From Bacteroidia bacterium (GTDB taxonomy: Bacteria > Bacteroidota > Bacteroidia > UKL13-3), in the NCBI GenBank assembly GCA_051861545.1, contig JBIMKP010000007.1, forward strand, positions 5,206 to 69,205: a stretch of DNA of 64,000 bases. The letters run 5' to 3'. Made by a program: the position numbers and the translations under genes. The notes beneath the pieces are model-generated. The model did no database searches. It had not been told where the DNA came from and worked only from the letters and a program-made list of their open reading frames with translations. This document shows positions 1 to 64,000 of the stretch, piece by piece (position 1 is the stretch's first letter; every line of letters begins with the position of its first letter).

Positions 1-11
1 ACGCATTTGGA

Positions 12-1199
12 ATGGGTATTGGTTACGAAACAGGTAATTTCAAGAATTTTCAAATTGGTATAAGTGGATATTTTATTTATAACTTAGGTTCATCAGATTT
101 AGCTGCAAAAGACCCTTATGCAAAACAAAGCAGTAGGTATGAAATTGGTTTGTTTGATATCGAAAATCCGAATAACCATTCAGATTTAGATAGGTTAGAA
201 GATTTATACCTCAAGTATAATTTCAAAAAATCAAACCTTAAATTTGGTAAACAGCACATTAAAACACCATTTATCAATCCTCAAGATGGTAGAATGAGAC
301 CAACTTTGGTTGATGGTTTGATTTTAAGTTTGAATGATATAAAAAACACGAATATTGAAGCAGGTTATTTGTTCTCAGTTTCACCAAGAAGTACTGTTAA
401 ATGGTATGATATTGGGGAGTCTATTGGTGTTTATCCAAGTGGTTTAAGTCCAGATGGAACCAAATCTTCCTATAAAGGCAAAATAAGAAGTGATTATATT
501 TTGTACCTCGGACTTTCTCGTAAAATTGCTAAAACGCATAAAATTGAAGTTTGGGATATGTTGGTTGAAAATGTATTTCACAATACCCTTTTGCAATATA
601 CTGGTGATATTAAAACAGGTAAGAAACAAAAGCTTTTACTTGGTGCACAGTTTATCGCTAATCAAGCAGTAAATAATGGAGGAAATGAAAACCAATCCGA
701 AACTTATATGAATAAAGATGCTAAGTCTTATACATTTGGTTCAAGAATTGGATATTCTAAGGAAAATTTAGGGCAGCTAACTTTTAATTACAATAGAATT
801 ACCTCACATGGCCGTTATTTAATGCCAAGAGAATGGGGTAGAGATCCGTTTTTTACCTTTATGCCTCGTGAAAGAAATGAAGGTTTTGGAGACGTACATG
901 CGTTTAATATGGTTGCAAGTAAATACTTTGAGAAAAAACGTATGAAGGCCGATTTGAGTTATGGTCGTTTTTATTTACCGAGTGTAAGTAATGTAAATTT
1001 AAATAAGTATGGAATGCCATCTTATTGGCAATTAAATGCAGATGTAAAATACATTGCTTCGGGTTTTTTAAAAGGATTTGAGTTTGAATTATTATATGTT
1101 TACAAGGGACAATTAAATTCTGATTTTCACCAGTCAGATTACGTAATGAATAAGGTTGATATGAGTTTAATTAACTTATTGGTAAATTACCATTTTTAA
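12..1199 (+). CDS. Outer-membrane beta-barrel protein, probably 5'-truncated at the window edge
   Basis: The reading frame is open back to nt 3 (..AFGMGIGYETGN), so the gene likely starts upstream. Alternating amphipathic beta-strand pattern with aromatic-rich strands. C-terminus ends ...LVNYHF, with the terminal Phe typical of OM beta-barrels. Confidence 0.5.
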   Translation: MGIGYETGNFKNFQIGISGYFIYNLGSSDLAAKDPYAKQSSRYEIGLFDIENPNNHSDLDRLEDLYLKYNFKKSNLKFGKQHIKTPFINPQDGRMRPTLVDGLILSLNDIKNTNIEAGYLFSVSPRSTVKWYDIGESIGVYPSGLSPDGTKSSYKGKIRSDYILYLGLSRKIAKTHKIEVWDMLVENVFHNTLLQYTGDIKTGKKQKLLLGAQFIANQAVNNGGNENQSETYMNKDAKSYTFGSRIGYSKENLGQLTFNYNRITSHGRYLMPREWGRDPFFTFMPRERNEGFGDVHAFNMVASKYFEKKRMKADLSYGRFYLPSVSNVNLNKYGMPSYWQLNADVKYIASGFLKGFEFELLYVYKGQLNSDFHQSDYVMNKVDMSLINLLVNYHF

Positions 1200-1202
1200 A
1201 AA

Positions 1203-2915
1203 TTGATTATGAAGGATACAAATACAAAACAAAGAAGAGATTTTTTAAAGAATTTAGGTTTATTGGGAATGGGTGCTACTGTTATTCCAAGTTTAAGTGC
1301 CGATGCCAGTTCAATTGATTCTAATGAGTTTTTAAACACAGATGCAGTTGAAATGGATAAGGAAAAAACAATCCAAATTCTTCAAACTACAGATGTGCAT
1401 TGTCAGGTGTATCCTCATGATGAATTGTTCTGGGAAAATGAGCAACTTACATTTAGAAAAGCTGGTGGATACGCACATTTGGCCACCTATTTCAAAAATG
1501 CTAAGAAGAAAAATCCAAATACCTTTATTCTTGATACTGGTGACATGTTTCAGGGAAGTGAATTGGCTGTAAAAACTACGGGTAAGGCTTTGGTACCAAT
1601 TTTAAATTCTCTTGGATACCAATTGTACTTGCCAGGAAACTGGGAGGTTGTGTATTATAAAAAGGCTATGCAGACTTTAATGGGTGCTTTAAATGCTCCG
1701 AAGGTTTGTGCAAATATGTACCACGATTTAGGTGAGGGTAAAAAAGGCGAATTGATTTTTAATCCATATTATATTTGGAATGTTGAAGGAGTTAAAATTG
1801 GATTTTTAGGTTATACTGATCCTTTAGTTCCTTTACGCCAATCGCCCAATTATAGCAAGGGAATCATTTATACCAAGCCTGAAGAAAATATCAAACATTA
1901 TGTTGATGTATTAAAAAATGATGAGCAATGTGCTTTTATCATTATTCTTTCTCATTTGGGTTTATCACAACAAATTGCTTTGGCTAATGATGTTGTTTGT
2001 GAAGGTGTAGATTACATTTTTGGTGGCGATACACATGAAAGAGTTAGAAAACCCATTCAATGTAAATATGCTAAAGTAGTTGAGCCTGGTGCTTTTGGTT
2101 CGTTTGTTGGTAAACTTGAATTAAAAATAAAAGGAGGAAAGGTAATTGCTGATTCTTATGTTTTAGATGAAGTTGAACCCAATAAGTTAAAAGCCGATGC
2201 AGCTGTAACAAAATTGATTCAAGCAAATGAAGAGCCATTTTCTAAAGATATCAATGAAATTGCAGGTTATAGCACTTTGCCATTATACAGAAATTTCGTA
2301 GTTGAAAACACCATTGATACCATGATTTTAAATGCGCTTCATTGGCAATTACCAGAAATTGATATTGTACTTTCAAATGGTTTTAGATTTTGTCCACCAA
2401 GAAACACTCCCGACAAAACTGGAAATATTCCAATAACCAATGGTTTTATATTTGATATGTTGCCTGTTGATAGCACAGTAAGAACAGGTAAAGTAACAGG
2501 TAAACAAATTTTCGATTGGTTAGAAAAGGAATTAAACAATGTGTTTGCTAAAGATGCTTCGAAACGTTTTGGTGGTTGGGTGATTAAATTTAAAGGAATG
2601 AGCATTGAATTTAAAGCTTTTGAGGCTATGGGAAGCAGGGTTCAAAAGGTTTTGGTGAAAGGAGTTCCATTAGATGTAAATGCTACTTATACAGTTTGTG
2701 CTTGTGAAAGAGATGGCGATCCTGCTGATATGCTATGTAGAATAAAAAATGTTCAGGATGCGAAAAACACCTCACATACTTTGCATCAGGTAATGAAAGA
2801 TTATTTGAAAAACAATTCACCAGTTACTCCAAGTTTACCTTTAAGCGCGAAGATTCTAGATGCACCTCAAACATTGTTAAGTCAGGTTTATGGAGTGGAT
2901 TATCAGTTTAAATAG
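1203..2915 (+). CDS. Tat-secreted metallophosphoesterase / 5'-nucleotidase family protein (SoxB-like architecture)
   Basis: Twin-arginine signal RRDFLKNLGLLGMGA. Calcineurin-like motifs DVHCQ, GDMFQG, GNWE. C-terminal 5'-nucleotidase-type domain; about 570 aa. Confidence 0.65.
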   Translation: MIMKDTNTKQRRDFLKNLGLLGMGATVIPSLSADASSIDSNEFLNTDAVEMDKEKTIQILQTTDVHCQVYPHDELFWENEQLTFRKAGGYAHLATYFKNAKKKNPNTFILDTGDMFQGSELAVKTTGKALVPILNSLGYQLYLPGNWEVVYYKKAMQTLMGALNAPKVCANMYHDLGEGKKGELIFNPYYIWNVEGVKIGFLGYTDPLVPLRQSPNYSKGIIYTKPEENIKHYVDVLKNDEQCAFIIILSHLGLSQQIALANDVVCEGVDYIFGGDTHERVRKPIQCKYAKVVEPGAFGSFVGKLELKIKGGKVIADSYVLDEVEPNKLKADAAVTKLIQANEEPFSKDINEIAGYSTLPLYRNFVVENTIDTMILNALHWQLPEIDIVLSNGFRFCPPRNTPDKTGNIPITNGFIFDMLPVDSTVRTGKVTGKQIFDWLEKELNNVFAKDASKRFGGWVIKFKGMSIEFKAFEAMGSRVQKVLVKGVPLDVNATYTVCACERDGDPADMLCRIKNVQDAKNTSHTLHQVMKDYLKNNSPVTPSLPLSAKILDAPQTLLSQVYGVDYQFK

Positions 2916-2925
2916 GTTAGATGAA

Positions 2926-2986
2926 TGAATTACATTTTGATGTGATTTTTTATATATCAAAATGTAATTCATTGATATTAGTAGAA
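2926..2986. repeat. 18-bp-arm perfect inverted repeat (aatgaattacattttgat / atcaaaatgtaattcatt) with an AT-rich spacer
   Basis: Read directly in the sequence downstream of the 5'-nucleotidase stop. No T-run follows, so it is not a classical terminator. Confidence 0.5.
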
Positions 2987-3061
2987 TTAATTCATGTTGT
3001 TTCATTTAATTGTATTTATGTTTGATTCTATTTTTTATAGAAATAGATTTTATTCCAACTC

Positions 3062-3472
3062 ATGAAATTAAATTTTAAACTAAAATCATCCACTCAAAAA
3101 GTATTCTCAATTTTATCTGATGCTAAACAATTTGAAAAATTCCATCCGGTAATTTTCAAAATTGATGATTTGGGAAACGATAATTACTTTATTCATGAAA
3201 CCTTGAAATTTTTATTCATTCCTATCACATTTACTTATCCGGCTAAAATCTTATCAAACAAAGAAAAAGGAATGGTACAAATGAATGCAGTTGTGATGAA
3301 ACTAGTTAAAGTTGAATTGAACTTTTTAATAAAAGATTTTACTACTTATACTGAAGTTGTTGAAGATATAAAGATAAATTCTTGGTTGCCTGCACATCCT
3401 GTAATGATGATGATTTTTAAAAAACAACATGGAAAATTGTTTTTAAATATTGATGCCGATTTAGTTTCTTAA
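3062..3472 (+). CDS. SRPBCC (START/polyketide-cyclase-like) domain protein
   Basis: 136 aa. N-terminus MKLNFKLKSSTQKVFSILSDAKQFEKFHP is typical of SRPBCC ligand-binding proteins. Confidence 0.4.
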   Translation: MKLNFKLKSSTQKVFSILSDAKQFEKFHPVIFKIDDLGNDNYFIHETLKFLFIPITFTYPAKILSNKEKGMVQMNAVVMKLVKVELNFLIKDFTTYTEVVEDIKINSWLPAHPVMMMIFKKQHGKLFLNIDADLVS

Positions 3473-3612
3473 TTGCTGTTTGTTTGATTTAAAATCAAAT
3501 ATTTTTTTAGTTTAATTTTACTACTAATTCTTTCCATTATTTCAATAAAAAAAACAGACATTAACTGATTTTTGTCTGAATTCATTTCAATCTATTTTAA
3601 GAAATTTGTAAA

Positions 3613-4371
3613 ATGAAATCGTTTCTGGTTCTGGTCTTTTATATGTTAATGGGTTTTCAAATTTTGGCACAGGTTCAAAAACAAACCAAGGAAGATACAC
3701 ACGTTTGGATTGCTTTTATTTCGAGTATTCAGTTAAATGAAAAATGGAATTTATTAGCAGATGTTCATTATAGAAGAACGGAGTTTTTAAACAGACCAGG
3801 CTTTTTTGTTGCAAGAGTAGCTCCTGAATATAAGTTTAAATCGGGATTTAAATTAGCTGCTGGTTATGCCAATTTACTTTCTGCTCCAACAATTTCTACT
3901 TTAAATACTTGGGCAGATGAACACCGGATTTTTCAACAACTGATTTATCCGTCTTCAATTGGGAAAATTTCTTTACTACATCGAATTAGGAACGAACAAA
4001 GATGGAGGCAGATAATGGATACCAAAAACGATACATGGACAGGTGAATATGCTTTTACAAACCGGGTTCGTTATTTATTAAGTTTGAATATTCCAATCAA
4101 TCATTCCGAAAAACATCCTGCATTTATTCTTGCTGATGAAATTTTAGTTCATTTCGGAAAAAGTATCACCTATAATACTTTCGATCAGAACAGAATATTT
4201 CTGGGTTACCGACAAAATATCAGCAAAAAATTGGCATTTGATGTTGGTTATATGCGGATTTTTCAACAAAAACAAACAGGCTTTCAATACGATTTAAACC
4301 ATACCATCCGATTGTTTTTTTACGGCAATTTTAGCGGAGAACACCATAAAAATCATCAACATTCACTTTAG
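3613..4371 (+). CDS. Hypothetical secreted protein
   Basis: N-terminal signal peptide (MKSFLVLVFYMLMGFQILAQ). Aromatic-rich beta-strand-like repeats. No catalytic motif recognised. Confidence 0.4.
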   Translation: MKSFLVLVFYMLMGFQILAQVQKQTKEDTHVWIAFISSIQLNEKWNLLADVHYRRTEFLNRPGFFVARVAPEYKFKSGFKLAAGYANLLSAPTISTLNTWADEHRIFQQLIYPSSIGKISLLHRIRNEQRWRQIMDTKNDTWTGEYAFTNRVRYLLSLNIPINHSEKHPAFILADEILVHFGKSITYNTFDQNRIFLGYRQNISKKLAFDVGYMRIFQQKQTGFQYDLNHTIRLFFYGNFSGEHHKNHQHSL

Positions 4372-4408
4372 TTTTCTTGGTTTGAATAAGCTTTGTATTT
4401 GCTTAAAT

Positions 4409-4796
4409 GGATAGCTATATTTTTACTGTAAGTGATTTTTAGTAAATAGGGTTCATATTTTGATTGAAATTTTCAAAAAGTAGTTTGGTTTTAAATTTCT
4501 CTATTTTACAAAATTTAAGACCCCGATAGGTGGTCTCATGTTTATAGAAAAATGCTTTAGATAGACTTCTCCTCCCATTTCTCTTCAAGGCGGACCTTCG
4601 GTCCGCCTTGAAGAGAAATGGGAGGGACTTTGCATTAAATTTCTTTTTCTATAATCATGTCATCCCTTCTGGATTTTTAAAAACTTGTTCTAGTTCTCGT
4701 TTATCTTTTAGGGTTGATTTTAATGAGTATAATCAAAATAAAATTATTTAAGATTCGCTAAAGGTTTTTTCTAGTATAAAGCCGCTTAATCGTATT
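4409..4796. mobile_element. MITE-like intergenic repeat, copy 1 (~390 bp, non-coding)
   Basis: Shares conserved blocks with the copies at 9545, 33202 and 47346: ttttcaaaaa.tagtttgg, aagaccccgataggtggtctcatgtttatagaaaaatgct, ataatcatgtcatccctt. Contains a perfect 55-bp palindrome at 4571-4625. Confidence 0.7.
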
Positions 4797-4837
4797 GCTA
4801 AATTTGATTTTCATCTTCTTTTTAGCATCTTGCTAAC

Positions 4838-6514
4838 ATGAAGAAGATAAATATTCTATTTGTATTGCTTATTTTATTTGGCTGTACAACAGAAAAATCA
4901 AACAATAATAATTTCGAAAATACACGTCAAAGTTTTATTTCATCTTGGTGGAAACAGTTTCCAACATCTGCTACAACTGCGGGTTTTCATGATTATGATG
5001 CGGAATTATTGGCTTATGATAAATCTTGCAGAGAAGCTGATAAGGCTTTTGTAAATGCTTGGTTAGATACATTGTCTCATTTAGAAACTTCGAAACTTGA
5101 GTCGAATGATTTAACAGATTTAGCATTAATGAAAGGTGCTTTGCAATCAATCTTGTTTTATACAGACACTTTAAAAGCCTGGCAATGGGATCCATCTAAT
5201 TATAATGTAGCTGGTGCTTTTGCCGATATTATCAATGCTAAGAATTTAGATTCATTACAAAAACGTACTTATATTCAAGCAAGAATTAAAAAGGTAAAAT
5301 CTTACTATGATGCGGCAAAGGCAAACATCGAAAATCCTTCTCCAGAACATACGCAATTGGCTATTGAGCAAAGCGAAGGTGTTAAAGAATATTTGAATTC
5401 TGAAGTATTGAATTGGGTTGAAACAAAGGCCGATTTACAAGAAGCGGTTTCTGCTATTGATGGATTTTCTGCCTATCTAAAAACGATTCTTCCAACAGCA
5501 AAAAGAGATTTTAGAATAGGAAAAGAATTGTTTGATATTAAGTTTAAACACGATATACAATCTGAGTGGACAGCTGCTGAGGTTTACGAAAAGGCCATCA
5601 ACAGAAAAAAGGAATTACATCTTGAAATGGCTAAACTGACAAAGGAGCTATGGTCGAAATACATGAATGTTGAAATGCCAAAAGATACTTTAAAAGCGAT
5701 TTCTGCACTCATCAATAAAATTTCAGAAAAACATGCACATCGTGATTCATTTATTCAGTCGATTGAAAAACAAATTCCGGAGTTGCAAGCATTTGTAAAT
5801 GAAAAGCAATTATTGTTTTTAGATCCGAAAAAACCTTTGAAAGTAAGAAGAACTCCTGGTTATATGGATGGTGTTGCAGGTGCAAGCATCAGTGCACCTG
5901 GTCCCTACGACAAAGATGCGGAGACGTTTTACAATGTAAGTACCTTAGAAAAATTTAGCAATGAAAGTGCCGAAAGTTATTTGAGAGAATACAACCATTA
6001 TATCCTTCAAATTTTAAATATACATGAGGCTATACCTGGACATTATGCGCAATTGGTTTATTCAAACAATTCGCCTTCTATTATTAAATCGGTATTTGGA
6101 AATGGTGCCATGGTTGAAGGTTGGGCCGTTTACACAGAACGAATGATGATTGAAGCTGGTTATGGAAATTCAGAACCAGAAATGTTACTGATGTACAACA
6201 AATGGCATTTGAGAACCGTTTGTAATACTATTTTAGATTATAGTGTGCATGTAAAAGGCTGGAAAAAGGAAGATGCTATTCATTTGTTGGTGAATGAAGC
6301 TTTTCAGCAACAAGCAGAAGCAGAAGGAAAATGGAGAAGGGTTCAATTATCTCAAGTGCAATTGTGTAGTTATTTTACAGGTTATTCCGAAATTTTTGCT
6401 TTGAGGGAAGAAATGAAAAAAGCATCATCATTTGATTTGAAGAAATTCCATGAAAGCTTTTTAAGTTTTGGAAGTGCGCCTGTTAAAGAAATTAAAAAAC
6501 TAATGTTGAAATAA
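4838..6514 (+). CDS. DUF885-family lipoprotein (putative metallopeptidase-like)
   Basis: Lipobox LFGC. 558 aa. HEAIPGHY motif characteristic of DUF885. Confidence 0.6.
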   Translation: MKKINILFVLLILFGCTTEKSNNNNFENTRQSFISSWWKQFPTSATTAGFHDYDAELLAYDKSCREADKAFVNAWLDTLSHLETSKLESNDLTDLALMKGALQSILFYTDTLKAWQWDPSNYNVAGAFADIINAKNLDSLQKRTYIQARIKKVKSYYDAAKANIENPSPEHTQLAIEQSEGVKEYLNSEVLNWVETKADLQEAVSAIDGFSAYLKTILPTAKRDFRIGKELFDIKFKHDIQSEWTAAEVYEKAINRKKELHLEMAKLTKELWSKYMNVEMPKDTLKAISALINKISEKHAHRDSFIQSIEKQIPELQAFVNEKQLLFLDPKKPLKVRRTPGYMDGVAGASISAPGPYDKDAETFYNVSTLEKFSNESAESYLREYNHYILQILNIHEAIPGHYAQLVYSNNSPSIIKSVFGNGAMVEGWAVYTERMMIEAGYGNSEPEMLLMYNKWHLRTVCNTILDYSVHVKGWKKEDAIHLLVNEAFQQQAEAEGKWRRVQLSQVQLCSYFTGYSEIFALREEMKKASSFDLKKFHESFLSFGSAPVKEIKKLMLK

Positions 6515-6516
6515 AT

Positions 6517-6960
6517 ATGAAATTGTTAAAAGGAACAGTAATGCTAATGTTTTTTCTGATGGCTACTGCTTTTCAGGTACAAACTGGCGATGAAATTTTA
6601 GGTGAATGGTTAAGTTCGAGTGGGGAAGGAAAGTTCAGGATATTTAAATCGGGTGAATATTATTACGGAACTATTTATTGGTTAAAAGAACCTAATACTG
6701 AAAAAGGCGAACCTAAATTAGACGATAATAATCCAGATCCAAGCAAACGTTCAAGAAAAATACAAGGATTGATGTTATTGAAAAGCTTTAAATTCAATGC
6801 TAAAAGTAAAACATGGGACAATGGAGAAATTTATGATCCTGAAAGCGGAAAAACCTACAGTTGTAACATGAAAATGGAAACAGCAGATAAGTTAAACATT
6901 CGCGGATATATAGGAATTTCTCTTATTGGTAGAACAGAAGTTTGGACTAGGGTGAAGTAG
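6517..6960 (+). CDS. DUF2147-family secreted protein
   Basis: Signal peptide. Conserved GEW...G.F.I.....YYG.I.W motif. 147 aa. Confidence 0.55.
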   Translation: MKLLKGTVMLMFFLMATAFQVQTGDEILGEWLSSSGEGKFRIFKSGEYYYGTIYWLKEPNTEKGEPKLDDNNPDPSKRSRKIQGLMLLKSFKFNAKSKTWDNGEIYDPESGKTYSCNMKMETADKLNIRGYIGISLIGRTEVWTRVK

Positions 6961-6972
6961 AAATTATTTTAG

Positions 6973-7701
6973 ATGTTATTAAAAGCAATTACGATTTTTA
7001 TTGGATTTGGTTTTTTTCTATCTAATTCAGAAAGTTTCTTTTCGATTAATAAACCCGTAGTTAATAGGGGATATAATTTTACTCAAACTGATTGTAATTA
7101 CTTAGATTTTAAACAGTCAATTAAAACTCTAAATACACAGAACAGAGTTGATATAAAGTTGAAAAGGAGAACTGACCTTCTAATTCAACCTTTTAATGTT
7201 TACGAATTCAAAAAGAAAGTTGAAGGCAGTAATAGTGGAGGAGCCTCGGTAAATCCAATTTGGTTTAAGCCAGCATACAAAGGGTTTTACTATCGATTTT
7301 TTATGTTTGATGGATTAAAGGCTTACAAAGGCAGAAATAAGCATGACACCATAAGGTCAAAATTCGATTTGAGTATTTTCACATATAAGCCTTATGGTAA
7401 ATATGAAGCGGAATTTATTGATCCTCATGAGGAAATTATTGAAGTTGAATTAGATAGGAATTTTTATGATTTACCCGAACTTGCTTTTATAGAATTTCAT
7501 AAAAAAGAAATAATTGATTTTATTGGTAAACCTGTTTATGAAAAGTCTGATTGTTTTATTTATCAGTATAAAAATTCTTTACTTTTGATTCATTTTCAGA
7601 TAGATAGGGTTAATTGGATAAAATATATCAGATTGAAATCCAATAAAATCAATACGGAACAATGGAAGGAACTTTGTTCTAGAAATATCAATGTTTGGTA
7701 A
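6973..7701 (+). CDS. Hypothetical protein
   Basis: 242-aa ORF with an N-terminal hydrophobic segment. Good coding periodicity. No recognised motif. Confidence 0.4.
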   Translation: MLLKAITIFIGFGFFLSNSESFFSINKPVVNRGYNFTQTDCNYLDFKQSIKTLNTQNRVDIKLKRRTDLLIQPFNVYEFKKKVEGSNSGGASVNPIWFKPAYKGFYYRFFMFDGLKAYKGRNKHDTIRSKFDLSIFTYKPYGKYEAEFIDPHEEIIEVELDRNFYDLPELAFIEFHKKEIIDFIGKPVYEKSDCFIYQYKNSLLLIHFQIDRVNWIKYIRLKSNKINTEQWKELCSRNINVW

Positions 7702-7771
7702 AATTTCTGATTTTGTTCATGTATGGCTATCTGAAAAGGAATAATTCAATAGAAGTATTACTTTCGCAGCA

Positions 7772-8431
7772 ATGATTAGTCCCTGGAAAATTTTATCGGT
7801 TGTACTCATTTTATACGCCCTAATTGGTGGTTTGTTGATGCCAGTTCCTGAATTACCGATTCTTGAACAAAGTATCAGAAATTTGTATTACCACGTACCA
7901 ATGTGGTTTTCAATGGTTTTATTGTTGTTAGCTTCTGCAGTTCATGCTGTTAAAGTGCTAGGAGGCAAGGGTTTAGAAGCTGATGTCAAATCAAACATTT
8001 TTGCAACTGTAGGAATGTTATATGGCACAATTGGAATTGTTACCGGAATGATTTGGGCAAAAAACACTTGGGGTGCTTATTGGGTATCCGACCCTAAATT
8101 AAACTCCGCAGCTATCGGAATGCTTATGTATTCAGCCTATTTCGTTTTAAGAGGTTCATTTGAAGACGAAGAAAAAAAGGCCAGATATGCTGCCATTTAT
8201 AATTTATTCTGTTTTCCTGTTTTTGTTGTGTTGATATTTGTAATTCCTCGTTTAACAGATTCATTACATCCTGGTAATGGAGGAAATCCTGGGTTTAATC
8301 AATATGACTTAGATAGCAGATTAAGAATGGTATTTTATCCTGCCGTTATAGGTTGGGTTTTAATGGGCTTCTGGATTGCCAATTTAGGTATCAGAGTAAA
8401 ATTATTGGAATTAAAAAAGTGGTTAGATTAA
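7772..8431 (+). CDS. ccmC: Cytochrome c maturation heme exporter subunit CcmC
   Basis: Polytopic membrane protein with the tryptophan-rich WD motif WGAYWVSDPKLN (WGxxWxWD-type). Followed by ccmD-like, ccmE and ccmF. Confidence 0.7.
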   Translation: MISPWKILSVVLILYALIGGLLMPVPELPILEQSIRNLYYHVPMWFSMVLLLLASAVHAVKVLGGKGLEADVKSNIFATVGMLYGTIGIVTGMIWAKNTWGAYWVSDPKLNSAAIGMLMYSAYFVLRGSFEDEEKKARYAAIYNLFCFPVFVVLIFVIPRLTDSLHPGNGGNPGFNQYDLDSRLRMVFYPAVIGWVLMGFWIANLGIRVKLLELKKWLD

Positions 8432-8444
8432 TAAAGTTAAGTAC

Positions 8445-8615
8445 ATGAAAAATATATTGTTTAATCAAATAACAAAAAGTGCAGAACAGCCTGATTTAGT
8501 AGGAACTGGAAAGTTTTATGTAGTTGTAGGTGTAATTGCAGTTTTGTTTTTAGGTATTGTAAGTTATATGGTAAGTCTAGATTTAAAAATTAAAAAATTA
8601 GAGAAAAAAGACTAG
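8445..8615 (+). CDS. Small single-TM protein, CcmD-like
   Basis: 56-aa ORF not in the supplied track (below 60 aa), sitting between ccmC and ccmE. One TM helix (FYVVVGVIAVLFLGIVSYMV). Start overlaps the ccmC stop region and stop abuts the ccmE start. Confidence 0.4.
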   Translation: MKNILFNQITKSAEQPDLVGTGKFYVVVGVIAVLFLGIVSYMVSLDLKIKKLEKKD

Positions 8616-8617
8616 TT

Positions 8618-9001
8618 ATGAAAAAGACTTATATATTAGGTATTGCTTTAATTGGTATTGCAATTGCTGCCATTGTTAGTATGTATGGCGATGCTAGCAC
8701 TTATGAAAATTTTGAAGTTGCTATGGAAAATCCGGGTAGAGAATTTCATGTGGTTGGGGTATTAAATAGAGAAAAAGAGAAGTTTTATAATCCACAGGAA
8801 GATCCAAATTATTTTACTTTTTTTATGGTTGATGAAAAGGGCAAGGAAAGCAAAGTTGTTTACCACAATCCAGAGCCAGCCGACTTCGACCGATCTGAAA
8901 AAATTGTAATTGTAGGAAAGATGGATGGAGATCATTTTGAAGCTTCAAAAATTCTATTAAAATGTCCGAGTAAATACACCGATAACCAGGTGAAAACTTA
9001 A
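8618..9001 (+). CDS. ccmE: Cytochrome c maturation heme chaperone CcmE, CxxxY variant
   Basis: N-terminal TM anchor plus OB-fold. FTFFMVDEKGKESKVVY...IVIVGKMDGDHFEASKILLKCPSKY aligns with E. coli CcmE ...HILAKEVLAKHDENY. The heme-binding His is replaced by Cys (KCPSKY). Confidence 0.65.
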   Translation: MKKTYILGIALIGIAIAAIVSMYGDASTYENFEVAMENPGREFHVVGVLNREKEKFYNPQEDPNYFTFFMVDEKGKESKVVYHNPEPADFDRSEKIVIVGKMDGDHFEASKILLKCPSKYTDNQVKT

Positions 9002-9025
9002 GGAAATTAACATAAATCTATTTAA

Positions 9026-9054
9026 AAGCTGCTCAAGAATGTGCAGCTTTTTTT
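9026..9054. terminator. Bidirectional rho-independent terminator after ccmE
   Basis: Hairpin aagctgc-tcaagaatgt-gcagctt followed by an 8-nt T-run. The complementary strand also reads stem plus TTTT, serving the convergent small gene. Confidence 0.6.
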
Positions 9055-9076
9055 GTGGCTTTGATTTTTATTTCTT

Positions 9077-9328
9077 TCAAAAAGTTAACTTACTAGAACT
9101 GCTGGAAAAGGTTCTACTTTCATTAATTACATTGATGATTTCCTCAGCTGATTCATTTGAATCCCATGCTCCATATGACTCAAAAAATGAAGACTTTTTT
9201 TCTGTAATGTCAGTCTTTACTGATTGTGTAAGCTTTGAGATAAGGTCAAGTTTATTACTTGGACTAAGATTATCTAACATTTTTAAATAACCATCAATTA
9301 AGGTCGTATTTATGTCTATAGCTTTCAT
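9077..9328 (-). CDS. Hypothetical small acidic protein
   Basis: 83-aa ORF convergent with ccmE and ending at the bidirectional terminator. Protein-like composition (..FFESYGAWDSNESAEEIINVINESR..). The overlapping + strand ORF 9039-9290 is low-complexity and unlikely. Confidence 0.4.
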   Translation of the reverse strand: MKAIDINTTLIDGYLKMLDNLSPSNKLDLISKLTQSVKTDITEKKSSFFESYGAWDSNESAEEIINVINESRTFSSSSSKLTF

Positions 9329-9544
9329 TTAGTTCAAGTTAATTAACAAACAAATATAATAAAAAGAGTCAAGCTGTTTAGTTATCAATGCTTTGAATAA
9401 ATCAAGCATTAACTAAGAAAATCTCATTTTGGTATTTAAAAAATGAGATTAATATCCCTTTTGAATAAATAAATTCAACTCCGAGGAAATTTCAAATAAT
9501 TCAAAAGTTTAAGTTTTTTAATTGAACCAATATTTTAAGAATTC

Positions 9545-9946
9545 GAATACCGCAAATTTACCAGTTGAAAAAATATTAGGATAGCTGATCCTAGTATTAT
9601 TCTTGTCTTAAACTAATTCAAAAGTTGCATGTTATTTTGCTTCAATATTGAACTTTGAACAAACAAAAATTATATTTAAACTGCGTAAAAACCCCGTTAG
9701 GTGGTTTAACATTGGTAGTATTAAAATCGTTTGAACGTCCTACGCAACGCCCTCTCTTCCGCGGACCGAAGGTCCGCGGAAGAGAGGGCGTTGCGGGTGT
9801 GTTTATTCATTTATGTTCTACCAGTGTTATGTACCTGACGGCACAAAAGATTTTAGTAAAATGAAAGTTCAATTTTAAAAAGAAAGAATTAAAAATTCCC
9901 TTAATCCCAAGAAGAAAACTTTTTTTAGGAAAAGAAGCGGATAGTC
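9545..9946. mobile_element. MITE-like intergenic repeat, copy 2 (diverged)
   Basis: Left end gaataccgcaaatttaccag and right end gaagcggatagtc match the TIR region of the other copies. Conserved ccccg.taggtggt block. Perfect 53-bp palindrome at 9743-9795. Confidence 0.6.
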
Positions 9947-10066
9947 GTATTTAATAATAAAGAAAATGTATTCACTCATTTTCACTTCAAACTGGCTTCT
10001 CTCTAATTTCATTATTCACTCAGTCATACTTTCAAATTTTACACATAGAAAAGTACTGCTTATTCA

Positions 10067-10074
10067 TACCTTTG
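10067..10074 (+). promoter_or_regulatory. Bacteroidetes sigma-A -7 box (TAnnTTTG) for ccmF
   Basis: tacctttg lies 7 nt upstream of the ccmF ATG. The same TTTGCGG context occurs at the rplU promoter. Confidence 0.35.
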
Positions 10075-10081
10075 CGGCCAA

Positions 10082-12484
10082 ATGAATGAAGTAGTTTTTT
10101 TAAACGAACACCTCTTTTGGGGTAATTTAGGCCACAGCGCCGTTGTAATCTCTTTTGTTACATCTATTCTGGCAGCCATTTCTTACTTTTTTGCCGAGTC
10201 GAAACCTTTAGATAAAAGTTGGGAAACCTTAGCTAAATGGTCGTTTCACCTCCATAGTTTGGCTGTTTTAACCATTATTGGGACTTTATTTAATATTATT
10301 TACCAGCATTATTTCGAATACCATTATGCATGGCAGCACAGTAGCCGCGATTTGCCTGTGCATTTCATGATTTCATGTTTCTGGGAAGGGCAGGAGGGAA
10401 GTTTCCTTCTTTGGATTTTCTGGCAAATGGTAATCGGACAGATTTTACTTAGAACCGCTAAAACCTGGTTAAATCCTACAATGGCGGTATTAATGCTCTC
10501 TCAAATTGCGCTTACTAGCATGTTACTTGGTGTAAAAATTCTAGGTTATAAATTGGGAAGTAGTCCTTTTGAATTGCTTAGAAACGTAATGCAAGATGCT
10601 CCAATTTTTAAACAAGCCGATTATTTAAGCAAAGTAAAAGATGGTAATGGTTTAAATCCTTTGCTTCAAAATTATTGGATGGTAATACACCCACCAACTT
10701 TGTTCTTTGGTTTTGCTACTACTGTTGTTCCTTTTGCTTACGGAATTGCTTCATTGTGGCGTAAAGACCATTCAGGTTGGTTAAAACCTGCTTTACCTTG
10801 GGCTTTAATAAGTGTAATGGTATTGGGTGCTGGAATTATTATGGGTGGTTTTTGGGCTTATGAAAGTTTAAGTTTTGGCGGTTATTGGGCTTGGGATCCA
10901 GTTGAAAATGCTTCTCTAGTGCCTTGGTTGATTTTAATTGCGGGTGTGCATGTACTCATCATTCATAAAACAACAGGAAACTCATATATAGTCGCACTAA
11001 CATTAATTCTTGCTACATTTTTATTGGTTTTATATGCTACTTTTTTAACCCGTTCAGGCATTTTAGGCAATTCTTCAGTTCACTCATTTACCGATTTAGG
11101 AATGAGTGGTCAGTTATTGGTATTCCTTTTGGTATTCGTGATTTTGTCTATCGGTTTGATGGTTTGGAGATGGAAATCATTACCTCGCTCGGCTAAAGAT
11201 GAAGATATTTTTACTCGTGAGTTCTGGATGTTTATTGGTAGTTTGTTGCTAGTAATTTCAGCCTTTCAGGTTACATTAACAACTTCAATCCCAGTTTTTA
11301 ATAAAGTGTTTTCTGCTAATTTAGCTCCACCTGCCGATGTAATTGGTCATTATAACAAATGGCAAATGCCATTAGCCGTTTTGGTTGCTATTTTAACTGC
11401 TGTTGCACAATTGTTAAAATACAAAACCAATCAGAAAGTTGCCTTAAGAAAAATAGGTATTTATGCTGCTATATCTCTTGTTTTAAGTATTCTTTTATTC
11501 TTTGGTTTTCAGTTGAAGAATTGGGCTTATTTCTTGTTGTTATTTGCTGGAAATTATGCAGTTGTAGTCAATTCTATTTTATTGGCACCTTATTTCAGAG
11601 GCAAAATTAAACTAGCTGGTGCAAGTGTTGCTCATATTGGTTTTGGTGTTCTTTTATTAGGAGTTTTGGTTTCATCAGCTAATAAGAAAGTAATTTCTAT
11701 TAATGAGACTGGACAAGCTTTAAACCCTGAATTCAGTAACAAAGAAAATGTAGAAAATATATTTCTTGAAAGAGGAAAAGCCAATAAAATGGGTGATTAT
11801 ATTATCACCTATAAAAAAGATTCACAACATTGGGTAAATACTTACTACCAAGTAAATTACCAAAAATTGAACTCAAAAGATGAGGTTGATTATGAGTTCG
11901 ATTTATATCCAAATGGACAAATTAATCCTAAATTCGGTTTGGTTGCTAATCCAGATACCAAACATTATTTAAGTCATGATGTATTTACCTACGTAAGTTC
12001 GGTTCCATCACAAAAAGCCGACCCTAAATTTGTGAATACAAAAACACATTCAGTAAAACCAGGAGATACTATTTATACCAATAATGCTTGGATTGTTTTA
12101 GTAGGAGTAAATACCAATGCTGATGCTGAAAATTTAGATGTTAAAAATTTACAAGTATTGTTAGGAGCTGAATTAAAGGTTCATACATTAGATAAAGTCT
12201 ACGATGCCATGCCAATGTATGGTGTACAAAATAATCAGGCTATTAGTTATGATGCTTTGGTTGATGAAGCTAAATTAAAATTTAGTTTCAAAGGAGTAGA
12301 TCCTGCAAAAGGAAGTATTACTATTGAAACTTCAGAAAAAGACCAAAGTGGTGAATTTATAATTATGAAAGCTATTGTATTTCCTTGGATTAATTTGGTT
12401 TGGGCAGGAACCATTATTATGATTATTGGCTTTTTTATAGCTATCATAAGAAGAATTCAAGAATATAGAAGAGTTGTTGCATAA
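10082..12484 (+). CDS. ccmF: Cytochrome c-type biogenesis heme lyase CcmF
   Basis: 800-aa polytopic membrane protein with the WWD motif GGYWAWDPVENASLVPWL. Confidence 0.8.
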   Translation: MNEVVFLNEHLFWGNLGHSAVVISFVTSILAAISYFFAESKPLDKSWETLAKWSFHLHSLAVLTIIGTLFNIIYQHYFEYHYAWQHSSRDLPVHFMISCFWEGQEGSFLLWIFWQMVIGQILLRTAKTWLNPTMAVLMLSQIALTSMLLGVKILGYKLGSSPFELLRNVMQDAPIFKQADYLSKVKDGNGLNPLLQNYWMVIHPPTLFFGFATTVVPFAYGIASLWRKDHSGWLKPALPWALISVMVLGAGIIMGGFWAYESLSFGGYWAWDPVENASLVPWLILIAGVHVLIIHKTTGNSYIVALTLILATFLLVLYATFLTRSGILGNSSVHSFTDLGMSGQLLVFLLVFVILSIGLMVWRWKSLPRSAKDEDIFTREFWMFIGSLLLVISAFQVTLTTSIPVFNKVFSANLAPPADVIGHYNKWQMPLAVLVAILTAVAQLLKYKTNQKVALRKIGIYAAISLVLSILLFFGFQLKNWAYFLLLFAGNYAVVVNSILLAPYFRGKIKLAGASVAHIGFGVLLLGVLVSSANKKVISINETGQALNPEFSNKENVENIFLERGKANKMGDYIITYKKDSQHWVNTYYQVNYQKLNSKDEVDYEFDLYPNGQINPKFGLVANPDTKHYLSHDVFTYVSSVPSQKADPKFVNTKTHSVKPGDTIYTNNAWIVLVGVNTNADAENLDVKNLQVLLGAELKVHTLDKVYDAMPMYGVQNNQAISYDALVDEAKLKFSFKGVDPAKGSITIETSEKDQSGEFIIMKAIVFPWINLVWAGTIIMIIGFFIAIIRRIQEYRRVVA

Positions 12485-12568
12485 TTTAAAGCAAAGGGAA
12501 GAAATAGTGGCGAATTTCAGGCATTTGGTTATTTTCGCCCTTTAATTAGAAAATTTTTAGAGATTATT

Positions 12569-13129
12569 ATGGCTAATACAGGAGATTTATTTAGAGGCTG
12601 TTTCATTAAACATAACAATGAATTGTGCCAAGTAATGGAATACCAACACCGTACACCAGGCAATTTACGTGCGTTTTATCAAGTTGTTCTTAAAAACGTA
12701 AAAACTGGAAAACAAATGGAGCACCGTTACCGTGCAGGTGAAAGTGTTGAAATGGTGCGTGTTGAATTCAAAGAAATGCAATATTTGTATAAAGACGGAA
12801 ATGCCTTGGTTTTAATGGACCCAGAATCTTATGACCAGATTTATGTTGAAGAAAGTATTTTTGGACCTGCCGCTCAATTCTTAAAAGAAGAAATGATTGT
12901 GAAGGTATCTTTTGAAGGTGATATTTGTATTGGTGGTGAAGCTCCAACTTTTGTTATTTTAGAAGTAACTTACACAGAACCAGGTCTTAAAGGTGATACT
13001 GCAACCAACACATTAAAGCCGGCTACTTTAGATAACGGTGCAGAAGTAAGAGTTCCACTTTTCTGTAATGTTGGTGATAAAGTGAAAGTTGATACCAGAA
13101 CTGGAGAATACGTAGAAAGAGTTAAGTAA
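12569..13129 (+). CDS. efp: Elongation factor P
   Basis: 186 aa. KNVKTGKQMEHRYRAGESVE region and three-domain length are typical of EF-P. Confidence 0.85.
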   Translation: MANTGDLFRGCFIKHNNELCQVMEYQHRTPGNLRAFYQVVLKNVKTGKQMEHRYRAGESVEMVRVEFKEMQYLYKDGNALVLMDPESYDQIYVEESIFGPAAQFLKEEMIVKVSFEGDICIGGEAPTFVILEVTYTEPGLKGDTATNTLKPATLDNGAEVRVPLFCNVGDKVKVDTRTGEYVERVK

Positions 13130-13153
13130 TTATTAGTTTAATGTTAAATATCA

Positions 13154-13189
13154 AAACCTCAGGTGTTAAAATCACCTGAGGTTTTTTTT
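13154..13189 (+). terminator. Rho-independent terminator of efp
   Basis: aaacctcaggtg-ttaaaat-cacctgaggttt followed by an 8-nt T-run. Confidence 0.8.
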
Positions 13190-13199
13190 ATGTGTTTAG

Positions 13200-13868
13200 T
13201 TGATTTATATTTACGTAATGAAAGGAGTTTTTGTCTTATTTCTGGCACTTATTACATCTGTTGAAGTTTCTCAACCAAATTGGGAATTAAAGAAAAAGGG
13301 TCCCGGGATTTTCATTTATACTGCTAATACTGAGTCATCTGCAATTAAAGATATCAAAGCAACTTTAGATTTAAAAGGTAGTTTATCCTCAGTAGTCTCG
13401 GTTGTAACCGATTTAAAATCCTATCCTAATTGGATTTATAATTGCTCAGAAGGCAGAGTGCTAAGTATGGTTGGCGATTCTGAACTCTATTTCTACCAAA
13501 GAATAGAAGCGCCTTGGCCAGTATCTGATAGAGATTTGTGTTCACGTTATAAAATTCGTCAAAATCCGGAAACCTTAGAGTTGACAGTTGTATCACAGGC
13601 AGTTCCAAATTTGTTGCCAGAGATAGAAGGGGTTGTTCGTGTTCAAAGATCGAAAACCCAATGGAGAATTAAACCAATTGGAAATGATATCTTAAAAGGT
13701 GAATATTATTTAAGTGTAGATCCCGGTGGAGATGTACCTGCTTGGCTCATTAATCTATTTATTACGGAAGGTCCGTATGAAAGTCTTTTGAAGTTAAAAA
13801 CCATGATTAATGATGCTCCATATAAAGAAGCAAAGTACTCTTGGTTAAAAGAGTTTAAGGGAAAATAG
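13200..13868 (+). CDS. Hypothetical secreted protein
   Basis: Signal peptide. The true start is probably the Met at 13218 (MKGVFVLFLALITS). No recognised motif. Confidence 0.4.
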   Translation: MIYIYVMKGVFVLFLALITSVEVSQPNWELKKKGPGIFIYTANTESSAIKDIKATLDLKGSLSSVVSVVTDLKSYPNWIYNCSEGRVLSMVGDSELYFYQRIEAPWPVSDRDLCSRYKIRQNPETLELTVVSQAVPNLLPEIEGVVRVQRSKTQWRIKPIGNDILKGEYYLSVDPGGDVPAWLINLFITEGPYESLLKLKTMINDAPYKEAKYSWLKEFKGK

Positions 13869-14068
13869 GTTTGTGAACGATTATTTTAATTGCTTTGAAA
13901 TAATTCTTCAAATCAGAAGCTAATCTTGCTATTGAGTGTCACGAAATTGTCATTCACATAAATCTTTTCATTTTTTTTAATATTCCTGTTTGAAATTAAA
14001 AACAATAAATTATCTTGCGAGTCGATTGCCCATCTAGGGGTAGAAGAGGGCAGTCTGTTTCATAGGCT

Positions 14069-14106
14069 AAAGGGAGTTCCGCAAGGAGCTCCCTTACTTT
14101 TTTTAT
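14069..14106 (+). terminator. Rho-independent terminator about 200 nt downstream of the nearest + strand gene
   Basis: aagggagttcc-gcaa-ggagctccctt followed by acttttttt. The T-run follows the stem only on the + strand. Confidence 0.5.
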
Positions 14107-14117
14107 AGGCCTTGATT

Positions 14118-15389
14118 TTAATAATTGTATTTGTCTTTCCAACGGGCTTTTAAGAAATTCCTTTGTTCAATTTCTCTAGGATTATTGCCTGGTTCATACA
14201 ATTTTGTTCCTTTTATTTCATCAGGCATAAATTCTAAATTCACAAAATTGTTTTCATATGCATGAGCGTATGCATAATCTTTTCCATAGTTCAATTCCTT
14301 CATTAATTTGGTAGGTGCATTTCTTAAGTGTAAAGGAACTCGTAATTGTCCTGTTTTTTTTACCAATGCCAATGCCTCATCAATAGCCACATAACTCGAA
14401 TTGTTTTTTACAGATGTTGCCAAATAAACGGCGCATTGCGAAAGAATTATTCTTCCTTCTGGAACTCCAATTACCCTAATGGCTTGAAAGGTTGTATTGG
14501 CCATTAATAATGCATTTGGATTGGCGTTTCCAATGTCTTCAGAAGCCAAAACCAACATTCTTCTAGCTATAAATTCATAATTTTCGCCTCCTTCCAATAA
14601 CCTGGCTAAGTAATAAACAGCTGCATTTGGGTCGCTGCCTCTAATTGATTTTATAAATGCTGAAATGATATTATAATGCTCCTCACCACTTTTATCATAC
14701 GACATGGTTTTGTGTTGAAGCGTTTTTTCAACCAATGAATTTGTAATTACAATTTGTTCGTCGTTTTTAAACTGATAACAAATCAATTCCAATAGATTCA
14801 ATAATTTTCGAGCATCTCCTTCACTAAACCTAAATAGTGCCGATGTTTCCTTTAATTCAGGATTTTTTGTTTTTAACCACTCATCTTTTTCAAAAGCTGA
14901 ATTGACAATTCTTTGCAATGCATCTTTATCTAATTCATTTAATATATAAACTTGCGCTCTGCTTAATAATGCGTTGTTTACTTCAAAACTTGGATTTTCT
15001 GTTGTAGCTCCAATTAAAACAATGGTTCCATTTTCTACTGCTCCTAATAAAGCATCTTGCTGACTTTTATTAAAACGATGGATTTCATCAAGAAACAAAA
15101 GCACTTTCCCTAGTTTTTTAGCTTCCTCAATTACTTTTCGAACTTCTGCAACTCCGGCTTGAATAGCACTGAGATAATAAAAATGCAATCCCAAATGCTG
15201 ACCTATAATTTTGGCCAAAGTTGTTTTACCAACGCCGGGTGGTCCCCAAAATATCATGGAAGGAATATTCTTATTTGCGATTGCTTTTCTTATAATTCCC
15301 TCATTTCCTGTTAAATGCTCCTGTCCAATTAAATCGTCGAGGGTTTGAGGCCTAACTCTTTCTGCAAGTGGCTTATTAGAATCGTTCAT
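14118..15389 (-). CDS. rarA: Replication-associated recombination protein A (AAA ATPase RarA/MgsA)
   Basis: Walker A GPPGVGKTTLA. N-terminus LAERVRPQTLDDLIGQEH. C-terminal MgsA helical domain. The ORF extends to 15443, but the start is probably the Met at 15389. Confidence 0.85.
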   Translation of the reverse strand: MNDSNKPLAERVRPQTLDDLIGQEHLTGNEGIIRKAIANKNIPSMIFWGPPGVGKTTLAKIIGQHLGLHFYYLSAIQAGVAEVRKVIEEAKKLGKVLLFLDEIHRFNKSQQDALLGAVENGTIVLIGATTENPSFEVNNALLSRAQVYILNELDKDALQRIVNSAFEKDEWLKTKNPELKETSALFRFSEGDARKLLNLLELICYQFKNDEQIVITNSLVEKTLQHKTMSYDKSGEEHYNIISAFIKSIRGSDPNAAVYYLARLLEGGENYEFIARRMLVLASEDIGNANPNALLMANTTFQAIRVIGVPEGRIILSQCAVYLATSVKNNSSYVAIDEALALVKKTGQLRVPLHLRNAPTKLMKELNYGKDYAYAHAYENNFVNLEFMPDEIKGTKLYEPGNNPREIEQRNFLKARWKDKYNY

Positions 15390-15406
15390 GTAATTTTCCT
15401 TTATAT

Positions 15407-15898
15407 TTGTTTGATATGGCCAAAGCTTATCACAAATATGCACTTTTGTTTTTGCTTCATTTTGTACTTATATCAAAGCTCAAAAGTCAAGAATTACCTG
15501 ATAGTATAAGATTTGCTATTATAGCCGAAAATTACTGGCAGGATACAATTTCGAATGAGCTTTCTGATAGTAATATTGTTGTTAAAAAAGGCTATTCAAA
15601 AATTGGAAGAGCTAGTAATTATGCCAATAAATTCCAAGGTAGAAAAACAGCTAGTGGCGAAAGGTATTCACATAAAAAATACACAGCTGCTCATCGTAAG
15701 TTAAAATTTGGAACCAAAGTAAAAGTCACCAACCTTAAAACAGGAGTTTGGGTTATTGTTAGAATTAACGATCGTGGACCTTATTCCAAAAAGTTCATGA
15801 TAGATTTATCGTTAATTGCAGCTAAGAAATTAAATCTTCATAAAACAGATGCCAAAGTAAAAATGGAGGTTTTAGAAGAAGCTCCCAATAAAAAGTAA
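15407..15898 (+). CDS. rlpA: RlpA-like double-psi beta-barrel (DPBB) lipoprotein
   Basis: GRASNYANKFQGRKTASGERYSHKKYTAAHRKLKFGTKVKVTNLKTGVWVIVRINDRGPY matches the RlpA DPBB domain. Confidence 0.7.
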   Translation: MFDMAKAYHKYALLFLLHFVLISKLKSQELPDSIRFAIIAENYWQDTISNELSDSNIVVKKGYSKIGRASNYANKFQGRKTASGERYSHKKYTAAHRKLKFGTKVKVTNLKTGVWVIVRINDRGPYSKKFMIDLSLIAAKKLNLHKTDAKVKMEVLEEAPNKK

Positions 15899-15917
15899 GG
15901 CTAATTTTTATTGGAAA

Positions 15918-16919
15918 TTACTTTTTCAATCTCCAGATATTTCCATTTTTTGTTTGAAAAACCTGCAATTTCCCTTCTTTACTTAATTGATTCAGAATCT
16001 CCAATCCCTTATTTGTATTGACTTCACTCAATTCACAAAACTCTTTTAATGTTAAAGATGAAAACATGGTGAATAATGATTTCCAATCTTTGTTATACTT
16101 CTGTTTGATTGCATTTGGATTCAAGCTAATTATGATATTTTCAAATGCTGTATAAGGTTTAAATCCATTTATGTACTGGAAGTTTTTAGTTTGATTTGAA
16201 ATTATCAATGTTGGAAAGCCGCGAACGCCTGTCTCAGCAGTAATTTTAAGGTCGTTTTGAAACAACTCATTTGCTATGTTTTCTGAATCTTTTTTTAGTT
16301 TGATTGCATCCAATCCAACTTCTTTTGCTGCTGAACTCAAATAAGTCCAATTACAAATATTTTTCTTTTCTAGAAATACCATTTCTCTAATTCTTCTTAG
16401 AAATAACAATGCCTTCTCTTCATCTTGTAGTTGAGCAGCTTTAAATGCAATTGAAGGAGGATAAGACGATGGAAGTGGATCTTCTAACCAAATATCACCA
16501 TCAATTGGCATTTGGTAATATTGGCTAACTTCATCCCAATGGTGTGATACATCAGAAGGTTTACTAATGCCACCACTATTGTATGACCAGTCTTTTAGTA
16601 AACCACCCATTCTGTATTCAATAGAAAAATAGTCTCCATATTCTAATTTCAGTTTTCTTAACTGTGCTTCAATTCCCCAACAAGATGAACAAATTGGGTC
16701 GGTGAAATAAAAAATATGAATTGATTTATTGCTTTGTTTTGGTACGATATCAATTTGTTGTATTGTTGAATCTGCAATTTCACAGGTTCCTGAATCGGTA
16801 TTGCATAAAAGTGGATTATTGCTTTTTTCTTGATGTTGCATGTTTTTGGTTTGTGCATCACATGCAGTTGTTGTAAGTAAAATTAAGAAACTACAAATTA
16901 GTGTGATGCGTATTTTCAT
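15918..16919 (-). CDS. DsbA-like thioredoxin-fold oxidoreductase (secreted)
   Basis: CSSCW active-site motif (FYFTDPICSSCWGIEAQ). The signal peptide starts at MKIRITLICSF. The ORF extends to 16970. Confidence 0.55.
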   Translation of the reverse strand: MKIRITLICSFLILLTTTACDAQTKNMQHQEKSNNPLLCNTDSGTCEIADSTIQQIDIVPKQSNKSIHIFYFTDPICSSCWGIEAQLRKLKLEYGDYFSIEYRMGGLLKDWSYNSGGISKPSDVSHHWDEVSQYYQMPIDGDIWLEDPLPSSYPPSIAFKAAQLQDEEKALLFLRRIREMVFLEKKNICNWTYLSSAAKEVGLDAIKLKKDSENIANELFQNDLKITAETGVRGFPTLIISNQTKNFQYINGFKPYTAFENIIISLNPNAIKQKYNKDWKSLFTMFSSLTLKEFCELSEVNTNKGLEILNQLSKEGKLQVFQTKNGNIWRLKK

Positions 16920-16999
16920 TTTATATTTGGATTCGAAAACAAACATCCGATTAATTATACTACCAATCAATTAGTCAGAAAAACCTGACCTCAAAAAAA

Positions 17000-17293
17000 A
17001 TGGAAACAGAAAGTACTTGTCCGGCAGAAACCTTACTTAAGCTATTATCAGGCAAATGGAAGCCTCAGATTTTTAAACTAGCACTAGAAGGTCCTTTGAG
17101 GTTTAATTCATTATTAAGACAATTAGAAGGTTCTAATAAACAATCAATTGCTGTAGCCTTAAAAGAGTTGGAGGAACAAGGTTTACTTGATAAAACTATC
17201 ATCAAATTAAAGCCACTTCATATTGAATATAATTTATCAGAAAAAGGAAAAACCATGATTCCGGTTTTCATGCAGCTTGAAAATCTTGCTTAA
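17000..17293 (+). CDS. HxlR-family winged-helix transcriptional regulator
   Basis: CPAETLLKLLSGKWKPQIFKLALEGPLRFNSLLRQL is the HxlR signature. 97 aa. Confidence 0.7.
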   Translation: METESTCPAETLLKLLSGKWKPQIFKLALEGPLRFNSLLRQLEGSNKQSIAVALKELEEQGLLDKTIIKLKPLHIEYNLSEKGKTMIPVFMQLENLA

Positions 17294-17901
17294 TTTTTAA
17301 TTTGAGAAAAACACCAGCACATTTCTTGAGCAATTTCTAAACTTCTTTCAGCGTATTTACTCGATTGTAATTCGGTATTGTCGAATATTTTTGGGTCGTC
17401 ATATTTTATTGGAAAACGAGCTTCCGCGCCAAATACCAAAGGACAAGCTTCGTCTGCACTGTTACATGTCATGATAGCTCCAAATTGTGTTTTAGGATTG
17501 AAATTATGATTGTAGGTTTTCGAAAAACAAACGACAGGCATTTCATTCTCCGCAAATTTTACAGCATATACCGGATTTGTTGTTTCACTCAATTTAAGTA
17601 TTTCAAATCCTTGACTTATTAATGTTTCTGCTACTTTAGGAAACATAGCTGTTGCTTCAGTTCCCCCTGAATAACAGAAAACATTTTTTATACCAAAATG
17701 ATGCGCCATTGTTTGAGCCCAAATTTGAGATAAATGACTTCTTCTTGAATTATGCGTACAGATAAAATTCAAACGAATATTATCACCATTGTCTTTTTTT
17801 GTTTGAATGTATTGAATCAAACCACCTAAAATTTCTTTTCTTTCAGCTGATATATTTTCAGCATTAAAACCAGTAATGATTTCTGAAATAGCTTTAAACA
17901 T
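17290..17901 (-). CDS. arsC: Arsenate reductase, low-molecular-weight phosphatase family (ArsC-like)
   Basis: CX5R P-loop CTHNSRRS near the N-terminus. Overlaps and is co-oriented with acr3 and arsR. Longer than the canonical ~140 aa. Confidence 0.5.
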
Positions 17902-18931
17902 GATTGTAATATTTTTTCTTTAAAAATAAACTTGCTTTCACCAATAGAATTAAGACAGGAACTTCAACTAAAGGACCAATTACCCCGACAAAGGCCTGAG
18001 CTGAATGAATACCAAAAATTGCTATGGAAACAGCAATTGCCAATTCAAAATTATTTCCTGTTGCTGTAAATGAAATAGAAGCATTTTTATCATAAGGAAC
18101 ATTCATTGATTTATTGATAAAAAAGCTCACAAAAAACATCAAAATAAAATAAACTACCAATGGCACAGCTACCTTTAAAACATCTAGAGGAAGTTCTAAA
18201 ATCTTATCACCTTTTAGACTAAACATCAACACAATTGTAAATAGTAAGGAATACAAGGTGATTGGTGAAATGGCAGGAACAAATTTGCGATTATACCAAT
18301 CTGGTCCTTTGGCTTTTATTAAAATATTTCTACTTAAATATCCTGCTAAAAATGGAATGCCTAAATATATTCCAACACTTTGAGCAACCTCTATCATGGG
18401 CACTGAAACATTAAAATCTCCTAGCCCAAGTTTTTGGGGTAAAACATTAATAAATAACCAGGCATAAAAACTATAGGTGATTACTTGAAAAATGCTATTT
18501 AAGGCGACCAATAAAGCACCATATTCTCTGTTTCCACCCGCTAAATCATTCCAAACAATAACCATTGCAATACAACGAGCCAATCCAATTAAAATCAATC
18601 CAACCATATAATCAGGTTGGTCTCTTAAAAAAAGTATAGCTAATACAAACATTAAAATCGGACCAATTATCCAGTTGAGAAACAATGAAAGACTCATTAC
18701 TTTGGTGTCTTGAAAAGCTTTTGGTAGTAATGAATAATCAACCTTAGCCAAAGGAGGGTACATCATTAAAATTAAGCCTATTGCTAGAGGAATATTGGTT
18801 GTGCCAATCGATAATTCATCAAAAATGGTTTTTATTCCAGGGAAAAGGAATCCAATTGAGACTCCAACAATCATTGCTAGAAAAATCCAAAGAGTTAAAA
18901 AGCGGTCAAGGAATTTTAGTTTAACTGCCAT
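17894..18931 (-). CDS. acr3: ACR3-family arsenite efflux permease
   Basis: 345-aa ten-TM transporter whose length and hydrophobic pattern fit ACR3. Sits in an operon with arsR and arsC. Confidence 0.6.
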
Positions 18932-19021
18932 ACCAGTTTGTTTTGTGATAAAAATTTAGAAATCGTTCGCAATTATACGAACAATTTTTATTATTCGTAA
19001 TCTTACGAATTGATTTAGTAA

Positions 19022-19372
19022 TTAATTATCACAGCTATCTGTAAGCGAAATATCTCTAAATAGCGCTGAGAAAAGGTTTTGGGCTGTTTCCCAATTTTCT
19101 TTATTGATGCAATATTTAACAGTAGGAGGGGTAATATCACCATGAATTAACCCAGCATCTTTTAATTCATTGAGGTGTTGAGATAAAGTAGATTTTGCAA
19201 TGGGTAATTCCTCGGCCATATCACCATGGTAGCAGCAAGTATGTGAATGTAATAATTGAAGAATGGCAATACGAACAGGATGACCAAGAGCTTTTGCAAA
19301 TCGAGCAATTTGTTCTTGGTCTTTTGTGAAATATTGACTTTTTTTATTCATTACAACTTTAAGTGTTCGCAA
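19022..19372 (-). CDS. arsR: ArsR/SmtB-family metalloregulator
   Basis: HTH region ALGHPVRIAILQLL. Metal-site cysteines HSHTCCYHG. 116 aa. Confidence 0.65.
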   Translation of the reverse strand: MRTLKVVMNKKSQYFTKDQEQIARFAKALGHPVRIAILQLLHSHTCCYHGDMAEELPIAKSTLSQHLNELKDAGLIHGDITPPTVKYCINKENWETAQNLFSALFRDISLTDSCDN

Positions 19373-19429
19373 AAGTACGAATAGTTTTAGTTTTACTCTT
19401 TTGAAGTTTATTAAATATGATTCGAATCC

Positions 19430-20101
19430 TTAAAACTCCTTTTCCTGCAAAGGTTTTAATAATACTCCGTGTCTGTTAAATAAACATAATTGAGTAAATC
19501 TACCATTACTTTCTTGTTTACCATTCACTTCAACCATGTCAATTCCTGTAATGGTAATTTCAATGCCCGACATACTTACTTTTTCTAACCAACCCGCATG
19601 AAAAAAGGATAATGTTTTATCCTTAAAATGATAAACATGAACAGCAGGACACACCTTCCAAGCATCGGTTTGGAAATACATAACGCTTCCATCTTTAGAT
19701 ATGGTAACTCGTTCGATATTGCATAAAGATTTAAAAGGAAATTCGCTTGATTGTCCATAATTAAGTTCTGTTCCTCCTTCTCCATCTAAACATCCCGTAA
19801 ATAATTTAGTTTCTGTTTTGCTGATGGAATTGTAGCTATATACCGAAATTTGGTCAATTGATGTAACTCCTTCTTGGTCCTTAGTTTTAGATAATTGTTC
19901 TGTTTTACTATAAATAATTAAATGGTGTTTTGCTGAGTAATCTAATAATTTCATTGGACCTTTACTTCTAATTTCAATACTCTTACCAGTATTTAGTGTA
20001 ATCAGAATTTTACCATTTTTTTCAAATGCTTTTTTGAAAGGCTGGGCAAAAATCAAATTGACAGAAAATAAAAAGAAGAAAAGTAAGATTGAATTTTTCA
20101 T
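19430..20101 (-). CDS. Hypothetical secreted protein
   Basis: Signal peptide MKNSILLFFFLFSVNLIFAQ. The ORF extends to 20182. No motif recognised. Confidence 0.4.
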   Translation of the reverse strand: MKNSILLFFFLFSVNLIFAQPFKKAFEKNGKILITLNTGKSIEIRSKGPMKLLDYSAKHHLIIYSKTEQLSKTKDQEGVTSIDQISVYSYNSISKTETKLFTGCLDGEGGTELNYGQSSEFPFKSLCNIERVTISKDGSVMYFQTDAWKVCPAVHVYHFKDKTLSFFHAGWLEKVSMSGIEITITGIDMVEVNGKQESNGRFTQLCLFNRHGVLLKPLQEKEF

Positions 20102-20260
20102 AATAAAGTTTTTCCTAATTCGAACAATTATAATGCCGAGAAGTGATTTATGGATTTTTATATAAGTATTATTTTTAAACACTGAGTTCTTGAAAAAATA
20201 AAGGGTTGTTTCAAAATAAGAAACAACCCTTTATGTCGTATGAATTTAATTGATTTTATC

Positions 20261-22279
20261 TTACTTGTTCATGCTATCTAAGAGGATTTTCAAGCTTTCA
20301 TCCAAAATTAAATTTGGCTCAACTTTATTGGTTTCTTTTATTTTCTTTCTTTCCTCATCTCTTTTCTTCTTACGCGCATCTTCTGCATTTAATTCAGCTT
20401 TATAAGTTTCTTCGTTTAAACTGGTATAATTTCTCTCTTTTGCTTCATTAAACAATTTAATGTCTTCTAGCAAATAAGCATACTCAGGTTCTTTGTTCAT
20501 TCTTTCTAAATGAGATGCTTTTAAACTGTTAATGACTGATTTATTATCAGCCAAAGCCTTATAAGGTACTGCTGCTATTTCATCGTAAGGAAGTGCGTAT
20601 TTGCTAGCTTCTTCTCCATATTCTTTTGCTGCATAAATCGATGGAAATTCAATATCTGGAATCACGCCTTTATGCTGAGTACTTCCTCCAGAAATACGAT
20701 AAAATTTAGCAATGGTAATTTTAACCTGACCTAATTTTTTTCCATCCATCATCATAAACTGGTTTAAATCGGTCATGTTTTGAACCGTACCTTTTCCAAA
20801 AGTTTTTTCTCCTACAACAATTCCTCTGCGGTAATCCTGGATTGCAGCTGCAAAAATTTCAGATGCAGAAGCGCTAAATCTGTTAACCATTACCATCATT
20901 GGGCCATCCCAGAAAATATTATCATCTCTATCTTCTTCTGAATTGGCAACACCATAAGCATCTTTTACTTGTACTACTGGTCCTTTTTTAATGAATAATC
21001 CGGTTAGTTCAACCGCTTCTTGTAATGAACCTCCACCATTGTTTCTAAGGTCGATAATAAATGCTTCTGCAGAATCTTTTTTCAATTCAGTAATCAATCT
21101 TTTTACATCTTTTGTGGTGCTTTTGTAATTTGGATCTTTACGTTGCATTCCAGCAAAATCGAGGTAAAAGGTGGGAATGCTGATAACTCCTACTTTAACT
21201 TTCTTTCCGTTTAATTCAGCTTCTTTTATACTCCCTTTGGCACTTTGGTCTTCCAATACAATTTTATCACGTGTTATCTCAATAATTTGGGTTTTAGCAT
21301 TGGTGGCATCTGCAGGTATAATTTCTAAACGAACAAGGGTACCTTTTTTTCCTCTAATTAAACCAACAACATCATCAATTCTCCAATCTAAAATACTAAC
21401 CATTTCTCCATCTTTACCCTGACCAACAGCTACAATTTTATCATTTGCATGAACTTGTTTGCTCCTGTCAGCTGGACCACCTTTTACTACTTCACGAATT
21501 TTTGTATATTCATTTTCTGTTTGAAGTGTAGCTCCAATTCCTTCTAAACTTAAACTCATACTGGTATTAAAATCCTCTGCCATTCTTGGTGAAAAATAAT
21601 TGGTATGAGGGTCGGCAATTTCTGTTAGTGAATTTGCGAAAAATGAAAACACATCTTCATTTTTAGTTTTACTTAGTTGCTTTAGAAGATTGTCGTAACG
21701 TTTTGTTAAATCTGTTGCACAAACTTTTGGGTCTTTGCCACCAGATTTTAATTGTAAAAACTCCATTTTAATCTTTCTTTTCCACAACAAATCATATTCT
21801 TTATAATTGGCACACCAGGTAGCATTCTCTCTATTTGTTAATAATGAATCTTTAGTTGTAAAATCAAAATTCGATTTCAATAAATCTTTTGTGAAATAGA
21901 TTCTTTCTTCTAATCTTTTTTGATACAAATTGTACATGTCAAATGCCTTTTGCACATTTCCCATCATCAAGTCATCATCTAATTTATAACGGAATTGTTC
22001 AAATTGCTCAATATCTTGCTTTAAGAAATACATTTTCCCAGGATCTAAATTCTCCAAATAAGCATCTAATAAATTTGATGAAAGTTTATCGTCGATGCTT
22101 AATTTTCTTAAATGATATGAATTAAGAATCTGTCCCACTAATTGGTATAATACAGGATGCTGAGATTCCGGTTCGAAGTTTTTTAAAACTACTTTGGTAC
22201 TGTCATTTGCAAAAACAGATGATGTTAAAGCAAATACCGATAGGGTGATGGCAACAAATATTTTTCTCATTGAATGCAA
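20261..22279 (-). CDS. ctp: S41-family carboxy-terminal processing peptidase (tail-specific protease)
   Basis: Signal peptide and PDZ region. S41 catalytic core ...GGGS.../ASASEIFAAA. 672 aa. Confidence 0.8.
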   Translation of the reverse strand: MHSMRKIFVAITLSVFALTSSVFANDSTKVVLKNFEPESQHPVLYQLVGQILNSYHLRKLSIDDKLSSNLLDAYLENLDPGKMYFLKQDIEQFEQFRYKLDDDLMMGNVQKAFDMYNLYQKRLEERIYFTKDLLKSNFDFTTKDSLLTNRENATWCANYKEYDLLWKRKIKMEFLQLKSGGKDPKVCATDLTKRYDNLLKQLSKTKNEDVFSFFANSLTEIADPHTNYFSPRMAEDFNTSMSLSLEGIGATLQTENEYTKIREVVKGGPADRSKQVHANDKIVAVGQGKDGEMVSILDWRIDDVVGLIRGKKGTLVRLEIIPADATNAKTQIIEITRDKIVLEDQSAKGSIKEAELNGKKVKVGVISIPTFYLDFAGMQRKDPNYKSTTKDVKRLITELKKDSAEAFIIDLRNNGGGSLQEAVELTGLFIKKGPVVQVKDAYGVANSEEDRDDNIFWDGPMMVMVNRFSASASEIFAAAIQDYRRGIVVGEKTFGKGTVQNMTDLNQFMMMDGKKLGQVKITIAKFYRISGGSTQHKGVIPDIEFPSIYAAKEYGEEASKYALPYDEIAAVPYKALADNKSVINSLKASHLERMNKEPEYAYLLEDIKLFNEAKERNYTSLNEETYKAELNAEDARKKKRDEERKKIKETNKVEPNLILDESLKILLDSMNK

Positions 22280-22345
22280 TGTAATGAAATTCTTAATTGA
22301 GCTAAGATTTTTTTAGATGATTGGTTTTTGTAAAACTTAAATGGA

Positions 22346-22906
22346 CTAAAAATTGGTTTTGAAAATCCTAATAGCAATGCTTAACAAAACAATTCCAAAG
22401 AATTTTCTAATTAATGAAAGTCCAGAATCGCCTAATTTCTTTTCAATCCAAGAGCTAGAGCGTAAAACTATATAAACAAATACCAGATTTATTATTAATC
22501 CCATCACAATATTTGGGAGTGTGTATACTGCACGCATAGAAATTATCGTTGTGAGAGTTCCAGAACCAGCGATAATTGGAAAAGCAATAGGAATAATGCT
22601 TCCGGTTTTTTCGCTTGGGTCGTTTTTTAGTAATTCAATTCCTAAAATCATTTCTAAACCAATAATAAATATGACAATTGAACCAGCAATAGCAAATGAC
22701 TGAATATCAACGCCAAATAAGCCAAGGAAGCTTTTTCCTAAAAATAGAAAAAGTACCATCAATGCCCCCGCAGCCAATGTAGCTTTGCCACTATCTAGGT
22801 GTTTCTGCCTGTTTTTTATGGTTATAATAATAGGTAATGCGCCAATGATATCAATAATGGCAAATAGGGTAAGGGTGATGGTGGTAATATCTTGAATTGA
22901 AAACAT
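22346..22906 (-). CDS. MarC-family (UPF0056) integral membrane protein
   Basis: 186 aa with six TM segments. N-terminus has the MarC pattern (FAIIDIIGALPI). Confidence 0.6.
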   Translation of the reverse strand: MFSIQDITTITLTLFAIIDIIGALPIIITIKNRQKHLDSGKATLAAGALMVLFLFLGKSFLGLFGVDIQSFAIAGSIVIFIIGLEMILGIELLKNDPSEKTGSIIPIAFPIIAGSGTLTTIISMRAVYTLPNIVMGLIINLVFVYIVLRSSSWIEKKLGDSGLSLIRKFFGIVLLSIAIRIFKTNF

Positions 22907-22955
22907 GCTGCAAAGATAGCTTTGCTCTTATTTAAATAATGAATAATTTGCAACC

Positions 22956-23705
22956 GTGCGATTTTTAAAAACTTTTGGAATACATATACTGCTAATTGCA
23001 GTGGTTTTATACCTGCTTACCTGGGTGGCAGTAGGCTTTTTGAGTAGTTATACTCGTCATGGTCAGTATCTTACATTGCCAAATTTAAAAGGACTTCCTA
23101 TTGAAGAAGCAGAGAAAGTATTAAACGAAAAGCAACTTCGTTTCATCATTACCGATACGGTTTTTGTTGATGGAATGCCAAAATCTGCTGTTGTTGAGCA
23201 GAATCCGATCCCAAATTCTAAGGTAAAAACAGGCAGAATAATTTATTTAAGCATCAATTCAACAAGTTCAGCAACTGTTATTATGCCCAATTTAATAAAT
23301 AGTTCGCTTCGTTATGCCGAAACGGTTTTAGGCGGAATGGGTTTGCGTTTAGGTGATGTGACTTACAAACCAGATATTGCTCAGAATGCTGTTTTAGACC
23401 AATTATGGAATGGACAAAGTATTCAACCAGGAACTAGAATTCCAAAAGGTGCAGCTATTAATTTAGTTGTGGGTGATGGTAGTGGTGGAGCTTTAGTATC
23501 AATGCCTGATTTAACAGGTTTGAGTTTGCTTGATGCAACAAAAGTTATTGAAGGTTCTATGCTTCAGTTAGGTGCTGTTGTTTACGAAGGCGCGGTTTCT
23601 GATAGTTCAAAAGCAGTTGTCATTCGTCAAAATCCTCCTTTTTCAGAAAGCTCAAGCATCCGCAGTGGCGAAATGGTTGACGTTTTTTTATCAATTAAAA
23701 AATAA
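22956..23705 (+). CDS. PASTA-domain protein
   Basis: N-terminal TM anchor, then three ~65-aa repeats starting LPNLKGLPIEEAEKVL, MPNLINSSLRYAETVL and MPDLTGLSLLDATKVI. Confidence 0.7.
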   Translation: MRFLKTFGIHILLIAVVLYLLTWVAVGFLSSYTRHGQYLTLPNLKGLPIEEAEKVLNEKQLRFIITDTVFVDGMPKSAVVEQNPIPNSKVKTGRIIYLSINSTSSATVIMPNLINSSLRYAETVLGGMGLRLGDVTYKPDIAQNAVLDQLWNGQSIQPGTRIPKGAAINLVVGDGSGGALVSMPDLTGLSLLDATKVIEGSMLQLGAVVYEGAVSDSSKAVVIRQNPPFSESSSIRSGEMVDVFLSIKK

Positions 23706-26539
23706 TGAATTTGAAAAATATCAGATTTCTGTTGGGTTTTATTTTATTGTTGATTTATGGTCAATCGTTTGCTCAAGAGGTAATTCTACCTCTTAAAAAC
23801 AATCCGGCTTTAAATTATTCTGATTTTAATCCTGTTGTAAAAAACAGTTTTAGAAAAAAAGCGAATTTGAGTTTGCCTTTTGTTGATTTTTTTGAAAATG
23901 GAAATCTTCCTAATAGAACCCGATGGTCAGATTCATCTACAAGCATTTTAAATCGATATTTGATTTTTGATTCTTATAATGAAAATGGTCAGATTTATGC
24001 TGGAGTTAATGGTATTGCCGATAGACTTACATCAAAAACAATTGATTTGAGTTCATCTTCAAGAAATTTAGTTTTAAGTTTTAATATTCAGGCAGGAGCC
24101 AGTTTTGTAGATGGAGATAGCATTGTTTTAGAAGCTTTGTCTGCAAATCAAGTTTGGACAACAATCTGGTCGGCTGGAACAATCTTAAAAACACCAAGAG
24201 AAATTTATCTTTTAATTGATCCTTCAGTTTTTAAAAGTTCAAATTTTAGTTTCAGATTTAGTTTTTTAACCAATTTTGATGAAGATAAAGTCGAATCTTT
24301 TATCCTAAGTAAACTGGTTTTAGCAAATCAAATTCCTTTACCTTTTTATTCTTCAATTCAAAATGGAGTTTCGTTTAACCAAGCTTTTTCTGGTCCCGAT
24401 TTAACTACTGAATCTATTAAAGCTGGTACTTTTATGGGTCAAGGATTTGTATTTGATGCTTTAAACAATAAAAATATTGCTTATACAGGTTCTTATGGCG
24501 GTGCTGATACTTTGTTTATGCATTCAATTCCTGTTTCAGCTTATCCGGCAGGCGATTCATTGTTTTTAGGTTTTTCAGTTGAAGCCCTTGCTGGTGCTAA
24601 AAATAGCGATAGTTTGATATTGGAATTTAGAAACAATTTGGGAGTTTGGACAAGGCAATCTGTTTTTCATCTTCAGAACAATTCTGGCAGTAGAGACTAT
24701 CAGATTTTTTTGAATTCAGGTAGAAATCGCCATCCATTTTTCAGAGCAAGATGGATTCTAAAATCTGGATTATCTGTAAATGATACAGCTAAATTTTTAC
24801 TAGGTGCAATTCGTTTTACTAGAAGAATTTCTCTTCCTTTTGTTGATGATTTTTCAGCTTCAAGAATTAAACCTGATAGAACTAAGTGGGTTGATTCTTT
24901 TGTTTATATTAACAACCAATTTCCAATAGAACAGCCTTCTGTTCAGGTTGCTACTTTCGATGGATTAAATCAGTTTGGAAATGCTTATTCTTTATTTGCT
25001 TTAAAAGGTGATGCCGATTTTTTGAATACCTATTCAATGAATTTGAGGTCATTAAAGCCATCAGATTCTGTATATCTAAGCTTTTTTTATCAGTATGAAT
25101 TACAAGGTGAAACAGGACAATTTTTTCCTGATGATTCATTTACTGTGATGATGAGAAATAGTAGATTTAATCAAAATGAATTTAAAATTTTATGGCAATT
25201 ATCGGCCAAAGATGCTACTCCAAATACATTTGTAAGAGTTGATATTCCTATAACAGACACTGCTTTGTTTCACGATGATGTGCAAATACGATTCAAAAAT
25301 AGAGGCAGTTTAAGTGGAAATTTGAGTCATTGGCACCTCGATTTTGTTCGTTTCGATAAAGGAAGAAGAAAGAATGATGCCTATAATGATGTTTCATTAA
25401 CCAATACACCTCCTGTAAGATTAGGAATGTATTCATCAATGCCTTGGAAACATTACCAAGCTAATAAGGCAAAGTATTCAAACGATTCTGTGAGTTTAAG
25501 ATTTATAAACCACGACCAACAAACCTATTTGTTAGATTATTTTAGAACAATTACCAATCCCGAAGGAAATAATATCGAACAATTTAATAATGTAAGTAAT
25601 ATATTTTTTAGAAGTGATACCATTGTAAAATTCAATAGACCATTTGCTTTCTCAAGTTCTTTTGGTTCTGCTGATAGTTTAGTGTTTAATACAACTTATA
25701 AAATTGGATTATCAAGCAGTCAGAAAGATGCTATTTCTTCAAATGATACTTTTTCTGTACCTACCATTTTTAGCAATTATTTAGCTTATGATGATGGAAC
25801 TGCAGAGGCTGGTTATGGAATTAAAAACAAAACCAATAGTGGTGCAGCATTAAAATATGTTTTAGAAGTTCCTGACACTTTATATGGAATGTATGTTTTC
25901 TTTAATCAAAGTGAAAGTAATGTTAGCAATCAATCATTTAATTTAAAGGTTTGGAAATCTATTTCTAGGGTAATGGAACCTGCAAATGATGATGTTTTGT
26001 TGTATAAATCGGCCGACTTAAAACCCGTTTATGGCAACAAAGTTAATGGCTTTGCTGCATTTAAAATTGAACCACCCATTGCATTAACAGATAGTTTTTA
26101 TATTGGTTGGGAACAAGCTCAAGCTTATGTGTTGAATATTGGTATAGATAAGAATTTTCCTGCTGGCATCAATAGAAATATGTTTTTTAAGCAAGATGGA
26201 CAATGGTATCCAACAGATTTTACAGGTGCTTTAATGATGAGACCAATTGTTGGAAAATGGATTGATTTACCAGCTTCAATAAATGAAAATCAAGCTATTG
26301 ATTCGGAAAAATTCAGTGTTTATCCAAATCCTTCATCGGGCAAGTTTAAAATCAATTCAAAAAATAATGAAGAGTTCTTAGTTAAACTTTACGATTTATC
26401 TGGAAGAGAATTAAGTCAAACAGAAACCCAAGAAAAAGAAGTTGATTTAAGCGGATTTAATTTTGGTGTTTATTTGCTTAAAATTGAATCAAAACAAAGC
26501 AGAAATTCAAGTGTTTTAAAGATTATAATACAACCCTAA
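23705..26539 (+). CDS. Large secreted protein with T9SS C-terminal sorting domain
   Basis: Signal peptide. 944 aa. C-terminus ...FSVYPNPSSGKF...GVYLLKIESKQSRNSSVLKIIIQP is a Por_Secre_tail-type T9SS tail. Confidence 0.7.
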   Translation: MNLKNIRFLLGFILLLIYGQSFAQEVILPLKNNPALNYSDFNPVVKNSFRKKANLSLPFVDFFENGNLPNRTRWSDSSTSILNRYLIFDSYNENGQIYAGVNGIADRLTSKTIDLSSSSRNLVLSFNIQAGASFVDGDSIVLEALSANQVWTTIWSAGTILKTPREIYLLIDPSVFKSSNFSFRFSFLTNFDEDKVESFILSKLVLANQIPLPFYSSIQNGVSFNQAFSGPDLTTESIKAGTFMGQGFVFDALNNKNIAYTGSYGGADTLFMHSIPVSAYPAGDSLFLGFSVEALAGAKNSDSLILEFRNNLGVWTRQSVFHLQNNSGSRDYQIFLNSGRNRHPFFRARWILKSGLSVNDTAKFLLGAIRFTRRISLPFVDDFSASRIKPDRTKWVDSFVYINNQFPIEQPSVQVATFDGLNQFGNAYSLFALKGDADFLNTYSMNLRSLKPSDSVYLSFFYQYELQGETGQFFPDDSFTVMMRNSRFNQNEFKILWQLSAKDATPNTFVRVDIPITDTALFHDDVQIRFKNRGSLSGNLSHWHLDFVRFDKGRRKNDAYNDVSLTNTPPVRLGMYSSMPWKHYQANKAKYSNDSVSLRFINHDQQTYLLDYFRTITNPEGNNIEQFNNVSNIFFRSDTIVKFNRPFAFSSSFGSADSLVFNTTYKIGLSSSQKDAISSNDTFSVPTIFSNYLAYDDGTAEAGYGIKNKTNSGAALKYVLEVPDTLYGMYVFFNQSESNVSNQSFNLKVWKSISRVMEPANDDVLLYKSADLKPVYGNKVNGFAAFKIEPPIALTDSFYIGWEQAQAYVLNIGIDKNFPAGINRNMFFKQDGQWYPTDFTGALMMRPIVGKWIDLPASINENQAIDSEKFSVYPNPSSGKFKINSKNNEEFLVKLYDLSGRELSQTETQEKEVDLSGFNFGVYLLKIESKQSRNSSVLKIIIQP

Positions 26540-26546
26540 AAAATAT

Positions 26547-26852
26547 ATGGAAGATATCAGCGTATCAGAGTTAAAAGAAAGAATGGATAAAGGTGAAAAA
26601 CTACATGTTTATGATGTAAGAGAATTACATGAATATGAGGAGTTTAATATTGGTGCAAATCATATTCCTTTAGGCGAATTGCCTAGTAGAACTGCTGATT
26701 TAGAAGCTTTGAAAAATGAAGAAATTATTCTTCATTGCAGAAGTGGAGCAAGAAGTGGAAATGCAAAAATGTATTTAGAAGGATTGGGTTTTACTAAAGT
26801 GAGAAACTTGCTAGGTGGAATGTTAGCTTGGCAAGATAAATTTGGTGCTTAG
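26547..26852 (+). CDS. Rhodanese-like single-domain sulfurtransferase
   Basis: Active-site loop HCRSGARSG. 101 aa. Confidence 0.75.
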   Translation: MEDISVSELKERMDKGEKLHVYDVRELHEYEEFNIGANHIPLGELPSRTADLEALKNEEIILHCRSGARSGNAKMYLEGLGFTKVRNLLGGMLAWQDKFGA

Positions 26853-26857
26853 TTTTC

Positions 26858-28819
26858 ATGTTTGAATCAAAAAGAATTCTATTTAAAAATGGATGGCTGA
26901 AATTAATTTTTTGGCCATTTGTTTTTATAATGATTTTAGAATCGGTTTTTTGCAATGAGCCTTCAACTAAAACTACTGAATTCCTCAATCATGATACCAC
27001 CGTTCATTATGTTGGAATTGAAGCATGCCGCTCTTGTCATACAGATATTTATAATAGTTTTATTCAAACGGGCATGGGGCAATCATTTGCTCCAGCTACC
27101 CACACAAAATCTTCTGCAAAATTCAATCACCAAAAGCCAGTATTTGATAAAAAACTAGGCTTATATTATTTGCCAATATGGATTGGCGATTCTCTTTATA
27201 TCAAAGAATTTGGCTTAGAAGGTAAGGATACAATTCATCAAAGAATTGAGAGAGTTGATTATATAATTGGTTCAGGACAACATACCAATTCACATATAGC
27301 TATCAGAAATGGATATGTATTTCAATTGCCTTTAACTTGGTATGCACAAAAACAGCAATGGGATTTACCTCCAGGATTCGAAAACGGACGAAATGTGCGT
27401 TTTTCAAGAGAAGTTGGTATGGAATGTATGAGTTGTCATAATGCCATGCCTAAGGCCGATGAATCTGCCATAAACAAGTTTATTTCCATTCCCAATGGTA
27501 TTGATTGTGAAAGATGCCATGGGCCAGGAGAATTACATGTAAAAGAAAAATTGGCTGGTAATATTGTTGATACAAGTAAATATGCTGATTATACTATTGT
27601 TAATCCTAAAAGATTAAGTTGGGAGCGCCAAACGGATTTATGTCAGCGCTGTCATTTACAAGGAAATGCTGTTTTAAAACCAGGAAAAGGTTTTGGCGAT
27701 TTTAGACCTGGTATGAAATTGGCCGATTACTACAATGTTTTTATGCCCAAGTTTAAAGGTGCAGAAAACGAGTTTATCATGGCTTCTCATGCGCAGCGTT
27801 TACAGGAGAGTAAGTGTTTTGTTCAATCAAATAAAAACATGGAGTTAAATGCGGTAAATACGGGGATGAATTTAACTTGTATTAATTGCCACAATCCACA
27901 TGTGAGCGTGAAGTTTACTGGTAAGCAAATCTTCAACAATGCATGTATGAAATGTCATGATTCAAAAGCATGTAAAGAAATTCCAGAAAATAGAAGAGCC
28001 ATTAATGATAATTGTGTTAGTTGTCACATGCCTAAAAGCGGAACTGTGGATATTCCTCACGTTACAGTTCACGACCATAAAATTAGGATACCAACTAAAG
28101 CAAACGAAGTTAAATCTATAAAAGAATTTGCTGGTTTGTATTGTGTTACCAAAGGAAACCTTACCGAATTAGACCAAGCACAGGCCTTTTTAAATTACCA
28201 AGAAAAATTTGAAGGTGACTCGAAAATTTCATTTGATTCAGCATCCTTTTTTATACAAAAACTAACAGGAACTGAATCTTATTCAGCATTACAGATACAT
28301 TATGCATTCCTGCAAAAAGATGATTTAGGAGTGTTAAAAATAGCATCAAATATAGACTCCAAACTTATTCAAGATTTTTGGATGGCATACCGAATTGGAC
28401 AATCTGCTTTTAATATACAAGATTATACAAAGGCTGAAATTTGGTTAAGAAGAGCCTGTGAAATAGCGCCCAATAATTTAAAGTTCAAAAACAAACTAAT
28501 GTTGGCTTGTTTAATGAATGGTAAAATAGAAGAGGCAATTCGAATACAAGAAAACTCTCTTTCAATTTATCCAAATCAAGAAGATGTTTGGTCGAATTTA
28601 GGCTTTGCTTATGCCAATTTACAGCAATATGAAAAAGCGCTTGAGTGTTATAACAAGGAGTTGAAATTATTTCCATATCATCAACAAGCATTAATAAACA
28701 GAGCAGGTGTTTTTCATTTATTAGGAAAAGATGATTTGGCCATTAAGGATTTAAAATTGGTTTTAAAAATCAATCCAAATGAAAGCAAAGTGAAAGAAAT
28801 GTTAGCTGCCTTAAAGTAG
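26858..28819 (+). CDS. Heptaheme cytochrome c fused to C-terminal TPR repeats
   Basis: Seven CxxCH motifs: CRSCH, CMSCH, CERCH, CQRCH, CINCH, CMKCH, CVSCH. N-terminal TM/signal. C-terminal ~200 aa is TPR-like (..AYANLQQYEKALECYNKELKLFPYHQQALINRAGVF..). Confidence 0.75.
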   Translation: MFESKRILFKNGWLKLIFWPFVFIMILESVFCNEPSTKTTEFLNHDTTVHYVGIEACRSCHTDIYNSFIQTGMGQSFAPATHTKSSAKFNHQKPVFDKKLGLYYLPIWIGDSLYIKEFGLEGKDTIHQRIERVDYIIGSGQHTNSHIAIRNGYVFQLPLTWYAQKQQWDLPPGFENGRNVRFSREVGMECMSCHNAMPKADESAINKFISIPNGIDCERCHGPGELHVKEKLAGNIVDTSKYADYTIVNPKRLSWERQTDLCQRCHLQGNAVLKPGKGFGDFRPGMKLADYYNVFMPKFKGAENEFIMASHAQRLQESKCFVQSNKNMELNAVNTGMNLTCINCHNPHVSVKFTGKQIFNNACMKCHDSKACKEIPENRRAINDNCVSCHMPKSGTVDIPHVTVHDHKIRIPTKANEVKSIKEFAGLYCVTKGNLTELDQAQAFLNYQEKFEGDSKISFDSASFFIQKLTGTESYSALQIHYAFLQKDDLGVLKIASNIDSKLIQDFWMAYRIGQSAFNIQDYTKAEIWLRRACEIAPNNLKFKNKLMLACLMNGKIEEAIRIQENSLSIYPNQEDVWSNLGFAYANLQQYEKALECYNKELKLFPYHQQALINRAGVFHLLGKDDLAIKDLKLVLKINPNESKVKEMLAALK

Positions 28820-28859
28820 CTTTGTTGAAAAATTCAGAAAAATCCTTTATTTCGTAAAG

Positions 28860-29921
28860 ATGCCCTATCAATTTTTTAACAGATACCTTCAGACAAAAAA
28901 AGGATTTAAGTTTCTTTCCTTTTTTATTGCCGGTTTATTAATCGTTGCTGTCTATAAAATTTATGCTGATTTTTTTTCGCCTAATGTAATAGGTACAGGA
29001 AAGCAATTCAGTATTGTTTACGTGCCTTCAACAAAGAATTTTGATAGATTTTGTTATGATTTAGACAACAAAGGAATTTTAATCAATATTCATTCATTCC
29101 ATCGTTTTGGAAAATTGTTGAATTTAGATGAAAAGCTAAAACCGGGAAGGTATAAAGTAGCTGCAGGAATGAGCAATTATGAGTTTGTTAAAATTCTGAT
29201 GAGAGGTAGCCAAGAATCTGTTAATTTAGTTTTTAATTATGCAGAAAGAGCTGAAGATTTATCGGCATTTTTTGGAAGGAATCTGGAATTAGATAGCACT
29301 ACTTTATTGAGTATTTTGAAAAACCAAGATCAAGCAAAACTTCATGGTTTTGATACCAATACGTTTGTAAGCATGTTTATTCCCAATACCTATAATTTGT
29401 ATTGGAATACCAATTCAACGGAGCTCATAAAAAGGATGGATAGGGAATACAAAAAGTTTTGGACTCAAGAGCGATTGGCTAAGGCAATTCATCAAAAAAT
29501 GTCACAAGTTGAGGTAAGCACCTTGGCATCAATTGTTCAAAAAGAATCAAACAAAGAAAAAGAAATGCCAGTGATAGCTGGAGTTTACTTAAACCGACTA
29601 AGAAAAGGTATTCCATTACAAGCCGATCCAACGGTAATTTTTGCTTGGAACGACAAAGAGATTAGAAGAGTAAATTCGGTGCATACAGCCATTCAATCGC
29701 CTTATAATACTTATATGAATGCAGGATTACCTCCTGGTCCCATTTGTGTGCCAAGTATTCAAGCAATTGATGCAGTTTTAAATGCTGAGGAACATGGCTA
29801 TTATTATTTCTGTGCAAGAGAAGATTTTTCTGGCTACCATTCATTTGCTGCCACTTTTCAACAGCACCAAAACAATGCAAGAAGATACCAACAAGCATTG
29901 AATAGAAATGGAATACAATAA
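28860..29921 (+). CDS. mltG: Endolytic murein transglycosylase MltG (YceG-like)
   Basis: N-terminal TM. YceG-like domain (..VIAGVYLNRLRKGIPLQADPTVIFA..). 353 aa. Confidence 0.6.
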   Translation: MPYQFFNRYLQTKKGFKFLSFFIAGLLIVAVYKIYADFFSPNVIGTGKQFSIVYVPSTKNFDRFCYDLDNKGILINIHSFHRFGKLLNLDEKLKPGRYKVAAGMSNYEFVKILMRGSQESVNLVFNYAERAEDLSAFFGRNLELDSTTLLSILKNQDQAKLHGFDTNTFVSMFIPNTYNLYWNTNSTELIKRMDREYKKFWTQERLAKAIHQKMSQVEVSTLASIVQKESNKEKEMPVIAGVYLNRLRKGIPLQADPTVIFAWNDKEIRRVNSVHTAIQSPYNTYMNAGLPPGPICVPSIQAIDAVLNAEEHGYYYFCAREDFSGYHSFAATFQQHQNNARRYQQALNRNGIQ

Positions 29922-30101
29922 CCTGGGTTTAAACCCACATTTATTTGCCCAAAGCTTCAACTCCTGAACATTGATTTTTGGGATACGACTCCAAATGAAA
30001 TTAAGCTTGAAGTAGAAAAAGCAATTGAGGAAATAGAAAATGGTCAATTCGTAGCCCATGAAGTTGTAATGAAAAATTACGCGAAATGGCTAAAAAAGTA
30101 A
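29922..30101 (+). pseudogene. Start-less 59-codon ORF in frame with mltG, separated only by its TAA stop
   Basis: PGFKPTFICPKLQLLNIDFWDTTPNEIKLEVEKAIEEIENGQFVAHEVVMKNYAKWLKK*. Protein-like, but has no ATG/GTG/TTG start. Confidence 0.3.
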
Positions 30102-30122
30102 TTCAAGTTCAATAAGCACATT

Positions 30123-31589
30123 TTACTTTTTTATAATTCTCTTACTTATTATCTCTTCATTTTCTGTTTGAATAACCAATAAGTATATCCCTTCTTTTAA
30201 ATCACCGATATTTAATTGCAATGAGTTTTGTCCTTTCGAAAATTCAGTTTGATTGTTGAATGTAGTAAGTAATTGTCCGTTAATATTATACATTGAAATA
30301 CTTAGCTTTTGTGAGTTTTTTAATTCAAATTCTAAATTTAAATTAGATTCTGTAGGGTTTGGAAAAACATTATAAAATTCAAGTGCATCTGATTTTTGTT
30401 GGCAAGCTTCAAAGTAAACGCATTGCTTAGTAGGTTTATGTAGTATGAAAACATCTTGGTATTCTTTTATTAAGTCAGCGGAAATTCTTTTAGGAAGAAC
30501 ATTGAATATTCTATCGTTTGGTTCATACCATACTATTATATCCGACCTATAGCCTGTTTTATCATTTGCACTTTTTACATCTCCAGATTTTATTAAAATA
30601 GGAATGAAACCTGGTAGTTTTTCAATCAATTTTTTTTCTGCATTTTTCCTAGCTTCAATTGCTTTGGGATAAGTATTTGGATTTAAATTATGTTCCTTCA
30701 TGTATTTCATATCCACTTCAGTTAAACCATCATCCAAACTATAACTTAGCCATTTTTGTCCCAAATCATCTGTTACTAAAGTTGGAATAGGAATTGATTT
30801 ATAAATACTATCAGCATTCTTTCTGGGCAAATTAGAAGTTGGTAAACTAAATTGTGATGGATTATTTTTTAAAACTTCATTTAAACTGTCGCTTACATGC
30901 ATTGTCAGCTTGTTACCAAAACTCACTTTAAATTTTGGACCAAATACAGGTAAATCGTTTTCTTTTAGATTAAATGTTGTAGTTGAGCCATATTTGGAAT
31001 ACCTTGTGTAGATTACATTTCCTTTTTCAGTAGTGGCAATTGGAACCTTTATTTCATTATTTTCAATTGTAATTCCTAAGCTTTTTAGTTCATCATTATT
31101 TAACTCAATAACATGAATGTTTTTCAAATTGATAATCCGCTTAGCAAATGTTGATTTAATAGAATCACTTGGACTTTCTTGTTTGTTATTATCAAGTTCT
31201 GAAAATATGAGTTGTTCTCCTACTTCTTGTTTTATTTGCTTGTTTTTAGTTTGTTTAACTGGAGTTTTAGCATTTCGTTTTTGAACAGGTTTTATATCAA
31301 CAGTTTTATTTTTTACAGGCAATAATTGATTCAATTTTGTTTCCGGTTTTGGTTGTTTTGAAGCCTTACTGACTTTGACATCATTTTGAAAAAAAATGTT
31401 CATCCAAACAACTAAAATTAATATGGTACTCATAGTGATAATTATTAAAAAAGGGTAATTATTCGAAACAGGTTTAAGATTCGATTTAGGCTTATTGCCA
31501 AGGTTTTTGCTTATATCCGAAAGGCTTAAAATTGGCTCTTCATTAGCAGCATTTTTTATAAGCTCATTTAAGTGATTTTCAGGATTCAT
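30123..31589 (-). CDS. Membrane protein cotranscribed with the ECF sigma factor (putative anti-sigma) carrying a T9SS C-terminal sorting domain
   Basis: Overlaps the sigma gene by 11 nt. 45-aa N-terminal cytoplasmic segment and a TM (FLIIITMSTILILVVWMNIFF). C-terminus ...VFPNPTESNLNLEF...GIYLLVIQTENEEIISKRIIKK is a T9SS tail. Confidence 0.55.
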   Translation of the reverse strand: MNPENHLNELIKNAANEEPILSLSDISKNLGNKPKSNLKPVSNNYPFLIIITMSTILILVVWMNIFFQNDVKVSKASKQPKPETKLNQLLPVKNKTVDIKPVQKRNAKTPVKQTKNKQIKQEVGEQLIFSELDNNKQESPSDSIKSTFAKRIINLKNIHVIELNNDELKSLGITIENNEIKVPIATTEKGNVIYTRYSKYGSTTTFNLKENDLPVFGPKFKVSFGNKLTMHVSDSLNEVLKNNPSQFSLPTSNLPRKNADSIYKSIPIPTLVTDDLGQKWLSYSLDDGLTEVDMKYMKEHNLNPNTYPKAIEARKNAEKKLIEKLPGFIPILIKSGDVKSANDKTGYRSDIIVWYEPNDRIFNVLPKRISADLIKEYQDVFILHKPTKQCVYFEACQQKSDALEFYNVFPNPTESNLNLEFELKNSQKLSISMYNINGQLLTTFNNQTEFSKGQNSLQLNIGDLKEGIYLLVIQTENEEIISKRIIKK

Positions 31590-32091
31590 TTTTTGCTCCT
31601 TTCTCTGCTTGAATGAGCAGTTTTAGTTGTTGACGCGCTTTGTATAAAGTTGATTTTACCTTTCTTTCTTGAATATCTAAAATTTGAGAAATTTCAACAT
31701 AACTAAACCCTGAAATTTCAAAAAGAGTTAATACTTCTTGTTCAATAGGACTTAACTTCGAAAGCCAGAACTGAAGTTCAAGTTTTAATAAATTGCTATC
31801 GATTTCCTGTCCCCCAATTTTATTCTCAATTTGTTCTTTATTCCATGTACCCTTGAATTTATTTCTTCTAAGGGATTTTAAAAACAGGCGATGAGCTATA
31901 CCAAACAAATAAAACAAAAACTGATGATGAGATTTAATTTGATCAAATTTTTCGAAAGCAATTAATGTTGTTTCACTAATTAAATCTTTAGCATCATCTT
32001 TATCCCAAACCAAAGTTTGCACATACCTGCAAAGCCGAGGATGCAAGGGCGTATACAATTCCATGAATTTATCTTTAGTTGATTGGTCCAA
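31579..32091 (-). CDS. ECF (sigma-70 family) RNA polymerase sigma factor
   Basis: 170 aa. Region 2 (..DAKDLISETTLIAFEKF..) and region 4 HTH (..GFSYVEISQILDIQERKVKSTLYKARQQL..). Confidence 0.75.
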   Translation of the reverse strand: MDQSTKDKFMELYTPLHPRLCRYVQTLVWDKDDAKDLISETTLIAFEKFDQIKSHHQFLFYLFGIAHRLFLKSLRRNKFKGTWNKEQIENKIGGQEIDSNLLKLELQFWLSKLSPIEQEVLTLFEISGFSYVEISQILDIQERKVKSTLYKARQQLKLLIQAEKGAKNES

Positions 32092-32271
32092 ATCCTATTT
32101 TTTTGTATCTGTAAGTTCCATAAGGGTAGTGAAAAGTTATAAATTTGAATCAATTAGTATGTATTAGGCTTATAATGAGGAGATAAATATTTTGTTGCCA
32201 TTTAATTCCTGGAGAATTTTCCATAAAAAAAGCTGCCCGAAAGCAGCTTTTTTATTTTGAGGAAGGAAGAA

Positions 32272-32949
32272 TTAATCTCTTCTTCCTAAATAAATTTGTA
32301 AGTAATACAACAATGTTGCAATTGAAGCAATGGCTGCAACTACATATGTCATAGCTGCCCATTTTAACGCGTCTTTTGTCATTGGATATTCTTCGTCTCT
32401 TACCATTCCTCTGTCGCTTAACCAAGCTAAAGCTCTTCTGCTAGCATCAAATTCTACGGGTAATGTAATTATTGAAAAGAATGCTGTTACAGCGAATAAT
32501 ACAATCCCCAATAATAACAATGATGGAAATATATTGATGGTGAAAATACCAGCAATTAATATCCATTGCACCCATTTAGAAGCAAAACTTACTACCGGCA
32601 CTAAGCTCGATCTAAAAGTTAACCATGCATAAGCATTTGCATGTTGAACTGCGTGTCCACATTCGTGTGCTGCAATGGCTGCTGAAATTACACTGCGGCC
32701 ATAAAATACATCATGACTCAAATTCACAGTTTTGTCTTGTGGATTGTAATGGTCGGTTAACTGACCTTCGGTACTTAAAACTTTTACATCGTAAATGCCG
32801 TTCTCGCGTAACATTTTTTCAGCAATTTCGCCACCAGTTAATCTGTTACTTAGTGCTACTTCTGAATATTCTTTAATTTTTGATTTGAATCTCCAACTTA
32901 CCAATAAACTTAGTAAAAATGGAAGGATTAAATAAACTATATATGACAT
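32272..32949 (-). CDS. Membrane-anchored putative neutral zinc metallopeptidase (Zn_peptidase_2 family)
   Basis: HExxH motif HECGHAVQH. TM helices on both sides. 225 aa. Confidence 0.65.
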   Translation of the reverse strand: MSYIVYLILPFLLSLLVSWRFKSKIKEYSEVALSNRLTGGEIAEKMLRENGIYDVKVLSTEGQLTDHYNPQDKTVNLSHDVFYGRSVISAAIAAHECGHAVQHANAYAWLTFRSSLVPVVSFASKWVQWILIAGIFTINIFPSLLLLGIVLFAVTAFFSIITLPVEFDASRRALAWLSDRGMVRDEEYPMTKDALKWAAMTYVVAAIASIATLLYYLQIYLGRRD

Positions 32950-33201
32950 GATTTTAAAATTTTATAAATTGATGTTTACAAACTACGTACCAATCGCACC
33001 AAAATTAAAATGATGGCAAAAAGGAACATATAAATGCTGATTCTATTGATTCCATGCATCATTTTTAAGTTAAATGATGACGGACTGTCAGGATTTGGCT
33101 TTTTCCAGAATTGTAAATACGACAGAAATTTCTCCCACATAGCTGATAATTTTAAAAACAAATTTAAGATTAAACAATCAATACTCATATTGTTTTTTTG
33201 C

Positions 33202-33598
33202 GAGTATCCGCATTTACCAGCAGTAATTTTTTATAAATCCGGTGCATGTTTTGAGAAATATTTTCAAAAAATAGTTTGGAATAAAATTGCTCTATATAGT
33301 GAAGTTTAAGACCCCGATAGGTGGTCTCATGTTTATAGAAAAATGCTCGAAATGGATTCCCCCAAATCTCTACAAACGCGGACCAAAGGTCCGCGTTTGT
33401 AGAGATTTGGGGTGGTTTTTCTTTACTTTTTTTCTTCTATAATCATGTCATCCCTTCAGGATTTTAAGAATTTCAAGAAAGAACTTGTTCCTGATTTAAA
33501 TTCATGTTTGGGGTTTATTTTGATTTTATTGAGTAAGCATCTTTATTAAAGCTTTGAAGATTCGTAAAACAGATTCTTAGATAAAGAAGCGGATACTC
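33202..33598. mobile_element. MITE-like intergenic repeat, copy 3 (best preserved; 10-bp TIR gagtatccgc / gcggatactc)
   Basis: The TIRs are read directly. The element is flanked by ~20-bp direct repeats atactcatattgttttt(t)tgcg at 33181-33202 and 33593-33613. The internal perfect palindrome is at 33366-33418. Confidence 0.7.
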
Positions 33599-33637
33599 AT
33601 ATTGTTTTTTGCGAAAATTTAAATCTGCTTAAAAATA

Positions 33638-33657
33638 TTTTTAGATTAGTCTAAAAA
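33638..33657. promoter_or_regulatory. Putative MntR/DtxR-type operator (18/20 palindrome) overlapping the mntR promoter
   Basis: tttttagattagtctaaaaa resembles the DtxR box TTAGGTTAGCCTAACCTAA. It sits immediately upstream of the TAnnTTTG -7 box tatatttg (33661-33668) and the mntR ATG (33674). Confidence 0.4.
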
Positions 33658-33673
33658 TTATATATTTGCTATT

Positions 33674-34333
33674 ATGTATTCATTTACAGAGGAAAACTAC
33701 TTAAAAGCCATTTACAAACTGCAGGAAAGACATGAAGATGCAGTCAATACGAATTCAATTGCTGCTTCTTTAGAGACTAAAGCAGCTTCTGTAACCGATA
33801 TGATTAAAAAACTTTCGGCCAAAGATTTATTGGTTTACGAAAAATATAAAGGTGTTCAATTAACAGCTTTGGGTAAAAGAATTGCAATTGATACGGTTAG
33901 AAAACACCGTTTATGGGAAACCTTTTTAGTTGAAAAACTCAAATTTTCTTGGGATGAGGTTCACGAATTAGCTGAAGAATTAGAGCATATTCAATCTGAA
34001 AAACTCATTGATAAATTAGATGAGTTCCTAGGTTTTCCTGCTCACGATCCTCACGGAGACCCTATACCTCAGCGCGATGGTGTTATCAAACAAAGAAGCC
34101 TTTTTCTTTTAAGTGAATTAATTGATGGGCAAAGTGGTATAGTAAGTGGCGTGGTAGATCACAGTTCACTATTTCTTCAATACCTCGAAAAAATGAATTT
34201 GGTTTTGGGTAAACAAATTCAAATTACAGAACAAAATCAGTTCGATAAAAGTTACCAGATTTTATTAAATGAAACAGAAAACCTACACATCAGTGTGGAG
34301 GTTGCTAAAAATGTATTGGTGAGGTTAATTTAA
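33674..34333 (+). CDS. mntR: DtxR/MntR-family metal-dependent transcriptional regulator with C-terminal FeoA-like domain
   Basis: N-terminal winged helix (ENYLKAIYKLQE...), a metal-binding helix region, and a C-terminal SH3-like FeoA domain. Confidence 0.75.
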   Translation: MYSFTEENYLKAIYKLQERHEDAVNTNSIAASLETKAASVTDMIKKLSAKDLLVYEKYKGVQLTALGKRIAIDTVRKHRLWETFLVEKLKFSWDEVHELAEELEHIQSEKLIDKLDEFLGFPAHDPHGDPIPQRDGVIKQRSLFLLSELIDGQSGIVSGVVDHSSLFLQYLEKMNLVLGKQIQITEQNQFDKSYQILLNETENLHISVEVAKNVLVRLI

Positions 34334-34334
34334 T

Positions 34335-36200
34335 ATGTCAGAAAAATCATTAAGCGAAGTCCACGAATCGGTGGATGTAAATAAAACCAAAGGTAGATTT
34401 AGAAAACTATTGGCCTTTATTGGTCCCGCATATTTAGTAAGTGTTGGATACATGGACCCAGGAAACTGGGCTACAGATATAGCAGGTGGAAGTAGGTTCG
34501 GTTATAGTTTAATTTGGATTCTTTTAATGAGTAACCTGATGGCTTTGTTGTTACAAAGTTTGGCCGCTCGTTTGGGAATTGTAAAAGGTTGGGATTTGGC
34601 TCAAGCAAGTCGACAACAATATCCAACTTGGGTAAATGTTTCGTTGTATGCTTTTGCAGAAATTGCTATTGCTGCTACTGATTTGGCTGAAATTATTGGT
34701 ATGGCAATTGGATTGAATTTATTGTTTGATTTACCTCTTATATGGGGAGTTGTAATTACCGTTTTTGATACTTTTTTATTGCTATTTCTTATCAATAAAG
34801 GCATCCGAAGATTAGAACTTTTTATCATCAGTTTGGTCGCAATTATAGGATTGTCTTTTATTGCTCAAATGTTCATTGTACAACCCGAAATTGTTCCTTT
34901 AATGAAAGGTTTTATTCCGGGTGATTTAAGCGGAGAGGCCTTATATATTGCAATTGGAATTATTGGTGCAACTGTAATGCCACATAATTTGTATTTACAT
35001 TCTTCATTAGTTCAAACTCGCAGATTTAGTAGAGATGAACAAGGTATAAGAACTGCTCTCAAATTCAATTTTATTGATTCGACTATTGCATTAAATGCAG
35101 CGTTTTTTGTGAATGCTGCTATTTTAGTTTTAGCTGCATCTGCTTTTTATAAAAATGGTTATAATGATGTGGTTGATATTTCAAACGCTCATGAATTATT
35201 AAAAGGTTTATTTGGAAACTTAGCTCCAACGTTGTTTGCAATTGCGCTGATTGCTGCTGGACAAAGTTCTACTGTTACAGGTACATTGGCCGGACAAATT
35301 GTAATGGAAGGTTATTTGAATTTAAGGATTAGTCCTTGGTTAAGAAGAATTATAACCCGCGCTATTGCTGTTGCTCCAGCAGTATTTACTATTTTGTATT
35401 TGGGTGAAGAAAAATTGGGTGAATTATTGATTCTTAGTCAGGTTGTTTTAAGTATTCAATTAGGATTTGCTATTGTTCCATTAATCCATTTTAGTTCATC
35501 CAAAGCAATTATGGGTGAATTCAGAATTTCAAAATGGATGACCATTGTTTCATGGATTGTTGCAATTGTTATTATTGGTTTAAATATGAAACTGGTAATA
35601 GAAGAAGTTTCAGGATTTTTAGAAAGCGAATATGGAGATATTTTCATCTTAAAACTATTCGTTTTATTGGTAGTGATTTTTGCTGTTTCTCTTTTAATTT
35701 GGATTATAGCGGCACCTCTTTTCAAAAAAATCATTCATAAACAAATCATACCTCATGGTGGAGCTATGAGTTTGAAATTGAAAAAAGTAGAGTCGTTTAA
35801 AAATATTGGTATTGCAGTAGATTTTACTTCAACAGATATGGCGAGTATTTCTTATGCTATACATTTAGGTGGAATCAAAGCCAATTATGTTTTAATCCAT
35901 GTGGTTGAATCGGCAGCAGCAATGCAATATGAAGGGCAAGTGGAAGATTCGGAAACCAAAGCAGATAGAGAATATTTATTGTCGTATACCAATGAACTTA
36001 GTCAAAAAGGTTACAACATAAAACCATGTTTAGGATTTGGAAATAGGGTAGAAGCCATCTCCAAATTTGTAAAAGAAGAGAATACAGATTTGTTAATAAT
36101 GGGAGCTCACGGACATCAAACCATGAAGGATTTTATCTTTGGTTCAACAGTTGAATCTGTAAGACATAAACTTGAAATTCCTGTTTTGGTGGTGAAGTAA
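34335..36200 (+). CDS. mntH: NRAMP-family Mn2+/Fe2+ transporter MntH fused to a C-terminal universal stress protein (UspA) domain
   Basis: NRAMP motif GYMDPGNWATDI. Eleven TM segments. C-terminal ~140 aa has the Usp fold (..LIMGAHGHQTMKDFIFGSTVESV..). Confidence 0.8.
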   Translation: MSEKSLSEVHESVDVNKTKGRFRKLLAFIGPAYLVSVGYMDPGNWATDIAGGSRFGYSLIWILLMSNLMALLLQSLAARLGIVKGWDLAQASRQQYPTWVNVSLYAFAEIAIAATDLAEIIGMAIGLNLLFDLPLIWGVVITVFDTFLLLFLINKGIRRLELFIISLVAIIGLSFIAQMFIVQPEIVPLMKGFIPGDLSGEALYIAIGIIGATVMPHNLYLHSSLVQTRRFSRDEQGIRTALKFNFIDSTIALNAAFFVNAAILVLAASAFYKNGYNDVVDISNAHELLKGLFGNLAPTLFAIALIAAGQSSTVTGTLAGQIVMEGYLNLRISPWLRRIITRAIAVAPAVFTILYLGEEKLGELLILSQVVLSIQLGFAIVPLIHFSSSKAIMGEFRISKWMTIVSWIVAIVIIGLNMKLVIEEVSGFLESEYGDIFILKLFVLLVVIFAVSLLIWIIAAPLFKKIIHKQIIPHGGAMSLKLKKVESFKNIGIAVDFTSTDMASISYAIHLGGIKANYVLIHVVESAAAMQYEGQVEDSETKADREYLLSYTNELSQKGYNIKPCLGFGNRVEAISKFVKEENTDLLIMGAHGHQTMKDFIFGSTVESVRHKLEIPVLVVK

Positions 36201-36492
36201 GAATTGTATTTTTAAGGTGATTTTTTGCTTATTGAGCAATTTAAGCTCCTACTAAAATCTTGCTGATTCCTCATTAGCCATGCGGTTTTAACCCATGGGG
36301 AATGAGGAGTTAGAATCTAATTGCTATATCATAGAAAAATTACAGTTTTTAGTTGTTTGAAGCTTTGTCAATTATCTCATATTGATAAAAAGGACTTCCT
36401 TCTTGGATTGAACTATTATTGTTTTCAAACTAAATTCACTATCATTTTTATAGAATCAAAAAGAAACCTAGTTTCCATCTTATATTTGCTAA

Positions 36493-36897
36493 ATGATTTG
36501 TCCTTTTGAAATAGGAGATGAAAAGAAATTTTCAGTAACAGTTCAAACAAACGATACAGCAAGTTTCGATAGTGGTGAAGTGCATCCGGTTTATGCAACT
36601 TTTGCTTTAGGAAGAGATGCTGAATGGTGTTGCAGGTTGTTTGTTTTGGAAATGAAAGAAGATGGGGAAGAAGGTATTGGTACTTTTCTTTCCATACAAC
36701 ATCATTCTCCTGCTTATGTAGGTTCAAAGGTTGATATTACAGCAAAGGTGAAATCAATTCAAAAAAATGAAATCATTTGCAGCTATGAAGCAAAAGTTGG
36801 AGAGCGATTGGTAGCAAGTGGGGAACAAGGACAAAAAATTTTGAAAAAGGAAAGATTAGAACAATTATTCGAAAAAATTAAACAAGACAGTGAGTAA
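36493..36897 (+). CDS. Hotdog-fold thioesterase-like protein (putative)
   Basis: 134 aa. Pattern ..VHPVYATFALGRDAEWCCR.. fits a hotdog acyl-CoA thioesterase. Confidence 0.35.
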   Translation: MICPFEIGDEKKFSVTVQTNDTASFDSGEVHPVYATFALGRDAEWCCRLFVLEMKEDGEEGIGTFLSIQHHSPAYVGSKVDITAKVKSIQKNEIICSYEAKVGERLVASGEQGQKILKKERLEQLFEKIKQDSE

Positions 36898-37342
36898 AAC
36901 AACAGGAGTAAATATAGTCAATAAGAAGGCCTCATTTGAATTTCATATTCTTCAAAAATACACCGCAGGCATTCAGCTTACAGGTACAGAAGTGAAATCG
37001 ACAAGGCTGGGAAATGTGAATTTAAATGAAGCATTTTGTTTCTTTAAAAACGATGAATTGTATGTGCGTGGAATGAATATTGGAACCTTCAAACAAGGTT
37101 CATACAATAACCATGAAACATTAAGAGTAAGGAAACTTTTATTGAAAAAAGCAGAGTTATCAAAGCTTCAATTCAAATCAAAAGAAAAAGGATTTTCTAT
37201 TGTGCCTATTAAATTGTTTGAATCTGAAAGAGGATTTTTGAAATTAGAAATTGCATTAGCACAAGGTAAAAAAGCCTTCGATAAACGCGAAAGCATCAAA
37301 GAAAGAGATGTAGAAAGAAGTATGAGAAGGAATCAGGAGTAA
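36890..37342 (+). CDS. smpB: SsrA-binding protein SmpB
   Basis: 150 aa. N-terminus (..IVNKKASFEFHILQKYTAGIQLTGTEVKS..) and basic C-terminal tail are typical of SmpB. Confidence 0.85.
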   Translation: MSKTTGVNIVNKKASFEFHILQKYTAGIQLTGTEVKSTRLGNVNLNEAFCFFKNDELYVRGMNIGTFKQGSYNNHETLRVRKLLLKKAELSKLQFKSKEKGFSIVPIKLFESERGFLKLEIALAQGKKAFDKRESIKERDVERSMRRNQE

Positions 37343-37440
37343 GATAATCTTTTAAGTTTATAGTGAAGTTTTTATAAGCTGGCTAAAATTTATAAATTCA
37401 AATTAAATTTGTATTTTTGAACTATTAAAACGACAGTAAA

Positions 37441-37695
37441 GTGGGACAATTATTAAACATTATGGAAATCAAAAATCTTTATCCTAACGAATGGGTTTTG
37501 ATTGGAAATCCTGTAATGGACGACACTAAAATTGACGTTATTTCAGGTGTTCCTATTTATCATAGCAAGGACAAAAAGGAGGTATGCTATATTGGTCGCA
37601 ACAAGACTTCTTCCTACGACAAAATTACCTTAATTTTTACCGGTTCATTCAAGCCGACCAGAAAAATTACAGGTATTTTCAATCGCATTAAATAA
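37441..37695 (+). CDS. Hypothetical 84-aa protein, translationally coupled to the downstream retropepsin-like gene
   Basis: Its stop TAA overlaps the next ATG by one nucleotide (TAATG). Confidence 0.4.
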   Translation: MGQLLNIMEIKNLYPNEWVLIGNPVMDDTKIDVISGVPIYHSKDKKEVCYIGRNKTSSYDKITLIFTGSFKPTRKITGIFNRIK

Positions 37696-38087
37696 TGATT
37701 TTTCCATTCAAAAGAGAACCCGAAAGTGGGCTCCTTATAATTAGCATTGAAATTGATTCAAAATTCGAACTTAAAATGGTATTGGATACTGGAGCAACAA
37801 ACACTACCATTGACAGCAATGCTTTGTATTTATTAGGATATGATCTTAAAGACAGTATTGGGTTAGTGGAAATTGAAACAGCTAATGGAATCATTGAAAC
37901 AGAAGTATTCGAAATTGGTAGTTTTAGTTCTCTTGGTCAAATAAGGGAAAACTTTCAAATTCAGGTTTATGATTTCTTGGCACACGGTATATTTTCCGAC
38001 TATAATGGCCTTATCGGACTGGACTTTTTAGAGGGACAAAAGTTTTGTATTGATTTGAAGTTAAATACAATTACCTTAACAAAATAG
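37695..38087 (+). CDS. Retropepsin-like (clan AA) aspartic protease domain protein
   Basis: Catalytic motif VLDTGATNTTID. 130-aa stand-alone domain. Confidence 0.6.
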   Translation: MIFPFKREPESGLLIISIEIDSKFELKMVLDTGATNTTIDSNALYLLGYDLKDSIGLVEIETANGIIETEVFEIGSFSSLGQIRENFQIQVYDFLAHGIFSDYNGLIGLDFLEGQKFCIDLKLNTITLTK

Positions 38088-38202
38088 CGCATAAAAAAAG
38101 CGCCAAAGAGTTATAGCATTTGTTTTTTTATTAATCAGAACTTATTTCTCTGCTATTTATATTAAGGTTCAAGAAGCAATACATCATAAGACTAAAACAA
38201 AA

Positions 38203-38231
38203 AAAGCCGGAATCATTCTCGGCTTTTTTTG
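38203..38231. terminator. Bidirectional rho-independent terminator
   Basis: aaaaaaagccggaatcattctcggcttttttt: stem agccg/cggct with A-run and T-run flanks. Serves the minus-strand OMP gene and possibly the + operon. Confidence 0.6.
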
Positions 38232-38249
38232 TTTATAATAAGATACTTT

Positions 38250-38981
38250 TTAGAATTTAATACCTAAACGAACCCCACCAGCAGATGCTCCAAAATAAGA
38301 GTTAGTGCTAGTTCCTAAATTTTTTGTTGTTGTTGGTGAACCGCCACTTAATGTAGTTTTAATTTCACCTTCACCAACGCTACTCATGCTGAATAATCCT
38401 AATCCAAATTCACCTCCAATATAAACTCCATCGAATAAATAATAATCGGCACCCATCATTAAACCAGCACTAAATCCAAAAGTACTTCCAGTTTTTTCAT
38501 CATATTTATTACCTTCAATTACATCTCCAAATTGAGGATTTGGATTGGCAGCATTGGTTACTGCAATTGTTCTTCCACCAATCATAGTAATACCTAATTG
38601 CGCTCCTACATACGGAGATAGTTTATTTGTTCCTTCAAAATGCATTTCATATCCAGGAAAAAATGCCAATCCAAAACCATTGCTGGTTTTAATAGTTGCA
38701 TCAACTCCAGAACCTGCAATATTTGTGGTTGTTGAACCGCCACCTAATCCAAGGCGTAAACGAACTGCACCTAAATCAGAAAGAAAATAACGTAAACGAA
38801 TTTCAGCGGGTGCTCCGCCGCCATTGCTGTTTAAACCATAACTAATAGGACTATCACCAATTTGTAAGTTTAAAAGCACTTCGGCTGTTTTTTCTCCTTC
38901 TCCCGGTTTTTGGGCAAATGCAAATGTGCTTGCTACTGCAAATGCAGAAAGCAAAATAGATTTTTTGAAAAGTTTGTTCAT
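38250..38981 (-). CDS. Outer-membrane beta-barrel protein (porin/OmpA-like barrel family)
   Basis: Signal peptide. Gly-rich amphipathic strands. C-terminus ...GGVRLGIKF ends in Phe. Confidence 0.55.
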   Translation of the reverse strand: MNKLFKKSILLSAFAVASTFAFAQKPGEGEKTAEVLLNLQIGDSPISYGLNSNGGGAPAEIRLRYFLSDLGAVRLRLGLGGGSTTTNIAGSGVDATIKTSNGFGLAFFPGYEMHFEGTNKLSPYVGAQLGITMIGGRTIAVTNAANPNPQFGDVIEGNKYDEKTGSTFGFSAGLMMGADYYLFDGVYIGGEFGLGLFSMSSVGEGEIKTTLSGGSPTTTKNLGTSTNSYFGASAGGVRLGIKF

Positions 38982-39062
38982 TGTTGGCTACAATTTTAAT
39001 AAGCGCAAATATATCATTGTGTTACAATTCTGAAAGGCACAATAATTTAAATTCCCTTAAAT

Positions 39063-39746
39063 TTACCAAGCTTGTTCACCTATTAATGGTACAAACCTAA
39101 ATTTAGTTAAAGGTATAGCTTCAATTTCTCCGTTTGATTTTTTTACTAAAGAATGCATGATCTGTTCTTCTTCATTTCCTACAGGAATAATCATTATCCC
39201 TCCTGGTTTTAGTTGATTTACTAAGGCCATGGGTACTTTTGGAGCGCCTGCAGTAACTATAATTTTATCAAAAGGTCCATCTTCATATTTACCCAAAGAG
39301 CCATCTCCCAAAATAAAATTAGCATTCATCCCTAAGTTAGTTAATAGTTTTTTTGTTTTGATGAATAATGCTTCTTGTCGTTCTATAGTTACTAATTCAA
39401 CCCCCATTTCTATTAGAACAGCTGCTTGGTAACCAGAACCGGTGCCAATTTCTAATACTTTATCTCCTTTTTCTATATGTAATATCTGTGTTTGAAAGGC
39501 TACAGTATATGGTTGTGAAATTGTTTGTCCACTCCCAATTGGAAAGGCTTTGTCTTGATAAGCATGCGATCGGAAATCCTTGTGAATGAATAAATGACGA
39601 GGAATTTTTAACATAACATCAAGAACCGTTTTGTCTATTATCCCTTTTTGTTTTAACTCTTCTATTAATCGCTTTCTTGCTCCTTTATCTTTATATGTAT
39701 CTTGTTCTTTCGTCAATTCAATCATACCACGAATTAAAGCCTTCAT
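39063..39746 (-). CDS. pcm: Protein-L-isoaspartate O-methyltransferase
   Basis: SAM motif VLEIGTGSGYQAAVL. Length 227 aa. Post-I/II motifs. Confidence 0.8.
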   Translation of the reverse strand: MKALIRGMIELTKEQDTYKDKGARKRLIEELKQKGIIDKTVLDVMLKIPRHLFIHKDFRSHAYQDKAFPIGSGQTISQPYTVAFQTQILHIEKGDKVLEIGTGSGYQAAVLIEMGVELVTIERQEALFIKTKKLLTNLGMNANFILGDGSLGKYEDGPFDKIIVTAGAPKVPMALVNQLKPGGIMIIPVGNEEEQIMHSLVKKSNGEIEAIPLTKFRFVPLIGEQAW

Positions 39747-39906
39747 TGCTTAATTTTTGAGCCTGAATTTTTAACAATAGCTGATTTTTCACTTTGAAGT
39801 GTATATTTTATCTGATAAACGTATGCTCACTTGTTAAAATCTAATCTGACAATGTCGCAATTAAAGAGTTTAGTAAGGATATTTTTGTTTTGAGATAAAA
39901 CCCAAA

Positions 39907-40836
39907 ATGATCAAAATCGCTGTTGTTGGTGCCAACGAAAAAAGCAAAAAGCAAATAGAGAAACTTCTTGAAATCAAGGAGTTTAATCTAATTGGTTTTT
40001 ATGATCATGATGAAGAAAGCTCTAGATTACTAGAAAGTTCTTGCTCAATTAGTCGATTCGATGATTTTGATGACTTAATTAGAAGAGCAGATGCCATCAG
40101 TATTTTATCGCCAGTTGGCACTCATTATCAGTATGCATCAAGTGCCATCAGAAACCTAAAACATGTTTTTGTTAAACAAGTTTTAAGTGAAAGTTTAGAT
40201 GAAGCCAAAGAATTAAACAAATTGGCTGATGAAGCTAATGTTCAATTATATGTTTCTCATCATCAAAAATTTCATCCTAATTACCAATTATTAAAAAGAT
40301 TAGTCGATCAACCTTTTTATATCGAATCAAGTCGCTTTGATGCCAATGTAATTAATTATAGCACAGAAAATTTGGTGTTTGATTTGTTAATTACCGACTT
40401 AGAATTGGTAATGAATATGGTAAAATCTAAGGTGATGCGAGTTAGAGCAACTGGAGCTTGTTTACATTCAAGTTTGGTCGATTTTATTAATGTTAGAATT
40501 GAATTTGCTAACGGTTGTGTTTTTAATATGGTTTGTGGTAATTTTGAATCTGAACAAGGGAGTAAAATCAGGTTTTTTCAAAAAAATCAAACTTTTGGAA
40601 TTGATTTAGATTCATTTAAAATTTCTATGTTAAATTCCAGTGTGCCTGATAATCAGGAACAAGTATTAAAAACTGCAAAATCTAAAAAAGCCCCTGATAT
40701 GATTAAAAGAGAGCTCGAATATTTTGCTCAATCCATTAATAATCATTCACTTCAACTAAGAACACATTCAGATAATTTTGAAACGCTTGAAGTGGCACAT
40801 GCAATAATAGACAAGTTAAATATCACTAAAAGATAA
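39907..40836 (+). CDS. Gfo/Idh/MocA-family NAD(P)-dependent oxidoreductase
   Basis: N-terminal Rossmann region IKIAVVGAN. 309 aa. Confidence 0.55.
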   Translation: MIKIAVVGANEKSKKQIEKLLEIKEFNLIGFYDHDEESSRLLESSCSISRFDDFDDLIRRADAISILSPVGTHYQYASSAIRNLKHVFVKQVLSESLDEAKELNKLADEANVQLYVSHHQKFHPNYQLLKRLVDQPFYIESSRFDANVINYSTENLVFDLLITDLELVMNMVKSKVMRVRATGACLHSSLVDFINVRIEFANGCVFNMVCGNFESEQGSKIRFFQKNQTFGIDLDSFKISMLNSSVPDNQEQVLKTAKSKKAPDMIKRELEYFAQSINNHSLQLRTHSDNFETLEVAHAIIDKLNITKR

Positions 40837-40869
40837 TACTTTTGCCCGCAAAGCGTTTTTTTCTGATTC

Positions 40870-41751
40870 ATGAATCAATACAAACTATTCGTAATTATTG
40901 GGCTAAGTTGGAGTTTATTTTTTTCTGCTTGTAAAAGCAAAGAAGTAATTGTTCCCTCTTATTTATTTGCCAAACCTTATACCTTTACTACCAATGAAGA
41001 TAGGTCGGAGGGCGCACCTTCTGCCGATGTCAAGGATTATTGGATTTTTGAAAATGAGAAAATTCTAGGCAGTTTTGGTATTCCTACCGATATTCCAATT
41101 CAAAAAAGTGGTAAAACGCCAATAAGAATTTCAGCAGGAATTAGACGTTCTGGGCAAGAAGAAGAGAGAATGATTTACCCACTTTACAAAAGCTACTTAA
41201 CAAATGTCGATTTAAAAGTCAATCAAACTGATACAATTTTTCCAAATTTCACTTATTTAGATAATTGTGTGTTCAAATTCATTGAAGATTTTGATAAAAA
41301 TGGTGTTCAATTTGAATACAATCCTTCTTTTAAACTTGTAGGAGATACCATAATCAGAGTAACTGGTAGTAAAGCTTGGAATAAAGATTCAAATTCTGGG
41401 AAAGTTGTTTTAAAACAAGAGGGCTCAATTTTGGAGATTTATTCTGAAGTTTTTAAATCATTACCCAAATTTACTCCCATGTTTTTCGAAATTGATTATA
41501 AAAATAACGTTCCTTTCACAATTGGAATCTATGCAACCGAGATAGATGGAAGTGTTGAACAGGTACCATTGATTTTGCTCAAGGAAAAAGATACATGGAA
41601 TAAACTATATTTCGACCTTGAATCTGAAATTTCGTCGAGACCAGCTGGCACTGAATATAGAATATTTCTTAGGTTTAGTAATATTCTATCAGCTCCAATT
41701 GCAAATCCTGAAGTTTATATTGATAACTTGAAGCTTATACACATTGATTAA
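40870..41751 (+). CDS. Hypothetical lipoprotein
   Basis: Lipobox LFFSACKSK. Its 3' end overlaps the start of the sugar transferase gene. Confidence 0.45.
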   Translation: MNQYKLFVIIGLSWSLFFSACKSKEVIVPSYLFAKPYTFTTNEDRSEGAPSADVKDYWIFENEKILGSFGIPTDIPIQKSGKTPIRISAGIRRSGQEEERMIYPLYKSYLTNVDLKVNQTDTIFPNFTYLDNCVFKFIEDFDKNGVQFEYNPSFKLVGDTIIRVTGSKAWNKDSNSGKVVLKQEGSILEIYSEVFKSLPKFTPMFFEIDYKNNVPFTIGIYATEIDGSVEQVPLILLKEKDTWNKLYFDLESEISSRPAGTEYRIFLRFSNILSAPIANPEVYIDNLKLIHID

Positions 41752-43168
41752 TAAACGTAAGTTACATACGAGTCTTTTTGTTTTGAGTGACGCTTTGGTG
41801 GCGGCTTTAAGCTGGACTTTGTTTTTTGCTTACCGGAAATTTATTATCGAACCCGACAAATTTGGTTACAAAATTCCCTTAGAATTAGATAAGAATTTTT
41901 ATACAGCTTTATTGGTTGTGCCTTTTTATTGGTTTGTATTGTACTTTTTATCAGGTCATTATAAAGATGTTTGGAGGAAGTCTAGAATTAATGAAATCTC
42001 AAAATCGTTTTCAATTACTGTTGTTGGTGTGGTTTTGTTATTTTTTATTTTGTTGATTGATGATGAAGTAAAATCATACCAATCATATTATAAAAGTACC
42101 CTAACTTTATTTGTTTTACATTTTGGTTTTACAACTATAATTAGGTTATTTCAAGCCTATTACGTTAAAATTTTACTTAGAAAAAAAATAATTGGTTTTA
42201 ATACAATTGTAGTCGGCAATAACGAAAAGTCACTTCAATTAGTGAAAGAATTAATTGATCCAAGTCTTACTCAAGGTTTTATAGTGAAAGGTTTTGTGAG
42301 TTATAATGGTGATGCAGATGACCATATTTTAAAAGATTTAATTCCATCCTTAGGAACTTATGCCGATTTACCAAAACGAATTGCTGAATACAAAATTGAA
42401 GAAGTGATTATTGGAATTGAAAGTTCTAAACATGCTGAAATCAATAAAGTTACAAATGTTTTGGAAGATCAACCAGTTACATTAAAAATCATTCCCGATT
42501 TGTTCGATTTGATGAGCGGGCAGGTAAGAATGAACAATGTAATTGGAACCGCGCTTATTGAAATCAACCATGATGTGATGCCTCAATGGCAAATTGTTGC
42601 AAAACGACTCATGGATTTATTCGTTTCATTATTTGTATTGGTTGTTTTTTCTCCATTTTTTCTAGTTGTGGCTGGATTGGTAGCATTTAGTTCTAAAGGT
42701 CCTATTTTTTATAAACAAATCAGACTTGGTTTAAAAGGAAAACCTTTTCACATATTAAAGTTCCGAACCATGTTTGTTGATGCTGAGCATCTTGGGCCGC
42801 AATTATCATCACATAACGACAAAAGGATTACGCCTATAGGTAGAATTTTGAGGAAATATAGAATTGATGAAATTCCTCAGTTTTTTAACGTGTTAATAGG
42901 GGAGATGAGTTTGGTAGGACCACGTCCTGAAAGGAAATTCTTTGTTGACCAAATAGTTAAGATTGCACCACATTACAGGCATTTACACCGTGTAAAACCA
43001 GGAATAACATCATGGGGACAAGTAAAATACGGATATGCAGAAAATGTAGAGCAAATGGTTGAAAGGTTAAAGTTTGATATTTTGTATATAGAGAATAGGT
43101 CAATTGCAGTTGATGTTAGGATATTGATTTATACTGTTTTAACTATATTACAAGGACGAGGAAGGTAA
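41744..43168 (+). CDS. Polyprenyl-phosphate sugar phosphotransferase (WbaP/exopolysaccharide-initiating 'bacterial sugar transferase')
   Basis: Multi-TM N-terminus. C-terminal catalytic block ..RIDEIPQFFNVLIGEMSLVGPRPE... Confidence 0.85.
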   Translation: MINKRKLHTSLFVLSDALVAALSWTLFFAYRKFIIEPDKFGYKIPLELDKNFYTALLVVPFYWFVLYFLSGHYKDVWRKSRINEISKSFSITVVGVVLLFFILLIDDEVKSYQSYYKSTLTLFVLHFGFTTIIRLFQAYYVKILLRKKIIGFNTIVVGNNEKSLQLVKELIDPSLTQGFIVKGFVSYNGDADDHILKDLIPSLGTYADLPKRIAEYKIEEVIIGIESSKHAEINKVTNVLEDQPVTLKIIPDLFDLMSGQVRMNNVIGTALIEINHDVMPQWQIVAKRLMDLFVSLFVLVVFSPFFLVVAGLVAFSSKGPIFYKQIRLGLKGKPFHILKFRTMFVDAEHLGPQLSSHNDKRITPIGRILRKYRIDEIPQFFNVLIGEMSLVGPRPERKFFVDQIVKIAPHYRHLHRVKPGITSWGQVKYGYAENVEQMVERLKFDILYIENRSIAVDVRILIYTVLTILQGRGR

Positions 43169-43215
43169 TTCTTGGGATTTTTTTTAGAATTGCTTGTTAT
43201 TTAGGCTAATCTTCA

Positions 43216-43223
43216 TATTTTTG
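43216..43223 (+). promoter_or_regulatory. Bacteroidetes -7 box TAnnTTTG upstream of rplU
   Basis: tatttttg (context tatttttgcgg) lies 22 nt upstream of the rplU ATG. Confidence 0.35.
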
Positions 43224-43244
43224 CGGTCCTAAAATTTTTGTAAC

Positions 43245-43556
43245 ATGTTCGCAATAGTTGAAATTGCTGGCCAACAATTTAAAGTTGAAAAAGACCAAAC
43301 CTTGTACGTGCATCGCATGCCACAAGCTGAAGGCGCCAGCGTTGAACTCAGTAATGTATTGTTGGTTAACAACAATGGTTCTATTAAAATCGGTGCACCT
43401 AGTGTAGCCGGAGCTAAAATCAATGCAACCGTACTTTCTCACTTACAAGGTGATAAAGTTATTGTATTTAAGAAAAAACGCCGTAAAGGTTACCGCAAGA
43501 AAAACGGTCACCGTCAGGCTTTAACTAAAATCAAAATCGATTCTATTAACGCTTAA
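43245..43556 (+). CDS. rplU: 50S ribosomal protein L21
   Basis: N-terminus [22 protein letters not shown]. 103 aa. Confidence 0.9.
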
Positions 43557-43575
43557 TAACGAGGAGTAAAAATAA

Positions 43576-43839
43576 ATGGCACACAAAAAAGGGGTAGGTA
43601 GTTCCAAAAACGGCCGTGAGTCCCATAGTAAACGTTTAGGTGTAAAAATATTTGGCGGTCAAAGCGTAATTGCTGGTAATATCATCGTTCGTCAAAGAGG
43701 TACCAAACATCATCCAGGTTTAAATGTAGGTATTGGTAAAGATCATACCTTATTTGCTTTAGTTGATGGAAAAGTTGCTTTCAGAAAGAAAGCTAACGAT
43801 CGTTCTTTTGTATCGGTAGTACCGTTTGCAGAAGCGTAA
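43576..43839 (+). CDS. rpmA: 50S ribosomal protein L27
   Basis: N-terminus [24 protein letters not shown]. 87 aa. Confidence 0.9.
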
Positions 43840-43982
43840 TATCAAATTTTAAATGAATAATACTGGGTAAGTTTCTTATCCGGTATTTTTCGTTTATGTG
43901 AGTATACAAAGTTTGAATTAGCAAATTTCTAATTTAGATTTATCTACTTGATAAATCTAATAGATGAAATGCTAAAAATTTT

Positions 43983-44071
43983 GGGGGATTAGCTCATTTG
44001 CTATGATGATTCTATCAGCATTTTGCTAGAGCGTGCTGACGATACTGTCAGCAAGGTGACCGGTTCAAGTG
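43983..44071 (+). pseudogene. Degenerate tRNA-Ala-derived copy A
   Basis: GGGGGATTAGCTCATTTG is identical to the tRNA 5' end. A 25-nt insertion (ctatgatgattctatcagcattttg) sits in the D-loop. The anticodon arm is replaced by hairpin TGCTGAC-GATACT-GTCAGCA. The T-arm is truncated (ggtgaccggttcaagtg). Confidence 0.55.
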
Positions 44072-44083
44072 AAAAAAATAAAA

Positions 44084-44157
44084 GGGGGATTAGCTCATTT
44101 GGCTAGAGCGCTTGCCTGGCAGGCAAGAGGTGACCGGTTCGAATCCGGTATTCTCCA
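44084..44157 (+). tRNA. tRNA-Ala (anticodon GGC)
   Basis: Folded by hand. Acceptor GGGGGAT/ATTCTCC with the G3:U70 Ala identity pair. D-arm GCTC-ATTTGGCTA-GAGC. Anticodon arm CTTGC-CTGGCAG-GCAAG. Variable loop AGGTG. T-arm ACCGG-TTCGAAT-CCGGT. Discriminator A. No encoded CCA. Confidence 0.85.
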
Positions 44158-44168
44158 CTGAATAATAA

Positions 44169-44193
44169 GAAGACGGCTTAGGTCGTCTTTTTT
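44169..44193 (+). terminator. Rho-independent terminator after tRNA-Ala
   Basis: aagacg-gcttaggt-cgtctt followed by a 7-nt T-run. Confidence 0.6.
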
Positions 44194-44198
44194 TGTTT

Positions 44199-44275
44199 TT
44201 GGGATTAGCTCATTTGGATAGAGCGTGCTGACAGTATCGTCAGCAAGGTGACCGGTTTGAATCCGGTATTCTCCA
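44199..44275 (+). pseudogene. Degenerate tRNA-Ala-derived copy C
   Basis: The acceptor 5' strand has mutated to TTGGGAT. D-arm and T-arm are intact. The anticodon arm is replaced by hairpin TGCTGAC-AGTATC-GTCAGCA, the exact reverse complement of the hairpin in copy A. Confidence 0.55.
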
Positions 44276-44314
44276 CTGAATTAAACACGATTATGTTCGT
44301 CTTTTTTGTTTTTA

Positions 44315-44354
44315 GGGATTAGCTTAATTGTGCTGAGGATTCTATCAGCATTTG
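44315..44354 (+). pseudogene. tRNA-derived 5' fragment D
   Basis: gggattagcttaattg followed by hairpin tgctga-ggattcta-tcagca. Rest of the tRNA is absent. Confidence 0.45.
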
Positions 44355-44534
44355 AAAACCACACAGAATTAAATGGTTATATTAAAAATTATCTTTCTTC
44401 AAATTCAAGTAAACAAGTGAGTGTTGAGGTTTTAACTCAGTCGGATGCCGAACAACTATTAGCAAGCATAAAAGAAAAGATTGAGTTACATGAACAAGCA
44501 AAATAACAAAAGCCCGAAATTAATCGGGCTTTTG

Positions 44535-44696
44535 TTATTTTAAGGCTTTTGCTATTAAGCTAATGGCTAGTATTGCAGCTGAGGTTAGCACAATAGCGTT
44601 AACTATCTCAGCTGTTTTGCCATATACTGTAACACAAGTTTGCTTGTTGCACAGTGTAACTTTTTCGCCTTTGGGGTAATTGTATAAATTACTCAT
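44535..44696 (-). CDS. Possible small membrane protein (53 aa)
   Basis: Not in the ORF track. MSNLYNYPKGEKVTLCNKQTCVTVYGKTAEIVNAIVLTSAAILAISLIAKALK. Ends at the palindromic terminator aaaagcccgaaattaatcgggctttt (44508-44533). Confidence 0.25.
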   Translation of the reverse strand: MSNLYNYPKGEKVTLCNKQTCVTVYGKTAEIVNAIVLTSAAILAISLIAKALK

Positions 44697-44762
44697 AAAG
44701 ATAAAAAATTAAATTGTAACAATTCCCTCACTCTTACCCGGAGGGTTCAAGTTTCTGTTGTA

Positions 44763-44930
44763 TTACTCTTTTGTAATACCTTTAAATGGAGTGCCGTCAG
44801 ATTTGCCATCCATAAACTTTCCGTCTGGACCTCTTTTTGTCCAGATTTTAGTTAACGGATTTAAAACTTGAGTACGATCTTTAACAGCACCTTTACGGTG
44901 GCCATCTCCAATTGGCGCATTTTTAGCCAT
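44763..44930 (-). CDS. Possible small basic protein (55 aa)
   Basis: Not in the ORF track. MAKNAPIGDGHRKGAVKDRTQVLNPLTKIWTKRGPDGKFMDGKSDGTPFKGITKE. ATG start. No homology recognised. Confidence 0.3.
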   Translation of the reverse strand: MAKNAPIGDGHRKGAVKDRTQVLNPLTKIWTKRGPDGKFMDGKSDGTPFKGITKE

Positions 44931-45126
44931 AATGTTCTAAAATTTAACTTTACAGGCTGTTTTAAACTGAGCCACCTGTCACCAAGCCAAGAAAAAGACA
45001 TTTTGAATACTACCAGCAATTGTTACATTTGTGTTACCAAACAAAATATGTTAGCATGAGCTTGCAGAATTCGGGGGAGTCTTTTTCGGCTTCCCCTTTT
45101 TATTACACAAATTTAAATCTTTGTTT

Positions 45127-45160
45127 TGGACAAATCAGAAATATTTTTTATATTTGTCCA
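45127..45160. promoter_or_regulatory. 9-bp inverted repeat tggacaaat-N16-atttgtcca overlapping a TAnnTTTG -7 box (tatatttg, 45149-45156) upstream of the XRE-ImmA gene
   Basis: Perfect inverted repeat read in the sequence. An operator overlapping the promoter suggests autorepression by the HTH domain. Confidence 0.4.
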
Positions 45161-45201
45161 TAAGTTTTTCCCATTCCTAAGGCAATCAACTCTTTCACTA
45201 T

Positions 45202-46263
45202 ATGCAATACTTCAGCAGTCGATTAAAAAGCGCGAGGGTAATGAATGGTTTTTCATTACAAGATTTATCTGATAAATTGAAAGGAGAAATTTCTAAACAA
45301 GATTTGAATAGATTAGAATTAGGTTTAAATCAGCCTAATAGTGAAATTTTAGCTAAGCTTTCTTCTGCTTTGAATATTCCTTCTGATTATTTTTTTAGAA
45401 ATGAAACAATCAATCTTCCTTCCGTTGAATTTAGAAAACTAACCAAACTTCCTAAAAAAGACCAAGAAGCTGTTAAAGGAAAAACCATTGATTTTTTAGA
45501 ACGATACGCAGAGCTTGAGAATTTAATGGGTGTATCTCAATCACCAGTATTTAATCATAAAGAGTATGTGATCAATTTTAATAGTCCTGAAGAAATTGAA
45601 AAAGCGGCCAATGTTTTCAGATCTAAATTAAATCTTGGTATAGATCCCATTTATAATCTTATTGAATTGTTAGAAGAAAATGGAGTTAGGGTGTTTTCTA
45701 CAATTGCTTCTCCATCATTTTCTGGAATGTCCACTTGTGTTGCAAATTCACTATTAGTGGTTGTTTTTAATAATAATGAAGAAATACCTTTAGTAAGAAA
45801 ACGATTTACCATTTTGCATGAAATCGCACATTTATTTTTGGATTTGGAGAAATTCGAAGATAAAGTGAAAGAGCGTATTTGTGATTCTTTTGCAGGGGCA
45901 GTGTTGCTTCCCCAAAAGAAGTTATTAGAATATTTTGGTCCCAAAAGAAATAATTTTCTCACTAAAGAATTAATGGCTATAAAATCATATTTCGGAATTT
46001 CAATACCAGCAATTATTTATCGAGCGAATTCAAACCAAATAGTGAGTGACAATTATCTTAAATACTTTATGATTCGGTATAATAAAGAATATAAGGATTT
46101 GGAAAAAAACGGCTATTTAGGGAAGGAAGAGTCTCAAAGGTTTACTCAATTGCTGCTTAGGGCAGTTGCTGAGGAGGTAGTAACTTCTTCAAAAGCTGCA
46201 TCTTTGAATAACCAAAAACTATGGGAGTTTAGAAAGCAATTCATTGATAATATCTCTTATTAA
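45202..46263 (+). CDS. XRE-family HTH fused to ImmA/IrrE-type (M78) zinc metallopeptidase
   Basis: N-terminal HTH (..LKSARVMNGFSLQDLSDKL..). C-terminal HExxH motif ILHEIAHLFLD with downstream conserved E/D. 353 aa. Confidence 0.7.
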   Translation: MQYFSSRLKSARVMNGFSLQDLSDKLKGEISKQDLNRLELGLNQPNSEILAKLSSALNIPSDYFFRNETINLPSVEFRKLTKLPKKDQEAVKGKTIDFLERYAELENLMGVSQSPVFNHKEYVINFNSPEEIEKAANVFRSKLNLGIDPIYNLIELLEENGVRVFSTIASPSFSGMSTCVANSLLVVVFNNNEEIPLVRKRFTILHEIAHLFLDLEKFEDKVKERICDSFAGAVLLPQKKLLEYFGPKRNNFLTKELMAIKSYFGISIPAIIYRANSNQIVSDNYLKYFMIRYNKEYKDLEKNGYLGKEESQRFTQLLLRAVAEEVVTSSKAASLNNQKLWEFRKQFIDNISY

Positions 46264-46298
46264 GTCCTTTTTAATTTCGCCATCGTAATTCTACTCCA

Positions 46299-46799
46299 AT
46301 GCAAAAAATTGCCATTACTGATGCAAATATTTTTATTGATCTAATCGAAACTGAAATTTTCGAATATTTGTTTCAATTCGGAATAAAAGTACATACTACT
46401 TATGAAGTTTTTGACCAATTAAGCCCAAATCAACAAGAAATACTTAAGTCATTTGAGTTAAATGGAGAACTTGTAATTTACTGTCTTTCATATTATGAAT
46501 TAGTTCAATTAGAGAATTTGCAATTTCCAGCAGGTTTAGAGCTTGCTGATAGATCGGTCTATTTTTATGCAAATAATATTCAAGGTTTGGTTTTAAGTGG
46601 AGATAGAAAACTAAAAAAATATTGTGAAAGTAAGCAACTTCGAGTAAATGGGATAATTTGGGTATTTGACCAGATTCATGAATTTGGTCTTATTCAAAAG
46701 GCCGACTTAGTTTTCAAACTGAAATTATTAATGAAAATAAATAAAAGATTACCTGTCGAAGAATGCAATAAAAGGATTCATGCATGGCTTCAGGGCTAA
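46299..46799 (+). CDS. PIN-like nuclease domain protein (DUF4411-like), partner of the XRE-ImmA gene
   Basis: N-terminal IAITDANIFIDL carries the first PIN Asp. Central ..ELAD.. and SGDRKL acidic motifs. 166 aa. Sits 35 nt downstream on the same strand. Confidence 0.5.
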   Translation: MQKIAITDANIFIDLIETEIFEYLFQFGIKVHTTYEVFDQLSPNQQEILKSFELNGELVIYCLSYYELVQLENLQFPAGLELADRSVYFYANNIQGLVLSGDRKLKKYCESKQLRVNGIIWVFDQIHEFGLIQKADLVFKLKLLMKINKRLPVEECNKRIHAWLQG

Positions 46800-46897
46800 A
46801 TAATTTGCGTTTGCTATTTAAATTAAAAAATTGTTATTACTAAAATGAATTCAATTCTAATTAAAATTCTATTGATAAGGAATTTATTATAAGTTTT

Positions 46898-47263
46898 TCA
46901 CCCCTTCCTCAATATCTTCTCCATCTTTTTTCCTTTTGCCAATTCATCAACCAATTTGTCTAAATAACGAACTTTTTGGGTTAATGGATTAGTAATTTCT
47001 TCGACTTTATAACCGCAAATGTTTCCAGTGATTAAATGTGCATTGGGATTGATTATAGCTTTCTCGAAAAACTGCTCAAAATTGATTTTTTCTTCAATGA
47101 ATTGCTCTATTTGATTTTCATTAAATCCACATAACCATTCAATTACTTCATGTAATTCGGCAATTGTTCTTCCTTTTTTCTCCACTTTCGTAACATAATG
47201 AGGGTAAACAGAGCTAAAACTCATTTTTGTAATTTTTTCGTCGTGGTGGCTCGTACTTTTCAT
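46898..47263 (-). CDS. DUF2200-family protein
   Basis: [34 protein letters not shown] matches the conserved DUF2200 N-terminal block. 121 aa. Confidence 0.45.
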
Positions 47264-47345
47264 ATTGGTATTTTATTGAAGAAATTCAAAAATAGAGCTT
47301 CGATTTTCTTAAAATATAAACTTCTTTAAAATATAAATCAATTTT

Positions 47346-47733
47346 CCGCATACTTACCAAGTATAATTTTTTATAAATCCCGTGTTTATTTTGAAAAGTA
47401 TTTTCAAAAAGCAGCTTGATGTTAAATTGCTCTTTTTTATGAAATTTATGACCCCGATAGGTGGTCTCATGTTTATAGAAAAATGCTAAAAATGAATTTC
47501 CCAACACTCTACAAACGCGGACCAAAGGTCCGCGTTTGTAGAGTGTTGGGCTGGTTTTCTTTACTTTTTATTTTCTATAATCATGTCATCCCTTCAGGAT
47601 TTTTAAGCGTTTCTAAAAAAAACATGTTTCTGATTTTAATTTATGTTTTAATGAATATTTTGATTTTTTAGAGTCATTATCGGGTTTAAGGCCTTTGAAA
47701 GTTCTTTTAGGTAAATAAGTGGATATTCGTTAG
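47346..47733. mobile_element. MITE-like intergenic repeat, copy 4
   Basis: Closest relative of copy 3, with long near-identical blocks. Flanked by imperfect direct repeats atataaatcaatttt (47331-47345) and atattaaatcaaatt (47734-47748). Palindrome at 47504-47554. Confidence 0.7.
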
Positions 47734-47831
47734 ATATTAAATCAAATTCATTGAGCAATTTTGACGTTTTATACCAAATCTTTTCCATTTGAAACCTAAT
47801 TCTTCCATAATAAAGCTTTTAAAATTAATCT

Positions 47832-48608
47832 TTGACCATGTTAAAATTTATACATGAACTTTTAGAGCGAAACCCTGAATTGTATTGGTTTGGATTATTT
47901 AATTTTTTAGTTGCTGCAATCTTATTCATTCTTATGCCTTTTTTTCAAATTAAGGTTTTAGGAATACACGCTTTTATTAAACCCATCAAATTTGCATTAT
48001 CAATTGCAATTTATTCTTGGACAATGGCTTGGTATATGTTTTACCTTAAAGACACAAATATCAATTGGATGAATTGGGCAATTATAATTCTACTTGGTTT
48101 TGAAATATTTTACATAGTTTTTCAAGCTGCAAAAGGTCAGTTAAGCCATTTTAATTTAAGTACACCTTTTTATTCAGTTTTGTATTCTTTAATGGCTATG
48201 GCGGCCTCAGGAGTTACTCTTATCACAGCTTATGTTGGCATTTTATTTCTTAAACAAGATAATTCAAACCTGCCCGAATACTACCAAATTGCTTTGCATT
48301 GTGGCATCTGGATATTCGTAATTTTCTCTTTTCAAGGCTTTGCAATGGGCTCAAAACTAACACATACCATCGGGGCAATTGATGGTGGTAAAGGAATCCC
48401 GTTTTTAAACTGGAGTATCAATGCCGGCGACTTAAGAATTGCACATTTTATAGGAATGCATGCCTTGCAAGTCATCCCAATTTTGGCTTATTATTTATTT
48501 AAAAATACTTCTTTAACTATTATTGCATCAGTTATCTATATCTCCTTGGCCATCATAACATGGTATATGGCTGTCAAAGCTAAATCTCCGTTTTACTTTT
48601 TGAATTAA
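47832..48608 (+). CDS. Hypothetical integral membrane protein
   Basis: 258 aa with about six hydrophobic helices. No motif recognised. Confidence 0.4.
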   Translation: MTMLKFIHELLERNPELYWFGLFNFLVAAILFILMPFFQIKVLGIHAFIKPIKFALSIAIYSWTMAWYMFYLKDTNINWMNWAIIILLGFEIFYIVFQAAKGQLSHFNLSTPFYSVLYSLMAMAASGVTLITAYVGILFLKQDNSNLPEYYQIALHCGIWIFVIFSFQGFAMGSKLTHTIGAIDGGKGIPFLNWSINAGDLRIAHFIGMHALQVIPILAYYLFKNTSLTIIASVIYISLAIITWYMAVKAKSPFYFLN

Positions 48609-48617
48609 AAGTAAATT

Positions 48618-50027
48618 TTATAGTAAATCATTAGCCAGATTCGCCAACTCAGATCTTTCTCCTTTTTCTAATGTAATGTGTGCATACATCGGATTGTTTC
48701 GAATTCTGTCGATTAAGTAGGAGAGTCCATTTGATTGAGAATCTAAATAAGGTGTATCAATCTGGTAAATATCGCCAGTAAATACAATTTTAGTACCTTC
48801 TCCTGCTCTTGTAATAATGGTTTTTACTTCAAGTGGAGTTAGGTTTTGAGCTTCATCAACAATAAAAATTATATTCGATAAACTTCTTCCTCTGATATAT
48901 GCCAATGGCGTAACCAATAGTTTTTCTTGGTTAACCATGTCAGTAATTTTCTGGTATTCCTTATCAGTTTCTTTCCATTGATTTTGGATTAGCTTCAAAT
49001 TATCCCAAAGCGGTTCCATATATGGATTGATTTTTGATTTGGCATCTCCTGGTAAAAATCCAATATCTCTATTATTAAGCGGAATGATTGGTCGTGCAAG
49101 GTAAATTTGTCTGTATTTTGCTTTTTGTTCCATTGCAGCGGCTAGAGCCAAAAGCGTTTTTCCTGTTCCTGCAACACCTTGAATAGTTACCAATGATATA
49201 TTTGGATTTAAAACTGCATGCATGGCAAATGATTGTTCTGCATTTCTTGGTTTGATGCCATGTGCAGCAACTTTATTTACTCTTTCTAAGGTTTCATTTT
49301 GTGCATTATAAAAACATAAAACTGAGTTTTTATCATTCTTTAAAATGAAATAATGATTTGCATTGGGTTTAATTTTTAAAGCTAATTCATAGTGAACAAA
49401 ACCTTTCACATATAATTCATCAATAACACTTGCTTTTACTTTTTCGATTGTTGAATTGCCTGTATAAAGTGTATCTACATTTTTAATTTTTCCAGTCTCA
49501 TAATCTTCTGCAACAATTCCAAGTGATTTTCCTTTAAGACGAAGATTAACATCTTTTGTAACAAGAATTACAGGTCGGCCTTGATTTTGATCGCGCATGG
49601 CCATTGCTGCATTTAATATCCTGTGATCAGCTTTTCTTTCACCAAAAATAACCTGCGCATCCATGCTGGCTTTTTCTTGCATAATCACCTTGAAACGACC
49701 TCGAGTAGGACCATTTATCGGAATCCATTCACTTATTATATGTTCACTTGATAGTTTATCTAAATACCGAATGAACTCTCTTGCTTCAAAATTGATGGTA
49801 TCATTTCCTTTTTTGAAATTATCAAGTTCTTCCAAAACTGTTATAGGAATGGCAACATCATGCTCCTGAAAATTCTTGATGGCATTATGGTCGTATAAGA
49901 TAACAGATGTATCTAAAACAAAGATTTTTCTAGGTTCCTTTTCTTTTTTTAGAATAACTTTTTTTGAAGAAGTTTTTTTAGAAGCTGTCTTTTTAACAAC
50001 TTTTTTCATTACAATTTTCTTAGCCAT
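48618..50027 (-). CDS. PhoH-like ATPase with N-terminal PIN domain (PhoH2/YlaK type)
   Basis: PIN region VLDTSVILYDHNAI...ITVLEELD. Walker A GVAGTGKT. 469 aa. Confidence 0.8.
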   Translation of the reverse strand: MAKKIVMKKVVKKTASKKTSSKKVILKKEKEPRKIFVLDTSVILYDHNAIKNFQEHDVAIPITVLEELDNFKKGNDTINFEAREFIRYLDKLSSEHIISEWIPINGPTRGRFKVIMQEKASMDAQVIFGERKADHRILNAAMAMRDQNQGRPVILVTKDVNLRLKGKSLGIVAEDYETGKIKNVDTLYTGNSTIEKVKASVIDELYVKGFVHYELALKIKPNANHYFILKNDKNSVLCFYNAQNETLERVNKVAAHGIKPRNAEQSFAMHAVLNPNISLVTIQGVAGTGKTLLALAAAMEQKAKYRQIYLARPIIPLNNRDIGFLPGDAKSKINPYMEPLWDNLKLIQNQWKETDKEYQKITDMVNQEKLLVTPLAYIRGRSLSNIIFIVDEAQNLTPLEVKTIITRAGEGTKIVFTGDIYQIDTPYLDSQSNGLSYLIDRIRNNPMYAHITLEKGERSELANLANDLL

Positions 50028-50149
50028 AATCAGGTTGTTCTTTACTCAAGAACGTAAACCTAAATTAAACTTACACCAAGAAAATGTTCACAGATGTGAA
50101 TTTGAGACTAGTTAAGGCTTGAATTTGCTTTAAACACAAAGGCTTTGGG

Positions 50150-50644
50150 CTATGTTAATTCTTTGATAAGGCTGGAATGTTGTGGAAAAAGTTGACATAA
50201 TTCAGACTGATTTGCCAATTCAAAATCAGCAAAATCAAAACCTGGAGCAACAGTGCAACCAACTAAGCTGAATCCATTTTTTACTTCACACCTCGAGCCA
50301 AACCAAATGCCTGCTGGAATTACGGCATGTAAAACCTCACCATTTTGAATATTTCTACCCAATTTAATTTGATTTAAAATTCCTTCTGAATCAATAGAAT
50401 AAACAGAAAGTGTATCACCATCATAAAAATGCCAATGTTCTTCGGCAGCTATTCTATGTAAAGCTGAAAACTGACCTTCTTTTAATAAAAAATAAATATG
50501 GGTACTTAAGTTTCTGTCACCACCAAATCCTGGAGGTAAATGTTCTTTTTTTAGACTAATTGTGCTTCTAAAATCTTCTTTAAAAGCACCTCCTTCAACA
50601 TGTTGAAGGAGGTTTAGTTCTTTTATATAATCTTCTGCTTTCAC
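50150..50644 (-). CDS. Cupin-fold protein (DUF985-like)
   Basis: 164 aa. beta-barrel cupin pattern ..HRIAAEEHWHFYDGDTL... Confidence 0.4.
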   Translation of the reverse strand: MKAEDYIKELNLLQHVEGGAFKEDFRSTISLKKEHLPPGFGGDRNLSTHIYFLLKEGQFSALHRIAAEEHWHFYDGDTLSVYSIDSEGILNQIKLGRNIQNGEVLHAVIPAGIWFGSRCEVKNGFSLVGCTVAPGFDFADFELANQSELCQLFPQHSSLIKELT

Positions 50645-50650
50645 TATTGA

Positions 50651-51040
50651 TTAATGAACGTGGTCATCACCAAAAACTTCAGCTTTGTGCCCAAAATGAT
50701 GCACGAAATCTCTCATTTCATCTGCCAATTCTTTGTTATTAGTTGCTTTTTCATAGGTATCGCAAAGTGTTGCAAGTGTTTGAAACATGAATAAATTCAT
50801 TTCATCTACTTTCATTTCAGATGTCCATAAATCAATTCTCATTGCATTTTGTTGTAAGCCATCATACAAGCTTAACATCATTGCTTTCGCCGGTTCTTTG
50901 CCTTCAAAATCTGCATCATCAGCATCCCATTCAATATGAGCTGGCATATTGGTTTCATCTAAATGAACGTCTATTCTAATTTGAGATGTTTTTACAATTT
51001 CAGGAGTTTTTTTCTCTTGGTTATTTTCCATTTTAATCAA
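50651..51040 (-). CDS. Hypothetical cytoplasmic protein (possibly GldC-like)
   Basis: 129 aa, acidic. The ..IRIDVHLDETNMPAHIEWDADDA.. pattern is reminiscent of the gliding-associated GldC family, but this is unverified. Confidence 0.3.
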   Translation of the reverse strand: MIKMENNQEKKTPEIVKTSQIRIDVHLDETNMPAHIEWDADDADFEGKEPAKAMMLSLYDGLQQNAMRIDLWTSEMKVDEMNLFMFQTLATLCDTYEKATNNKELADEMRDFVHHFGHKAEVFGDDHVH

Positions 51041-51374
51041 GTTGTTCTTTAAGTTCAGAAAGAAATTGCTTTAAGTTTAAAAGCTTATCGGTTATAGCAG
51101 ATTTATCTGCCAATTTGTTTTTAATTTTTAGTTTTTCTTTTGCTCCAGGTAAAGTATGACCTTCAATTTTTACCAATTGGTAAATAATTTTGATGGTTTC
51201 GATATCTTCTTGACTAAATTTTCTGGTGCCTTTTGAAGTTTTTCTTGGGCTCAATTCATTAAATTCCTTTTCCCAAAACCTTATTAAAGATGGATTTAAT
51301 TTTAATAATTCAGAAACTTCACCAATTGTGAAATATAATTTTTCTATTTCGTCCTGATTTTGATTCAAAAGCAA
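51033..51374 (-). CDS. MerR-family HTH transcriptional regulator
   Basis: N-terminal YFTIGEVSELLKLNPSLIRFWEKEF HTH. 113 aa. Confidence 0.55.
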   Translation of the reverse strand: MLLNQNQDEIEKLYFTIGEVSELLKLNPSLIRFWEKEFNELSPRKTSKGTRKFSQEDIETIKIIYQLVKIEGHTLPGAKEKLKIKNKLADKSAITDKLLNLKQFLSELKEQLD

Positions 51375-51382
51375 AAAATGGT

Positions 51383-52351
51383 TTAATCGAATGATTGTCC
51401 TTCGCGGTTAGCAATTTCTCTGATAGCTTGGTATTCTTCTTCAGTTAAATCATTAAAGAAGTAATTAATTGGGTTGATTTTATTCTCACCTTTTATGATT
51501 TCATAATGCACATGCGGAGCTGTTGATGTTCCTGTGCTTCCAACATAACCAAGTAATTCTCCTCTTTGAATTTTTTGTCCAGGTCTTACTTTCATTTTAC
51601 TCATGTGTGCGTATAATGAACGATAGCCAAATCCATGATTAATAATAACGTGATTACCATAGCCATTTCCATTTTCAGCAGTTTCAATTTTACCATTTCC
51701 TGTTGCATAAATAGGAGTGCCCTGCGGTGCTGTAAAATCTATACCTGAATGGAATTTATGTGTTTTAAAAATAGGATGAATTCTGTAACCAAATCCAGAA
51801 GCTATTCTTTTTAAATCTTTGTTTGAAATAGGCTGAATGGCAGGAATACAAGAAAGAAAAACTGTTTTATTAGCAGCTAATTTTCCTAATTCATCAAATG
51901 ATTTTGATTGAACATAAACCTTAGCGGCTAATTCATCAACTTTTTCATTCAAAGCAACTAATTCCTCCGAATTTTCAAATCCGTTTAGAATTTTATACTT
52001 TTCAATTCCACCTGTTCCTGCTTTTCTAATGCTGATATCAATTGGGTCTGCTTCAAAAATTGCGCGATAAATATTTGCATCTCTATCTTGCAATTCTGCT
52101 AAAACTCCTCCAAGTTCATCAATTTTTTTGTTCAATACCTTAATTTGAGCTTGGTATTGTTCGTTTTCACGTTTTAAAGTCTTTTCTTTTGGTGAGTCTA
52201 TGAAGCTGTAGATAGCCAAAACCATCATTGCACCAGCCACAACCGATGCCGACAGAAATCCAAACACCCTAAAAGCGATTGTTGTAAGACTGGTTCTTAC
52301 TTTTTCGAAATCTAGTTTATGTGGATTATAAAAGTACTTATTCTTCGCCAT
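51383..52351 (-). CDS. M23-family metallopeptidase (membrane-anchored, coiled-coil N-terminus)
   Basis: HSGIDF and HVHYEI zinc-ligand motifs. TM near the N-terminus. Confidence 0.75.
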   Translation of the reverse strand: MAKNKYFYNPHKLDFEKVRTSLTTIAFRVFGFLSASVVAGAMMVLAIYSFIDSPKEKTLKRENEQYQAQIKVLNKKIDELGGVLAELQDRDANIYRAIFEADPIDISIRKAGTGGIEKYKILNGFENSEELVALNEKVDELAAKVYVQSKSFDELGKLAANKTVFLSCIPAIQPISNKDLKRIASGFGYRIHPIFKTHKFHSGIDFTAPQGTPIYATGNGKIETAENGNGYGNHVIINHGFGYRSLYAHMSKMKVRPGQKIQRGELLGYVGSTGTSTAPHVHYEIIKGENKINPINYFFNDLTEEEYQAIREIANREGQSFD

Positions 52352-52464
52352 TTTCCCCCCGTTTTTTATTTCCCCAATATATTGTAGACAATTGGGGATG
52401 CAAAATTAAATATTTTTCTGCAAATTCAGGCCTGAAATTAATATTAAAATTAAAATATAAAGCA

Positions 52465-55086
52465 ATGACTGCCAACGAAATACGTAAACAGTTCCTAGAA
52501 TATTTTCAAAGTAAAGGTCACCAAATCGTTCCTTCAGCCCCAATTGTGGTAAAAAATGATCCTACTCTCATGTTTACAAATGCGGGTATGAATCAGTTTA
52601 AAGATTGGTTTTTAGGAAACGAAGAACCTAAATATAAAAGGGTAGCTGATACGCAAAAATGTTTACGAGTTAGCGGTAAACACAACGATTTAGAAGAAGT
52701 TGGTGTTGATACTTATCACCATACCATGTTTGAAATGTTGGGAAATTGGAGTTTTGGCGATTATTTTAAAACAGAGGCTATTGAATGGGCTTGGGATTTA
52801 TTGACCAATGTTTATAAGTTGGATAAAGACCGTTTATATGTTACCGTTTTTGAAGGTGATGAAAATGAAGGACTTGCTTTTGATCAGGACGCTTTTAATG
52901 AATGGAAAAAGTGGATTGCTCCCGAAAGAATTTTAATGGGCAATAAAAAAGATAATTTTTGGGAAATGGGTGATACTGGTCCATGTGGCCCTTGTTCTGA
53001 AATTCATGTTGATTTACGTTCAGCTTCAGAAAGAGCTGCTTTAGATGGAAGCACTTTAGTTAATAACGACCACCCGCAAGTCATCGAAATTTGGAACAAT
53101 GTATTCATGGAATTCAATAGAAAGGCAGATGGTAAATTAGAAAAACTACCAGCGCAACATGTTGATACTGGAATGGGTTTCGAAAGATTAGTAAGAGCTA
53201 TTGAAGGTAAATCTTCAAATTATGATACCGATGTTTTTGTTCCGAGTATTAAATTTATTGAGTCTCATAGCGGAATTGAATATAAATTTAGTGATTCCAT
53301 CTCTGATGTTTCAATGCGAGTAATTGCAGACCATATTAGAGCTATTTCTTTTTGTATTGCTGATGGTCAATTACCTTCTAATAATGGCGCTGGTTATGTA
53401 ATCAGACGAATTTTAAGAAGAGCTGTAAGATATGGATTTCAGTTTTTGAATTTTAAAGAGCCATTTTTAGAGAAATTAAGTGCACAAATTGCCGATCATT
53501 TTAAAGAAATATTTCCTGAATTATACAGCCAGCGTGAGTTTGTTGCTAAAGTTATTCGTGAGGAAGAACTTAGTTTTTTAAGAACTTTGGAAAATGGATT
53601 GAAACGTTTAGATCAAATTATTTCAAACCTTAAACAAGGTGAAGTAATTGATGGAAGAATTGTTTTTGAATTAAATGATACTTTTGGTTTTCCTGTTGAT
53701 TTAACATCACTTTTAGCAAGAGAAAAAGGTTTTGGAATTGATGAGGCTGGTTTCAAAATTGCTCTTGAAGAACAAAAAGCCCGCTCAAGAAAAGCTACTG
53801 AAATAAATACAGATGATTGGCAGGTTTTATTGCCAGAAGAGGCTTCTACTTTTTTAGGTTATGATTTGCTTGAATCTGAAGTTAAAATCATGAAATTCAG
53901 AAAAGTAAAAGCCAAAGGTAAAGAATACTTTCAATTGGTTTTTAATCAAACTCCTTTTTATCCAGAGGGTGGTGGTCAGGTTGGTGATACAGGATTTATC
54001 TCTAATGCAAATGAGAAAATCCAGATTACTAATACCTTGAGAGAGAATAACATGATTATTCATTTAGTAGAAAGTATTCCTTCAAATCCAGAGGCTGTTT
54101 TTATAGCTGAGGTTGATGTAGAAAAACGTTCTTTAACCGAAAATAATCATAGTGCAACTCACTTATTACATGCTGCATTACGCCAAGTTTTGGGTAAACA
54201 TGTAGCTCAAAAAGGATCATTGGTTAACTCAGATTATTTACGTTTCGACTTTTCTCATTTTTCAGCCATGACAAATGAAGAGATAGCAAAGGTTGAGCAA
54301 ATTGTTAATCAAAAAATTAGAGAAAATATTTCTTTAGATGAGAGACGTAATGTTCCTATAGCAGAAGCTGAAAAAATGGGTGCGATGATGCTATTTGGTG
54401 AAAAGTATGGTGATTCTGTTCGAGTAATTACTTTCGATGAAAAATATTCTAGAGAATTATGTGGTGGAACTCATGTGAAATCAACGGGCAAAATTGGCAT
54501 GTTTAAAATTACGTCAGAATCGGCAGTAGCTGCAGGTGTACGAAGGATTGAAGCAATCAGTTCACTTGCTAGTGAAAAGTATGTTTCCGATATGGAATCG
54601 AGCTTAAAAGGATTAAGAGATATTCTTAAAACCAAAGATTTGCAAAAAGCCCTTGAAGATTTGTTGAATGAGAAATCGGAATTGCTTAAAAAATTAGAAA
54701 ATCTTGAAGCTGAAAAAACGCAAGTCATTAAATCTCAATTGAAAGATAAAGTATTAGCTTTAAATGGCTTTAACTTAATAGTTGAACAAATTGAACTTAA
54801 TTCGGCAGATCAATTAAAGAATCTTTCATTTCAATTGAAGTCGGAAATTCCTAATCTTTTTCTAGCATTAGGAACAGTAATCAATCAAAAACCATTTTTA
54901 AGTATCATTATCGATGAAGAATTAGTTAAGGCTAATGGTTTTCATGCTGGAAATTTGGTAAAAGAGGCTGCAAAAAATATTAAAGGTGGTGGAGGTGGAC
55001 AACCATTTTACGCAACTGCCGGTGGTTCTGATTTAAGTGGTTTATCATTTGCTTTACAATACATTAAAGAAAAAATAACAGCCTAA
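52465..55086 (+). CDS. alaS: Alanine--tRNA ligase
   Basis: N-terminus MTANEIRKQFLEYFQSKGHQIVPSAPIV. Class II core, editing domain (HSATHLLH) and C-terminal DHHA1-like domain. 873 aa. The track ORF begins at 52321, but the ATG at 52465 is the likely start and avoids overlap with the M23 gene. Confidence 0.9.
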   Translation: MTANEIRKQFLEYFQSKGHQIVPSAPIVVKNDPTLMFTNAGMNQFKDWFLGNEEPKYKRVADTQKCLRVSGKHNDLEEVGVDTYHHTMFEMLGNWSFGDYFKTEAIEWAWDLLTNVYKLDKDRLYVTVFEGDENEGLAFDQDAFNEWKKWIAPERILMGNKKDNFWEMGDTGPCGPCSEIHVDLRSASERAALDGSTLVNNDHPQVIEIWNNVFMEFNRKADGKLEKLPAQHVDTGMGFERLVRAIEGKSSNYDTDVFVPSIKFIESHSGIEYKFSDSISDVSMRVIADHIRAISFCIADGQLPSNNGAGYVIRRILRRAVRYGFQFLNFKEPFLEKLSAQIADHFKEIFPELYSQREFVAKVIREEELSFLRTLENGLKRLDQIISNLKQGEVIDGRIVFELNDTFGFPVDLTSLLAREKGFGIDEAGFKIALEEQKARSRKATEINTDDWQVLLPEEASTFLGYDLLESEVKIMKFRKVKAKGKEYFQLVFNQTPFYPEGGGQVGDTGFISNANEKIQITNTLRENNMIIHLVESIPSNPEAVFIAEVDVEKRSLTENNHSATHLLHAALRQVLGKHVAQKGSLVNSDYLRFDFSHFSAMTNEEIAKVEQIVNQKIRENISLDERRNVPIAEAEKMGAMMLFGEKYGDSVRVITFDEKYSRELCGGTHVKSTGKIGMFKITSESAVAAGVRRIEAISSLASEKYVSDMESSLKGLRDILKTKDLQKALEDLLNEKSELLKKLENLEAEKTQVIKSQLKDKVLALNGFNLIVEQIELNSADQLKNLSFQLKSEIPNLFLALGTVINQKPFLSIIIDEELVKANGFHAGNLVKEAAKNIKGGGGGQPFYATAGGSDLSGLSFALQYIKEKITA

Positions 55087-55119
55087 GACGAAAAATTGCA
55101 AGTAAAATTCGTGTAATTA

Positions 55120-55401
55120 TTGCATTATTGTACCGTGGTAGAAGAAATTTCGATTTTAGTAGCGGTCCTTGTGGGATTAATTACATTTTTTTGGGTTCGA
55201 GGAAATGTAAGGTTAAGTGATAATTGTCCGAAATGTGGTAATAATAACCATGTGAAAAGAGTTTCTAGGAGTTTTATCACTAAATATTTATTTTTTATGT
55301 TTGGAGCCAGGAAATTAAGGTGTTCAAAGTGTTGGAAAAATTACTTCCAACTTTGGTCAGTAACAAAACCTGATCCAAAACCTACTGCTTCTGATTATTA
55401 A
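55120..55401 (+). CDS. Hypothetical small protein with zinc-ribbon-like cysteine pairs
   Basis: CPKCG...CSKCW. N-terminal hydrophobic helix. 93 aa. Confidence 0.3.
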   Translation: MHYCTVVEEISILVAVLVGLITFFWVRGNVRLSDNCPKCGNNNHVKRVSRSFITKYLFFMFGARKLRCSKCWKNYFQLWSVTKPDPKPTASDY

Positions 55402-55844
55402 TAAGTTATTTTCAGTTTCTTGTAAATAAAACTTAATAACCAAGCAGGTCCGATAAGTAAAAATTGGATATCATCAATAAATGATGGTTTTTTTCCTTCA
55501 ATTTTATGGCCAATAAATTGTCCAATCCATGCAATTGTAAATATTGAAAGGGCAATTTTCCAAACACTTGTACTTAAACTTTGTAATTGGACTGAACCCC
55601 AAATGCAGATAAAATAAAATAGAAGCAAGCCCAAGGCAATTTTCCAAGATATTCTGATATAAAAAAGCATTGCCATTATTAAAACCAAATGGGCAAGGCT
55701 CAAGCTTTGGTATAATTCAACTTCATTTAGTAAACAAACTAAACTAAAGAAAATACTTGGAACACAAATCCAGTGTATTAGTTTATTGGTGCTGTTTTGA
55801 TGACTAACTGCATATTCATCAAGCCATTGTTGAATGCTTTTCAT
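55398..55844 (-). CDS. Small integral membrane protein (DUF962-like)
   Basis: 148 aa with four TM helices. N-terminus MKSIQQWLDEYAVSHQNSTNKLIHWICVP. Confidence 0.4.
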   Translation of the reverse strand: MKSIQQWLDEYAVSHQNSTNKLIHWICVPSIFFSLVCLLNEVELYQSLSLAHLVLIMAMLFYIRISWKIALGLLLFYFICIWGSVQLQSLSTSVWKIALSIFTIAWIGQFIGHKIEGKKPSFIDDIQFLLIGPAWLLSFIYKKLKITY

Positions 55845-55853
55845 TCAACTAAT

Positions 55854-56861
55854 CTAGTAAAATTTCCTGAAACCAATTGCATTTCTTGCTACTTTTAAAG
55901 TTGCATCAGCACTTTCTTTGGCTTTTTCAGCTCCCAATTTAGCTACTTTACCTAAGTATTCTTCATTGGCTAAAATATCGGTTATTTTTTCTCTAATTGG
56001 CGTCAAAAATGTAACCATATCTTCTGCCAATTGCTTCTTTAAATCACCAAATCTAATCGTACAATTTGCATGTGCTTCAACATAAAAATCTACTGTTTCT
56101 TTTGTTGAAGCAACTTTTAGTAAATCGAATAAGTTTTGTACTGGCTGACTTGGAACTGAGTTTGCTTCAGTTGGAGTATTTCCACTCACAGCTTTTGATA
56201 TTTTTTTTCTTAAAACATCAGGAGAATCAATTAGGTTAATTACATTGTTTTCTCCATCACTTTTACTCATTTTTCCTCCACCTTGTAAACCCGGAATTTT
56301 TACCAATTCACCCCCGTAATTAAAGGCTTGTGGTTCAGGAAAAAGTTCTAAATCATACATTCTGTTAAAGCGATTTCCAAAAGTTCTTGCCATCTCTAAA
56401 TGTTGTTCTTGGTCTTTACCAACCGGAACTAAATGCGCGCGATGTATAATAATATCAGCAGCCATTAAAACCGGGTAGGTGAGAAGACCTGCATTTATAT
56501 TGTCTGGTTGGGTTCTAGCTTTTTCTTTAAATGAACTTACTCTCTCTAATTCTCCCTTGTAAGCATGCATGTTTAGCAATAAATACAATTCAGGTATTTG
56601 TGGCAAATCACTTTGAATGTATAAAGTACATTTTTCAGGATCTAATCCGCAAGCTAAATATTCTGCCAAAACCTGCTTTACACTGTTATGTAAATCTTTT
56701 GGGTTTGGATGTGTTGTTAACGAATGGTAATCAGCAATAAAGAAAAAACATGGATGTTCATTTTGCATGCTGATGAAATTTTTCACCGCACCCATATAAT
56801 TGCCTAAATGAAGCATTCCTGTTGGCCTAATGCCACTAACCACTATTTGTTTTGAAGACAT
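55854..56861 (-). CDS. trpS: Tryptophan--tRNA ligase
   Basis: HIGH-type motif HLGNYMGA. KMSKS present. 335 aa. Confidence 0.85.
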   Translation of the reverse strand: MSSKQIVVSGIRPTGMLHLGNYMGAVKNFISMQNEHPCFFFIADYHSLTTHPNPKDLHNSVKQVLAEYLACGLDPEKCTLYIQSDLPQIPELYLLLNMHAYKGELERVSSFKEKARTQPDNINAGLLTYPVLMAADIIIHRAHLVPVGKDQEQHLEMARTFGNRFNRMYDLELFPEPQAFNYGGELVKIPGLQGGGKMSKSDGENNVINLIDSPDVLRKKISKAVSGNTPTEANSVPSQPVQNLFDLLKVASTKETVDFYVEAHANCTIRFGDLKKQLAEDMVTFLTPIREKITDILANEEYLGKVAKLGAEKAKESADATLKVARNAIGFRKFY

Positions 56862-56894
56862 GAACTTAATTAGTTTTTGTATGAAAGCAATCTA

Positions 56895-57347
56895 TTAATT
56901 AGATGGCTTACAATCGATTTTATTTATTATAAAGTTGAATTCATACTTACTTGAATCATAAGTAATATTTCCTTGCTCATCTATGGTTGCAGGAGCTGTT
57001 TTTAAAAGAATTTGATTATCCCTAAGTTTCCAAGTTTGATTCTCTTTAAATTCTTCTCCTTCTTGAGTATAAGTATAAACACATTCAATAATACTGTCTT
57101 TTATTATTCCTGAAATAGTCCCCAATGCTGCATCTTTTTCCCAAGGGATATAATTATACTCTCCAGTAACTAGGGTGTCTTGGATGTGAATTTTTAAAGA
57201 AGTACTATCCTCATTTTTTAAGCCATCAGTTAACAAAAAACAAAGTTTCTCATTTCTTTTGGTTTCAACATTTTGATTAGTTTTAGGTTCTGAATTTGAA
57301 CAAGAAACTAAAATAATTGAAATAATAAGTAAATATGTTATTCTCAT
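56895..57347 (-). CDS. Hypothetical lipoprotein
   Basis: Lipobox ILVSCSN. 150 aa. Overlaps the pyrB start by 4 nt. Confidence 0.45.
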   Translation of the reverse strand: MRITYLLIISIILVSCSNSEPKTNQNVETKRNEKLCFLLTDGLKNEDSTSLKIHIQDTLVTGEYNYIPWEKDAALGTISGIIKDSIIECVYTYTQEGEEFKENQTWKLRDNQILLKTAPATIDEQGNITYDSSKYEFNFIINKIDCKPSN

Positions 57348-58276
57348 AATGAACCTTGTTGACCTGCTAATAAAAACATAACTGCCATTCGAACTGCCAC
57401 TCCATTTTCTACTTGATCTAAAATGATGCTGTGTTTACTATCAGCTACATCACTCGTAATTTCAACTCCTCTGTTTATAGGTCCAGGATGCATGATTACA
57501 ATTTCTTTATTTAAAGAATCTAATCTTTCTTTATCTAAGCCATATAACATGCTGTATTCTCTTAATGAAGGAAAATATTTGATGTCTTGTCTTTCAAGTT
57601 GGATTCTTAGCATATTGGCAACATCACACCAAGCAAGTGCCTTCATTAAATTGGTTTCTACTTTCACCCCAAGCGATTCTATATGTTTAGGGATTAGTGT
57701 ACTAGGACCACAAACCATTACTTCGGCACCTAATTTCTGTAGGCAGAAGATATTTGATAAAGCCACTCTTGAATGAGTTATATCACCAACAATAACTACT
57801 TTTTTCCCTTTTACTGAACCCAATTTTTCTCTGATTGAAAACGCATCCAATAAAGCTTGTGTAGGATGTTCGTGTGTTCCATCACCAGCATTAATGATAT
57901 TTGCTTTGATATGTTTTGATAAGAAAACACATGCTCCAGGAGCGGGATGTCTCATCACAACCATATCCACTTTCATTGCCAAGATATTATTTACAGTATC
58001 GATTAAAGTTTCACCTTTTGAAACAGAAGAGGAGGAGGCTGAGAAATTAACGATATCGGCACTTAATCTTTTTTGAGCCAATTCAAAAGATATTCTTGTT
58101 CTTGTTGAATTTTCAAAAAAGATGTTTGCAATAGTAACATCACGAAGAGAAGGAACCTTTTTGATAGGCCTATTGATGATTGATTTAAAATTATCTGCTG
58201 TCTCAAAAACCAGATTGATATCATCTGCATTGAGTTCCTTGATTCCCAGCAAATGTCTTTGAGAAAATTTCTTCAT
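57344..58276 (-). CDS. pyrB: Aspartate carbamoyltransferase catalytic subunit
   Basis: STRTR carbamoyl-phosphate motif (FENSTRTRISFE). HPTQAL. 310 aa. Confidence 0.9.
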   Translation of the reverse strand: MKKFSQRHLLGIKELNADDINLVFETADNFKSIINRPIKKVPSLRDVTIANIFFENSTRTRISFELAQKRLSADIVNFSASSSSVSKGETLIDTVNNILAMKVDMVVMRHPAPGACVFLSKHIKANIINAGDGTHEHPTQALLDAFSIREKLGSVKGKKVVIVGDITHSRVALSNIFCLQKLGAEVMVCGPSTLIPKHIESLGVKVETNLMKALAWCDVANMLRIQLERQDIKYFPSLREYSMLYGLDKERLDSLNKEIVIMHPGPINRGVEITSDVADSKHSIILDQVENGVAVRMAVMFLLAGQQGSL

Positions 58277-58302
58277 TTCTATTTGTATTCTTGGCCTAAT
58301 AA

Positions 58303-58848
58303 TCAGGGTTGTATTGGAAGTATTTGAACGATATCTTTTTTACCTTGTTCTTTCCATTCCACTTTCACTTTGTCGTGAGCTCTAGTATCAACAGTTAAAC
58401 CAACATAATCGGCTTGAATAGGTAAATCTCTGCTATAAAGTCTATCGATTAAAACCAAAAGTTCAACTCTATTTGGTCTTCCAAAATCAGTAATTGCATC
58501 TAAAGCAGAGCGAATTGTTCTACCAGTAAAAAGCACATCATCAATTAAAACAACTTGTTTATTGCTCATACTAAAATTGATTTTTAGTTCAGAAGGAATG
58601 ATATGTTCATTTCCTCTTCTAAAATCATCTCTATAAAAAGCAATATCAAGTTCACCATACAAAACATCTTTTAGTCCGGTAATTTCTTCTAATCTCGATT
58701 TAATTCTTCTCGAAAGAAAAATTCCACGAGGTTGCATACCAACTAAAGCCACATCGGCAAAACTACCATGTCTCTCAATTAGCTGATAACATAGTCTGTC
58801 TAGAGTCAGTTGAAATTGTTTCTTTTCAAGAATTATACGTTCCTTCAT
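58303..58848 (-). CDS. pyrR: Bifunctional pyrimidine operon regulator / uracil phosphoribosyltransferase PyrR
   Basis: PRPP-binding loop VVLIDDVLFTGRTIRSALDAI. 181 aa. Sits upstream of pyrB. Confidence 0.85.
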   Translation of the reverse strand: MKERIILEKKQFQLTLDRLCYQLIERHGSFADVALVGMQPRGIFLSRRIKSRLEEITGLKDVLYGELDIAFYRDDFRRGNEHIIPSELKINFSMSNKQVVLIDDVLFTGRTIRSALDAITDFGRPNRVELLVLIDRLYSRDLPIQADYVGLTVDTRAHDKVKVEWKEQGKKDIVQILPIQP

Positions 58849-58914
58849 AAAGTAATGCCTTTTAAATGGCTTGAAGTGGGTTTCAAATATCCGATATTTA
58901 GCTTAAAAATTGAT

Positions 58915-59325
58915 TTATTTTTGCTGACTTAATTCCAGAATATAATCAAATTCATATTGAGTTAGGCTCATAACAGATAATCTACCTTGTCTAACCAGCC
59001 CAATATTTTGTAAATTTTCATCTGCTTTTATTTGTTCTAAAGTGATTGTTTTCTTTAGTTTTTTGAATGGTTTTAAGTTCACAACCACCCAGTTAGGATC
59101 TTCTGTTGTAGGGTCTTGATAAGCTTCTTTTGATACTTTTGCAATTCCAACAATTTCTTTTCCTTCATTGCTATGGTACCACATTACCAAATCACCTTTT
59201 TTCATTTCTCTAAGGTTGTTTCTGGCCTGATAATTTCTAACACCATCCCAAAAAGTTTCCTTGTCTTTTTCAAATTGTTCCCAACTATATTTAAAAGGTT
59301 CTGATTTAACTAGCCAATGTTTCAT
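58915..59325 (-). CDS. EVE (PUA-like) domain protein
   Basis: MKHWLVKSEPFKYSWEQF...FWDGVRNYQARNNLREMKKGDLVMWYHS is the EVE signature. 136 aa. Confidence 0.7.
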   Translation of the reverse strand: MKHWLVKSEPFKYSWEQFEKDKETFWDGVRNYQARNNLREMKKGDLVMWYHSNEGKEIVGIAKVSKEAYQDPTTEDPNWVVVNLKPFKKLKKTITLEQIKADENLQNIGLVRQGRLSVMSLTQYEFDYILELSQQK

Positions 59326-59412
59326 CTTGATGTTATTTGTCGCAAATTACAACATTAATAAGCAAAAAAAATCCCGACCAATTGGCCGGGATATTTTTTG
59401 CTTTTTTAAAGA

Positions 59413-61248
59413 CTATTTACCTTCAAGTTTCGCTTTTAATTCAGCTAAACCATCAACGTCAGCAAATGTAGATTTCTCATTGCTATCGTTTAATTTTTTA
59501 GCAGCTTTAGTTGCTTTTTCTTTTTCGGTATCCTTACGTTTTTCGTCTACTACTTTTTTCTCAGCTTCTTCTTCTCTCCACAATGCAGTATGAGAAACAA
59601 CGATACGGCGATTTTCTTTATTGAATTCTGTTACTTTAACTTGAAGAACTTCATCTTCTTTCGCAGTTTTCTTGTCTTCTTTTTGTAATTGTTTTAATGG
59701 AGCATATCCTTCAACACCGTAAGGAAGAGCAATTGTAGCACTCTTATCTTCGATTTTTAAGATAGTTCCTTCATGGATTGAACCAACTGAGAACAATGTC
59801 TCAAATGCTTCCCAAGGATTTTCGTCCAATTGTTTGTGGCCTAAGCTCAAACGACGGTTTTCTAAATCCACTTCTAAAACGATTACATCTAATTCTTGGT
59901 TAACTTTCACAAACTCATTTGGATGTTTGATCTTTTTAGTCCAACTTAAATCAGATACGTGTACCAATCCATCAACACCTTCTTCTAATTCTACGAATAA
60001 ACCGTAGTTAGTCATGTTGCGAACTGTACCTTTATGACGAGAGCCTAAAGGATAACGTTCTTGAATAGCAACCCAAGGATCTGCTTTTAATTGTTTGATA
60101 CCCAAAGACATTTTTCTTTCGTCTTTGTCTAAAGTTAAGATAACTGCTTCCATTTCGTCACCCATTTTCAAGAAATCTTGAGGGCTACGTAAATGTTGGC
60201 TCCAGCTCATTTCACTAACGTGAATTAAACCTTCAACACCAGGAGCAATTTCTAAGAATGCACCGTAATCAGCGATGTTTACGATTTTTCCTTTAACGTT
60301 TGCATTAACTTGTAATTCTTCAGATAAACTATCCCAAGGATGTGCACCTAATTGTTTCAAGCCTAATGAAATACGTTTTTTCTCATCATCAAAATCAAGA
60401 ACAACAACGTTAATTTTGTCGTCTAATTTTAATACTTCTTCTGGGTGGTTAATACGTCCCCATGAAATATCTGTAATATGTAACAAGCCATCAACACCAC
60501 CTAAATCGATGAACACACCGAAAGAAGTCATGTTTTTAACTGTTCCTTCTAATACTTGACCTTTCTCTAATCTAGAAAGGATATCAGATTTTTGTTTTTC
60601 AATATCCTCTTCAATCAATACTTTGTGCGAAATCACAACATTTTTGAATGAATGGTTAACTTTAACTACTTTGAATGGCATGGTTTGACCCACGTAAACA
60701 TCGTAATCTTTAATTGGTTTAGTGTCGATTTGTGAACCAGGTAAGAAAGTATCAATACCCATTACATCAACAACCAATCCACCTTTTGTACGGGTTTTAA
60801 CATAACCTTGTACAATTTCGTCGTTATCATGAGCAGTAAGGATGTTCTCCCATGCACGCTCTGAAACGGCTTTCTTACGAGACAAAATTAATTGTCCGTT
60901 AGGATCTTCTTTTGTTTCCAACAACACTTCTACAACATCACCGGCTTTTAATTCCGGCATATCGCGGAATTCTGTGCGTGCAATCAGACCATCAGATTTA
61001 AATCCAATGTTGAGCACCACTTCTTTTTCTGTAAATCCTACTACTGTTCCTTTAACGATTTCTTTTTCGTTGAATGCGTTTAAAGTGTTTTCATAAAGAC
61101 TACTTAATTTTTCATACTCCTCTTTCGAGTACCCGCCAAATCCGGCGTTGTCAAGGCTCCAGTCGAAATCCATTTCGTGAGCGTTACTTGTTTGGTTTGT
61201 GTTTTCTGTCAATTTTTTAAATCTCCTTTCGCTTAAAAAAGCTTGCAA
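59413..61248 (-). CDS. rpsA: 30S ribosomal protein S1
   Basis: 611 aa with six tandem S1 domains (recurrent G.V..I..FGAF...G..GL.HISE blocks). Confidence 0.9.
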   Translation of the reverse strand: MQAFLSERRFKKLTENTNQTSNAHEMDFDWSLDNAGFGGYSKEEYEKLSSLYENTLNAFNEKEIVKGTVVGFTEKEVVLNIGFKSDGLIARTEFRDMPELKAGDVVEVLLETKEDPNGQLILSRKKAVSERAWENILTAHDNDEIVQGYVKTRTKGGLVVDVMGIDTFLPGSQIDTKPIKDYDVYVGQTMPFKVVKVNHSFKNVVISHKVLIEEDIEKQKSDILSRLEKGQVLEGTVKNMTSFGVFIDLGGVDGLLHITDISWGRINHPEEVLKLDDKINVVVLDFDDEKKRISLGLKQLGAHPWDSLSEELQVNANVKGKIVNIADYGAFLEIAPGVEGLIHVSEMSWSQHLRSPQDFLKMGDEMEAVILTLDKDERKMSLGIKQLKADPWVAIQERYPLGSRHKGTVRNMTNYGLFVELEEGVDGLVHVSDLSWTKKIKHPNEFVKVNQELDVIVLEVDLENRRLSLGHKQLDENPWEAFETLFSVGSIHEGTILKIEDKSATIALPYGVEGYAPLKQLQKEDKKTAKEDEVLQVKVTEFNKENRRIVVSHTALWREEEAEKKVVDEKRKDTEKEKATKAAKKLNDSNEKSTFADVDGLAELKAKLEGK

Positions 61249-61289
61249 ACATAATTCTTCTAGTTATAACCACAAAGAATTTCAGCACT

Positions 61290-61496
61290 TTATCTGCTTT
61301 TTTTTGAAAATTTATCGGAGCTAAAAAAGTTTTCATCATTTTTTATTCCTAAAATTAATGCACCAATTGTCAAAATAGCTGAAAATGAGTCTATTGGTGT
61401 GTCTTCTACTCCGTCCTCAAATTCTGGTTGAGCTTTCAGTTCATTTATATTGATTAAACAAAAAAATATAAATACTGCTACTATATACTTTTTCAT
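61290..61496 (-). CDS. Hypothetical small secreted protein
   Basis: Signal peptide MKKYIVAVFIFFCLININELKAQ. 68 aa. Confidence 0.3.
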   Translation of the reverse strand: MKKYIVAVFIFFCLININELKAQPEFEDGVEDTPIDSFSAILTIGALILGIKNDENFFSSDKFSKKSR

Positions 61497-61498
61497 CT

Positions 61499-63889
61499 TT
61501 AGATTTTATTGATTTTTTTAACTTGAACTAGCCCTTTTTCATCAATCATTCTAATTATATATATACCTTCTTTTAATTCCTCTAATTGAAGGCTAATTAA
61601 TGATTCATTCTTAGAGATTTCAGATTTAAATTTAATTTCTCCTTTTGTATCAAAAATTTCAATTGTTTTGATTTTTGATTGTGTGTTTTCGATAAATATT
61701 TGATTGTCAAATGGATTTGGGTAAATAGTAGGATAGTCCAAATTTGCCTCACTTAAACTATTAACAAGTTTTTTCTCAGTAATTAATTTCCAAGAGCTTG
61801 AATCTTGGGCTCCTGGCACAATTTCGATATCAACTCCTTTACTTAATGGATATACTTTATTTTCAATTTTATTAAATAAGGAAAGCTTATGTAGCTTGGT
61901 TTCTTCCAGTACTTTAAGTTTTAGTTTCGAACTGGCTCCAATTATTAAATCAATAGTGTCGATTTTATTATCATCGTTCGATCTTAAATCACTACATAAC
62001 CAAATATTGTCTTTTGATTTTGAGGCGATGTATATATTTCCAGCAAATAATTTAATGATGTCTTCCAAAGCGCTGTATTCTTTTTTCGCACTTTCATTGT
62101 TGCCAATCAGCAATAAATCAGAACCAAAATTGTCTCTAACTTCAATAATTGTTTGTTGGGTTTGAGATTTAAAATATACTGGTGAACTTAAATTTGTTTT
62201 ATGTGATTCTTTAAAATTTCCAGAAGGTGTATTGTTAAACTGAATTAGAAATCCACCAAAAGGAGCAACATACTGACTTCCCGTTCCAGAATTTGAAAAT
62301 GCATTCCATGCCACATAATTCCCACTTTTAGCATCTCTTTGATAAATACTGGGATTTACATTAGTGAAATCTGCTTGGTCATAAATTTTATTCCAATCAA
62401 TATTACATGGATAAGGATTCCCTAATAAATTCCAGCCATCAGCCGTTGCATCTCCACTATTGGTGTAATCGGCAATACTGTTAATTGGAATGTTTCCAGA
62501 ATTCGGAGTTCCTGTAAAATCAATATTTACATTACCATGTGATGATAAGTTTTGATACAAAACATTCGAATTACTTCTATCACCTCTTATTAAAACCCTA
62601 AATCCTTTTCCGGAATTCATTTGGGTATTTAACTGATTTATTGGTTCCCAGCCATAATTGGCATTAGGTAACGATACTGTTTCGTCGTAATAAAATGCTG
62701 ATGAGTTATTGGTTTGTGTTGAATCAAATCCATATATTTTCCCTCCTTGGCCTGTTATATGGATATCATCAATTAAATCAGTAAAATTTCCATTTGTAAT
62801 AGGGCTGCTTAAAAAACGATATCGTTTCCATCCAGCAGGAATTGTTTGATTAAATGTTAAATTTCCTATGCTTAGTCCAGAACTTTCGCCCAACATAGCA
62901 GTACCAGATGTATCAGATAAAAAGGTAAATAGTCCTGAATTGGTTTTAATTAATCCATTGTTTATTAGTTGACTACCAGCTTTTATATAACATGATGAGG
63001 TATTTGTCACTAACTCCAAGCTACATGTTGAGTGAATAGATAATGAGCCTGAAACAAATAATTTCTTTCCACTTGGAACAAATAGTTTAAAATTAGCTGT
63101 ATTAAACGTTCCATTGCTAATTAATAAGGAATCAGAATCATTTTCAAAATAAAAACTGACAGCATTAGAACTTCCGGTGCATTTTAAGTTTCCATTAGAA
63201 AGTATAAGATTTCCGTTTAAGTGTAATTCTCTTACAGCTCCAATTCCTACTGAATTAGCAATGTCTAAACTTCCGCTTTGTATTTCTAAGTTTTTTTGAA
63301 TACTAATGTCCAAATTGCTAGCGGCTGATAAACTTATCGTTCCTGAACCAGCATTAATAACTAAATCATTTTTAATTAAAGTGGTATTTCCACTTAATTG
63401 ACAATTTGTAGAAGCTGATGGATTGTTGAATTTTAGAAAACCCCAATTGGCGCCAGGTATTACTGATGGCCATTGTCTAAATTCTACAATACTTCCCGTT
63501 TCAAAGGTTTCGGTCCCAGAAAACAATGCCGAACCTAAAGAACCAACATGTTGCTGAATATATGTTCCCGCAGAATCAATCCTGAAAAATTTGCCACTAC
63601 CATCTAAGAAAACAGAATAGTTACAAAACAAAACGCCATTAGTTTTTATATGTAATCCTCTTATGGTAGCAATTCCACTGCTTGTTTTGGTATGAGATAA
63701 AACCAAAATACAAGTATTGTTTAACGCGCTTGGATTTGCACCGCTACCATCAGTATTTATTCCCCAACCTGTTGGATCATTAAAATCACTACTGTTGTTA
63801 TTTGAGTAATAAAAAGTCTGTGCTTTGATGATATTCCCCGAACATATCAAAACAAATAAAAGTAAGAATATTGACTTCATGTTTTTCAT
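61499..63889 (-). CDS. Large secreted protein with T9SS C-terminal sorting domain (beta-helix-like adhesin-type repeats)
   Basis: Signal peptide. 796 aa. C-terminus ..TIYPNPFDNQIFIE...GIYIIRMIDEKGLVQVKKINKI is a T9SS tail. Confidence 0.7.
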   Translation of the reverse strand: MKNMKSIFLLLFVLICSGNIIKAQTFYYSNNNSSDFNDPTGWGINTDGSGANPSALNNTCILVLSHTKTSSGIATIRGLHIKTNGVLFCNYSVFLDGSGKFFRIDSAGTYIQQHVGSLGSALFSGTETFETGSIVEFRQWPSVIPGANWGFLKFNNPSASTNCQLSGNTTLIKNDLVINAGSGTISLSAASNLDISIQKNLEIQSGSLDIANSVGIGAVRELHLNGNLILSNGNLKCTGSSNAVSFYFENDSDSLLISNGTFNTANFKLFVPSGKKLFVSGSLSIHSTCSLELVTNTSSCYIKAGSQLINNGLIKTNSGLFTFLSDTSGTAMLGESSGLSIGNLTFNQTIPAGWKRYRFLSSPITNGNFTDLIDDIHITGQGGKIYGFDSTQTNNSSAFYYDETVSLPNANYGWEPINQLNTQMNSGKGFRVLIRGDRSNSNVLYQNLSSHGNVNIDFTGTPNSGNIPINSIADYTNSGDATADGWNLLGNPYPCNIDWNKIYDQADFTNVNPSIYQRDAKSGNYVAWNAFSNSGTGSQYVAPFGGFLIQFNNTPSGNFKESHKTNLSSPVYFKSQTQQTIIEVRDNFGSDLLLIGNNESAKKEYSALEDIIKLFAGNIYIASKSKDNIWLCSDLRSNDDNKIDTIDLIIGASSKLKLKVLEETKLHKLSLFNKIENKVYPLSKGVDIEIVPGAQDSSSWKLITEKKLVNSLSEANLDYPTIYPNPFDNQIFIENTQSKIKTIEIFDTKGEIKFKSEISKNESLISLQLEELKEGIYIIRMIDEKGLVQVKKINKI

Positions 63890-64000
63890 GATTCAAAATT
63901 CTGTTCCTAATTTTTCTTCTCCTTATTTCTGTCAATTCTTTAAGGTTTTCCAATTGAAGTTTAAGGAATTTTTATAGATAATCAGCTAGTTATGAGATTT

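Follow-up and report, generated by a model that had tools for sequence, protein, structure and literature searches.

Why should a working tRNA gene lie in a row of damaged partial copies of itself, and what is the short palindrome that these copies carry? The locus that raises this question occupies positions 43983-44354 of a 64-kb stretch of DNA, referred to here as the window. A preliminary description of the sequence proposed one real tRNA-Ala(GGC), unit B, accompanied by three tRNA-derived units, A, C and D, and our analysis bears this out: a single live tRNA-Ala(GGC) sits inside a tandem, strain-variable row of dead partial self-copies. The units are 90-120 bp long with nothing in between, and the D-arm motif has four true matches in the window. 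The dead units carry a 20-nt palindrome, TGCTGA[C/T]-N6-[G/A]TCAGCA, which replaces the anticodon arm or sits within the D loop. In the 64 kb this hairpin is restricted to the array locus, where the pattern matches three times (44034, 44226 and 44331) against 0.10 matches expected, and chance is excluded as the source of the array features.

Only unit B (44084-44157, forward strand) is called by ARAGORN, as tRNA-Ala(GGC); A, C and D are left uncalled, which settles a check that the preliminary description had proposed. B matches the Rfam tRNA model at 61.7 bits and is the sole match, since A, C and D give no RF00005 match even at E<=10. Its acceptor strands, GGGGGAT and ATTCTCC, provide the G3:U70 pair, in agreement with the earlier view of B as a canonical tRNA-Ala. 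In ten related loci, too, B is called and the dead units are not. As canonical tRNAs the other units were rejected: A is without a 3' acceptor strand, D stops after its D-loop hairpin, and C is mismatched at T1.C72 and T2.C71 and has a 6-nt loop on a stem of 7 bp. A functional, suppressor or intron-containing tRNA was likewise rejected, ARAGORN and Rfam being silent and the acceptor stems damaged. No Rfam family matches units A, C or D; YrlA (RF02553) reaches 19.7 bits where the gathering threshold is 69, in a match that spans the B-C junction.

All units lie on the forward strand. Unit A (43983-44071), of the upstream type, consists of GGGGGATTAGCTCATTTG, a 24-nt insert (44001-44024), GCTAGAGCG, a hairpin (44034-44053) and AGGTGACCGGTTCAAGTG. 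These parts correspond to tRNA positions 1-18, a degenerate form of the D-loop hairpin h2, the remainder of the D arm, the hairpin H1 and the variable loop, after which the unit continues through the 5' strand of the T stem and the T loop and ends there. H1 of A (TGCTGAC-GATACT-GTCAGCA, loop GATACT) occupies the place of the anticodon arm and has a fold energy of -10.1 kcal/mol (z = -4.2). The D-loop insert had been noticed before and given as 25 nt; it is real and measures 24 nt, comprising a degenerate 20-nt palindrome and TTTT, placed after CATTTG. It is a degenerate copy of the hairpin of D, with which it has GATTCTATCAGCATTT in common (44008-44023 and 44338-44353, 16/16). An A-rich linker (44072-44083, forward strand) repeats the native upstream flank of the tRNA (..AAATA[T]AA before GGGGG), as judged by comparison with strains L009 and L001.

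Downstream the order is B, terminator, C, terminator remnant and D. The intrinsic terminator of B lies at 44167-44192. Unit C (44199-44275), of the downstream type, comprises tRNA positions 3-26, H1 and positions 44-76; its positions 1-2 are mutated to TT and mismatched, and its T loop has a C>T change. H1 of C (44226-44245; TGCTGAC-AGTATC-GTCAGCA, loop AGTATC) stands for the 17-nt anticodon arm, folds at -9.9 kcal/mol (z = -4.6) and, as previously observed, is the exact reverse complement of H1 of A. The preliminary description placed a terminator after both B and C; that of B is called by the terminator scan, and what follows C (44276-44312) is a degenerate copy that aligns with the trailer of B and on which the scan is silent. 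Unit D (44315-44354) is a 5' fragment made of tRNA positions 3-18 with two mismatches, the h2 hairpin TGCTGAGGATTCTATCAGCA, of the form TGCTGA-GGATTCTA-TCAGCA, and TTTG, and is truncated by cargo.

The array belongs to a variable region bounded on the left by the rpmA (L27) terminator (43859-43887, forward strand, terminator scan), with homology to the empty-site strain L003 stopping at ~43903, and on the right by a DUF2200 gene (46898-47263, reverse strand). In L001-type strains a truncated form of the DUF2200 gene is joined to a tRNA-like unit. Directly 3' of the hairpin of D lies 2.5 kb of strain-specific cargo (44355-46892), in which Pfam and NCBIfam identify, besides two tiny ORFs, an HTH+Peptidase_M78 gene (45241-46263), predicted to be repressor/antitoxin-like, and a DUF3368 gene (46299-46799); the two form a putative toxin-antitoxin-like pair. 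Of the related loci, L001-L009 are without this cargo and L010, identical to the window, is the only one to have it; a look-up of other contexts returned only the window's own contig. The region is an insertion hotspot.

Close relatives were compared as seven haplotypes that share an identical L27 protein; a further look-up, with L21, largely brought up these haplotypes again. Relatives of the window's organism are the ENA contigs ERZ27272081 and ERZ28593251 and the assembly GCA_943361925.1. They have 0, 2, 3, 4 or 5 tRNA-derived units. B stands alone in L003 and L004; L001-type strains have A and B followed by a single downstream unit; the count is higher in L005 and L009; and in L007 two upstream units precede B and three downstream units follow it. 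L001 equals L005 minus one unit, the join lying within a shared 3' segment. An intact h2, TGCTGATGATTCTATCAGCA followed by TTTG or TTCG, is found at the same D-loop place in L001, L005 and L007. B is identical at 74/74 nt in the seven haplotypes. The other units have lost G1-G2 and show uncompensated changes in the D and T stems; every downstream unit has its 1:72 and 2:71 acceptor pairs destroyed, and the upstream units have no 3' acceptor strand. Because relatives carry zero to five units, B being invariant and the others decaying, the array is dispensable and decaying and encodes no conserved RNA. The alignment with relatives, which the preliminary description had suggested, does not recover the same four units and thus speaks against an ancient conserved structure.

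The hairpin itself is found elsewhere across Bacteroidota. In a scan of 185,579 species representatives the exact pattern was found at 37 genome loci, against ~9 by chance, and at 32 further metagenome loci. Exact copies number 1-2 per species genome, and the hairpin is low-copy overall (1-5 per genome). At ~20 loci it lies inside dead copies adjoining live tRNA-Leu, Ser, Thr or Arg genes or 5S rRNA 3' ends, mostly immediately 5' of the T-loop TTCGA. A second hairpin often stands in front of it, with a stem that varies by locus yet stays complementary. It also sits in D loops, T loops and 5S rRNA copies of other taxa. Orientation follows position: T loops always have AGNATC, D loops always have GATTCT, and both occur only at the anticodon position. 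A flip of the hairpin by recombination through its stem, as proposed earlier, may have occurred and is not required. The stems are kept by compensatory changes (pair 7, C-G to T-A; pair 2, G-C to A-T), with 10 cells altered on both sides, a count matched by 0/500 shuffles.

The 20-nt palindrome leads to a family of small cassettes encoding a GIY-YIG nuclease. The sample is a small one of about 25 loci, eight of them GIY-YIG contexts, and in 8/8 of these contexts hairpins lie at a fixed place. A complete cassette of ~370-400 bp contains a copy of the tRNA from T loop to 3' end, a terminator, the GIY-YIG gene, paired hairpins and the next T-loop copy, so that the layout reads tRNA(1-53) | [repeat unit] x n | original T loop-to-3' end; in the repeat unit a short piece of the 5' strand of the T stem, a few bases long, also precedes two GAC/GTC-topped hairpins. 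Tandem amplification of the units is frequent, at 95-100% identity. The predicted nuclease is a UPF0213-type GIY-YIG protein of 82-94 aa that consists of the catalytic domain only; the closest structure to these proteins is 1ZG2 (E = 0.003). Five loci were fetched by protein alone, with the hairpin pattern unused. In these the gene lies <=60 bp downstream of a tRNA and GAC/GTC hairpins follow the gene (5/5), a hairpin abuts the repeated TTCGA..3'-end core (4/5), the exact TGCTGAC/GTCAGCA stem is present (3/5, against 3e-4 expected per locus), and the units are in tandem (3/5) and 88-100% identical. L092, L097 and L098 are the GIY-YIG loci whose stem is identical to that in the window.

How far does the window resemble these cassettes? 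It shares their layout, in which a live tRNA with its terminator is directly followed by tandem units, each of them a partial tRNA with its own terminator, comparable to that in L011, L079, L094, L097 and L100, and it shares their GAC/GTC-topped palindrome with a stem of the TGCTGAC/GTCAGCA type. In L011 hairpin units lie on both flanks of the GIY-YIG ORF; one of these units is a near-full-length pseudo-tRNA from position ~4, directly after the terminator of the live tRNA, as is unit C, and its hairpin is 19/20 identical to that of C. A hairpin at the 53|54 T-loop junction, a trait of the cassettes, is not found in the window, where H1 borders on the variable loop (26|44), h2 is placed within the D loop and the only T-loop junction is the break point of unit A. 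None of the GIY-YIG loci examined has a counterpart to the upstream units of the A type, in which the 5' end is intact and the cut follows the T loop. A six-frame search of the window with a profile of 47 homologues gave nothing better than E = 3.6, and neither a GIY-YIG ORF nor a remnant of one is found in L001-L010 or in any of the seven haplotypes. Because the ORF is missing from the window and from L001-L010, we class the array as an ORF-less derivative and not as a full member of the cassette family.

What we observe directly is the anatomy of the array, its variability among strains, the decay of its units, a hairpin spread widely through dead copies of tRNA and 5S genes, and the constant link between this hairpin and GIY-YIG cassettes. 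The array is probably a set of gene-less relics of the Bacteroidota GIY-YIG/hairpin cassette family, reshaped by unequal recombination, and the palindrome is probably the signature of this Bacteroidota-wide family, whose small cassettes lodge in stable-RNA genes. The H1 type replaces the anticodon arm, and the h2 type follows CATTTG within the D loop, where TTTG is repeated. Because the cassette supplies a copy from T loop to 3' end, insertion would regenerate a working tRNA and push the older, hairpin-interrupted copy downstream. Units would then amplify in tandem, and those of the window, which we infer to have descended from ORF-bearing cassettes, would be ORF-less, decaying and non-autonomous relics in the manner of solo LTRs or MITEs. 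Unequal homologous recombination among the units would since have altered their number, and unrelated cargo would have entered at the same junction. A GIY-YIG protein, acting in cis or in trans, would drive insertion and amplification by breaking DNA at the T-arm palindrome or at extruded hairpins.

A wider reading, which we offer tentatively and hold to be somewhat short of probable, joins these elements into one widespread and undescribed class of miniature cassettes aimed at stable-RNA genes. Such cassettes, with a catalytic-domain-only GIY-YIG protein and palindromic ends, would insert at stem/loop junctions (typically tRNA 53|54), and the hairpins would serve as cis sites of the nuclease. 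Because insertion regenerates the gene, the target would survive and take further insertions, which would give rise to tandem arrays; ORF-less units of the kind seen in the window would be mobilised or rearranged in trans. The cassettes are apparently undescribed: the searchable literature yielded nothing specific on these hairpins or on Bacteroidota GIY-YIG/tRNA cassettes and no description of the family, and the 2006 GIY-YIG survey leaves tRNA-linked cassettes unmentioned.

Several known systems resemble parts of this picture. In Allomyces mitochondria a homing-endonuclease ORF in atp6 brings a duplicate 3' end of the invaded gene, and the intervening sequences of 23S rRNA encode a four-helix-bundle protein, IVP. 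Like the cassettes, these systems involve regeneration of the host gene with displacement of its native 3' end downstream, or small selfish ORFs near stable RNAs; they differ in hosts and enzymes, and are not known for tandem arrays or conserved terminal hairpins. At E. coli tyrT-rtT, tandem repeats downstream of a tRNA gene each contain the tRNA 3' end and arose by unequal crossing-over; this locus resembles the array in its 3'-end repeats but has no palindromic modules, tRNA-arm replacement or link to a nuclease cassette. SegB of phages T4 and T6 is a free-standing GIY-YIG homing endonuclease in a tRNA gene cluster, with nuclease-dependent tandem (segmental) amplification of tRNA-containing segments and a strong statistical association with tRNAs across phages (PMC13096335). 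It is thus a precedent both for a GIY-YIG gene beside tRNA genes and for one that drives tandem amplification of tRNA segments. However, SegB is a phage enzyme of ~220 aa with a DNA-binding domain, whereas the cassette proteins are chromosomal, 82-94 aa long and catalytic-domain-only; the cassettes in addition have a replacement tRNA 3' end and paired palindromic hairpin ends, and the window array is without a nuclease gene.

An explanation that we consider unlikely, although it competes best with the cassette origin, is that the 20-nt palindromes are autonomous tiny mobile or recombinogenic elements of the REP/BIME or SDR kind, moved by an unlinked enzyme, with the hairpins simply persisting in redundant, tandemly duplicated copies of strongly transcribed stable-RNA genes; GIY-YIG genes would be unrelated neighbours in other taxa, without a part in this array. 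REP/BIME elements with their RAYT transposases and the double-hairpin elements of fungal mitochondria are small dispersed palindromes, and cyanobacterial SDRs, reportedly described by Elhai et al. in 2008, are very small dispersed palindromic repeats. All of these resemble the present hairpins in size (20-27 nt), compensatory changes, nesting and insertion in the loops of structured RNAs. One hairpin lies in the loop of another in unit 3 of L079 and in L054, the D-loop insert looks like a 20-nt element with a 4-bp TTTG repeat, the stems are maintained by compensatory change, and the window is without a GIY-YIG gene. Hairpin clusters of several families occur without a tRNA or GIY-YIG gene in L029, L059 and L067, and the cassette of L041 carries a 23S_rRNA_IVP gene instead of GIY-YIG; both run against the cassette-relic reading, and because of them the hairpin may be the primary mobile entity and the nuclease a frequent cargo. 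The known elements are, however, high-copy and dispersed, whereas this hairpin is low-copy and confined to dead stable-RNA copies and GIY-YIG cassettes. Its single locus in 64 kb and its 1-2 exact copies per genome speak against autonomous movement, and a genome-wide dispersed repeat was rejected for the window on the same ground. A selection filter alone leaves the regular partial duplicates of host genes unexplained. The fixed place of the hairpins in all eight GIY-YIG contexts also speaks against this explanation. No Y1/RAYT-type or IS200/IS605 transposase was matched near any locus, which is weak evidence against such an agent in cis; a gene of this kind could lie elsewhere in the genome.

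Very unlikely, in our judgment, is a functional array of tRNA-like RNAs, whether transcribed decoys, RNase P/Z signals, non-decoding tRNAs chargeable by AlaRS or regulatory RNAs. Unit C can take up a cloverleaf-like fold, in which a stable hairpin occupies the anticodon position (-24.5 kcal/mol, z = -2.1), and it keeps G3:U70, and compensatory change in the hairpin stems would suit an RNA function. But the fold of A is no more stable than that of shuffled sequence (z = -0.07), mutations in the tRNA-like stems are uncompensated, and downstream units have broken terminal acceptor pairs where upstream units have no 3' strand to pair with. Nor is there an Rfam match, the YrlA score included. In other taxa the hairpins break T loops, D loops and 5S ends, which conforms to no single RNA architecture. 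The preliminary description had offered a deliberately maintained tRNA-like, decoy or processing array as one of two interpretations; with the array absent in L003 and L004, copy number ranging from 0 to 5, positions 1-2 lost and B alone invariant, we do not retain it.

The other interpretation, stacked att-site scars, survives in part: the units are stacked relics of an insertion or duplication type at a tRNA gene, but an integrase crossing over in the anticodon loop is not supported. The classical form, in which islands or phages with integrases crossed over in tRNA-Ala and left stacked attL/attR remnants, is in our view the most improbable of the developed explanations. Direct repeats of tRNA segments beside a tRNA, with a variable island directly downstream, would fit it, and genetic elements that integrate are known to leave fragments of tRNA genes behind (PMC9897764). 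Such fragments resemble the array in that partial dead copies stack beside an intact tRNA and the displaced part is replaced by the element. Integration does not, however, duplicate the 5' part of the tRNA, which the units hold (positions 1/3-26 plus 44-76), with tRNA-like sequence on both sides of a hairpin that is an independent module; the array also differs in its conserved hairpins at stem/loop junctions and its directly tandem scale of ~100-400 bp. Sublocation classes of integrases were reportedly defined by Williams in 2002. A phmmer search with XerD, of limited reach for very divergent integrases, gave no tyrosine recombinase match in the window at E<=10 and none within a few kb of the hairpins in ~25 loci, except for a Xer-like gene in L064, beyond four tRNAs. 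The Pfam families of neighbouring genes are housekeeping ones among the 25 most frequent of 89 families (69 neighbouring ORFs), a list that could miss an integrase. Viral contigs are nearly devoid of the hairpin pattern, with one chance-level match in 2.9 million, and a phage or island attP was rejected on this count and on the lack of an integrase by phmmer. An integron attC array was rejected, with no IntI integrase found, G|TTCGAA of other taxa only superficially like G|TTRRRY and different junctions in the window, and a CRISPR-like or guide-RNA reading (hairpin, 20-30-nt tRNA-identical 'guide' and terminator) was dropped because no effector lies nearby and the GIY-YIG layout explains the arrangement.

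A cassette origin would explain concretely where those odd 'pseudo-tRNA' clusters come from that annotation pipelines overlook or misinterpret, and it points to very small selfish cassettes in a major phylum that strike essential tRNA and 5S rRNA genes non-lethally. It would offer a natural model for target-regenerating homing with tandem amplification, and the paired hairpins would make such elements easy to find by sequence. If the T-arm palindrome or the 7-6-7 hairpins are recognised, the protein would represent a compact nuclease of a new kind, specific for site or structure. The arrays also mark recombination hotspots at which unrelated cargo enters, here the toxin-antitoxin-like pair.

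The spacer upstream of unit A contains an AT-rich inverted repeat (43934-43944 / 43950-43960; TTAGATTTATC/GATAAATCTAA), noted before as 10 bp and found here to be perfect over 11 bp; the spacer is strain-specific and differs among the other haplotypes. A separate palindrome, GCGGACC-N3-GGTCCGC, is dispersed across the window.

Unit B of the array at window positions 43983-44354 is a canonical tRNA-Ala(GGC) (44084-44157) that is called by ARAGORN, scores 61.7 bits as an Rfam tRNA and has acceptor strands GGGGGAT/ATTCTCC giving a G3:U70 pair. Units A, C and D share the 5' start GGG(GG)ATTAGCTCATTTG and are called neither by ARAGORN nor by Rfam at E<=10. The hairpin of A (44034-44053) is the exact reverse complement of that of C (44226-44245), both having a 7-bp stem and a 6-nt loop, and D carries a related hairpin (44331-44350); the pattern has three matches in the 64 kb, all within the array, where 0.10 would be expected. 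The preliminary description of this region matches the sequence apart from three corrections. The 25-nt D-loop insertion reported in A is present (44001-44024) and is a degenerate copy of the hairpin of D, with the common core GATTCTATCAGCATTT; a terminator scan calls the terminator placed after B and leaves the degenerate one after C uncalled; and the inverted repeat upstream of the array has 11 bp, not 10.

If tRNA positions 1-18 are designated a, 19-26 b, the true anticodon arm ac, 44-76 c-d and the terminator t, and if TGCTGAC-N6-GTCAGCA is designated H1 and TGCTGAT-GATTCT-ATCAGCA plus TTTG is designated h2 (h2' when degenerate), A reads a, h2', b, H1(GATACT), c to the T loop and an A-rich linker; B reads a, b, ac, c, d, t; C reads a-star, b, H1(AGTATC), c, d, t'; and D reads a-star, h2, followed by 2.5 kb of cargo. 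H1 and h2 are identical at 17/20 positions and differ by a compensated C-G to T-A change, and so belong to a single hairpin family that occupies two positions. The native 5' end is retained in upstream units, which break off after the T loop and lack a terminator; downstream units retain the entire 3' end and terminator but have lost G1-G2. A putative 66-aa ORF without a Pfam match (44306-44506, TTG start) begins in the terminator remnant of C, crosses D into the cargo and stops at a strong bidirectional terminator (44499-44542).

A scan for TGCTGAYGATWCTRTCAGCA in 185,579 species, each represented by one genome, returned 37 loci against about 9 expected by chance (596 Gb x 16 sequences / 4^20), with 32 further loci in metagenomes and only one in the viral scan. 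About 20 matches are Bacteroidota loci in which the 20-mer lies within a dead copy of a stable-RNA gene adjoining the live gene, namely tRNA-Leu (L011, L013, L037, L041), tRNA-Ser (L018, L019, L025), tRNA-Thr (L022, L055, L064), tRNA-Arg (L058, L076, L079) and the 3' end of 5S rRNA (L043, L054, L063, L077). The hairpin usually sits directly 5' of the T-loop TTCGA, at junction 53/54, and a second hairpin usually lies upstream of it, with an outer stem that is locus-specific and keeps its complementarity (TCCTGAC/GTCAGGA, CCCTGAC/GTCAGGG, TGATGAC/GTCATCA, TCCCGAC/GTCGGGA, CCGAGAC/GTCTCGG); other hairpins replace or interrupt the D and anticodon arms. In a comparison of 25 variants of the 20-mer, both sides had changed at three stem pairs, amounting to ten cells, a count that 0/500 shuffles reached. 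In L011, unit 1 is a pseudo-tRNA of nearly full length, which begins at position ~4 directly after the terminator of the live tRNA, like C; L041 holds an entire tRNA-Leu copy with inserts in the D loop and T loop; and one hairpin is nested in the loop of another in L054 and in unit 3 of L079. At L054 (6740-6900; also L043, L063, L077) the 5S rRNA 3' end and terminator are duplicated and the second copy is interrupted by nested hairpins of the same families, so that the phenomenon extends beyond tRNA genes.

Three hairpin loci have an ORF of 87-94 aa at the array that encodes a GIY-YIG nuclease (Pfam PF01541) of the stand-alone UPF0213 type, for which the closest solved structure is 1ZG2. The ORF has hairpin units on both sides in L011, and its flanks in L025 carry a 23-bp repeat of the tRNA-Ser 3' end. 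When homologues were fetched by protein alone and five independent contexts were examined, in all five a tRNA (Ser-GGA, Pro-TGG, Asp-GTC, Leu-CAA, Ser-TGA) and its terminator preceded the gene, which started within 60 bp of them, and GAC/GTC-topped hairpins lay 3' of it in 5/5; the final hairpin directly adjoins a repeated TTCGA..3'-end core in 4/5, and the exact TGCTGAC/GTCAGCA stem occurs in 3/5, where 3e-4 would be expected per locus. Tandem arrays make up three of the five: L094 (576-2122) has four ORFs directly behind tRNA-Pro, in 399-bp units that are 100% and 95% identical, L100 (1074-1851) has two units 99.5% identical directly behind tRNA-Ser, and L097 (1383-2230) has two units 88% identical directly behind tRNA-Asp. 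Their units begin with a copy of the tRNA from T loop to 3' end and finish in paired hairpins, and the cassette layout is tRNA positions 1-53, then n repeats of 54-76, terminator, ORF, a few T-stem 5'-strand bases, hairpin and hairpin, and then 54-76. In one cassette (L041, 6200-7130) a 23S_rRNA_IVP four-helix-bundle gene takes the place of the ORF, between the live tRNA-Leu(CAA) and a hairpin-capped tRNA 3'-end copy.

The window units and those at GIY-YIG loci have in common the signature hairpin (that of C is 19/20 identical to the hairpin beside the L011 nuclease gene), the tandem layout, per-unit terminators and a start at tRNA position ~3-4. We infer that the window units are ORF-less relics or non-autonomous derivatives of the GIY-YIG cassette family at tRNA-Ala(GGC). 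The nuclease would make the breaks from which insertion and tandem amplification proceed, and these would fall either in the quasi-palindromic T arm (..GGTTCGAATCC..) or in extruded hairpins. Insertion would regenerate an intact tRNA, leaving the target open to further hits, and this would account for the arrays. Microhomology for moves between tRNA species is available in the conserved T loop, and a T-loop-centred process is consistent with the break point of A, which lies just 3' of the T loop. The reversal of the hairpin between A and C, attributed in the preliminary description to recombination or inversion, may rather reflect insertion or descent in two orientations; orientation is fixed as AGNATC at T loops and as GATTCT at D loops, and the anticodon position alone has both. 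Alternatively, the hairpins themselves might be the primary mobile entity, since neither the window nor any haplotype of its relatives has a GIY-YIG ORF or remnant, no window hairpin is at 53/54, upstream-type units were not seen at GIY-YIG loci, and hairpin clusters free of tRNA and nuclease genes occur at L029, L059 and L067; we consider this doubtful.

Analogies to the cassettes are offered by tiny palindromic mobile repeats (SDR, REP/BIME and double-hairpin elements of mitochondria) and by endonuclease ORFs that carry with them a duplicate of a gene's 3' end. The nearest characterised system is phage SegB, a GIY-YIG homing endonuclease among tRNA genes that is statistically associated with tRNAs and drives segmental amplification of tRNA-containing segments (PMC13096335). 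Within an incomplete coverage of the literature, we found no description of chromosomal GIY-YIG cassettes with hairpin ends located at the T loops of Bacteroidota tRNAs and no mention of these hairpin sequences. The instance in the window would be a relic, yet it has led to a coherent, apparently undescribed element family.

The window units are both variable and decaying. Relatives found with the L27 and L21 proteins of the window (freshwater metagenome contigs and Bacteroidia MAGs) share rplU-rpmA upstream and DUF2200, membrane protein, PhoH2, GldC and alaS genes downstream, with flank identity of 83-97%, and comparison of these orthologous rpmA-tRNA-Ala loci, as the preliminary description had proposed, showed that array content is not constant. 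L003 and L004 have B only; the commonest haplotype (L001 type) has A and B plus a single downstream unit that is fused to a truncated DUF2200; L005 and L009 have extra downstream units, some of which contain h2 twice in tandem; L007 has two upstream and three downstream units; and L010 matches the window. L001 equals L005 minus one unit, joined within the shared c-d segment, which indicates that copy number is altered by unequal homologous recombination. B is identical at 74/74 positions across seven haplotypes, and the other units have uncompensated changes, among them D stems reading GCTT or CCTC and T stems reading CCTG or CTGG, while positions 1-2 take all possible dinucleotides. A cloverleaf with the hairpin in the anticodon place can be drawn for C (fold z = -2.1); the fold of A is no better than that of shuffled sequence. 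These results make a conserved, maintained RNA array unlikely, and a functional RNA array, being a poor fit to the data, is very improbable. Classical integrase scars, also proposed in the preliminary description, fit the data poorly and are likewise very improbable. tRNA gene fragments are well-known by-products of element insertion (PMC9897764).

The 2.5-kb block directly after D (44355-46892) is found only in the window strain (window and L010) and is absent from the other relatives compared. Its contents are two very small ORFs on the minus strand (53 and 55 aa), a gene like the HTH+Peptidase_M78 'spr1629-family repressor/antitoxin' (45241-46263) and a DUF3368 gene (46299-46799), the last two of which look like a toxin-antitoxin or defence-like pair. 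In L001 (6698-6860; also L005, L009, L046, L088-L091) the last tRNA-like unit joins the interior of DUF2200 at ..GGTATTCTC, and the 73-aa 'DUF2200 (weak)' gene call of this haplotype, which has no DUF1801, is the truncated remnant. The alanyl-tRNA synthetase gene alaS lies ~5 kb downstream of the array in all haplotypes L001-L009, probably by coincidental synteny. Contig CALRIT020000011.1 (L007/L035) is probably mis-binned: its record title gives a MAG of the cyanobacterium Vulcanococcus limneticus, yet it shares synteny with the window and has a gliding gene, GldC-like (PF19937), of a kind typical of Bacteroidota. Four perfect palindromes of ~50 bp (4560-4635, 9730-9805, 33350-33420 and 47490-47560) form a dispersed REP-like hairpin family distinct from the array hairpins, with the common core CGCGGACC-NNN-GGTCCGCG and outer stems that differ and are fully compensated; one copy sits in a variable stretch where other strains have a DUF1801 gene.

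What the first reader, a model, noticed from the sequence alone, without database searches (positions are those of the whole stretch)
45127..46799. XRE-HTH/ImmA metallopeptidase fusion with downstream PIN-like gene: candidate toxin-antitoxin or abortive-infection module next to the tRNA array
One 353-aa protein combines an XRE HTH with an ImmA/IrrE (COG2856-type) HExxH peptidase. A 166-aa protein with PIN-like acidic motifs (ITDANIFIDL, ELAD, SGDRKL) follows 35 nt downstream. HTH plus COG2856 peptidase paired with a PIN-family nuclease is a computationally predicted but largely uncharacterised type II TA/defence architecture. The genes sit between the tRNA-Ala array and MITE copy 4, an accessory-looking context. 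A perfect 9-bp inverted repeat overlapping the -7 promoter box (45127-45160) suggests autorepression. In this architecture the nuclease would be released when the peptidase cleaves its own HTH repressor domain, or a partner, after a phage or stress signal.
Basis: partly seen in the sequence, partly recalled or inferred. Interest (0 to 1): 0.55.

Follow-up and report, generated by a model that had tools for sequence, protein, structure and literature searches.

The report
Self-cleaving repressor-antitoxin with PIN toxin
This is a real, strain-specific two-gene cassette in which a DNA-binding protein with a built-in protease sits ahead of a PIN nuclease. It is a Bacteroidota relative of the toxin-antitoxin/phage-defence type shown experimentally in 2026 for M. 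tuberculosis VapBC52, so it is a sound but not a new kind of system.

Summary
Gene A (45202-46263, 353 aa) is an XRE-HTH fused to an M78/ImmA-IrrE peptidase. Gene T (46299-46799, 166 aa) lies 35 nt downstream and has a confident PIN fold with its catalytic aspartates intact. A perfect 9-bp palindrome overlaps the promoter.

- A and T are adjacent in all 81 other loci examined and share no flanking genes with this window.
- Eight syntenic close relatives lack the cassette, which lies in a 2.5-2.7 kb insert beside tRNA-Ala.
- The palindrome recurs upstream of A elsewhere. Both arms change together between clades, and two recognition-helix residues change with them.
- A has an invariant F77-R78-K79 in its HTH-peptidase linker. 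CapP cuts CapH at an F|R site, and VapB52 has an FR motif at its proposed ssDNA-triggered self-cleavage site.

The architecture was predicted in 2009 and 2017, overlaps RosmerTA, and was solved for VapBC52 in 2026. It is therefore a new member of a known kind. It differs in three ways: the PIN is COG2405/DUF3368-like and not DUF4411, there is no cysteine-switch loop, and there is no GAF domain.

One addition is new. A conserved, unannotated small-gene pair (orf55/orf53) travels with some cassettes, and in other genomes the cassette sits divergent to CBASS, TIR, R-M and ubiquitin-like defence operons. The "tRNA array" is one tRNA plus degenerate copies.

The parts
45202..46263 (+). Gene A, 353 aa. 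Predicted autorepressor and antitoxin with three parts: an XRE-HTH, then an M78/IrrE-type zinc peptidase with an internal HTH motif, then a C-terminal four-helix domain.
45211..45396 (+). N-terminal XRE helix-turn-helix domain of A (residues 4-65). The recognition helix is about residues 32-40.
   Evidence: HTH_3 covers 8-64. Five helices in the model. Closest solved relatives are ImmR, DdrO and CapH N-terminal domains. Residues 37/38 co-vary with operator half-site type.
45430..45438 (+). F77-R78-K79, the predicted self-cleavage site in the flexible linker (residues 66-84) between the HTH and the peptidase.
   Evidence: Invariant in 41 close homologues. [F/Y] in 76/76, R in 74/76 and K in 75/76 loci. 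The linker is the lowest-confidence internal stretch of the model (pLDDT 55 for residues 71-80). CapP cleaves CapH between F82 and R83. VapB52 has an FR motif (F75-R76) as the probable cleavage site at the same junction.
45817..45831 (+). HEIAH zinc-binding and catalytic motif (H206, E207, H210). The third zinc ligand, E224, lies in an E-x-x-C227 helix at 45871-45882.
   Evidence: H206, E207, H210, E224 and C227 are present in 76/76 loci. They align to VapB52 HEFVH...EARCN, CapP and IrrE. The 11-13-residue cysteine-switch loop of VapB52 and CapP is absent.
46048..46245 (+). C-terminal helical domain of A (residues 283-348, four helices). It is the candidate toxin-occluding domain.
   Evidence: Secondary structure of the model. 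Many invariant residues: Y293, N294, F314, Q316, K331, L335, F343, R344. By analogy, the VapB52 CTD has four helices that occlude the VapC52 active site. Homology was not testable.
46299..46799 (+). Gene T, 166 aa. PIN-domain nuclease and predicted toxin/effector, with a C-terminal three-helix extension.
45127..45160 (.). Palindromic operator: TGGACAAAT, 16 nt, ATTTGTCCA.
   Evidence: Perfect in the window. The core palindrome lies upstream of A in 20/76 other loci against 3/5804 control windows, Fisher p 2e-36. Half-sites change in both arms together between clades. HTH residues 37/38 change with them.
45125..45156 (+). Candidate Bacteroidota-type promoter of the A-T operon: -33 TTTG (45125-45128) and -7 TATATTTG (45149-45156).
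   Evidence: Read directly from the sequence. One of three joint-best (10 of 12) sigma-70-like matches in the scan of 43800-47900. The promoter consensus itself is from established knowledge of Bacteroidetes promoters and was not tested.
44763..44930 (-). orf55, a 55-aa basic soluble protein transcribed divergently from A. It lies inside the strain-specific insert and is an optional companion of the cassette.
   Evidence: The family has 128 clusters of about 56 aa with no Pfam match or name. Members are 64-89% identical to this copy, and the few that carry a source name include Legionella, Armatimonadota, Butyricicoccus and Elizabethkingia. A homologue lies divergently upstream of A in 12/81 loci. 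It is co-linear downstream of T in L096-L099. It heads a CD-NTase/TIR-STING operon in E. anophelis.
44535..44696 (-). orf53, a 53-aa protein with a C-x(4,5)-C motif and a C-terminal transmembrane helix. It lies downstream of orf55.
   Evidence: Homologues follow orf55 homologues in 7/81 loci and in L096 and L100. A terminator-like hairpin lies at 44542-44499 on the minus strand.
44201..46892 (.). Strain-specific insert carrying orf53, orf55, A and T. It also holds one or two tRNA-like repeat copies at its left edge.
   Evidence: Eight syntenic relatives with identical L27 go from rpmA and tRNA-Ala straight to DUF2200. Homology stops at about 44200-44353 and resumes at 46893. GTTTTT is present at both edges.
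45073..45096 (+). Terminator-like hairpin followed by a T-run, just upstream of the A promoter. It may insulate the promoter from read-through.
   Evidence: Terminator scan: 9 pairs, 6 of them G-C. Its function is inferred.

Best explanation
The locus is a mobile toxin-antitoxin/abortive-infection cassette of the VapBC52 (Rosmer-like) type.

Gene T encodes a PIN-domain nuclease, the effector. Gene A encodes a three-part protein: an XRE-HTH, a flexible linker carrying F77-R78-K79, an M78 zinc peptidase, and a C-terminal four-helix domain.

In the resting state, A binds the palindrome TGGACAAAT-N16-ATTTGTCCA, which overlaps the -33 and -7 promoter elements, and represses the A-T operon. It probably also holds T inactive by direct binding.

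On a stress or infection signal, most likely single-stranded DNA, the peptidase cuts A's own linker at F77|R78. That detaches the HTH. The promoter is derepressed, T is released, and T cuts RNA, most likely tRNA, which arrests the infected cell.

Shown here: the domain content, the PIN fold with an intact catalytic set, strict A-T pairing, cassette mobility, operator conservation and co-variation, and conservation of the FRK, HExxH and Glu residues. Inferred by analogy: direct neutralisation, the ssDNA trigger, self-cleavage, the RNA target and phage defence.
For: - Domains and fold.
- Catalytic residues in T: D8, D14 and D84 in 76/76 loci, D102 in 75/76. In A: H206, E207, H210 and E224 in 76/76.
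- FRK motif invariant in the low-confidence linker. CapP cleaves CapH at F82|R83. VapB52 has an FR motif (F75-R76) as the probable site of its ssDNA-triggered self-cleavage, which releases the N-terminal domain.
- A is immediately upstream of T in 81/81 other loci. Mirror-tree correlation is r = 0.90.
- No flanking gene is shared with other loci. The cassette is absent from 8/8 syntenic relatives.
- Operator: 20/76 upstream regions against 3/5804 controls, p 2e-36. Clade-specific half-sites change in both arms. They track recognition-helix residues: R37/L38 with GGACAA, K37/Y38 with TGACAA.
- The upstream neighbours in other genomes are enriched for defence genes: CBASS, TIR, type I R-M, ThiF/E2.
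- VapBC52 provides experimental precedent. It forms a 1:2 complex in which the NTD binds the toxin and the CTD occludes its active site. ssDNA induces self-cleavage, the toxin cleaves tRNA, and the system defends against phage.
Against: - Nothing was tested experimentally for this cassette, and no A-T complex could be modelled here.
- A is only remotely similar to VapB52 (profile E 0.003, peptidase core only).
- A lacks the cysteine-switch loop that is proposed to couple ssDNA binding to activation in CapP and VapB52.
- A lacks the GAF domain that forms half of the ssDNA groove in CapP and IrrE. VapB52's described domains do not include a GAF domain either, yet it responds to ssDNA.
- T is not a DUF4411 protein and shows no sequence match to VapC52.
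- T matches no PADLOC RmrT model.
- The second PIN acidic residue, E36, is conserved in the close family. It reads as E in only 32/76 of the broader set, which may be an alignment artefact.
- Operator and HTH co-variation is confounded with phylogeny.
- A perfect palindrome was found in only about a third of loci.
Confidence: 0.68

Rival explanations
1. A is mainly a fused CapH-CapP-type transcriptional switch that responds to DNA damage. It does not act as a protein-level antitoxin. It represses a bidirectional control region. Its self-cleavage turns on both the PIN gene and the divergent cargo, which is orf55-orf53 here and CBASS, TIR, R-M or ubiquitin-like operons elsewhere. T is controlled only through its expression level.
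For: - A matches both capH and capP models, and CapP is its best structural match.
- Lau et al. report 15 CapH-CapP fusions. They also describe a DISARM operon with a vapC-like gene plus a CapH-CapP fusion upstream on the opposite strand.
- Defence genes are enriched only on the divergent, upstream side.
- In L094 the pair is divergent to a 57-aa ORF followed by SAVED and CD-NTase/E2.
- orf55 homologues head SAVED, TIR, HsdR, LRAT and ThiF operons.
Against: - A and T are co-transcribed, so derepression raises both. This gives no obvious way to keep a constitutively active nuclease harmless without direct inhibition.
- A keeps a highly conserved C-terminal domain that CapH and CapP lack. It matches the position of the toxin-occluding CTD of VapB52.
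- RmrA-type proteins neutralise toxins in trans.
- Most loci (about 65 of 81) have no orf55. Only about 24 of the 139 scanned upstream neighbours hit one of the defence families counted in the table, and some loci contribute two of those proteins.
- This reading does not exclude the best explanation. A could do both.
Confidence: 0.2
2. The pair is a purely selfish addiction module. It stabilises itself or the adjacent variable region, and has no role in phage defence or stress sensing.
For: - The cassette is small and mobile, moves between unrelated genomic contexts and is inherited as a unit.
- In this window it has no recognisable defence neighbours.
Against: - The peptidase and the FRK cleavage motif are strictly conserved, which argues for a signal-responsive switch.
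- It recurs next to CBASS, R-M, TIR and ubiquitin-like systems in other genomes.
- Rosmer systems and VapBC52 protect against phages.
Confidence: 0.08
3. The genes are a remnant of an ImmR/ImmA-type immunity module from an integrative element or prophage, and the PIN gene is unrelated cargo.
For: - A's HTH is most similar in sequence to ICEBs1 ImmR.
- phrog_2439 matches A at E 1.5e-57.
- The insert lies next to a tRNA gene with tRNA-like repeats.
Against: - The 2.5-2.7 kb insert holds no integrase, no recombinase and no other phage or ICE gene.
- T has no PHROG match.
- A-T pairing is invariant in 81/81 loci, so T is not incidental cargo.
- Integrase genes appear next to only 2 of the 139 downstream neighbours scanned.
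Confidence: 0.03

Closest known systems
VapBC52 (Rv2515c/Rv2514c) of Mycobacterium tuberculosis (Singh et al., NAR 2026, PMC13273310; PDB 9vzy)
   Same: - The antitoxin has the same order of parts: an N-terminal XRE-HTH, a linker with an FR motif, an HExxH M78/IrrE peptidase with an internal HTH motif, and a C-terminal four-helix domain.
- A single-domain PIN protein with a C-terminal helical extension is encoded beside it.
- The E-x-x-C helix that carries the third zinc ligand is shared.
   Different: - Sequence similarity is very remote (profile E 0.003, peptidase core only).
- A is 353 aa against 415 aa and lacks the cysteine-switch loop with C229.
- T is COG2405/DUF3368-like, whereas VapC52 is compared with DUF4411 proteins. 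T shows no sequence match to VapC52.
- The host phylum is Bacteroidota, not Actinomycetota.
- Function is untested here.
RosmerTA (RmrT/RmrA; Millman et al. 2022; Ernits et al. 2023)
   Same: - A matches 14 PADLOC RmrA models over its full length, the best at E 1.6e-41.
- Both are two-gene TA-like modules with a Zn-peptidase-HTH antitoxin.
- NetFlax already noted that this antitoxin node associates with PIN-like domains.
   Different: - T matches no RmrT model, so PADLOC would be expected not to call a Rosmer system here.
- The characterised Rosmer toxins are of unknown function or depolarise membranes. They are not PIN nucleases.
CapH/CapP regulators of CBASS and other immune operons (Lau et al. 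2022; 2026 CapP mechanism preprint)
   Same: - Both combine an HTH repressor with an M78 peptidase and an F|R cleavage site.
- In other genomes the A-T cassette lies upstream of, and divergent to, CBASS and other defence operons.
   Different: - A is a single fused protein. Such fusions are known but have not been studied.
- A has no GAF domain and no cysteine switch.
- A is always followed by its own PIN gene.
- In this window the divergent partner is only two small ORFs.
Predicted three-component HTH + DUF955(COG2856) + PIN-like systems (Makarova et al. 2009; Matelska et al. 2017)
   Same: - This is exactly the architecture they predicted, including COG2405/DUF3368 as one of the PIN-like partners.
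- They also proposed that the protease cuts the HTH encoded in the same gene.
   Different: Those were neighbourhood predictions, made without operator, cleavage-site or population evidence. This Bacteroidota family of about 165-aa proteins falls below Pfam thresholds for DUF3368 and PIN when scanned directly.
ImmR/ImmA (ICEBs1) and DdrO/IrrE (Deinococcus)
   Same: Both are XRE repressors cleaved by an M78 metallopeptidase in response to DNA damage. A's HTH is closest to ImmR and DdrO, and its peptidase is close to IrrE/PprI.
   Different: Those systems use two separate proteins, control mobile-element or repair regulons, and have no dedicated toxin. There is no ICE or prophage context here.

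Membership tests
VapBC52-type TA (XRE-M78-CTD antitoxin + PIN toxin) | N-terminal XRE-type HTH domain on the antitoxin | tested here: met
VapBC52-type TA (XRE-M78-CTD antitoxin + PIN toxin) | Conserved FR motif at the junction of the HTH and peptidase domains (proposed self-cleavage site) | tested here: met
   F77-R78-K79 is invariant in 41 homologues. [F/Y]-R-K is present in at least 74/76 loci. It lies in the low-pLDDT linker. For comparison: VapB52 F75-R76 and CapH F82|R83.
VapBC52-type TA (XRE-M78-CTD antitoxin + PIN toxin) | HExxH plus a downstream Glu zinc site of the IrrE/M78 peptidase | tested here: met
   H206, E207, H210 and E224 are present in 76/76 loci. They align to VapB52, CapP and IrrE.
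VapBC52-type TA (XRE-M78-CTD antitoxin + PIN toxin) | Cysteine-switch loop between HExxH and the Glu ligand | tested here: not met
   A has an 11-13-residue deletion where VapB52 (GLC...) and CapP (FQC...) carry the loop. The invariant C227 lies on the Glu helix, as it does in IrrE, which has no switch.
VapBC52-type TA (XRE-M78-CTD antitoxin + PIN toxin) | C-terminal four-helix domain that occludes the toxin active site | tested here: inconclusive
   Four conserved helices at 283-348 occupy the equivalent position. Neither homology to the VapB52 CTD nor contact with T could be tested, because 9vzy is not in the fold libraries.
VapBC52-type TA (XRE-M78-CTD antitoxin + PIN toxin) | Adjacent PIN toxin with an intact acidic active site | tested here: met
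VapBC52-type TA (XRE-M78-CTD antitoxin + PIN toxin) | Toxin belongs to the DUF4411 PIN family or resembles VapC52 in sequence | tested here: not met
   No DUF4411 hit for T or among the families most matched by its relatives. The T profile finds no VapC52 chain in the PDB sequence set.
VapBC52-type TA (XRE-M78-CTD antitoxin + PIN toxin) | ssDNA-triggered self-cleavage, a 1:2 complex, toxicity with neutralisation, and tRNA cleavage | not testable with these tools
   These need biochemistry and genetics.
RosmerTA | RmrA: an antitoxin combining HTH and a Zn-peptidase | tested here: met
   14 PADLOC RmrA models match at E 1.6e-41 to 6e-19, over the full length.
RosmerTA | A recognised RmrT toxin partner | tested here: not met
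   T matches no RmrT model at E<=1. Its only PADLOC hit is PDC-S70 at E 0.0018. PDC-S70 is a PIN-domain defence candidate.
CapH/CapP regulator | CapP domain set: peptidase, HTH and a C-terminal GAF domain | tested here: not met
CapH/CapP regulator | Encoded upstream of, and on the opposite strand to, an immune operon | tested here: inconclusive
   In this window the divergent unit is only orf55-orf53. In other loci, CBASS, TIR, R-M and ThiF/E2 genes lie on the divergent side.
PIN domain, COG2405/DUF3368 group | PIN fold with four conserved acidic residues | tested here: met
   The best structural match, 2mdt, is the COG2405 reference structure in Matelska 2017.
PIN domain, COG2405/DUF3368 group | Pfam PF11848 match above threshold | tested here: inconclusive
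   Direct hmmscan of T gives no PF11848 hit at E<=1. Only 7/38 relatives hit it weakly. Precomputed tags list PF11848 for nearly all relatives.
ImmR/ImmA immunity module of an ICE or prophage | Embedded in an integrative element with integrase and excision or lysis genes under its control | tested here: not met
   The insert at 44201-46892 holds only orf53, orf55, A and T. The neighbouring genes scanned show no integrase or phage-gene matches.

The most novel reading that the evidence does not exclude
The 2.5-kb insert may be a four-gene unit, and not merely a TA pair. In this reading the fused CapH-CapP-like sensor/repressor A controls its own PIN effector and also a divergent pair of small proteins. 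These are orf55 (about 56 aa, unannotated, 64-89% identical to this copy across its 128-cluster family) and orf53 (about 50 aa, a single-pass membrane protein with a Cys motif).

In other genomes the same A-T(+orf55) unit would then act as a portable, damage-sensing controller placed at the head of diverse immune operons: CBASS, TIR, type I R-M and ubiquitin-like systems. That would make orf55/orf53 a previously unrecognised conserved component of M78-peptidase-regulated defence regulons. It would also give the PIN protein a role coupled to the regulator, beyond that of a plain toxin.
Probability: 0.25. Interest if true: 0.6.

Novelty: new member of a known kind. Interest (0 to 1): 0.36.

Why it matters
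If the mechanism holds, it extends the VapBC52/CapP logic to a widespread Bacteroidota family. In that logic a repressor-antitoxin cuts off its own DNA-binding domain when it senses damage or infection. The T family here has about 2,900 clusters at 50% identity.

This version has neither the cysteine switch nor a GAF domain. It could therefore help show which parts of the sensor are really needed for activation.

The comparative data also give ready-made experimental handles: a defined operator, a predicted cleavage site, natural strains with and without the cassette, and clade-specific pairs of operator and recognition helix.

The recurring placement next to CBASS, R-M, TIR and ubiquitin-like operons, together with the conserved unannotated small-gene pair, points to a modular 'controller plus cargo' organisation of defence islands in Bacteroidota that has not been described.

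Tried and rejected
- **afdb50 fold search.** The library was not installed.
- **Full-length comparison of A with VapB52.** Both fold libraries predate or omit 9vzy. Only a profile-sequence alignment of the peptidase core was possible.
- **Lau et al. EMBO J. version.** It is not held, so I used the bioRxiv version.
- **'tRNA array'.** Rejected. ARAGORN and Rfam find one tRNA, and the other copies do not score as tRNA at E<=1.
- **C227 as the cysteine switch.** Rejected. It sits on the Glu-ligand helix and aligns with the Cys of IrrE/PprI ETLCN and VapB52 EARCN.
- **Palindrome as a by-product of promoter motifs.** Considered, because TTTG is part of the -7 box and L096 has symmetric divergent -7 boxes. 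Rejected as the sole cause for three reasons. The arms extend beyond the consensus. The palindrome persists in the few loci whose records are labelled as other phyla (L056, L057, L074, L075). It is almost absent from 5,804 control windows.
- **Target-site duplication or integrase signature for the insert.** Only a 6-nt GTTTTT lies at both edges, which is too weak to interpret.
- **Base composition.** The insert is not distinct from its flanks.
- **orf55 as DUF2188 or DUF3892** (small proteins linked to CapP-like operons). No Pfam match was found.
- **Second operator before orf55 in the window.** No palindrome of 7 nt or more was found apart from the main one.
Full report
**What is in the sequence.**
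Two same-strand ORFs occupy the interval. A runs from 45202 to 46263 and encodes 353 aa. T runs from 46299 to 46799 and encodes 166 aa, starting 35 nt after A's stop.

A scores above Pfam's cut-offs for HTH_3 (residues 8-64) and Peptidase_M78 (193-275). It carries HEIAH at residues 206-210.

Its arms are TGGACAAAT (45127-45135) and ATTTGTCCA (45152-45160), with a 16-nt spacer. The right arm overlaps a Bacteroidota-type -7 box, TATATTTG (45149-45156), and a TTTG lies at 45125-45128. The same site is one of three joint-best (10 of 12) promoter-like matches in the region.

Homologue alignments begin at residue 1, so the 353-aa start is correct. A public gene call that starts at M14 would remove HTH helix 1.

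Two context statements are off. There is one tRNA-Ala(GGC), at 44084-44158, flanked by degenerate tRNA-like repeats that Rfam does not score as tRNA. The MITE-like repeat at 47354-47603 lies beyond the DUF2200 gene.

**The downstream protein is a PIN nuclease.**
T has no direct match in Pfam, NCBIfam or PHROGs. It does belong to a family of single-domain proteins of about 165 aa: 64 clusters by word-indexed search and 2,903 clusters at 50% identity by profile search.

The canonical acidic residues sit where a PIN fold needs them. These are D8 after strand 1, E36 after strand 2, D84 at a helix N-terminus and D102 after strand 4. D8, D14 and D84 are present in 76 of 76 loci and D102 in 75 of 76.

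At sequence level, 17 of 38 relatives weakly hit Pfam PIN and 7 of 38 hit DUF3368. Precomputed tags list PF11848. In Matelska's classification, 2mdt is the reference structure of the COG2405/DUF3368 group. T is therefore COG2405-like, not DUF4411.

**The upstream protein.**
PADLOC matches A over its full length to 14 RmrA (Rosmer antitoxin) models, the best at E 1.6e-41. It also matches capP and capH.

The AlphaFold model (pLDDT 90.1) shows these parts:
- a five-helix HTH at residues 4-65;
- a low-confidence linker at 66-84;
- a long helix at 85-109;
- the peptidase core with its internal HTH motif;
- a four-helix C-terminal domain at 283-348.

A profile search of PDB sequences finds 9vzy_A. 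I identify this chain as VapB52 because the spacing of HEFVH, GLC and SLE matches the published H216/H220/C229/E245.

That alignment shows three things. First, E224 is the third zinc ligand. Second, the invariant C227 belongs to a family-wide E-x-x-C-(N/D) helix also seen in IrrE and VapB52, so it is not a switch residue. Third, A lacks the 11-13-residue cysteine-switch loop of VapB52 and CapP. A also has no GAF domain.

**A predicted cleavage site.**
F77-R78-K79 is invariant in 41 close homologues. [F/Y]-R-K is kept in at least 74 of 76 loci. It lies in the flexible linker.

CapP cuts CapH between F82 and R83, and an R83A mutant is not cut. VapB52 has a conserved FR motif (F75-R76) at the same junction. 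It cleaves off its N-terminal domain when ssDNA is added.

**The pair is a portable cassette and is accessory here.**
A scan of reference genomes returned 80 loci, mostly Bacteroidota, with a few whose records are labelled as other phyla. With Flavihumibacter fluvii, that makes 81 loci other than this one.

In all 81, an A homologue lies directly upstream of the T homologue on the same strand, usually 2-67 nt away. A few copies look frameshifted. Pairwise identities of A and T correlate at r = 0.90. No other gene from 34-58 kb of this window recurs in any of those loci.

Eight contigs from close relatives have an identical L27 and the same gene order from the OmpA-like gene to alaS. All of them run from rpmA and tRNA-Ala straight to DUF2200, with no A or T. 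Homology to the window stops at about 44200-44353 and resumes at 46893. This defines a 2.5-2.7 kb strain-specific insert.

**The palindrome behaves like an operator.**
The core palindrome T[GT][GA]ACAA-N12-24-TTGT[CT][CA][CA] occurs within 130 nt upstream of A in 20 of 76 loci. It occurs in 3 of 5,804 control windows from the same loci (Fisher p about 2e-36).

The half-site differs between clades while both arms stay complementary. The forms are TGGACAAA/TTTGTCCA, GTTGACAAA/TTTGTCAAC and TTACAAAT/ATTTGTAA.

Only three of the first 69 residues of A separate the GGACAA and TGACAA groups. Two of them, residues 37 and 38, lie in the recognition helix: R-L against K-Y. Phylogeny confounds this comparison.

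TTTG is also part of the -7 box, so promoter motifs could contribute to the symmetry. However, the arms extend past the promoter consensus. The palindrome also persists in the few loci whose records are labelled as other phyla (L056, L057, L074, L075).

**What surrounds the cassette elsewhere.**
I scanned the two nearest ORFs on each side of the cassette in the other loci, 139 proteins per side.

On the upstream, divergent side the most frequent families were defence genes:
- CBASS parts: SMODS 6, DncV-like 4, Cap15 3, SAVED 2;
- ubiquitin-like parts: ThiF 6, Prok-E2 2, multi-ubiquitin 2;
- type I R-M parts: four families with 4-5 hits each;
- LRAT 7 and HNH 2.

The downstream side showed no such pattern.

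In L094 the pair is divergent to a 57-aa ORF followed by SAVED and CD-NTase/E2, with Mrr, ApeA, Macro, ThiF and E2 genes nearby. Lau et al. reported the same arrangement for CapH/CapP. They also noted a DISARM operon preceded by a vapC-like gene plus a CapH-CapP fusion.

**An unexpected companion.**
The insert also carries two small minus-strand ORFs, orf55 (44763-44930) and orf53 (44535-44696).

orf55 belongs to an unannotated family of about 56 aa with 128 clusters. Members are 64-89% identical to this copy. The few that carry a source name include Legionella, Armatimonadota, Butyricicoccus and Elizabethkingia. orf53 has a C-x(4,5)-C motif and a C-terminal membrane helix.

orf55 homologues lie divergently upstream of A in 12 of 81 loci, and orf53 homologues in 7. 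In L096-L099 the same four genes are co-linear, in the order A, T, orf56, orf53. In Elizabethkingia anophelis the small pair heads a CD-NTase/TIR-STING operon, divergent from a standalone M78 operon. Elsewhere orf55 precedes SAVED, ThsB-like TIR, HsdR, LRAT or DUF6791-ThiF genes.

One Armatimonadota copy has no M78 gene within 5 kb. The function of the pair is unknown.

**Comparison with what is known.**
- HTH-COG2856 fusions next to PIN or RelE toxins were predicted as a three-component TA type in 2009.
- Matelska et al. 2017 listed COG2405/DUF3368 among the PIN partners and proposed self-cleavage of the HTH.
- Millman et al. named the Zn-peptidase antitoxin systems RosmerTA.
- Ernits et al. 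noted the association of the ImmA/Rosmer node with PIN-like domains.
- In June 2026 VapBC52 was characterised. It forms a 1:2 complex in which the NTD binds the toxin dimer and the CTD blocks the active site. ssDNA induces self-cleavage, the toxin cleaves tRNA, and the system protects M. smegmatis against phage.

I found no experimental work on a COG2405-like partner.

**Verdict.**
The locus is best filed as a new Bacteroidota member of the VapBC52/Rosmer-like class.

It meets the membership tests for the HTH, the FR motif, the zinc site and the adjacent PIN. It fails the tests for the cysteine switch, the DUF4411 toxin family and an RmrT match. The CTD test is inconclusive.

A rival view holds that A is mainly a CapH-CapP-type transcriptional controller of divergent cargo. 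This is compatible with the best explanation and gets about 0.2.

Interest is modest at 0.36. The mechanism is now precedented. The switchless and GAF-less sensor, the co-varying operator, and the controller-plus-cargo pattern with a conserved unannotated small-gene pair are worth a specialist's attention.

Noticed in passing
window 43979-44065, 44195-44277, 44309-44353 (around tRNA-Ala at 44084-44158); also L084-L091: Degenerate tRNA-Ala-like repeats flank the one real tRNA-Ala(GGC). They keep the acceptor, D and T arms, but the anticodon arm is replaced by GCTGAC-loop-GTCAGC with a 6- or 8-nt loop, and one copy has an insertion in the D region. Copy number varies between close relatives, and L090 has the most. 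Neither ARAGORN nor Rfam calls them tRNAs. The region appears to be a recombination or insertion hot spot.
   Followed up: partly
window 4423-4677, 33214-33465, 47354-47603: A MITE-like repeat family of about 250 nt, with three copies found. Its centre is a long G+C-rich hairpin (47502-47548, 20 pairs). The 33-nt core is identical at 33370 and 47509. The copy at 47354-47603 sits where relatives L086, L087 and L090 carry a DUF1801 gene between DUF2200 and the 256-aa membrane protein.
   Followed up: partly
window 37441-38087 (84-aa ORF plus 130-aa ORF); compare L084-L091: There is a second variable slot between smpB and the OmpA-like gene. This strain and some relatives carry an 84-aa ORF plus a retropepsin-like aspartic protease (Asp_protease_2/gag-asp_proteas). 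Other relatives carry a 70-aa ORF plus a ParE toxin, or a 70-aa plus a 55-aa ORF. L090 has nothing there.
   Followed up: no
window 44535-44930 (minus strand); L096-L101: The orf55/orf53 small-gene pair consists of a soluble protein of about 56 aa that is very highly conserved (64-89% identical to this copy across its 128-cluster family) and a membrane protein of about 50 aa with a Cys motif. Neither has any annotation. The pair recurs beside M78-peptidase regulators and at the head of CBASS, TIR, R-M and ubiquitin-like operons.
   Followed up: partly
window 45202-45240; L002 8943: The public gene call for A starts at M14 (340 aa), and many homologues are likewise called at 337-340 aa. Alignments show the conserved N-terminus MxxFxxRLKxARxMNG, so these calls truncate the first HTH helix.
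   Followed up: yes
window 46898-47263 (minus strand); L084, L085, L088, L089, L091: The DUF2200 gene next to the cassette is full length (121 aa) here and in L086, L087 and L090. In five of the eight relatives it is truncated to 73 aa, so this intergenic neighbourhood is unstable in the lineage.
   Followed up: no
window 48618-50027 (minus strand): A PhoH-like ATPase with an N-terminal PIN_4 domain (469 aa) lies 1.8 kb downstream. It is conserved in all syntenic relatives, although truncated to 259 aa in L088. It is therefore a core gene unrelated to the cassette, despite being a second PIN protein nearby.
   Followed up: partly
L096 4948-4981: Where orf56 lies downstream of T, a second and different palindrome (TGAACAA-N20-TTGTTCA) sits just upstream of orf56, after a terminator-like hairpin that follows T. 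It may be a separate control site for the small-gene pair.
   Followed up: no
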